Source of the DNA: a virus
Lineage: Duplodnaviria; Caudoviricetes
Length of the DNA: 30,073 nt
Virus record (IMG/VR): IMGVR_UViG_3300011338_000008
Coordinates: 1-30,073 of that record
Strand: one strand, 5' to 3'
Part shown: piece after piece, positions 1 to 30,073 of the stretch
Layout of the letters: each line of letters opens with the position of its first letter
Numbering within the stretch: position 1 is the stretch's first letter
Notes under the pieces: model-generated
What the model was told of the DNA's origin: nothing
Database searches by the model: none
Seen by the model: only the letters and a program-made list of their open reading frames with translations
Translations under genes and position numbers: made by a program

Positions 1-93
1 ATGGATAGAAAGGTTGATGGGGGGGAGGGGGAGAGTGGTGGGTAAGGATTTTGAAGGAGCCTCCTATCCTCCGAAAAAGCAAAAAGGAACAAA

Positions 94-465
94 ATGGAAA
101 CAACACTCAAGCGTGGAAGAGGAAGACCTAAGGGGTCTGTAAAGATGACGATACAGAGGTTTGCTGATAACCCGCCTGCTGTATTGCCTAAGACTGACCA
201 CCAGAGGTTAAAGGAGTTGAAGGAGTTAATGATTAGGAGTGGGGGTAAGGATGTAGCTCAGAAAGTTATTGAGATTGCTTTGAATGACGAGCATCCTGGT
301 CAAATGGCGGCTTTGAAGATGTGTATTGATAGGACATTGCCAATCAGTATGTTTGAGAAGGATAAGAGTCAAAGGAGTGCTGTGACGATCAATATCACGG
401 GACTTGGAGAACCGACAGTAATAGATACTGATCCTGTGGAAGATGTAGAGGCAAAATATGGCTGA
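94..465 (+). CDS. terS: Terminase small subunit (putative) with an N-terminal AT-hook-like motif
   Basis: 123 aa ORF directly upstream of and overlapping terL; AAGGA RBS; KRGRGRPKGS motif; C-terminal strand 'VTINITGL' typical of TerS oligomerisation tails. Confidence 0.75.
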   Translation: METTLKRGRGRPKGSVKMTIQRFADNPPAVLPKTDHQRLKELKELMIRSGGKDVAQKVIEIALNDEHPGQMAALKMCIDRTLPISMFEKDKSQRSAVTINITGLGEPTVIDTDPVEDVEAKYG

Positions 466-1717
466 TTTGAATTTCTCTCTACTTCCTTGGCAACAAGAGG
501 TATTTAAGGACAAGACTAGGTTTAAGGTTGTAGCGGCTGGTCGTAGGTGTGGTAAGTCTAGGATGGCTGCTGTATCGCTCTTAATTGAGGGTTTAAAGTG
601 TCCACAAGGCTCTGCTGTGCTTTATGTAAGTCCTACTATGGGGCAGTCGAGGCAGATTATCTGGGACTTGTTGTTAGACCTAGGGAGAGATGTGATTCAG
701 GGTAGCCATGTCAATAACTTGGACATTACCTTGATAAACGGGGCAAGAATCTATGTTCGTGGCGCTGATAGACCTGATACGCTTCGTGGTGTGTCTTTGA
801 CTTATGCTGTACTGGATGAGGTAGCTGACATTAAGCCTGAGGCTTGGGAGCAAGTTATTCGAGCTTCTTTGTCTGATAAGAAGGGTAGAGCCTTGTTTAT
901 TGGGACTCCTAAGGGTAGAAACTGGTTCTATGAAACCTTTAGATTAGGAGAAGAGGGTAGTGATCCTGATTGGAAGAGTTGGCACTTTACGACTGCTGAT
1001 AACCCTTTGATTGACGCTTCAGAGATTGAGTCTGCCAAAAAGACACTTAGTTCCTTTGCTTTTAAACAAGAATACATGGCTTCCTTCTCAAATGCGGGAA
1101 GTGATATCTTTAAGGAAGAGTGGATAAAGTATGGGGTAGAGCCTGAACACGGGAGCTATTACATCTCTATTGACTTGGCGGGATTTGAGGAAGTTGCCAA
1201 ACAAGCGGGTAATTCTAAGAAAAGGTTGGATGAGTCTGCTATCTGTGTGGTGAAGGTAACAGAGGATGGCAAGTGGTTTGTCAAAGAGATCATCCATGGG
1301 AGATGGGATATCCGTGAGACAGCATCCAAGATTCTGATGGCAATGAGAGATTACAGACCGACTTCCGTGGGGATTGAGAGGGGGGCGTTAAAGAACGCTG
1401 TTTTGCCCTATTTGAGCGACCTGATGAGAAAGAACAATGTTTATGCTCATATTCAGGATTTGACCCATGGGAACAGAAAAAAGGCAGATCGTATCATTTG
1501 GTCATTGCAAGGAAGGTTCGAACATGGCAGAATCGTGCTTAATTCCGAAGAGAATTGGGCTGAGTTCATTGACCAACTTCTGATGTTTCCTGCAAATGGT
1601 GTCCATGATGACCTACCAGATGCTTTATCATACATGGATCAGCTTGCCGTTACTTCATATTTTGAACAAGATGAAGAAGATGACTGGGAGCCAATTGACA
1701 TAATTTCGGGGGTGTAA
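458..1717 (+). CDS. terL: Terminase large subunit
   Basis: Q motif (LLPWQ), Walker A AGRRCGKS, Walker B AVLDE, coupling motif GTPKG, RNase H-like nuclease acidic residues (IDLA, HDDLPDA). Confidence 0.97.
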   Translation: MADLNFSLLPWQQEVFKDKTRFKVVAAGRRCGKSRMAAVSLLIEGLKCPQGSAVLYVSPTMGQSRQIIWDLLLDLGRDVIQGSHVNNLDITLINGARIYVRGADRPDTLRGVSLTYAVLDEVADIKPEAWEQVIRASLSDKKGRALFIGTPKGRNWFYETFRLGEEGSDPDWKSWHFTTADNPLIDASEIESAKKTLSSFAFKQEYMASFSNAGSDIFKEEWIKYGVEPEHGSYYISIDLAGFEEVAKQAGNSKKRLDESAICVVKVTEDGKWFVKEIIHGRWDIRETASKILMAMRDYRPTSVGIERGALKNAVLPYLSDLMRKNNVYAHIQDLTHGNRKKADRIIWSLQGRFEHGRIVLNSEENWAEFIDQLLMFPANGVHDDLPDALSYMDQLAVTSYFEQDEEDDWEPIDIISGV

Positions 1718-3747
1718 TGGAATTCCAAGAACCAACAGACAGCGATAAAGAATTAGTTAGCTTTGTAGTTAATCATTGCGATCGTTGGAGAGACTATCGG
1801 GATGTTAACTTTCTAACTGATTGGCTCGAATATGAGCGTATCTTCCGTGGTGAATGGGATGCACAAGACAAGACTCGGGAATCAGAGCGTTCTCGTATTG
1901 TCACGCCTGGCACGACTCAAGCCGTTGAGACTCGCCATGCTGAGATTATGGAAGCTATCTTTGGTCAAGGTGAGTTCTTTGACATTCAAGACGATATCCG
2001 TGATGTAAACAACAATCCATTGGATGTAGCCATGATTAAGGCTCAACTGATGGAAGACTTTAAAGTAGACAAGATTCGTAAGTCTATCGACCAGATTGAG
2101 TTGATGGCAGAAATCTACGGAACTGGCATCGGTGAGATTGTTGTCAAAACAGAAAAAATCTTTGTTCCTTCTACCCAAGCAATCCCTGGTCAACCAGGTC
2201 AAGCTGCCATTGGTGTTCTAGAAAAAGATCGTATTGCTGTCAAGATTGTTCCTGTCAACCCTAAGAACTTCTTGTTTGACCCTAATGGCACTTCTATTGA
2301 AGACTGTATGGGTGTGGCTATTGAGAAGTATGTCTCTATCCACAAAGTCGTTAAAGGTCAGGAAGAGGGCATCTATCGCAAGGTAGAGATCGGTACTGAT
2401 TCAATGGATAACGACCTTGAGCCTACTCAAGAAGTTACTCAGTATCAAGACGATAAAGTAAAACTTCTCACTTACTATGGTTTAGTTCCTAGAGAGTATC
2501 TTGAACAACTAGAGAATGAAGATGAAGTTGAGGATTTGTTCCCTGAAGACTCTATTCAGGACGAGTATTCTGACTTGGTAGAGGCTATTGTTGTTATTGC
2601 TAACGATGGCGTACTTCTGAAGGCAGAAAAGAATCCTTACATGATGAAGGATCGTCCAATCCTTGCTTACCAAGATGATACTGTTCCTAATCGTTTGCTT
2701 GGTCGTGGTACTGTTGAGAAGGCTTACAACTCACAAAAGGCTGTAGACGCTCAGATTCGTTCACATTTGGACTCATTGGCTCTGACTACTAGCCCAATGA
2801 TGGCTATGGATGCCACTCGTTTGCCTAGAGGTGCTAAGTTTGAGGTTAAACCAGGCAAGAACATCCTGACAAACGGCAATCCTAACGAGATTTTGTATCC
2901 GTTTAAGTTCGGTAATACTGATCCTGGCAACATGAATACTGCAAAAGAGTTCGAAAGAATGCTCTTGCAGTCTACTGGTACGCTAGACAGCAACGGAATG
3001 GTGTCAAATGTGTCTCGGGATGCGGGTCAAGGTGGTATTTCGATGGCTGTGGCCTCGATTATTAAGAAGTACAAGCGCACTTTGGTGAACTTCCAAGAAG
3101 ATTTTATGATTCCGTTCATCAATAAAGCTGCTTATCGCTATATGCAGTTTGATCCAGAGCGTTATCCTACTGTTGACCTGAAGTTTATTCCTACTGCAGC
3201 GTTGGGTATCATTGCTAGAGAGCATGAACAACAGCAGTTCATCTCACTTTTGCAGACTCTTGGCCCAAATACACCAGTTTTGCCTATCATTTTAAAGGGC
3301 ATCATGGCTAATTCTTCCTTGTCTAACAGACATGAGTTGATTCAGATGCTTGACCAGATGGCTCAACCTGATCCACAAGCACAACAGATGCAACAAGTTC
3401 AGCAACAGTTGGCTATGCAGTTGGCACAAGCTCAGATTGCTGTACAAGCGACACAAGCCGAGCAAAATCGTGCTGAAGCGACCAAATTGTCTGTTGAAGC
3501 TCAGTTAATGCCTCAAGAAGTACAAGCTAAAGTCCTTGGTAGTGCTACTAAGAACTTGCCTGCTGGTCAAGAGTCAAATGAGTTTGACAAACGGGTAAAG
3601 ATTGCTGAATTGATGCTAAAAGAAGCTGATATCAAGAACAAGTCTAAAATTGTTGAGATGCAAATGGCTGACAAGCAGAATAAAATCTCAGGCATGGAAC
3701 AAGATTTCTTAGATCAGTTGACCAAGGAGTTAAGCAATGGACGCTGA
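1717..3747 (+). CDS. Portal protein (P22-like, long Gln-rich C-terminal helical barrel)
   Basis: 676 aa, TAATG-coupled to terL; acidic; GTGIG motif; Q-rich coiled-coil C-terminus. Confidence 0.9.
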   Translation: MEFQEPTDSDKELVSFVVNHCDRWRDYRDVNFLTDWLEYERIFRGEWDAQDKTRESERSRIVTPGTTQAVETRHAEIMEAIFGQGEFFDIQDDIRDVNNNPLDVAMIKAQLMEDFKVDKIRKSIDQIELMAEIYGTGIGEIVVKTEKIFVPSTQAIPGQPGQAAIGVLEKDRIAVKIVPVNPKNFLFDPNGTSIEDCMGVAIEKYVSIHKVVKGQEEGIYRKVEIGTDSMDNDLEPTQEVTQYQDDKVKLLTYYGLVPREYLEQLENEDEVEDLFPEDSIQDEYSDLVEAIVVIANDGVLLKAEKNPYMMKDRPILAYQDDTVPNRLLGRGTVEKAYNSQKAVDAQIRSHLDSLALTTSPMMAMDATRLPRGAKFEVKPGKNILTNGNPNEILYPFKFGNTDPGNMNTAKEFERMLLQSTGTLDSNGMVSNVSRDAGQGGISMAVASIIKKYKRTLVNFQEDFMIPFINKAAYRYMQFDPERYPTVDLKFIPTAALGIIAREHEQQQFISLLQTLGPNTPVLPIILKGIMANSSLSNRHELIQMLDQMAQPDPQAQQMQQVQQQLAMQLAQAQIAVQATQAEQNRAEATKLSVEAQLMPQEVQAKVLGSATKNLPAGQESNEFDKRVKIAELMLKEADIKNKSKIVEMQMADKQNKISGMEQDFLDQLTKELSNGR

Positions 3748-5737
3748 AAGTCTGGTCAAGGAGTTAATCCTCAAAAGCATGACTCCTGAACAGCAGGAGG
3801 CTATTCTTAACTCTGTTAAAACCTCAGTTGCTCAAGCAAGAGCAGTCCAAAAGCAAAAGATTGGCGAGAATGTCGATCTTGTTGTCCAAGCTCTAAAGAA
3901 GATTGAGTCTGACATCCGTAGTCGCTATGACGATTTAGGCAATCTCATTGAGAAACGAGTCGCTTCCATTCAAGATGGTCGTGATGGTATCAATGGTACG
4001 GATGGACGAGATGGCAGAGATGGAAAGCCTGGTAAAGATGGTGCTCCTGGCAGACAAGGCCCACAAGGCCCTGCGGGTAAAGATGGCATAAATGGTGTTG
4101 ATGGTGTATCTGTAACTAACGCTTATCTAGACTTTGATGGTGGTTTGGTCATTACATTGTCTAATGGCAATGAGATCAATGTTGGCGAGATTGTGCCAAT
4201 GGAGTTGGCAAGCCAGATCAAGGTTATCACAAATGGCGGTGGTACATCTCAGTATGTACTAGATACTTTAGCTTCTTTGCAGACTCAGATTAACACTCTG
4301 ATTCCTAGCCAAACTGGTAACTCAGGTAAGTACCTGACTACTGATGGAACAAGTACTTCTTGGGCATCTATTGCGGGTGGTGGGTTGAGCTACCAAGGCA
4401 CTTGGAATGCCACTACCAATACGCCTACTTTGGCTTCTAGTACTGGTACAAATGGGTACTATTACATTGTTGCTACTGCGGGTTCAACAAATCTAAACGG
4501 CATTACTGATTGGCAGATAGGCGATTGGTTGCTTTTTAATGGTTCTGTATGGCAGAAAATTGACCAGACCAACTTGGTATCTAGCGTTAATGGTCAGACA
4601 GGGGTTGTTTCACTTACTTATACGGATGTTAATGCCATTGGTAGCATTACATCAACAGACGGCTCTGTGACTGTTTCTACAGCCTCTGGTGTGGCTGATT
4701 TATCTGTTGCAGTAGCAGCGTCTACCACCAATGTTATTTGCCAAGTAAGAAACTCTACTGGTGCAACCTTAACAAAAGGTACTGTTGTTTATATCAATGG
4801 TGCTACAGGTCAAATACCAACAGTTACAAAAGCGTTGGCAAGTGGAGATTCAACATCTGCACAAACATTAGGCGTGATGAGTGCTGATCTTGCCAATAAC
4901 TCTAATGGTTATGTGACCATTATTGGCTTGGTTACTGGCATGGATACATCTGCTTATACAGATGGTGCTCAACTTTATCTAAGTCCAACAACAGCAGGCA
5001 CATTAACTACAACTAAGCCTTATGCACCAAATCATTTGGTTTATGTTGCTATTGTTGAACACGCACACCCAACACAAGGTAAGTTGTTTGTTAAGGTTCA
5101 GAACGGCTATGAGTTAGATGAACTACACAATGTGTCAGCTCAGTCACCTAGCAATGGTCAGACAATTGTTTACAACTCTACTACTTCACTTTGGGAAAAG
5201 AACACAGTTTCTCTGACTGCTGGTGTTAATGGTACTTTGCCTATCGCAAATGGTGGCACAGGAGCAACTACTGCGGGTGATGCTTTAACTGCTTTAGGTG
5301 CTTATCCTGCCGCTAATCCTAGTGGATATACATCTAATACTGGTACTGTAACTTCTGTAGCGGCTACTGTTCCATCCATCTTTAGTATCTCAGGAAGTCC
5401 AATCACTTCCTCTGGTACTTTGGCTATGACATATAGCGGTACTGCCTTGCCTGTGGCGAATGGTGGTACAGGAATAACAAGTACTCCTACTAATGGACAG
5501 TTGTTAATTGGCAACGGAACTGGTTATACAGCGTCAACTTTGACTGCTGGAAGTAACATAACTATTACCAATTCTTCTGGCGGTATTACAATTGCCTCAT
5601 CAGGTGGTGGTGGTACTCTTGTATTTCCTTTTTACAAGGCTGATGGCACATCGGACACTATTGCTTTGGTAAGTAGTTCATATCTGCCTTTCTTTAATAG
5701 TTCTGGTACTGCCAAGAACATATTGCTAACTACTTGA
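3737..5737 (+). CDS. Collagen-repeat fibre protein (coiled coil + Gly-X-Y + beta-rich fibre domains)
   Basis: GRDGINGTDGRDGRDGKPGKDGAPGRQGPQGPAGKDG collagen stretch; VSSVNGQTG and LP(I/V)ANGGTG fibre motifs; Thr/Ser/Gly-rich. Confidence 0.8.
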   Translation: MDAESLVKELILKSMTPEQQEAILNSVKTSVAQARAVQKQKIGENVDLVVQALKKIESDIRSRYDDLGNLIEKRVASIQDGRDGINGTDGRDGRDGKPGKDGAPGRQGPQGPAGKDGINGVDGVSVTNAYLDFDGGLVITLSNGNEINVGEIVPMELASQIKVITNGGGTSQYVLDTLASLQTQINTLIPSQTGNSGKYLTTDGTSTSWASIAGGGLSYQGTWNATTNTPTLASSTGTNGYYYIVATAGSTNLNGITDWQIGDWLLFNGSVWQKIDQTNLVSSVNGQTGVVSLTYTDVNAIGSITSTDGSVTVSTASGVADLSVAVAASTTNVICQVRNSTGATLTKGTVVYINGATGQIPTVTKALASGDSTSAQTLGVMSADLANNSNGYVTIIGLVTGMDTSAYTDGAQLYLSPTTAGTLTTTKPYAPNHLVYVAIVEHAHPTQGKLFVKVQNGYELDELHNVSAQSPSNGQTIVYNSTTSLWEKNTVSLTAGVNGTLPIANGGTGATTAGDALTALGAYPAANPSGYTSNTGTVTSVAATVPSIFSISGSPITSSGTLAMTYSGTALPVANGGTGITSTPTNGQLLIGNGTGYTASTLTAGSNITITNSSGGITIASSGGGGTLVFPFYKADGTSDTIALVSSSYLPFFNSSGTAKNILLTT

Positions 5738-5745
5738 GGTAATGT

Positions 5746-6246
5746 ATGGCTGTCGTTAATCTTGTTAAATCTATATATACCGCTTCAGATGTCACTTCAC
5801 TAGGTGAACTTGCATCTGGAGATACAGTAAATCTTCCGACTGGTTCTCAGTTAAATTCTGCTGATATTGTTAGTACTTCTGCAACCCAGACGCTAACAAA
5901 TAAGACTCTGACAAATCCAACTGTTACAAACTATACAGAAACTGCTTACACAGCTAACACTAGCACAGCAATTACTGTGTCTTTGGCTAATGGAACTGTT
6001 CAGATTCTGACTTTGACAGGCAATGCAACAATTACCATGCCTACAGCTGGTGCTGGTAAATCTTTTGTGATTGTTTTAAGACAAGACGCTACTGGTTCAC
6101 GATCTGTTACTTGGTCAACAGTAAATTGGCCTGGCGCTACTGCACCAACAGTAACTGGTACTGCTAGTAAGCAAGATATCTTTTCATTCTTTAGTGATGG
6201 AACATCGTGGTATGGCACTACGATTGGTCAAAACTACACTCAATAA
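5746..6246 (+). CDS. Fibre adaptor protein 1 (paralogue of 15087..15638)
   Basis: GAGG RBS; TQTLTNKTLTNPTV, GKSF, DIFSF and WYG motifs shared with the 15087 protein. Confidence 0.7.
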   Translation: MAVVNLVKSIYTASDVTSLGELASGDTVNLPTGSQLNSADIVSTSATQTLTNKTLTNPTVTNYTETAYTANTSTAITVSLANGTVQILTLTGNATITMPTAGAGKSFVIVLRQDATGSRSVTWSTVNWPGATAPTVTGTASKQDIFSFFSDGTSWYGTTIGQNYTQ

Positions 6247-6249
6247 TAT

Positions 6250-8217
6250 ATGTTCGCAGCATCCAAATCAGGTAGCGCAGACGCTAAAGACGCTCAGTTT
6301 AAAAATGTAACCATGTTGTTGCATGGCAATGGGACTAATGGCGCACAGAACAATACATTTGTTGACTCATCCACAAACAACTTCACCATTACCCGTAATG
6401 GCAATACAACCCAAGGAACATTCACGCCTTATGGGTCTAATTGGTCTAATTACTTTGATGGGTCAAGTAACTTGGCGTTATCTTCAGCGCCTGTCCCTGC
6501 TACTGGTGCTTTTACTGTTGAATGTTGGGTGTACATAACTGGAACTGCGGCATCACAATCTGTGTATAGTCAATACGCTTCTGGTGATGCAAACAGGTGG
6601 ATGATTTTGTGGAACGACACAGCAAATAAATTTACATTTGCTGTTAGTGCATCAACAAGTTATAACTCAACAAATACATATTCTGCAAATACTTGGTATC
6701 ACATTGCATGGGTTCGTGATGGCTCTAATAATTTGTCTTTCTATGTAAATGGAGTAAGAGACTCAACAAATGCTGGTGTTACAACTTCATTAGCAACTGT
6801 TAATCCTATGATTGGTAATCGAGGAGGCGGTGGAACTCCTTACACAGGCTATGTTTCAAATTTAAGGATAACTAATACAGCAGTTTATTCTGGAACAACA
6901 TATACAGTTTCAACAACTCCATTAACAAACATTTCTGGTACTACACTTTTAACTTGTCAATCAAATCGTTTTGTTGATAACGAAACAACAGCCAAAACTT
7001 TTACTATTACAGGCTCACCAAGCGTCCAACGCTTCAGCCCATTTAGCCCTACAACTGCCTACTCCACAAGCGTGATTGGTGGCTCTGGGTACTTTGATGG
7101 TAGTGGTGATTATTTACAGACTAGTTCTACTCAAATTATCCCTGCCTCAACAACTTACACAATTGAAGCATGGGTGTATTTGACTGGTAGTTATGCAGAC
7201 TATCGAGATATTGTTTGCCAAGGCACTAGCGGTAACGCAAACCGAGTTATTTTGTATATAAACATTACAACTGGCGAATTGAAATTGCAGATTGGGTCAA
7301 ATGGATATTCAACTGGTGTAACTATTGTTCCAAACCAATGGTATTACTTAGCCGTTAGAAACAACGCTGGAACTTACAACATTTATGTAAATGGCGTTAG
7401 TGTTGCAACTGGAACTGACACAACTACACCTCAAAACACATCGCTGACTATTGGCGCATTTAGTTCTGGCGCAGAGTATTTTCCTGGATATATTTCTGAT
7501 GTAAGAATTTCAAGCACAGCAAGAACGATCTCTTTGCCTACTGCGCCATTTACTTCAGATGCTAATACTCGGTTACTTGCTAATTTCACCAACGCTGGCA
7601 TCTTAGACAACGCCATGATGAACGACTTAGAAACTGTGGGCAATGCACAGCTTTCTACAAGCGTTAAGAAGTATGGTAGCGGTTCAATTTCAATGACATC
7701 TAGCGGTGATTATTTAAAAGGAACTCAACCAAGTGTTGTATATGACATAAATGGCGGTGACTTTACTATTGAGTTTTGGGTTAACTTTACATCTCTTGCC
7801 GCAGACAGGGCTTTAGTTTCCAAGTACGGGAATACGGCAGAAAATGCGGGTGGTCTTGGGTATGTTGTTCAATGGGTTCAATCATCTTCTGTACTTCGCT
7901 TAGTTTTAGGCGTTGGTGGCGGTAGTGATGCCTTATACACATGGTCATGGTCGCCAAGTACATCAACTTGGTATCATGTGGCTATAACTCGTTCTGGCAC
8001 TTCTGGTCGTGCTTTTGTAAATGGCACTCAGATTGGAACAACATCAACTTTGTCAACTTCTGATGTTGCATCACCGAATGTAATTCAACTTGGTAAAACT
8101 CATACTGTTGCCCAATATCTTTTGGGATATATGGACGATGTAAGAATTACCAAAGGTGTTGCTCGGTACACGGCAAACTTTACAGCCCCTACAGCGGCTT
8201 TCCCAGATAAAGGATAA
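6250..8217 (+). CDS. Concanavalin A-like lectin/LamG protein with three domains; putative receptor-binding protein
   Basis: Three repeats of (F/Y)T(V/I)ExWV...WY(H/Y)xA...(Y/F)VNG...GYxxx(L/V)RI. Confidence 0.88.
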   Translation: MFAASKSGSADAKDAQFKNVTMLLHGNGTNGAQNNTFVDSSTNNFTITRNGNTTQGTFTPYGSNWSNYFDGSSNLALSSAPVPATGAFTVECWVYITGTAASQSVYSQYASGDANRWMILWNDTANKFTFAVSASTSYNSTNTYSANTWYHIAWVRDGSNNLSFYVNGVRDSTNAGVTTSLATVNPMIGNRGGGGTPYTGYVSNLRITNTAVYSGTTYTVSTTPLTNISGTTLLTCQSNRFVDNETTAKTFTITGSPSVQRFSPFSPTTAYSTSVIGGSGYFDGSGDYLQTSSTQIIPASTTYTIEAWVYLTGSYADYRDIVCQGTSGNANRVILYINITTGELKLQIGSNGYSTGVTIVPNQWYYLAVRNNAGTYNIYVNGVSVATGTDTTTPQNTSLTIGAFSSGAEYFPGYISDVRISSTARTISLPTAPFTSDANTRLLANFTNAGILDNAMMNDLETVGNAQLSTSVKKYGSGSISMTSSGDYLKGTQPSVVYDINGGDFTIEFWVNFTSLAADRALVSKYGNTAENAGGLGYVVQWVQSSSVLRLVLGVGGGSDALYTWSWSPSTSTWYHVAITRSGTSGRAFVNGTQIGTTSTLSTSDVASPNVIQLGKTHTVAQYLLGYMDDVRITKGVARYTANFTAPTAAFPDKG

Positions 8218-8219
8218 AC

Positions 8220-8498
8220 ATGAACATTGCTAAACTAGAAAATGGAATTATTACAGTAGGACACTATCGTGATTTGTTTCCTAATACATCATTTCCTGTA
8301 AGTGGCCCTAATGATGACTTCTTTACTGAGAATGGCTGTCTAAAGGTTAGCATTTTTAAAGAACATGACAGAGCTACTCAAATGCTCGTAGGCTGCAGTC
8401 CTTATGAGGAAAATGGCATGGTTTACACAGTAGAAGTTGTTGATAAACCAGAGCCAGAAGATGAAGAAATAACTATTGATTCAGGGAATGGTGCATGA
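8220..8498 (+). CDS. Small protein after the lectin gene; possible fibre assembly chaperone
   Basis: 92 aa; position; LFPNTSFP motif; function is inference. Confidence 0.55.
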   Translation: MNIAKLENGIITVGHYRDLFPNTSFPVSGPNDDFFTENGCLKVSIFKEHDRATQMLVGCSPYEENGMVYTVEVVDKPEPEDEEITIDSGNGA

Positions 8499-8734
8499 AC
8501 GAAGAATTGCAAAAGTATTATGACGAGAGATTCTCAATGATGGCTACTGAGGGTTGGAAACAACTTTTAGAAGATATTGACAATATGATTGAACCTTTGA
8601 ATAATATTGCAACAATTAGTGACGAAAAAAGTCTACAATTCCGTAAAGGTGAACTTTCTATTCTCACTTGGCTGAAAAACTTAAAACAAGTCAGCGAGAG
8701 AGCATACGAGGATTTAAATGAGAAGAATGTTTGA
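8495..8734 (+). CDS. Small helical head-module protein (portal-scaffold interval)
   Basis: ATGA-coupled; TEGWKQL and LQFRKGEL pattern typical of small genes preceding podovirus scaffold genes. Confidence 0.7.
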   Translation: MNEELQKYYDERFSMMATEGWKQLLEDIDNMIEPLNNIATISDEKSLQFRKGELSILTWLKNLKQVSERAYEDLNEKNV

Positions 8735-8945
8735 TTTCGTCTGTGAAAACGGACATAGAACAGAAAGATTGGTTGATTATGAGGCAACCAGTCTAATGTG
8801 TGAGTGCGGAGCTACAGCCAACCGAACTCTCTCAGCGCCAGCTTTTAAACTTGAAGGATGGTCGGGTGCATTCCCTACTGCTCATTCCAAATTTGGAAAG
8901 AGTCATACCGACAAGTTAAAGAGTGAGCGCAAACTCAACTCATAA
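8718..8945 (+). CDS. FmdB-like zinc-ribbon protein
   Basis: FDFVCENGH...CECG...R.LSAP.FKLEG.SG pattern; GAGGA RBS. Confidence 0.75.
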   Translation: MRRMFDFVCENGHRTERLVDYEATSLMCECGATANRTLSAPAFKLEGWSGAFPTAHSKFGKSHTDKLKSERKLNS

Positions 8946-9002
8946 GCAATAATGCCGAGTTGAATCTCCTACAACCGATTGACGGCAGGAAAAAGGAAAA
9001 AT

Positions 9003-9746
9003 ATGTTGATTGATGAAGACAAAGAATTGCCTGGTGAGTTAGAAATCGAAGAGCGAAAAGCATCTTCTAAACCAGACCTCCCTGAAAAATACAGGGACAA
9101 AAGTCTGGATGAGATTGTGCGAATGCACCAAGAAGCTGAAAAGCTCATTGGAAAGCAAGCTCAAGAGGTAGGCGAAGTTAGAAAACTAGCCGATGAACTT
9201 ATTAGACAGAACCTTGGGTCTAAACAACAACCTATTAAGCAGGACGAACCTGAGATTGACTTTTTTGAAGACCCAAAGAAGGCAGTTCAAAGGACAGTTG
9301 ATAGTCATCCTGACATCGTAGCAGCTAGACAAGCAACGCTAGAGTTGAAAAGGACGCAAATTCAACAGAAGTTAGCGCAAGAACATCCAGATTTTGGCGA
9401 TATTGCTAAAGATCAGGACTTTGCAAATTGGGTGAAATCTAGCCCTGTTCGCATAGAGTTGTTCAAGCGAGCCGATGCTGAATTCGATTATGATTCTGCC
9501 AATGAATTGTTAAGCACTTATAAGCAACTTCGTGGCGTTAAGAAACAGCAGAATGAGGCTTCTAACGAGGCTACACGCAAGCAGAATCTTAAAGCTGTTG
9601 GAGTTGATGTAGGTGGTTCTGGAGAGTCATCGAAAAAAGTTTATCGAAGGGCAGACCTTATTCGGCTGAAAATGCAAGACCCTAACCGCTATGATGCGCT
9701 AAGTGATGAAATCATGCAAGCATATCAAGAGGGCAGGGTTCGTTAA
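9003..9746 (+). CDS. Capsid scaffolding protein (start moved to ATG 9003)
   Basis: Charged helical 247 aa ORF directly before the capsid gene; LPEKY motif; C-terminal AYQEGRVR; AAGGA RBS before 9003. Confidence 0.82.
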   Translation: MLIDEDKELPGELEIEERKASSKPDLPEKYRDKSLDEIVRMHQEAEKLIGKQAQEVGEVRKLADELIRQNLGSKQQPIKQDEPEIDFFEDPKKAVQRTVDSHPDIVAARQATLELKRTQIQQKLAQEHPDFGDIAKDQDFANWVKSSPVRIELFKRADAEFDYDSANELLSTYKQLRGVKKQQNEASNEATRKQNLKAVGVDVGGSGESSKKVYRRADLIRLKMQDPNRYDALSDEIMQAYQEGRVR

Positions 9747-9769
9747 AATTTGTTTTAGGAGATTTAATC

Positions 9770-10732
9770 ATGGCATATCCAACACCAGCGGTAACCACAA
9801 CAACCGCAGCAACCTTCATCCCAGAAATCTGGAGTGATGAAATCGTAGCCGCCTACAAGAAAAACCTTGTATTGGCTAACATCGTAATGAAGATGAACTT
9901 CAAGGGCAAGAAAGGTGACACAGTTCACATTCCAGCTCCTACTCGTGGTTCAGCATCAGCTAAAGCGGCATCTACTGCTGTTACTCTGATTGCAGACACC
10001 GAGACTGAAGTTCAAGTCTTGATTAACAAGCACTATGAGTACTCACGCTTTATTGAGGACATCGTAGAAGCACAGGCTTTGTCTAGCTTGCGTAATTTCT
10101 ATACTGCTGACGCTGGCTATGCGCTTGCCAAGCAAGTAGATACCGATTTGATCCAATTGGGTCGTGCCTTCAATGGTGCTACTGTTGGTACAAACGACTA
10201 CGCTACTAGCAATACCACTACCAAGGCTTTCATCGGTTCTGATGGTACTACTGCTTACAACAGCACTAGCTCCAATGCCGCTGCTTTGACTGATGCTGCT
10301 ATTCGTCGCACTATTCAGCGTTTGGATGACAACGACACTCCCATGGATGGTCGTTTCTTCATCATTCCTCCCTCAAGCCGTAACACATTGATGGGTCTTG
10401 CCCGTTATACCGAGCAGGCTTTTGTGGGCAATGGCGACGCAATCCGCAATGGTGAAATCGGTCAACTGTATGGTATCCCCGTGTTCACAACAAGCAATGC
10501 TGACTTTGGTGCTGGTAATTCTGGTACTGATCGTATCTGCTTGATGGGTCATAAGGAATCTATGGTTTTGGTTGAGCAAGTTGGTGTTCGTTCACAGACT
10601 CAGTACAAACAAGAGTACTTGGCTACATTGTTCACATCTGACACTCTGTATGGCGTGAAAGCCATGCGTACAGCCGCTACAACTGGTGCAGCTTTGTCTT
10701 CCAGCGCTTACGCTCTGGCAGTTCCAGCCTAA
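9770..10732 (+). CDS. Major capsid protein (HK97 fold)
   Basis: FIPEIWS, GDTVHIP, GEIGQLYGIPV and DTLYG motifs; AGGAG RBS; followed by a terminator. Confidence 0.93.
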   Translation: MAYPTPAVTTTTAATFIPEIWSDEIVAAYKKNLVLANIVMKMNFKGKKGDTVHIPAPTRGSASAKAASTAVTLIADTETEVQVLINKHYEYSRFIEDIVEAQALSSLRNFYTADAGYALAKQVDTDLIQLGRAFNGATVGTNDYATSNTTTKAFIGSDGTTAYNSTSSNAAALTDAAIRRTIQRLDDNDTPMDGRFFIIPPSSRNTLMGLARYTEQAFVGNGDAIRNGEIGQLYGIPVFTTSNADFGAGNSGTDRICLMGHKESMVLVEQVGVRSQTQYKQEYLATLFTSDTLYGVKAMRTAATTGAALSSSAYALAVPA

Positions 10733-10743
10733 TAGTTGCCTTT

Positions 10744-10775
10744 TCCCCTCGCCTTAATCGGTGGGGGGATTTTTT
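10744..10775 (+). terminator. Rho-independent terminator after the capsid gene
   Basis: TCCCCTCGCC-ttaatc-GGTGGGGGGA 10-bp stem (2 G-U pairs) followed by T6. Confidence 0.88.
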
Positions 10776-10796
10776 CTAATCTAGGAGGAATATATT

Positions 10797-11120
10797 ATGG
10801 CAACCGCATCATCGGTAACATCTCGCAGAGGTAACGATCAATTCCGTGGAATTTTCAGCGACACTTGGGTGGTTCGAGCCACTCTTGACGCTGGTTCATT
10901 GGTTGATGGTGCAGGCGAGACTGACGACATCACAATCCCTGGCGTAGCTTTGGGTGATATGGTCATTGGCGCATCTTTGGGTGTGGATTTGGTTGGTTTG
11001 ACAGTAACAGGCTATGTCTCTGCTGCAAACACAGTTAAATTCCGTATCCAGAATGAATCTGGCTCAACTGTTGACTTGGCATCTGCGACACTCCGTGTTG
11101 TCGTAGCTCGCATGGTCTAA
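10797..11120 (+). CDS. Putative capsid decoration/cement protein
   Basis: 107 aa, beta-rich, directly after the capsid gene; strong AGGAGG RBS. Confidence 0.6.
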   Translation: MATASSVTSRRGNDQFRGIFSDTWVVRATLDAGSLVDGAGETDDITIPGVALGDMVIGASLGVDLVGLTVTGYVSAANTVKFRIQNESGSTVDLASATLRVVVARMV

Positions 11121-11122
11121 AT

Positions 11123-11148
11123 AAGTGGGGGCTAATAACCCCCATTTT
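11123..11148 (+). terminator. Hairpin / probable weak terminator
   Basis: AAGTGGGGG-ctaataa-CCCCCATTT followed by T, directly after the stop codon. Confidence 0.55.
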
Positions 11149-11157
11149 GGAGTAAAT

Positions 11158-11355
11158 ATGGCTACTTATCGTTGTCTTCAAAGCGGTCAAACTGTGACTT
11201 TTACCTATCAACATGACATTGATAGCATGAAAGGTCATCAAGGCTATGTCAGAATTGATGAACAAGAAGTTGAGAATAACGATAAACAGCTAGTTTTAGC
11301 ACCTCCAAAACCTATCAAAAAGGCTGGTAGGCCAAGAAAGGTAGCAAATGTCTGA
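11158..11355 (+). CDS. Hypothetical protein with C-terminal AT-hook-like KKAGRPRK (start moved to 11158)
   Basis: GGAG RBS before ATG 11158; 65 aa. Confidence 0.7.
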   Translation: MATYRCLQSGQTVTFTYQHDIDSMKGHQGYVRIDEQEVENNDKQLVLAPPKPIKKAGRPRKVANV

Positions 11356-11551
11356 GATTGATCCAAGAGAGTTTGGCAAGCTAGAAGCTCAAGTTGAGGC
11401 TCTACAGTTAGAAGTTCATGCTCTACGGCAAGACATTAAGTGTCTTTTAGAGATGGCAAACAAGTCTAAGGGTGGTATGTTTGTCGGTATGGCAATAGCC
11501 TCTGTAGTAGGTGGGGTTATCTCTTTTATAGCAACTAAATTACTTCGATAA
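11348..11551 (+). CDS. Small coiled-coil protein with C-terminal transmembrane helix (XhlA/holin-like architecture)
   Basis: Heptad region LEAQVEALQLEVHAL followed by hydrophobic GMFVGMAIASVVGGVISFIA. Confidence 0.65.
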   Translation: MSEIDPREFGKLEAQVEALQLEVHALRQDIKCLLEMANKSKGGMFVGMAIASVVGGVISFIATKLLR

Positions 11552-11559
11552 GGATTTAT

Positions 11560-11745
11560 ATGCCACAAGTAGGAAACAAGAAATTCCCATATACAGAAAA
11601 AGGCGAGAAAGAAGCTAAAGAGTATGGGAAAAAGAAATCCATGCCAGTTACTGTAATGATTGCCATTGGTAAGCCAAAAGCTATGCCTACCCGTGGTGGT
11701 CGTACCGCTACTAACATGATGAAAAAGTCTGGTCGTGGCAAATGA
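11560..11745 (+). CDS. Small Lys-rich protein
   Basis: AAGGA RBS; MPQVGNKKFPYTEKG; 61 aa. Confidence 0.75.
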   Translation: MPQVGNKKFPYTEKGEKEAKEYGKKKSMPVTVMIAIGKPKAMPTRGGRTATNMMKKSGRGK

Positions 11746-11801
11746 AAAAGACTAAAGCAGAAGCCAAAATCAGCAAGGTTATTTCCAGTTTCTGCCTGTA
11801 A
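11742..11801 (+). pseudogene. Truncated original 5' end of the small basic gene at 12281, interrupted by the HNH insertion
   Basis: ATGA-coupled ORF MKKTKAEAKISKV|ISSFCL*; the first 13 aa align with MKTTPKQQQKIAKV; similarity ends at the HNH stop codon (11779-11781). Confidence 0.7.
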
Positions 11802-12282
11802 TGATGGCATGAATTGTTGAAATACTTACATCAAATGCTTTTGCTAAATCAGTCTTTTTTACAGAATTTTTCTCATAAAGATATTTAATAGCACCAACAC
11901 ATCGTTCTGTTAATAATGATCGACCATTATTTTCATGCCAATGTGTTTTATGTTTTATAGAGTCTTTTGCGTTTTGTTCAACAGTTCCATAAGCAAGATT
12001 ATCAACTCTATTGTTAAATTTGTTGCCATCAAGATGTCTTATGACAAGGCCATCAGGTCTTTCTCCAATAAACACTTTAGCAACAAGTTTATGGATGTAT
12101 AAAGATTTTTGAGGTTTGCCATTCAAAGACTTTACAGAAACACTCACATATGGTGTACATATATTGAGTTTTCTAATTTGTCTTCCGTCTGGTAAAATTT
12201 TTGCAAATTGACCAAAATTACTAACTTCGTAAAATTGCTCATAATCAGGTACTTTGGCCCAAACTTCAGAAAGTATTAACAT
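11779..12282 (-). mobile_element. Free-standing NUMOD4-HNH homing endonuclease with C-terminal HTH (start moved to 12282)
   Basis: EVWAKVPDYEQFYEVSNFG (NUMOD4); HKLVAKVF...RHLDGNKFNNRVDNL (HNH); LAKAFDVSISTIHAI (HTH); AT-rich; antisense to the late operon; GGAG RBS 8 nt upstream. Confidence 0.92.
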
Positions 12283-12436
12283 GAAAACAACTCCAAAACA
12301 ACAACAGAAGATAGCCAAAGTATACCGTGAATATAAGGCTGGAACGCTACATTCTGGCAAAAAAGGCCCTGTAGTTAAGTCCAGAGATCAAGCAATTGCC
12401 ATTGCTATTTCCGAGTCTAAAAGGAAAAAGAAATGA
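12281..12436 (+). CDS. Small basic protein (DUF6496-like)
   Basis: KIAKVYREYKAGTLHSGKKGPVVKSRDQAIAIAISE motif; family recalled from memory. Confidence 0.75.
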   Translation: MKTTPKQQQKIAKVYREYKAGTLHSGKKGPVVKSRDQAIAIAISESKRKKK

Positions 12437-12591
12437 AGCAAGGACTCTACGCTAACATTAATGCCAAACAAGAGCGTATCAAGGCTGGTTCAGGCGAAAA
12501 GATGCGTAAAGTTGGTTCTAAAGGCGCTCCTACTGCGGAGGCTTTCAAGATGGCTGCTAAAACAGCAAAGAAACCGAAAAAGGTAAAGTAA
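12433..12591 (+). CDS. Small Lys-rich protein, 52 aa (not in the ORF track)
   Basis: MKQGLYANINAKQERIKAGSGEKMRKVGSKGAPTAEAFKMAAKTAKKPKKVK; ATGA overlap upstream and TAATG overlap downstream. Confidence 0.8.
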   Translation: MKQGLYANINAKQERIKAGSGEKMRKVGSKGAPTAEAFKMAAKTAKKPKKVK

Positions 12592-12884
12592 TGAAATCTC
12601 CAACTTGGCAAACAAAAGAAGGAAAAAACCCCAAAGGGGGCTTGAATGCCAAGGGTAGAGCATCTTATAATGCAGAAACGGGTGGTAATTTAAAGCCACC
12701 AGTAAAGTCGGGCGACAACCCTCGTAGGGCCTCCTTTTTAGCACGCATGGGCAATATGCCTGGGCCTGAGATGAAAGATGGGAAGCCTACTCGACTTCTC
12801 TTATCTCTGAAGGCTTGGGGTGCATCATCCAAGGCAGACGCTAAAGCAAAAGCTAAAGCGATATCAGAGAGGAATAAGAAATGA
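12591..12884 (+). CDS. Basic protein (DUF6321-like)
   Basis: WQTKEGKNPKGGLNAKGRASY...RRASFLARM motif; coupled on both sides. Confidence 0.75.
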   Translation: MKSPTWQTKEGKNPKGGLNAKGRASYNAETGGNLKPPVKSGDNPRRASFLARMGNMPGPEMKDGKPTRLLLSLKAWGASSKADAKAKAKAISERNKK

Positions 12885-13531
12885 CTACCTATTTGCAAGC
12901 AGTTAATGATGTGCTTGTTCGCCTGCGTGAAGAGGAAGTCTCTACTGTTTCCGAAACAACTTACTCAGCATTGATTGGCAAGTTTGTCAACGATGCAAAG
13001 CGTCAGATTGAAGATGCTTATGAGTGGAATGTTCTTGGCACTACAGTCACTATTACTACCACTTCTGGTACTTATTCTTACTCATTGACTGGTTCTGGAC
13101 AGAAGTTTCGTGTTCAAGATGTAATTAACTCGACTAGCAAAATTAGCATGGAGAATGTTACTTTTGCGGCTATGAATCGGTATTTGAACTTTGGTACGCC
13201 ATCTAGTTCAATTCCAATGTATTACACCTTTGATGGTGTAGATTCTAATTACGATACAAAAGTTACTCTGTTTCCCATTCCTGATGGCGTTTACAGTATT
13301 CCATTTAGCTTAATCATTCCACAAGCTGTTTTATCTAGTGACAGCACAGTTATCTCTGTTCCTGCTGAATTAGTCGTTCAGAACGCTTATGCAAGGGCTT
13401 TAGTTGAGCGTGGTGAGGATGGTGGATTGAATTCTTCTGAGGCTTATCAGTTGTATAAGTCTATGCTGTCTGACTACATTGCTACAGAGGCTACTCGTTA
13501 TCCTGAATTTGGCTCTTTTGAGGCTGTTTAA
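12881..13531 (+). CDS. Head-tail adaptor / tail tubular protein A-like
   Basis: 216 aa; N-terminal helix YLQAVNDVLVRLRE; lies before the nozzle gene. Confidence 0.72.
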   Translation: MTTYLQAVNDVLVRLREEEVSTVSETTYSALIGKFVNDAKRQIEDAYEWNVLGTTVTITTTSGTYSYSLTGSGQKFRVQDVINSTSKISMENVTFAAMNRYLNFGTPSSSIPMYYTFDGVDSNYDTKVTLFPIPDGVYSIPFSLIIPQAVLSSDSTVISVPAELVVQNAYARALVERGEDGGLNSSEAYQLYKSMLSDYIATEATRYPEFGSFEAV

Positions 13532-15090
13532 TGGCTCAAGCTATCCAAACCTTCAGCATATCTGCGCCAGGCTTCTACGGCCTGAATACGCAAGACAGCC
13601 CATTAGATTTGGCTGCTGGATTTGCTTTAGTTGCAACCAACTGTGTCATTGACCAATATGGTCGTATTGGCTCAAGAAAAGGTTGGACAAAGGTTAATTC
13701 ATCTTCTGGAAACCTTGGTGCTAATGATGTTGGCGTGATCCATGAGTTAGTTCAGACTGATGGCACTTTGACTGTTTTGTTTGCTGGCAACAATAAGTTG
13801 TTTAAGCTCGATACTTCTAATGCTGTTACAGAATTGACCTATGGGGGGGGTGGTACTGCTCCTACCATTACTGCAAGTAACTGGCAATGTGCGTCTTTGA
13901 ATGGAATCACATATTTCTTTCAAACAGGTCATGACCCATTGATTTATGACCCTGCTGTTAGCACTACAACTTATCGCAGAGTGAGTGAGAAGTCTGGTTA
14001 TGCAGGGACTGTTCCTTCTGCTAACTTGGCTATTTCTGCCTTTGGTCGTTTGTGGGTGGCAAGTACTGCGTCAGACAAGACAACAGTAACTTTCTCTGAT
14101 TTGCTAACTGGTCACATTTGGACTGGTGGCACTTCTGGTTCATTGAATGTCAATCAGATTTGGCCTAATGGTGCTGATGAAGTACAAGCCTTGGCTGCTC
14201 ACAATGGCTTCTTGTTTATCTTTGGTAAACGACAGATTCTTGTTTATCAAGGTGCTACAAGTCCGTCTACGATGACTTTGTACGACACCATTGGTGGCAT
14301 TGGTTGTTTGGGTCGTGATACTGTTCAGACTACTAGCTCTGATGTGATTTTCTTGTCTAACAGCGGTGTTCGTTCATTGATGAGAACGATTCAAGAGAAG
14401 TCTGCTCCAGAGCGTGATTTGTCTAAAAATGTTCGCAATGATTTGATGACTTCTGTTGCGGCTCAAACATTGTCAAACATCAAGTCTGTTTATTCAGAGC
14501 GTGAAGGATTCTACTTGTTGACAATGCCTGCCAATCAGTCTGTTTACTGTTTTGACACAAAGGTCATGTTGCAAGATGGTTCTTCTAGAGTAACAACTTG
14601 GGACTCTATTGCTCCTACTGCTTTCTTGTCTCGTAGAAATGGTGATTTGTATCTTGGTAAGAATGGTTACATTGGTACTCATGCAGGATATCTAGATGAC
14701 ACATCTAATTATCGTATGTTGTATTACACAAACAACGCAGACCTTGGCAATCCGAATCAAACATCAATATTGAAGAAAATCTCTGTTGTTGTCATTGGCG
14801 GTAAAAATCAAACAATGACTGTCAAGTGGGGTTTTGACTTTAGAGCTAACTATTTAAGCGCTACCAGATCAATAACCAGTCAAAGTATTGCTGAGTATGG
14901 CACTGCTGAATATGGAGCGAATGCAACAACTATTGCTTACTACTCTAATGGTGTTGCTTTGAATACTTTAACTGTTCCTGCAACTGGCAATGGAAAAGTT
15001 GTACAAACTGGTTATGAATCTGACATAAATGGAAATCAATTGTCAATTCAGAAAATTGAAATTCAAGCTAAGAATGGGAAGATATCATGA
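13531..15090 (+). CDS. Tail nozzle / tubular protein B (P22 gp10-like beta-propeller)
   Basis: 519 aa, beta-rich; GLN, GRLWVA, FSD and GIGC patterns; position in the podovirus tail module. Confidence 0.75.
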   Translation: MAQAIQTFSISAPGFYGLNTQDSPLDLAAGFALVATNCVIDQYGRIGSRKGWTKVNSSSGNLGANDVGVIHELVQTDGTLTVLFAGNNKLFKLDTSNAVTELTYGGGGTAPTITASNWQCASLNGITYFFQTGHDPLIYDPAVSTTTYRRVSEKSGYAGTVPSANLAISAFGRLWVASTASDKTTVTFSDLLTGHIWTGGTSGSLNVNQIWPNGADEVQALAAHNGFLFIFGKRQILVYQGATSPSTMTLYDTIGGIGCLGRDTVQTTSSDVIFLSNSGVRSLMRTIQEKSAPERDLSKNVRNDLMTSVAAQTLSNIKSVYSEREGFYLLTMPANQSVYCFDTKVMLQDGSSRVTTWDSIAPTAFLSRRNGDLYLGKNGYIGTHAGYLDDTSNYRMLYYTNNADLGNPNQTSILKKISVVVIGGKNQTMTVKWGFDFRANYLSATRSITSQSIAEYGTAEYGANATTIAYYSNGVALNTLTVPATGNGKVVQTGYESDINGNQLSIQKIEIQAKNGKIS

Positions 15091-15638
15091 GTAATTACAC
15101 GAAAAGTACAGACTTTGCTACTAAAGATAATCTTAGTTCTGGCAATCCTTTAAAGATTGTTAAAGGTACTGAGATTGATACTGAGTTCAACAACATTCAG
15201 ACCGCTATTGCGACCAAGTTAGATTCAACTAGTGCCCCAAGCGGTTCTATTGTTGGCACGACAGATACTCAGACTTTGACAAACAAGACTCTGACTAATC
15301 CTACTGTTAACAACTACACAGAGGGTGTTGTGGCTATTGGTACTGTTACAAGTTCCAATACTTTGTCTTTGACCAATGGTACTGTTCAAACAGCAACCTT
15401 GACAGCATCTACTGCTTGCACATTCACGATGCCTACTGCTACAGCAGGAAAGTCATTTATCTTGTTGCTCAAACAAGCCGCATCTACTGGTGGTGGTAGT
15501 GCAACATTTACTGGTGTTAAATGGAATGCTTTTGGTTCTCCGACAGTTTCTGCAACAGCAGGGAAAATGGACATATTTTCTTTTGTGGCTGATGGTACAA
15601 ATTGGTATGGTTCATACACACAAGGTTACACACCATAA
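15087..15638 (+). CDS. Tail-fibre proximal/adaptor protein 2
   Basis: N-terminal MSNYTK...EIDTEFNNIQTAI anchor-like segment; C-terminal ~125 aa paralogous to 5746..6246. Confidence 0.75.
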   Translation: MSNYTKSTDFATKDNLSSGNPLKIVKGTEIDTEFNNIQTAIATKLDSTSAPSGSIVGTTDTQTLTNKTLTNPTVNNYTEGVVAIGTVTSSNTLSLTNGTVQTATLTASTACTFTMPTATAGKSFILLLKQAASTGGGSATFTGVKWNAFGSPTVSATAGKMDIFSFVADGTNWYGSYTQGYTP

Positions 15639-16420
15639 TGTTTGCCGCACTAAACTTCATTGCTAACAGTTATGCAACAGCCTCTGCAAGTCAGCAGGCT
15701 TATACGACTGCGGGTACATATTCATGGCAATGTCCTGCTGGTGTAAGTAAAGTTTCTGTCGTTTGCGTAGGTGGTGGTGCAAATGGCAATGGCGATACTT
15801 ATGCTGGTGGCGGTGGTGGTTTGGGCTATAAAAATAACATCTCTGTCATACCAGGCTTTACTTATACAGTTGTTGTTGGAGCTGCTGGTAGTGACTCGTA
15901 TTTCATTGATACATCTACTGTAAAAGGTGGTGGCGCTTCCGCTCCTACTGGTGGCACATACACTGGAGATGGTGGTGGTAATGGCGGTGCTGGCGGTGGT
16001 GATGGAAGCTCTGGCGGCGGCGGTGGTGGTGGCGGTGCAGGCGGCTATTCTGGTAATGGTGGCGCTGGTGGCAGAAACAGTTTTGATGGATCAGCAGGCT
16101 CTGGCGGTGGCGGTGGCGGTGGAGCATCTAAAGCCTATTATGGTTCTGGTGGTGGTGGTGTAGGAATACTTGGACAAGGAACAAGTGGAGCTGGCGGCAC
16201 TATTGATGGCGCTAACTTTAATGCTTTTGGTGGAGAAGGTGGCTCAGGAGGAGCTACTGGTGCTGATGCTGTTGCTGGAGGACAAGGTGGCGCTTATGGT
16301 GGTGGCGGTAGAGCTACTTCTGGTGGGGCTGCTGGCTCAAGTGGCGCAGTAAGAATTATTTGGGCAGGGACTTCTGGTACGACAAGAGCATTCCCATCAA
16401 CAAATACAGGCGATTTGTAA
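15638..16420 (+). CDS. Glycine-rich (polyglycine) fibre tip/adhesin protein (start moved to 15638)
   Basis: TAATG-coupled ATG (MFAALNF); AGTYSWQCPAGVSKVSVVCVGGG...GAVRIIW; many GGGG runs. Confidence 0.8.
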   Translation: MFAALNFIANSYATASASQQAYTTAGTYSWQCPAGVSKVSVVCVGGGANGNGDTYAGGGGGLGYKNNISVIPGFTYTVVVGAAGSDSYFIDTSTVKGGGASAPTGGTYTGDGGGNGGAGGGDGSSGGGGGGGGAGGYSGNGGAGGRNSFDGSAGSGGGGGGGASKAYYGSGGGGVGILGQGTSGAGGTIDGANFNAFGGEGGSGGATGADAVAGGQGGAYGGGGRATSGGAAGSSGAVRIIWAGTSGTTRAFPSTNTGDL

Positions 16421-16431
16421 GGAAAAAAATC

Positions 16432-19134
16432 ATGGCGATTGTTAACGAAAACTACACAAATCAATTTAATGATGGTGGTGCTTTACCTTTTAATAATAGA
16501 TCACCATCTGGATCAAATAATCAGTCATCTAATACTGATTCTAATTTGGTTAAGGATTATGAAGGTAAAACCTATGATCCTGCTGTTATCTTAGCATTGT
16601 CAAAACAAATTGCTAGTGCTGTTGATCCTAAAGCAATTAAAGGCGGTGTTTTTACTACAAAAGGTAAAAGCGTAGGATTTAACTATGATGAAGCCACTAA
16701 GTTGCTTGGTCGTGAGCCAAATTCTGCTGAACAAGTATTTTTGGACATGGCTCGTCACCTTGCAAAAGAAGGGGTAACAGACCTTAAAACAGCTAATTTA
16801 AGTGAAACAAATCGTAGGTTCGGCTCTACATATACTGGTGGTGGCGGTACGATTTATGAGATCAAGAAGAATGCTGAAGGCAATCCAGTTATTTCTACAT
16901 GGAGTAAGGATACTAGCGACAGAGGAACAATTCTTGGCGCTTTAGCAATTGCTGGACTTGCTTTCGGTGTTGGCAGTTTGTTTGGTGAAGCCGCAAGTGC
17001 TGCTAGTGGCTTAACTGGTGCTGAGTTGGCTTCTGCTGATGCTCTTTTAGGAACTGTGGGTGGAGTTGAGGGTGCTGCTGCATTGGCTGAAACGGCAGGT
17101 ATTGCTGGCATGGGTGCAGGAACTGGTTTGACAGCAGGTGGCTCTGGTCTAGGCTTGTCATCTACTGGTGGTCTTGGATTGACTGCGGCTGAAGGTTTAA
17201 CTGGTACTGGTGTTTTGTCAGGTTCTACATTAGGTACTGGTTTACTTGGTGGTTCAGGAACATTAGCAGGATTGACTGGTACTGGTATTTTGGCAGGATC
17301 AGAACTTGGAACTGGCTTGCTTGGTACTACTGGTACTCAAGCCTTAACTGGTACTGGCGTATTGAGTGGTTCTACACTTGGTACAGAGTTGCTTGGTACT
17401 GGTGCAGGAACTGCCGCCACTACTGGTGGAGTTACTGGTCTTACAAATACAGCTAACCTTGGTACAGGCGCTTTGACTACTGGAGTTGATTCAGCTTTGT
17501 TGAGTAGCTATGTAACACCTCAAGCAATGGCGGCAAAAATTGGAGCTAATCTTCCACAAGGATGGGAGAGTTTTACTCCACAAGAAAAGATCAGTTGGTT
17601 CAATGCCAATAATGTTACTGCTGAACAGTTGTTAACTGCGGGTGTTCCACAAGCAGATGTTGCCTTTATGACTCAAAATGGTTTGGGTGGTACTGTTGCA
17701 GGAATGGGTGCTGGTACTGGTATAACATCAGGAGCGGGTGGTTTAGGTTTAAAAGCAGGAACAGCGGGTCTTGGTGCAGAAGGTTTAGGAGCAGGCATTA
17801 CAGCAGGAACTGGTTTGACAGGAACTGGTGTTTTAACTGGCTCTACTTTGGGAACAGGATTGTTAACTGGTGCTGGTACTGCGGCAGGACTAACTGGCAC
17901 AGGCATTTTGTCAGACTCTACCCTTGGAACTGGCTTGCTAGGAACAGGAGGCACAACTGGTGGTGTTACTGGTGGAGTTACTGGTGTTACTGATGTTACT
18001 GGTGGAGTTACTGGTGGTGTTACTGATGGAACATTGGGTGGATTAGGAACAGCAGTTACTAAAGCAGGAACTGGTTTACTTGGTAACTTAACTGCTCAAC
18101 AGTTGTCGGGTTTGATCTCTGGTGGTTTGTCTACTGCTGGTGGATTGCTACAACAACAGACTTCTAGAGAAGCGGCTCAAGCGGCTCAAGCTCGTATTGA
18201 TGCTGAGACTGCTGCTGCCAAACAAGCGGCTCAATTCCGTCCTGTTGGCATGACCACTCGATTTGGTACTTCTCAATTTACCTATGATCCTGTAACTGGT
18301 CAGATGGTAAGTGCAGGCTATCAGTTAACTCCTGAAGCTAAAGCTCAACAAGATCGTTTGATGGCTTTGTCTAATCAAGGTTTGACACAAGCAGAGCAAG
18401 CACAAGGTCAATTTGCTCCTTTGCAAACAGGCGCTCAGAGCTTGTTTAATCTTGGTAACAAGTATTTGGCTCAGACTCCTGAAGAAGTTGCACAGCGTTA
18501 CATCAATCAACAGATGCAATTGTTGCAACCTAGCCGTGAACTTGAGTTGGCTAACTTGCAAAACAGATTGCAACAACAAGGTCGTGCAGGGTTGTCTGTT
18601 GCTCAAGGTGGTAATTTGGGTGCTACAACACCTGAGTTGCAAGCCTTGTATAACGCTAGGGCACAACAAGAACTTGCTTTGGCGGCACAAGCTCAACAAG
18701 CTGGTCAACAACAAGTTAGCTTTGGTGCAGGATTGCTTGGTCAAGGTGCTGGCGCTATGGGTCAGTACTATGCAGGACAGCAAGCGGCTTATGCTCCTTA
18801 TACGACTGCCATGGGTCAAGCTCAAGGTCTGGAAGCTATTGGTCAACAACCATTTGCACTTAGCCAAGGTCTTGCTCAACAACAAGCCCAAGCGGGTGCT
18901 AATGCGGGTCGTATAGGTTTAACAGGCGCTCAATTGAGTACTGCTTTGGCTACAAGCAATGCGGCTACTACTAATCCTTATGCAACTGTTTTAGGTGGAT
19001 TGGGTAGCCCAACATCTTTGTTAGGACAAGGATTGGCTAACTGGACAACTGGATTGCTTTCATCACCTACAACTGCTGCAGCGGGAAATCCTTTAGCAGT
19101 TGGTGAGTTTGCTAACCCTGGATATTGGACTTAA
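16432..19134 (+). CDS. Putative internal virion/ejection protein with GLTG repeats (start moved to 16432)
   Basis: AAGGA RBS; 900 aa; hydrophobic segment, Gly/Thr/Leu repeats, Gln/Ala-rich C-terminus. Confidence 0.68.
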   Translation: MAIVNENYTNQFNDGGALPFNNRSPSGSNNQSSNTDSNLVKDYEGKTYDPAVILALSKQIASAVDPKAIKGGVFTTKGKSVGFNYDEATKLLGREPNSAEQVFLDMARHLAKEGVTDLKTANLSETNRRFGSTYTGGGGTIYEIKKNAEGNPVISTWSKDTSDRGTILGALAIAGLAFGVGSLFGEAASAASGLTGAELASADALLGTVGGVEGAAALAETAGIAGMGAGTGLTAGGSGLGLSSTGGLGLTAAEGLTGTGVLSGSTLGTGLLGGSGTLAGLTGTGILAGSELGTGLLGTTGTQALTGTGVLSGSTLGTELLGTGAGTAATTGGVTGLTNTANLGTGALTTGVDSALLSSYVTPQAMAAKIGANLPQGWESFTPQEKISWFNANNVTAEQLLTAGVPQADVAFMTQNGLGGTVAGMGAGTGITSGAGGLGLKAGTAGLGAEGLGAGITAGTGLTGTGVLTGSTLGTGLLTGAGTAAGLTGTGILSDSTLGTGLLGTGGTTGGVTGGVTGVTDVTGGVTGGVTDGTLGGLGTAVTKAGTGLLGNLTAQQLSGLISGGLSTAGGLLQQQTSREAAQAAQARIDAETAAAKQAAQFRPVGMTTRFGTSQFTYDPVTGQMVSAGYQLTPEAKAQQDRLMALSNQGLTQAEQAQGQFAPLQTGAQSLFNLGNKYLAQTPEEVAQRYINQQMQLLQPSRELELANLQNRLQQQGRAGLSVAQGGNLGATTPELQALYNARAQQELALAAQAQQAGQQQVSFGAGLLGQGAGAMGQYYAGQQAAYAPYTTAMGQAQGLEAIGQQPFALSQGLAQQQAQAGANAGRIGLTGAQLSTALATSNAATTNPYATVLGGLGSPTSLLGQGLANWTTGLLSSPTTAAAGNPLAVGEFANPGYWT
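17104..18030 (+). repeat. Intragenic degenerate repeats: ~25-aa GLTGTG(V/I)LxxSxLGTxLL x5 plus GVTG tandem repeats
   Basis: Seen in the translation; two blocks, each starting AGMGAGTG. Confidence 0.85.
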
Positions 19135-19146
19135 TTGGAGAGCAAA

Positions 19147-20400
19147 ATGGCAGATATTATCCCTAGCTTATTCGGGTTAACTCCCGAAATGTATGGTCAA
19201 CAACAGCAAATGGCGGCTTTAAGCCAAGGCGCTCAGTTGGCTAATATGTCTCCAGAGGCTCGTGGTGCGGCTATGACTTATGCAGGCGCTGCTGGTCTTG
19301 GTCGTGCTGTTGGTGGTATGTTGGGTGCTGAAGACCCACAGTTGAAGTTAATCTCTACTCGTAACGCTATTGCTCAACAGATTGACCAGACTAATCCAGA
19401 TTCAATTCTAAAAGGCGCTCAAATGTTGGCTCAAGCTGGCGACCAACAAGGTGCTATGCAATTGGCTCAATTTGCTCGTCAAGCTCAAAGTGAAATGGCT
19501 TTGGTGCAACAGCGTCAAGCGGCTCAACAAGCATCTTTGGCTACAGCGGCTAAGACTCAACTGTCTATTAAGCAAGAAGAGCAATTGCGTGAGGAATTGT
19601 CTAAACTTCCTCAAGATGCAACTCAAGAGCAAGTTTTGTCTATTGTTACCAAGTATGGTTCACCTGATAAGGTTTTAGCGGCTTTACAAAGTTCTGCTGA
19701 TCGTGCTGCGGCTAATCTAGCAAGAACTGAATCTGCACAACTGGCTAATCAAGCTCGAATAGATGCGGCTAAAGTTGCGGCTGATGCAAAGATTGAAGCG
19801 GCTCGTGTTGCTGGTGCTACTGCATTACAAATTGCTCAAATGAGAGCTGATTCTGCTAAAGAGTTGCGTGAATTAACGGCATCAATGAAAGGCCCGAAAA
19901 CTCTTGCTCCATCTTTGCAGAAAGAAGAGGACAAAGAACTTGAATTGGTTGACTCATTAGAGGCTCGTGAAAAGTCTTTAGCTCCTGCTATTGCATCTTT
20001 GACGCCTGATCCTAAGACTGGTAAACCACCATTACAACTTGGCCCTGTAAACAATTTGAGATATCAGGCACAAAATGCCGCAGGTAACTCTACTGTTGAA
20101 AGCCGAAACTATGCCGCTTTGCAACGAGCTGTTCAAGAAGCAACCAACTTGAAGACTGATGCCGCTAAAGGTGTTCAGACTGACAAGGATGTGTTGCGTT
20201 TTGCCAATGAACTTGTAGCCGCATTTGGTGGCAATGATACACAGACTACTTTGGAAGCACTTAGTAACTTTGTTAAATCAACTGTTAAAGCTAAAGAGAA
20301 TGCTCAGAAGCGAATTGATAGTAGGCGTAAGTCTCAAGGTGTAGAACCTTATTACGGCCCTGCTCGTGGAACACCACAGAATCCTATTCCATTAGATTAA
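19147..20400 (+). CDS. Putative ejection/DNA transfer protein (start moved to 19147)
   Basis: GGAG RBS; Ala/Gln-rich coiled coil; position after the tail genes. Confidence 0.65.
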   Translation: MADIIPSLFGLTPEMYGQQQQMAALSQGAQLANMSPEARGAAMTYAGAAGLGRAVGGMLGAEDPQLKLISTRNAIAQQIDQTNPDSILKGAQMLAQAGDQQGAMQLAQFARQAQSEMALVQQRQAAQQASLATAAKTQLSIKQEEQLREELSKLPQDATQEQVLSIVTKYGSPDKVLAALQSSADRAAANLARTESAQLANQARIDAAKVAADAKIEAARVAGATALQIAQMRADSAKELRELTASMKGPKTLAPSLQKEEDKELELVDSLEAREKSLAPAIASLTPDPKTGKPPLQLGPVNNLRYQAQNAAGNSTVESRNYAALQRAVQEATNLKTDAAKGVQTDKDVLRFANELVAAFGGNDTQTTLEALSNFVKSTVKAKENAQKRIDSRRKSQGVEPYYGPARGTPQNPIPLD

Positions 20401-20410
20401 AGGGAACATC

Positions 20411-21949
20411 ATGGCGACTGTTTACACATATCAAGGTGTTTCGTATGAATTGCCTGATGGGTTGTCTAATGAAGAGGCACTATCAAAAATTAAGGCTAGT
20501 TTAGGTGGTCAACCTGCTCCTGCTCCTGCTCCCGCACCTGCCCCTGCTATTCCTCAAGCACAAGCCACTCCTGAAGAGCCAGGCATAGGCGACATGATTA
20601 AGCGTCAACTTGGTTTGGCGACTAGAGCTGTTGTTACTGGTGCTTCTGCTCCTGCAAACATTGTTACTGACTTCTTAAGTGGTGCATACAATGTTGGTGC
20701 AAACTTAGTTGGTTCTGAAAAAAGAGCGCCTTATTTGTCTAGAGAGCAAAGCAAAGGTTTGACTCAATTAGGTGTTCCAGAGCCTGCGACTGGCGCTGAA
20801 AGAGCCGCACAAGCTGGTATGCAGAGTTTGGTATCTGCTGGTGGTATGGCAGCGGCTGCTCCAAAAACAATCTTTGGTGCTGATTTGGCTCGTCAATTGC
20901 CTGCCGCTACTGTTGCTCCAATGGTTGCACAGCCTGTTGCAGAGGCTACTAAAGAGATTACAGGAAGCGACATAGCCGCTACGATTGCCGCTTTGGGTGT
21001 TTCTGGTGCTATTGGCAAGACTACTGGTGATGTAGCAGGCCGTATCATGTCTGGTAAACAGCCTGTTGCTACGATGGCAGATGTTCAGCAAAAAGCATCT
21101 CGTGCTTATACAAAAGTTAGCGACCAAGGCATTGAGATATCTGGTCAAAACGCAACTAGCTTAGTTGACAAAGTTAAAAGTCGATTGGATGCTGTTGATT
21201 ACATTCCTGAGAATGCTGCTCCTGTTGCCAACATCTTGAACAAGTACGAAAGTATCCTTCAACGAGGCAATATCACTTTTGACAATGTTGAGCAAATGCG
21301 TAGGCTTGCCAATAATCTTAAAGGCAACCCTGATAAGAACATTAGACGCTTGGCAAGTGAGATGGTTGATACCATTGACGATCATGTTGCAACTCTGTCT
21401 CCAAAGGATGTTGTTTCAGGTGCTGGTGGCATTGATACAGCCGTTAAAACGATCATGGAAGCCCGTAAAGACTTTAGAAATCTAAGTCGTGCTTCAACAC
21501 TTGAAAATATTTTGAATGTCGCTGAAACTAAAGCATTAAATCCTACTGCTTCAGAGAGTGAATTGATCCGTCAAGGCTTCATTACTCTTGCGGCTAACAA
21601 GAACAAAATGAACTTGTTTAGCAAAGATGAGCAGAACGCTATTAAGGCTGTTGCAAAGGGTAGCTCATTAGACCCATTGCTTACTTTGATGGCTAAATTT
21701 AACCCACAGCGTAGTCAATTGATTACTGGTGGTGCTGTTGGTTTTGGTGCGGCAAGTCCTGAGACTTTAAAGTATTCAATTCCAATTGCTGCGGCAGGAT
21801 ATGGTGCTGACAAACTTCAAGGTTTGATTCGTAGGCAAGCGGCAGAAAAAGCTATGAGTGGATTGTTAACTGGTACTACACCTGGGCCACAACCTTCGTA
21901 TTTCACACGAGGTTTGCTAAGTACCATGATGAACCCTACAGAGCAATGA
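20411..21949 (+). CDS. Putative ejection/DNA transfer protein
   Basis: Short N-terminal domain, (PA)6 linker and Ala-rich helical body; last gene of the structural block. Confidence 0.65.
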   Translation: MATVYTYQGVSYELPDGLSNEEALSKIKASLGGQPAPAPAPAPAPAIPQAQATPEEPGIGDMIKRQLGLATRAVVTGASAPANIVTDFLSGAYNVGANLVGSEKRAPYLSREQSKGLTQLGVPEPATGAERAAQAGMQSLVSAGGMAAAAPKTIFGADLARQLPAATVAPMVAQPVAEATKEITGSDIAATIAALGVSGAIGKTTGDVAGRIMSGKQPVATMADVQQKASRAYTKVSDQGIEISGQNATSLVDKVKSRLDAVDYIPENAAPVANILNKYESILQRGNITFDNVEQMRRLANNLKGNPDKNIRRLASEMVDTIDDHVATLSPKDVVSGAGGIDTAVKTIMEARKDFRNLSRASTLENILNVAETKALNPTASESELIRQGFITLAANKNKMNLFSKDEQNAIKAVAKGSSLDPLLTLMAKFNPQRSQLITGGAVGFGAASPETLKYSIPIAAAGYGADKLQGLIRRQAAEKAMSGLLTGTTPGPQPSYFTRGLLSTMMNPTEQ

Positions 21950-22038
21950 AAGAGTGGGCTGTTGCTTATTTAGCGGCAGTCCTTCTTACTGCTTTTGTCA
22001 TATTTTGTAGTTATATTGTTATTTGGGCATTTCCATGA
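21946..22038 (+). CDS. 30-aa single-transmembrane peptide (not in the ORF track)
   Basis: MKEWAVAYLAAVLLTAFVIFCSYIVIWAFP; ATGA overlaps at both ends. Confidence 0.6.
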   Translation: MKEWAVAYLAAVLLTAFVIFCSYIVIWAFP

Positions 22039-22148
22039 TCGCCTTTCTCTTGGCGGCAACCATTGAATACCGATGTGTTAAATGGACTTGGACTGGCGAT
22101 GTGTTTAATCGCAAAGTAGTCTGTCTCAAGTGGGAGAAGAGAAAATGA
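22035..22148 (+). CDS. 37-aa peptide with two C-x-K-W motifs (not in the ORF track)
   Basis: MIAFLLAATIEYRCVKWTWTGDVFNRKVVCLKWEKRK; ATGA overlaps at both ends. Confidence 0.6.
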   Translation: MIAFLLAATIEYRCVKWTWTGDVFNRKVVCLKWEKRK

Positions 22149-22645
22149 TTCCTATTGATCCGATAAGTGCGTTAAATGGCTTACAGAATGCCATTACGAT
22201 GGTCAAAAAGGCTAGTAAGGTAGCCAATGACTTAGGCGGTCTTGCCCCGATGATTGGCAAGATGTTTGATGCTAAGAGTGTTGCTACAAAAGCGATGCTT
22301 GAGGCAAAGCGTGAAAAGCGTGGTTCAAACATGGGTGCTGCTCTACAGATTGAGATGGCGCTAGAGCAAGCCAGAGCATTTGAAGAAGAACTAAAGATGC
22401 TCTTTATGCAGACTGGCAAGATTGATATCTGGAACAAGATCAAAGCTCGTCAAGCTGAGATGGACAGGGATGATGCTAAAGAGATGGCTGCTTTGAAAGC
22501 GGCTGAAAAGAAAGCTAAAGAACAAGAACAAGAGATGCAAGAGTGGGCAATCATCATTGGTGGCGTTGTCTTTGTTTTGTTTTTGGTTTTCATTGGTATC
22601 AACGAACTAATGAGTCTTTGTCCTAAAGGTGGGTGCGGAAGATGA
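22145..22645 (+). CDS. Coiled-coil protein with C-terminal transmembrane helix (start moved to 22145)
   Basis: MIPIDPISAL...WAIIIGGVVFVLFLVFIGI; ATGA-coupled. Confidence 0.75.
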   Translation: MIPIDPISALNGLQNAITMVKKASKVANDLGGLAPMIGKMFDAKSVATKAMLEAKREKRGSNMGAALQIEMALEQARAFEEELKMLFMQTGKIDIWNKIKARQAEMDRDDAKEMAALKAAEKKAKEQEQEMQEWAIIIGGVVFVLFLVFIGINELMSLCPKGGCGR

Positions 22646-22791
22646 ACGAGTATCAGAAACAATTTGACATGTTTCTGAAGGTCTTTATTTACGGCTGTGT
22701 AGCTTGGTGGTTCTTAGGTTTCTTAAAGTTCTTACCTGATGACTTATCAAACAAAATTGTGGCACTTCTATTGGGAAAGATTGGGTTATGA
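22642..22791 (+). CDS. 49-aa membrane protein (not in the ORF track)
   Basis: MNEYQKQFDMFLKVFIYGCVAWWFLGFLKFLPDDLSNKIVALLLGKIGL; ATGA overlaps at both ends. Confidence 0.65.
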   Translation: MNEYQKQFDMFLKVFIYGCVAWWFLGFLKFLPDDLSNKIVALLLGKIGL

Positions 22792-22964
22792 AAATCAACA
22801 CTTACCAACAAAATGCCAAGATGATGTGGGAGGCTCACAGGGTGATCCACCAACAGAATATGGCAAGGTTAGCCGAATTGAACAGACAAGCAGACCATCA
22901 ACAGAAAGTCCAAGAGATTAAGACTCATTGGATTAAGAACTCACAAGTGGATGTAATGGTATGA
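22788..22964 (+). CDS. 58-aa soluble helical protein (not in the ORF track)
   Basis: MKINTYQQNAKMMWEAHRVIHQQNMARLAELNRQADHQQKVQEIKTHWIKNSQVDVMV; ATGA overlaps at both ends. Confidence 0.65.
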   Translation: MKINTYQQNAKMMWEAHRVIHQQNMARLAELNRQADHQQKVQEIKTHWIKNSQVDVMV

Positions 22965-23164
22965 GATATTTGCTTTTGTTATTGCTACTAACTGGATGTG
23001 AAGACAGATACAGATATTTTTGCCAGAACCCTGACAACTTTCATGCCGAACAATGTCAGAAACCTAAGTGTTTGTTTACTCAACAATGCCCAGAATATCT
23101 GGTAGCACCCATCTTAGAAAAGAAAGTATCCGATGTCCAACCAGAAGCTAAACCTAACCCCTGA
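22961..23164 (+). CDS. Small Cys-rich lipoprotein
   Basis: MRYLLLLLLLTGC lipobox plus four further Cys residues. Confidence 0.78.
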   Translation: MRYLLLLLLLTGCEDRYRYFCQNPDNFHAEQCQKPKCLFTQQCPEYLVAPILEKKVSDVQPEAKPNP

Positions 23165-23657
23165 CGAAATCGAAGTAAGAATCTGGGGTTTTGTGGTCAT
23201 TGCGGTCACATTGATTCTTTGCTTTATCGTTGTTGCTTTGCTCTATTCTGTCACCTTTGTGACACAACCAATCAAGAGCATGGCCCCGATTGACCAAGCC
23301 TACACCAAGATGCTGAATGACATCGTTCTTTTGATCGTAGGTGGTATTGGTGGAGTGATGTCTAAGAGAGCAGTAGCCGCAGGATCAAAGGCTTTTGGAG
23401 CGCCTCAACCTCCAATGCAACCAATGTGTCAACCAATGGGTAATAACGGCTCTATAGGTGGTTTTAACGCTTCCTATGCACCTTCTCAGTCTGCTTATGG
23501 ATTGCCTAGCCAACCATTTGGTGCAATGCCTGTTTGGAATAACCCAGAGTTGGATGAAAGTTGGACACCAGGCCCTCCACCGACTACACCACCAGATCAC
23601 TTGGAAGATGACCATGAGCGAGTTCAATTAGCTGTTGCTCGACAGGAGGCTGATTAA
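23133..23657 (+). CDS. Two-transmembrane protein with Pro-rich tail; holin candidate
   Basis: Hydrophobic IWGFVVIAVTLILCFIVVALLYSV and IVLLIVGGIGGVM; lies before the spanins and endolysin. Confidence 0.6.
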   Translation: MSNQKLNLTPDEIEVRIWGFVVIAVTLILCFIVVALLYSVTFVTQPIKSMAPIDQAYTKMLNDIVLLIVGGIGGVMSKRAVAAGSKAFGAPQPPMQPMCQPMGNNGSIGGFNASYAPSQSAYGLPSQPFGAMPVWNNPELDESWTPGPPPTTPPDHLEDDHERVQLAVARQEAD

Positions 23658-24157
23658 TGCTACCTATTCCTTTACCTTGGTTAATTGTTGGTGTTCTTAT
23701 ATCCTTGTTTGGTACTTACAGGGTAGGACATCATTACGGATGGCTAGAGCGTGATAACGACATGAAGATAGCCATTGCTAAGAAGAATGAAGAGGCTCGT
23801 AAGATCGAGCAAAACATGACAGAGAAACTTAACGAACAATCTACTAAATTACAGGAGGCTAATGATGCTATCAACAAAAAAACTAATGCTCTTGCTGTTG
23901 CCAATCGTGCTGGCAAGTTGCGCCTCTGCCCCTCAAGTAACCTACAAACCACCCCAAGTTCCCCCATTGCCACCACAAATACAGAAGCAACCAGTCAACC
24001 TGACAGACAGACTGACACAGCTTCTGATGCCGAAAGAGCAACCATCGAAGCCATCGCAGAAATAGTAGCTGCTGGTGACAAAAATACTGCCGCTTTGAAC
24101 GCTTGCGTTGATTCTTACAATCAGATGAGAGACTTGTTAAATGTCAATAACCGCTGA
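23657..24157 (+). CDS. Rz: Rz-like inner-membrane spanin
   Basis: N-terminal transmembrane helix, periplasmic coiled coil, GKLRL and LNAC motifs; contains a nested lipoprotein gene. Confidence 0.82.
   Translation: MLPIPLPWLIVGVLISLFGTYRVGHHYGWLERDNDMKIAIAKKNEEARKIEQNMTEKLNEQSTKLQEANDAINKKTNALAVANRAGKLRLCPSSNLQTTPSSPIATTNTEATSQPDRQTDTASDAERATIEAIAEIVAAGDKNTAALNACVDSYNQMRDLLNVNNR
23862..24065 (+). CDS. Rz1: Rz1-like outer-membrane lipoprotein spanin nested in Rz (+1 frame)
   Basis: AGGAGG RBS inside Rz; KKLMLLLLPIVLASC lipobox; Pro-rich mature part PPQVPPLPP. Confidence 0.8.
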   Translation: MMLSTKKLMLLLLPIVLASCASAPQVTYKPPQVPPLPPQIQKQPVNLTDRLTQLLMPKEQPSKPSQK

Positions 24158-24740
24158 ACAACTTAAACAACTTCACATTGGTGAGCAATGGCTTGATGGT
24201 CTGAATGCCACTTTTGATAGGTTTGATATATCTACACCATATCGACAAGCGGCTTTCATTGGTCAATGTGGGCATGAATGCGGTAACTTTAAGATTCTTG
24301 AGGAGAATTTAAATTATCGTGCAGAGGCTTTGCAGAAGTTATGGCCTAAACGCTTTGATGCTGCCAAGGCACAGGCTTGTGCTAGAAACCCTAAGTTGAT
24401 TGCCAATACTGTTTACTCCAATCGTATGGGTAATAGAGATGAGGCTTCTGGTGATGGATGGCGTTTTAGAGGTCGTGGTTGCATCCAGTTGACGGGTCAT
24501 GCCAACTACTACCATGCAGGGCAAGCCTTAGGGGTTGATTTTGTGATGAACCCTGATTTGGTTGCCACTCCAATGTATGCGGCTCTCACAGCAGGATGGT
24601 TTTGGGATGTCCAAAAACTCAACCAATATGCCGATTCTCGTGACTACAAGACCATGACCAAGAAGATAAATGGTGGTTTTATTGGATTGGCAGACAGAGA
24701 AAAGCACATAAATCACGCACTTGCAGTATTGACTTCATAA
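24141..24740 (+). CDS. Endolysin, glycoside hydrolase family 19
   Basis: AAFIGQCGHEC, EENLNY, FRGRGCIQLTG..NY, TKKINGG..GL.DR. Confidence 0.95.
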   Translation: MSITAEQLKQLHIGEQWLDGLNATFDRFDISTPYRQAAFIGQCGHECGNFKILEENLNYRAEALQKLWPKRFDAAKAQACARNPKLIANTVYSNRMGNRDEASGDGWRFRGRGCIQLTGHANYYHAGQALGVDFVMNPDLVATPMYAALTAGWFWDVQKLNQYADSRDYKTMTKKINGGFIGLADREKHINHALAVLTS

Positions 24741-24773
24741 AAAATGTGAAAAAGTTGTGTATAAAGCGGTGTT

Positions 24774-25148
24774 ATGTCAAACATTCCAACTCAACAGGAT
24801 GCTGAATTCTTTGCAGAATGTGTAAAGAAATGGCAGAAAACACTATCTCTGGGTGACTGGAGAATAGAGAAAGGCTCTAAGCCTGCAAAGCAAGCAATGG
24901 CTTCTGTTGAGTTTAATGAGAATGCCAGATTAGCAACTTATCGTTTGGGTGACTTTGGTGCAGAAAAGATTACGCCTGAGTCCTTAGACAAAACAGCTTT
25001 GCATGAATTGCTCCATGTGATGCTTCACGATCTTTTGTCTGTTGCACAAGACCCTAAATCTTCTCAAGAAGAGGTGGAAATGCAAGAACACAGGGTCATT
25101 AACTTGCTTGAGCAATTACTCTTCAAGGAATCGAATGGGCGCTCATAA
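24774..25148 (+). CDS. Small HEXXH zincin-like protein
   Basis: ALHELLHV motif with downstream E(M)QEH. Confidence 0.65.
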   Translation: MSNIPTQQDAEFFAECVKKWQKTLSLGDWRIEKGSKPAKQAMASVEFNENARLATYRLGDFGAEKITPESLDKTALHELLHVMLHDLLSVAQDPKSSQEEVEMQEHRVINLLEQLLFKESNGRS

Positions 25149-26121
25149 CCAAACTTGCACAGACGCAGAGTTCATCAAATTATGGTCAGATTTGCAGTCA
25201 GCATCTGCAATTGCCAAATATCTAAACATTCATACCAGAGCAGTTTTCTTGCGTAGACGATGGATTGAGGATCACTATAAGATCAAATTAGGCGCTTCAG
25301 ATCATCGTGGTGCTAAATATGATGCTACAAGGCCAAAATCTTTCTCACCTTTAAAGCAGATTAACCTTGGCATAGAAGACGGAACAGTCATTGTCTTCTC
25401 TGATGCTCACTTCATACCAGGTCAACGCTCTACGGCCTTTAAAGGGCTTTTATGGGCTATTCAGGAGTACAAACCAAAGGCTGTTATCTGTAATGGTGAT
25501 GCTTTTGATGGTAGCTCTATCTCTCGGCATGATCCATCTGACCAACCGCAACTCTCTGTTATTCAGGAACTGAAGGCTTGTAAAGCAGCGCTTGATGAGA
25601 TTGAGGAAGCTACTAAAGCTGAAAGACACAATGCAAAACTTATCTTTACATACGGCAATCACGATGCTAGATTTGCAAATAGACTTGCTCAACACGCACC
25701 ACAATTTAGAGATGTAGATGGCTTTAAGCTATCAGACCACATTACTAATTGGGAGTTCTGCTGGACTTGTTGGCCTACTGAAAATGTAATTGTGAAGCAT
25801 CGCTATAAAGGCGGTATTCACGCTACCCATAACAATACTGTTAACGCAGGAGTATCTATTGTGACTGGACATTTGCACTCTTTAAAAGTAACGCCATTCG
25901 CTGATTACAACGGAACTCGGTGGGGTGTTGATACTGGTACTTTAGCAGAAATAGATGGCCCACAATTCACATACGGAGAATTGAATCCATCAAATCATAG
26001 GTCAGGCTTTGCGGTGCTGACCTTTTTTAATGGCAAATTGCTTTGGCCTGAATTAGTCCATAAGTTTGATGAAGGACTTATCGAGTTCAGAGGTGAAGTG
26101 ATAGATGTGACTGAATTTTGA
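25135..26121 (+). CDS. Calcineurin-like metallophosphoesterase (start moved to 25135)
   Basis: DAH, GDAFD, GNHD, H and GHLH motifs; AAGGA RBS before ATG 25135. Confidence 0.9.
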   Translation: MGAHNQTCTDAEFIKLWSDLQSASAIAKYLNIHTRAVFLRRRWIEDHYKIKLGASDHRGAKYDATRPKSFSPLKQINLGIEDGTVIVFSDAHFIPGQRSTAFKGLLWAIQEYKPKAVICNGDAFDGSSISRHDPSDQPQLSVIQELKACKAALDEIEEATKAERHNAKLIFTYGNHDARFANRLAQHAPQFRDVDGFKLSDHITNWEFCWTCWPTENVIVKHRYKGGIHATHNNTVNAGVSIVTGHLHSLKVTPFADYNGTRWGVDTGTLAEIDGPQFTYGELNPSNHRSGFAVLTFFNGKLLWPELVHKFDEGLIEFRGEVIDVTEF

Positions 26122-26261
26122 GCGCTTGGCTAATCATTCTCACAGGGGCTATTTATGCCTATATAGCTGGTGAACAGCTATGGAAAGATAACCCACATAT
26201 GGCGATTGTGTACGCAGGGTACGCATTCTCAAATGTGGGTCTTTACTTACTTGCTAAGTAG
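26118..26261 (+). CDS. 47-aa hydrophobic peptide (TTG start; not in the ORF track)
   Basis: MSAWLIILTGAIYAYIAGEQLWKDNPHMAIVYAGYAFSNVGLYLLAK; TTGA overlap with the upstream stop; fills the gap to mazG. Confidence 0.6.
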   Translation: MSAWLIILTGAIYAYIAGEQLWKDNPHMAIVYAGYAFSNVGLYLLAK

Positions 26262-26562
26262 CGTCTTTCTGGAATACTCCGTTTGGTAAAAGAGTACCCC
26301 TACGATTCTTTATCTGATCGTATGCAACTTCCATACAGTCTACCAGATTTAGGTCTTGTAGAGCGCAATAATTAACCAGACATACCATAACATCGCCAAC
26401 AGCATCAATAACCGCTTCCCGATCTTTTTTAATCGTGGCATCTGCTAATTCTCCCATTTCAGACACAGCTTTGAGAAGCTGAGATTCTGGATTGCTATTA
26501 GGAATAATCTTTCTTTGTTGCGACCAAATAATTATTTTGTTTTCTATATCTGCATATGACAT
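26254..26562 (-). CDS. mazG: MazG-like nucleotide pyrophosphohydrolase
   Basis: QLLKAVSEMGELADA...DAVGDVMV acidic metal-binding motif; AYDQIKNRRG. Confidence 0.88.
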   Translation of the reverse strand: MSYADIENKIIIWSQQRKIIPNSNPESQLLKAVSEMGELADATIKKDREAVIDAVGDVMVCLVNYCALQDLNLVDCMEVAYDQIKNRRGTLLPNGVFQKDAT

Positions 26563-26572
26563 AAATTTCCTT

Positions 26573-27064
26573 TTAAATTGTCGAGAATTCGTGCATTTTT
26601 CTTTTTTCTAAAACATAGGCATCATGCGCTTCATCTGCTGTCGCAAAATATCCAATGTGTTTAGATTTTCCATTGGTAGTTAAAACTGCTCTGAACCGAT
26701 TTTTTACCTTGTAAACACCTTGAACACCAAGTTTGTTGTTTATCCTTGGTCTTCGTTGGTTTTGCATATTCTGAGCATCTGTAGCTTCTCTTAAATTTTC
26801 TATCTTATTATTAGATGGATTTCCATCTATATGATCTAAATGATTTTCTGGAAATTTTCCATAGTGCCACAGCCAAACTAATCTATGTAATTTATACAAT
26901 GTGTAATCAACACTTGCCAAAAAATAACCAGATTTTATAGAATGTCCTAATGCAGTTCCAGCCTTCCATCTGGAACTTCCATTTCCACGCCCTCTACTTA
27001 TTTTTCTAATAAGCAATCCATCTTTGTAATCAAACAGTTCTTTTAAGCGTTCTTGTGTGAGCAT
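26573..27064 (-). mobile_element. Free-standing HNH endonuclease with C-terminal AP2 DNA-binding domain
   Basis: MLTQERLKELFDY; HRLVW...DHIDGNPSNNKIENLREAT..QN; GVQGV...HIGYFATADEAHDAY; AT-rich. Confidence 0.92.
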
Positions 27065-27113
27065 AAAATTCCTTGGTGTTTAATGATAAATTATTATACA
27101 CCACAATCATAAC

Positions 27114-27299
27114 TCATCTTGTTCTCCTTAAAGGTTCTTGAAACTTCTCTGGTGGTGGTGGGATCATTCGCTCAGATGGTGGAGTCCATCCATGTTTCTT
27201 CCATAGTGCTTGGACATCAGAACCAGATTCCCATTTAAATTCTTTGTTAGCAACAGATGGGTAGCTAATCTTTGAGTGCGGTGGAAGTGTTACTTGCAT
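27114..27299 (-). CDS. Hypothetical protein
   Basis: 61 aa, in the leftward operon; DVQALWKKHGWTPPS. Confidence 0.65.
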   Translation of the reverse strand: MQVTLPPHSKISYPSVANKEFKWESGSDVQALWKKHGWTPPSERMIPPPPEKFQEPLRRTR

Positions 27300-27622
27300 T
27301 TCATGATCCTTTGTTTTTTACCAGAACGACCAATTCGAGTGCCTGTGATCTCGATCAATCCTTTGTCTAACAAAGCACGATATCTTGCTGTTATTGAGGA
27401 ATATGGGTACTCTGGAAACATCTCTAAGACTTCATCTGAAATACAGCCTTCAGGAAAGCCTTTAATCGCCTCATAGACGACTTGTTCCATCTTTATGGTG
27501 TCTACTGCTTGAGCTGCTTGATGGCTCGTTGTAGGGTCTTCTTGGCGTGCCAACTTAAATGCTGGTGTTCCAAAGAACCTGTCCATTGACTGCTTCATGT
27601 TGTTAAAAATATCATTCATCAT
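27290..27622 (-). CDS. Winged-helix DNA-binding protein (putative)
   Basis: AGGAG RBS; LARQEDPTTS..AA; SSITARYRALLDKGLIE..G.R wing. Confidence 0.7.
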   Translation of the reverse strand: MMNDIFNNMKQSMDRFFGTPAFKLARQEDPTTSHQAAQAVDTIKMEQVVYEAIKGFPEGCISDEVLEMFPEYPYSSITARYRALLDKGLIEITGTRIGRSGKKQRIMKCK

Positions 27623-27644
27623 TTACTCCTGTTAAAAAATTGGT

Positions 27645-27688
27645 GAGGGTACTGGCGTTCGTCCGACATTGCTGTCCGTTTTCCCCTC
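27645..27688 (-). ncRNA. Candidate small structured RNA element (stem + loop-E motif + GNRA hairpin)
   Basis: Minus strand: GAGGG-GAA-AACG-GACA-GCAA-UGUC-GGACGAACGCC-AGUA-CCCUC. Confidence 0.5.
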
Positions 27689-27695
27689 TTAAACA

Positions 27696-27935
27696 TCAAA
27701 ATGGCAGGTCGCTATCGTCAAAGTTCGTTGCTTTAGAACGCTCTGAAGGCTTTGCTTGTTGTTCTTTTGGAGACAATGCCAAGCCCATAAACTTGCCACC
27801 TTTGCCTTCCTTGATCCAAGCTGAAAGCCAATAGTCTTGGCCTCCAACTGTAATATTTCCTTTGTAATCAGGATGGTTTCCTGTTTCTTTTTTGTCGTTC
27901 TTGAACAGAACACCAGAGTTGTCACGCTTTTCCAT
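27696..27935 (-). CDS. Small SSB-like protein with acidic DLPF tail (start moved to 27935)
   Basis: GVLFKNDKK...HPDYKG...WLSAW; C-terminal DDSDLPF; adjacent to the ERF gene. Confidence 0.75.
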   Translation of the reverse strand: MEKRDNSGVLFKNDKKETGNHPDYKGNITVGGQDYWLSAWIKEGKGGKFMGLALSPKEQQAKPSERSKATNFDDSDLPF

Positions 27936-27936
27936 A

Positions 27937-28539
27937 TTAAATTTCCTTCGCTTTTTTAATTGCACTTCTTACTTTACTTGGCAACAGTCCCCACAAAGCA
28001 ACCTTTTGGTCAGCTTCTAAGTTCTCTGATTCCATCTTCTCAAGTCCTTGTTTACCATCAAGGGAAATGATCTCCATAGCCAGCTCTCTCAGATACTCCA
28101 TCTCTTCTGGTGGTAGTGTGTCTGCAATGCCTTGAGTTGGACTAATAACTACTTTCTCTTCTTTGAGTGGAGCAGAAGAATCAAGAGCATCATGCTCAAC
28201 AATCTCCATTGCTGTCACCCAAAGATAGCGCCTGGTATATGTCTCTACTGCACCAAGATTCTGGATGGGATGGCAGCCCTTTAGATTGGCTTCTGCCATT
28301 GGTGAGGTAATGATGATGTTTGTCCCGTCATCAATGTCAGTAATTGTAAGACTTGCAATCTCTGAGTCGTAAGATACGACACCACAAAGACCTACATCTG
28401 TGAATATCTGATTGATTGTTGGAATGAAATCACCAAGTTCAAAGTAAGAATAGCCAGCAAACTTGTTGTGACCAGACTTCTTAAGTGGTGCGTTTTGCAA
28501 GAGGATTCTTGCTTGCATTAACTTCTTATGTACACCCAT
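27937..28539 (-). CDS. erf: ERF-family single-strand annealing recombinase
   Basis: KSGHNKFAGYSYFEL and Q.LGAVETYTRRY...D.LD ERF motifs; AGGAG RBS. Confidence 0.88.
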   Translation of the reverse strand: MGVHKKLMQARILLQNAPLKKSGHNKFAGYSYFELGDFIPTINQIFTDVGLCGVVSYDSEIASLTITDIDDGTNIIITSPMAEANLKGCHPIQNLGAVETYTRRYLWVTAMEIVEHDALDSSAPLKEEKVVISPTQGIADTLPPEEMEYLRELAMEIISLDGKQGLEKMESENLEADQKVALWGLLPSKVRSAIKKAKEI

Positions 28540-28549
28540 TATTAACTCC

Positions 28550-28732
28550 TTAAAAATTATCGTTTAACTCTTCATCAATGATTGCTTTTTGGTCTTCGAT
28601 GTCTAAGTCTTTAAACTCGATCCAATCAGCTTCATCACAGCATGTCAATCTGTCACCTTTTGCTTCCATGCAATAGCAACAGTATTGGATGTGTGCAAAC
28701 TCTTCAACATAGGTTTGAAATAGTGTTTTCAT
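28550..28732 (-). CDS. Small Cys-rich acidic protein
   Basis: CCYC...CC; TAATG-coupled. Confidence 0.7.
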   Translation of the reverse strand: MKTLFQTYVEEFAHIQYCCYCMEAKGDRLTCCDEADWIEFKDLDIEDQKAIIDEELNDNF

Positions 28733-28935
28733 TAGTGGAGTCTTTCAAAAGCCATTTCCCAAAGAACATCGCTTGCCAGGATGGTGAGTCTATCTAACTC
28801 ATCGTCTGTCAAAGGTGTTCCATCTTCATAGCATCCACTTGAAAAGTAGGCATCAGAGAAATCTGGATAATATCCGCTGTCTACACCATCTACTTCTAGG
28901 TCTACGACCTTCTTTCCATCTAATATCGGCATCAT
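28732..28935 (-). CDS. Small acidic early protein
   Basis: AGGAG RBS; EVDGVD..YPDFSDAY...DGTPLTDDEL. Confidence 0.75.
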   Translation of the reverse strand: MMPILDGKKVVDLEVDGVDSGYYPDFSDAYFSSGCYEDGTPLTDDELDRLTILASDVLWEMAFERLH

Positions 28936-29069
28936 TTACTCCTATTAACTGTTTATCAAAGTTGTCCGTTTTTGCAATTGTCTGTTTATTCTTTAACGAA
29001 CTATGTTGAGCCAGAACGGCATTGCAACTTTTTAGCACGATGGACTTCGCACCTGAAAGCGCCCAACAC

Positions 29070-29152
29070 CTCTAATATGCCATAAGTTTTAAAATATTTA
29101 CCTAGGATAAACCCTTATATACATCACTTTTTTATAATGTTAGGCTATCGGT
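29070..29152. promoter_or_regulatory. Divergent early promoter region
   Basis: AT-rich interval between divergent operons; + strand TATAAT at 29133-29138; - strand TGgCATATT near 29074-29082; quasi-palindrome AGG-ATAAAC-CCT at 29104-29115. Confidence 0.6.
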
Positions 29153-29332
29153 ATGAACATCGAACAAATTGAACAAAAGTGCGCTGAAACATTGCTTGAT
29201 TACGCAATCACAATGGCTACAGCTTATGTAGACGAACCAGAGGACTTTAATGCCGCTATTGTGGCTCTCCTCTGTAGAACGCTCGAAAACCATTTAAACC
29301 GACCAATTAACATTCAGGAAATGTACCAATGA
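29153..29332 (+). CDS. 59-aa hypothetical protein (not in the ORF track)
   Basis: MNIEQIEQKCAETLLDYAITMATAYVDEPEDFNAAIVALLCRTLENHLNRPINIQEMYQ; ATGA-coupled to 29329. Confidence 0.65.
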   Translation: MNIEQIEQKCAETLLDYAITMATAYVDEPEDFNAAIVALLCRTLENHLNRPINIQEMYQ

Positions 29333-29703
29333 CACAAGCGCAAGTAATTAAAGCCTTACAGAATGGGCCACTAACCTCACATGAGGTAGCTAACCTAACT
29401 GGTATGCCACAAGCTACAGTCCTGTCCACAGCAAAGAAACTACGCTACCAGGGTAAGTTGAACACAGAGATTGTCAAGGTTGGTAGGTCTTGGGTTGCCA
29501 AGTACACACTTCACGATGACCTGATTGAGCATAAAAAGAAGGATGACGATGAAACTCGTTGTAAGCTAAACCCGTTTGATATCAGGAATGCCAAGGGTAT
29601 TTTTACCCCTGCTGAGTACAAAATCATGGCTGCTCAAGCAAAAAGGTTGTTTAAAGGCAACCCTTACTTTACTGCTGGCATAACAAACAATCAAAAAATC
29701 TAA
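29329..29703 (+). CDS. Winged-HTH DNA-binding protein
   Basis: VIKALQNGPLTSHEVANLTGMPQATVLSTAKKLRYQGKL. Confidence 0.8.
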   Translation: MTQAQVIKALQNGPLTSHEVANLTGMPQATVLSTAKKLRYQGKLNTEIVKVGRSWVAKYTLHDDLIEHKKKDDDETRCKLNPFDIRNAKGIFTPAEYKIMAAQAKRLFKGNPYFTAGITNNQKI

Positions 29704-29709
29704 AAAAAC

Positions 29710-29739
29710 TTGTTGACACAGCAAAAAATTGTGTACAAT
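29710..29739 (+). promoter_or_regulatory. Sigma70-like promoter
   Basis: TTGACA (29713-18) and TACAAT (29734-39); spacing is only 15 bp (alternative -35 TTGTTG at 18 bp); the predicted start coincides with the first RNA hairpin. Confidence 0.55.
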
Positions 29740-29742
29740 GAA

Positions 29743-29865
29743 ATTGTTGCTGTGAAGGGTAACAATGTTAAGGCCGTTTGCACATGCTCTCTGTCTTTCG
29801 TAAGCACCAGTAGTGGTGTGTTTACGAAAGACCTTCACCAGAGGGCAGTTGCAAGCGGCTTTTTT
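29743..29865 (+). ncRNA. Structured RNA leader with loop-bulge pseudoknot and terminal U tract
   Basis: Stems 29743-50/29759-66, 29770-82/29850-62, 29785-93/29839-47 and 29794-807/29818-31; all non-Watson-Crick pairs are G-U on the + strand; loop GTGAAGG is complementary to bulge CCTTCAC. Confidence 0.75.
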
Positions 29866-30073
29866 ATTTCCTCCATGGCTTCCGTACTCCACACGATAGC
29901 AGCGCATTTGCATGGATGGCTTGGAAGAAAACACCGACATCAGGACACACCCCCTGTTTGCCGACCAGCGTTGGTTAAGCGACTGGTAAAGCATTTGGTA
30001 CATCGGTGGTAACAAGGCCAAATGTATAAGCGAATTAACTCGTCATGCGCACTTGGGGCGTTTTGTATTTAAG

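Follow-up and report, generated by a model that had tools for sequence, protein, structure and literature searches.

A kissing leader RNA before a structured noncoding cassette in freshwater phages: a candidate attenuator of a possible RNA-primed replication origin

We describe a leader RNA of tailed phages that is a real, uncatalogued RNA family, in which the loop of a 5′ hairpin is complementary to a bulge on a terminator-like rod, and which precedes a structured noncoding cassette. The reading that we favor, with a probability of roughly one half, is that the leader acts as an attenuator dosing the downstream structured RNA, and that this RNA would prime replication via an R-loop, by analogy with ColE1 RNA II. 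The components of this reading differ in strength: that the leader kiss is a real RNA interaction is hardly in doubt, that the leader is an attenuator is likely, that the cassette is an origin is slightly favored, and that the kiss promotes read-through is an even bet. Should the reading be true, it would account for how replication starts in abundant uncultured phages whose genomes show no recognizable initiator, helicase or polymerase, an orphan Rfam motif would gain a function, and attenuator and origin parts that are orthogonal by nature would become available by the dozen. Were the origin reading to fail, the leader would still stand as an RNA family new to the catalogues, with covariation of unusual clarity.

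The leader RNA and its kissing interaction

The window, that is, the whole stretch of 30,073 nt analyzed here, is a 30-kb piece of a tailed phage that is 86% complete and carries terminase, portal, capsid, lysis, Erf and SSB genes. It derives from a freshwater phage whose close relatives are uncultured. The leader lies at the end of the window, directly 3′ of an HTH gene. The features of the region are as follows.

29329..29703, + strand: HTH gene, with weak HTH matches below the Pfam cut-offs; it marks the replication-module slot and lies outside the RNA
29713..29739, + strand: predicted sigma70-type promoter, from the sequence and the fixed −10 position in the family
29743..29766, + strand: 5′ hairpin P1, with a conserved core (29746-50/29759-63), from the family alignment and folding
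29752..29758, + strand: kissing loop GTGAAGG, the 7-nt code, starting G-U-N-R
29770..29862, + strand: terminator rod, made of a 13-bp base helix, a 2x2 internal loop (29783-84/29848-49), a 9-bp helix and a variable apical hairpin
29832..29838, + strand: bulge CCTTCAC, the reverse complement of the loop, some two helical turns up from the base of the rod
29860..29865, + strand: T tract of a predicted intrinsic terminator, from the sequence
29882..30073, + strand: structured noncoding cassette of family F1, the proposed primer/origin RNA, continuing past the window
30005..30016, + strand: loop segments GGTGG and CAAG, which co-vary with the cassette 3′ end, their partner lying outside the window

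The predicted promoter has a −35 box TTGACA (29713-18) and a −10 box TACAAT (29734-39) separated by a 15-nt spacer. A consensus promoter scan of the window missed the boxes at 29713-39, and the prediction is supported by the fixed position of a TAnnnT box across the leader family: of 77 leaders, 64 have the box 4-5 nt 5′ of their start and eight have none within 10 nt. A terminator-like hairpin is also present on the + strand within the 3′ end of the HTH gene (window positions 29645-29662). A coding reading of the region was rejected, the overlapping ORFs at 29710-30012 (+ strand) and 29566-30021 (− strand) being without a PHROG match.

A preliminary description of the window, made from its letters, had proposed a structured RNA with a promoter-proximal, terminator-like end, and this was supported: the leader region folds with z = −8.0, none of 200 shuffles folding equally well, the −10 box is fixed, and the T tract recurs in relatives. 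The exact reverse complementarity of the loop at 29752-58 and the bulge at 29832-38 was likewise confirmed. The hairpin, rod, bulge and T tract stood as described, except that the apical helix, given as 14 bp, is really one of about 16 bp with a 2-nt bulge. The leader measures about 120 bases in the window. Its rod is 14 kcal/mol more stable on the + than on the − strand, and the + strand fold is preferred in 64 of 65 family members. The energy model alone shifts the bulge by one base; it is the family covariation that places it at CCTTCAC.

Relatives were collected by scanning IMG/VR with a pattern built from the rod base and the internal loop (including T4) and excluding loop and bulge, so that the conservation of the base helix and internal loop was partly fixed beforehand. 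About 400 stretches matched, 120 of which were fetched. A loop/bulge complement of at least 7 nt is found in 110 of the 113 unique matches, compared with 8.3% of cross-pairs, and an alignment of 65 leaders shows the kiss to be 98.7% paired without any G-U, whereas the stems are G-U-rich; the covariation that had been set as a test of the kiss is thus seen. Five of the seven kiss pairs change on both sides in these 65 leaders, and RNAalifold independently recovers the same nested fold. The loop starts with G-U-N-R in 108 of 113 leaders, leader length ranges from 93 to 125 nt in relatives, and at least six T within 8 nt are present in 112 of 119 leaders, T4 being part of the scan pattern. When the pattern was matched to cellular genomes, 22 of 29 matches were by eye without hairpin and kiss and were used as chance controls, and seven real leaders were found in cellular assemblies, four of them labelled betaproteobacterial. 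The leader of the window's type, termed type B, occurs in one copy per fetched genome. A divergent leader group (L093, L118, L143, L156, L162 and L174) has a kiss of 6-8 nt and unrelated cassettes.

The leader is absent from the Rfam models, none of which matched it in the window or in 38 related loci. Searches of GenBank phages returned two uncultured records only, and no published description of the leader RNA was found; unnamed candidates in the alignments of PMC10690425 (about 8,500, from DNA viruses) may include the leader or the cassettes. The supplement of Weinberg 2017 (PMC5737381) may likewise bear on novelty.

The noncoding cassette and its place in the initiator slot

According to the preliminary description, the leader gates the downstream operon. 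No protein operon adjoins it directly: of 69 loci examined, 65 have a gene with a ribosome site, and in 63 of these the first such gene starts at least 211 nt beyond the T tract. A structured noncoding cassette of about 250-300 nt, which the preliminary description had passed over, follows the leader instead. At least nine cassette families exist. Judged by near relatives, the F1 cassette of the window ends about 80 nt beyond the window end. A motif sort of 115 leaders gave 30 followed by F1, 21 by F2, 14 by M7, 13 by M3, 10 by F4, four each by Betaproteobacteria-1-like and M5 cassettes, two each by M4 and M6, and 15 unsorted. The cassette alignments contain frame-breaking indels and co-varying hairpins; these indels, and the lack of a common open frame in the alignments, led us to reject a protein-coding cassette. 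GNRA tetraloops number 34 on the + strand and four on the − strand, and in F1 and F2 the two loop segments match the cassette 3′ end at both variable positions in all 47 sequences that carry both motifs (79 pooled). Of four RNA-library assemblies, three lie mostly over the cassette and the fourth spans much of the region; being contigs that may hold DNA and that break at variant branches, they say nothing about ends or levels.

One cassette family corresponds to Rfam RF02932, the orphan motif Betaproteobacteria-1. This model scores above its gathering threshold for the cassettes of L079 and L088, both of which lie just 3′ of a type-B leader; the gathering threshold is not reached in the window. 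RF02932 is present in one of 151 genomes of one betaproteobacterial order. Betaproteobacteria-1-like RNAs were also observed in cellular replicons (L615:5980-6180 and L622:1380-1625), the L615 copy retaining the same-strand repeat described below; neither copy has a kissing leader by eye or an adjacent recognized phage gene. A search with four leader and cassette types against plasmids found no cassette on a small plasmid and one weak match, to a 1.5-Mb chromid record.

When scanned for from the cassette side, leaders of unrelated sequence share the promoter, the hairpin, the rod with a matching bulge and the T tract, and leader and cassette are therefore separable modules. An automatic detector found the kiss before 82 of 167 validated cassettes and in none of 334 shuffles; it is conservative, missing eight of 38 known type-B leaders and scoring type-C kisses at 4-5 nt. 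Most of the undetected cassettes show the leader layout by eye or a loop-loop kiss of 4-5 nt, and about ten are by eye without any leader. The type-C leader consists of a 5′ hairpin and a long branched rod with a T tract, joined by a loop-loop kiss of 4-5 nt, and is followed by F4 or M6 cassettes (L006, at 4445-4605, L007, L038, L039, L064 and L066). Several loci carry additional elements between leader and cassette: a structured insert of about 90 nt, directly after the T tract and without an Rfam match, in 10 of 129 loci (L078, L083, L086, L113 and L128 among them), tRNA-like genes in L113 (two) and L124 (one), and a short hairpin insert in L099 and L182.

The genomic setting is one of exchange between replication modules. 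Among 73 HTH-gene loci, 54 have a type-A leader, two a type-D leader, five a leader of the window's type and six a type-C leader, with six unclassed. The 54 type-A and two type-D leaders are followed by an initiator-type ORF, as read from ORF starts, and a PHROGs check placed five of five such ORFs in initiator or primosomal families. None of the nine type-B or type-C loci with enough flank has a full initiator; eight of them encode a short protein of 120-170 aa that matches the initiator profile at positions ~170-270 only and shares the tail of the initiators, its domain in G017 being the C-terminal half of the full initiator. Near relatives with the same code as the window (L126 and L119) run on into a truncated-initiator gene. 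For the truncated initiator, the PDB gave no sequence relative and the Atlas a weak lead only, Phg_2220_C. Similarly, where 1.2 kb of flank was available on both sides (85 cassette loci), a stand-alone C-terminal piece is present at 24 loci and an initiator N-terminus at none. In a sample selected by capsid protein (12 records of at least 30 kb, one with two modules), five modules have their own DNA polymerase, five a type-A leader and full initiator, and three a kissing leader, cassette and truncated initiator; no module mixes types. One of these three, G038, was found by covariance model, with a cassette outside the known families and a short protein recognized by motif only; G042 was compared with the window's DNA only. 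A 68-kb record, G039, carries both a type-A/full-initiator and a type-B/truncated module and is probably two joined genomes.

The type-A leader, found at 54 loci among L001-L072 some 10-130 nt after the HTH gene (e.g. L002:4390-4510), is a multi-stem RNA without an Rfam match, in which an inner loop appears to co-vary with a complement just before the ribosome site of the initiator; it has the look of a pseudoknot switch acting on translation of the full initiator. The type-D leader is a kissing rod (L042:4360-4470 and L050:4360-4470) that precedes a nuclease-type gene, T5orf172 or HNH-AP2, with the full initiator next in line.

Sixteen near-complete type-B carriers were available, eight of which have the truncated initiator only, five no match, and three (G004, G015 and G017) a full initiator elsewhere. 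G004, from the divergent leader group, retains the full initiator together with DnaB. The early-region ORFs scanned in G002, G007 and G018 (14 of 30, 13 of 32 and 18 of 55 ORFs of at least 110 aa, respectively) include no initiator, helicase, primase or polymerase. G003 encodes a primase-helicase and G005 a helicase and a primase, and at L591 the cassette is directly followed by a type-A leader. PolA was found in none of 19 carriers. The leader and cassette move as a block, and occur, for example, behind a terminase gene and between scaffold and capsid genes.

Signatures resembling those of an origin are found in the cassettes themselves. In F4 and Betaproteobacteria-1-type cassettes, an invariant internal motif is followed by about eight bases that are found again, on the same strand, directly after an invariant 3′ motif 60-86 nt further 3′. 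Of 73 unique sequences, 69 have copies that match over at least 6 nt, as do 73 of 74 in a second collection, which overlaps the first and was scanned with another pattern, compared with about 9% of cross-pairs. The complement of the repeat is missing from leader and cassette in 71 of 74 sequences. Purines make up 81% of the repeat and T 7%, and identical 8-mers turn up repeatedly. Its mismatches are of G upstream and A downstream in 116 cases (96 of them at one position) and the reverse in nine, a bias that pairing of the upstream RNA to the template strand, with tolerance of G-T, would be expected to produce. Such a repeat is the signature that would be expected, on sequence grounds and by analogy, of a ColE1-like RNA-to-template anchor. 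In the F1 family, to which the window's cassette belongs, a search for a co-varying repeat on the same strand was negative, and M3 cassettes give a hint of one; the origin reading at this locus thus rests on the slot exchange, the 3′ pseudoknot and a ColE1-like end motif.

Perfect DnaA boxes are present in 12 of 120 cassette windows and in none of 55 upstream windows, at 0.22 per kb in the cassette windows versus 0.014 genome-wide (16 times); the other 108 cassette windows have none, and some of the boxes adjoin downstream promoters. In G003, six perfect DnaA boxes are clustered within 140 nt at a site some 11.5 kb downstream from the leader; they may mark a DnaA-dependent origin of the phage. 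GC skew, examined in 15 genomes, showed no consistent switch around the element and was uninformative. A search for an antisense promoter gave best scores no higher than those of shuffles, whereas the sense region scored clearly higher.

Taken together, the slot exchange, the loss of the initiator N-terminus and the lack of PolA argue for an RNA-primed origin, as do the same-strand repeat, the DnaA boxes and the + strand GNRA loops, and the recurrence of the kiss-rod-T layout before cassettes in unrelated leaders argues for the attenuated-primer reading as a whole. The full initiators in three of 16 carriers, the arrangement at L591 and the replication genes of G003 and G005 argue against the origin, as do the missing F1 repeat, the cassettes lacking DnaA boxes and the absence of a cassette on small plasmids, and the cellular Betaproteobacteria-1-like copies and leaderless cassettes weigh against the overall explanation. 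The protein-free structured RNA downstream of the leader probably takes over from the usual initiator protein in starting replication of the phage.

Proposed mechanism and rival explanations

In the mechanism that we propose, RNA polymerase would start at the P1 hairpin, and the bulge would emerge from the polymerase ahead of the 3′ strands that complete the two lower helices. Should the loop catch the emerging bulge, a closed ring would form in which the 3′ strand could not wind two turns down the rod; no terminator would then form, and transcription would read through into the cassette. If instead the rod zips first, or if a bulge of the same code occupies the loop in trans, an RNA of about 120 nt would be released, which could then kiss itself. 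Once folded, the read-through RNA would capture either its own 3′ region or the DNA strand that has been displaced; in F4 and Betaproteobacteria-1 the internal purine-rich 8-mer would be anchored on the template strand. Either the host enzymes RNase H and Pol I or a primosome involving the DnaA box and the truncated initiator might act on the resulting R-loop, and priming of this kind would make the origin-binding half of the initiator dispensable. The direction of the switch is a proposal only, given that the two-turn geometry fits a kiss on the finished terminator equally well. More tentatively, and with somewhat less confidence than in the attenuated primer itself, one could imagine that a large group of freshwater phages has swapped the DNA-binding half of its initiator for interchangeable origin RNAs, each with an 8-nt template anchor, a loop for the displaced strand, a topological attenuator and a 7-letter kissing code that defines exclusion groups, i.e. 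a protein-free, doubly coded replicon.

Another possibility, which we consider unlikely, is that the leader attenuates a noncoding cassette RNA that acts in trans, in host takeover, anti-defense or otherwise, and that the initiator half was lost for other reasons. The unit does have its own promoter and occupies many genomic positions, full initiators stand alongside it in three of 16 genomes, Rfam types Betaproteobacteria-1 as an sRNA gene, orphan copies exist in cellular replicons, and contigs matching the cassette, possibly from DNA, occur in three lake RNA libraries. A trans-acting RNA would, however, leave unexplained both the clean exchange with initiator and polymerase modules and the presence of DnaA boxes and of a same-strand, co-varying repeat that has no partner.

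The terminated RNA of 120 nt could also be an exclusion effector of the P4 CI kind, its bulge pairing with the loop of an incoming phage of the same code and stopping its replication; this is rather improbable as the whole explanation, and it can hold together with the origin reading. The kissing code is indeed highly variable, with 32 codes among 65 leaders, and the kiss changes faster than the stems: two kiss positions have undergone 22-25 changes on a tree built without them, compared with at most 13 for any stem position, and 22 of 27 leader pairs with near-identical stems (two differences at most, in a set thinned at 93% identity) differ in code. The GUNR start of the loop is like that of the U-turn recognition loops typical of antisense systems. 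Fast turnover of the code could equally reflect relaxed constraint, the two-turn geometry favors self-pairing, which would hide the bulge, and neither a tyrosine integrase, a CI-type repressor nor extra target sites were found.

The kiss may also have no part in switching and serve to stabilize the terminator once it has formed, or the RNA once it is released, in a knot-like fold that resists nucleases. The geometry is compatible with this: the linker measures 5-8 nt in 63 of 65 leaders, and the bulge lies 22-23 nt from the rod base in 58 of 65 and 20 nt in six, about two A-form turns, both of which fit a fully zipped rod, and the kiss is worth about −8 kcal/mol compared with −54 for the rod. 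We nevertheless regard this as quite improbable, since a promoter-proximal terminator that never opens would silence a conserved cassette, and rapid code change is unexpected for a purely structural contact. Less probable still is a non-autonomous, RNA-guided mobile element, in which the internal repeat would be a guide to a flanking target as in the bridge RNAs of IS110, whose internal guide is matched to the target: the varied genomic positions, the orphan copies and the covariation of an internal segment with the 3′ boundary sequence would suit it, but the repeat is purine-biased with recurring 8-mers, unlike free target sites, no recombinase gene stands beside the cassettes (from ORF starts), each fetched genome has one type-B leader, and the initiator half is replaced rather than added to.

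Comparison with known systems

Loop recognition that decides termination or expression, with the letters of the loop setting specificity, is familiar from the rep attenuators of pT181 and pIP501 and from the repZ pseudoknot of ColIb-P9, where a separate antisense RNA acts and a Rep protein is controlled. In the phage leader, by contrast, the loop finds its partner in a bulge of its own transcript, and what is controlled is an RNA. The C4 RNA of P1-P7 likewise resembles the leader, and kinship with C4 had been suggested for it. That suggestion found no support: Rfam gave no match at the gathering score in the window, none at E ≤ 10 in 29600-30073, and none in the 38 related loci. Nor are there target boxes of the C4/CI type, extra copies of the code or its complement downstream being near chance (1 of 99 for the code, with 2.0 expected; 6 of 99 for the complement, with 1.6 expected) and upstream numbering two and zero, respectively, of 99. 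The CI RNA of P4 is alike in being a short, promoter-proximal leader RNA with complementary boxes and in acting through termination before replication functions, as summarized in PMC4825925. In P4 CI and C4 a processed RNA acts in trans to cause termination. P4 CI and C4 have two flanking target boxes, whereas the phage leader has one and no Rfam match, and it also differs in having no adjoining protein operon and no tyrosine integrase. None of 27 records holds a CI-type (S24) repressor, as had been noted for the window, nor a tyrosine integrase, and the absence of the integrase makes the immunity RNA of a lysogen, which had also been considered, doubtful.

RF02932, Betaproteobacteria-1 (Weinberg 2017, PMC5737381), matches the 5′ half of one cassette family; its model stops before the repeat-bearing 3′ part, it has no assigned function, and the leader and F1 cassette of the window are unmatched by it. 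ARRPOF and PAGEV, from the main text of the same study (PMC5737381), are also structured motifs, of 223-349 nt, that are linked to replication, and the ARRPOF RNA lies within a region sufficient for replication when rep is deleted. They differ in being plasmid-borne and without an Rfam match here, and no kissing attenuator is described for them in that text.

A close parallel is with ColE1. Long folded transcripts that prime replication are known from ColE1-type plasmids, and in ColE1 itself rG-dC pairing is essential for the hybrid, according to the review PMC4412123, in which phage R-loop origins such as that of T4 are said to use a promoter and an unwinding element. RNA II/RNA I and the phage unit share a promoter, a structured transcript of ~400-550 nt and kissing by a 5′ loop (PMC11012335 and PMC4412123). 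Further likenesses are that F4 and Betaproteobacteria-1 cassettes carry a purine-rich repeat on one strand, that a DnaA box stands close by in some cassettes, and that the phage unit, like ColE1, may dispense with a full initiator. In ColE1 (NC_001371), two same-strand G6 runs lie 247 nt apart with a DnaA box downstream. A short end motif is alike as well, GGAGCCTATGG in ColE1 and GGAACCTATG in F1/F2 cassettes; this 10-nt likeness is the extent of the sequence resemblance to RNA II/RNA I, there being no Rfam match and no match to a ColE1-type plasmid. The differences are that ColE1 is a plasmid and the present carriers are phages, whose unit has no promoter for an antisense RNA I, that control in ColE1 is by antisense refolding and here apparently by a cis kiss on an intrinsic terminator, and that the anchor is a fixed G6 in ColE1 and a variable code in the phage cassettes. 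The leader stands outside both the ColE1 and the P4 systems, although its mode of action is likely akin to the primer control of ColE1, with a touch of P4.
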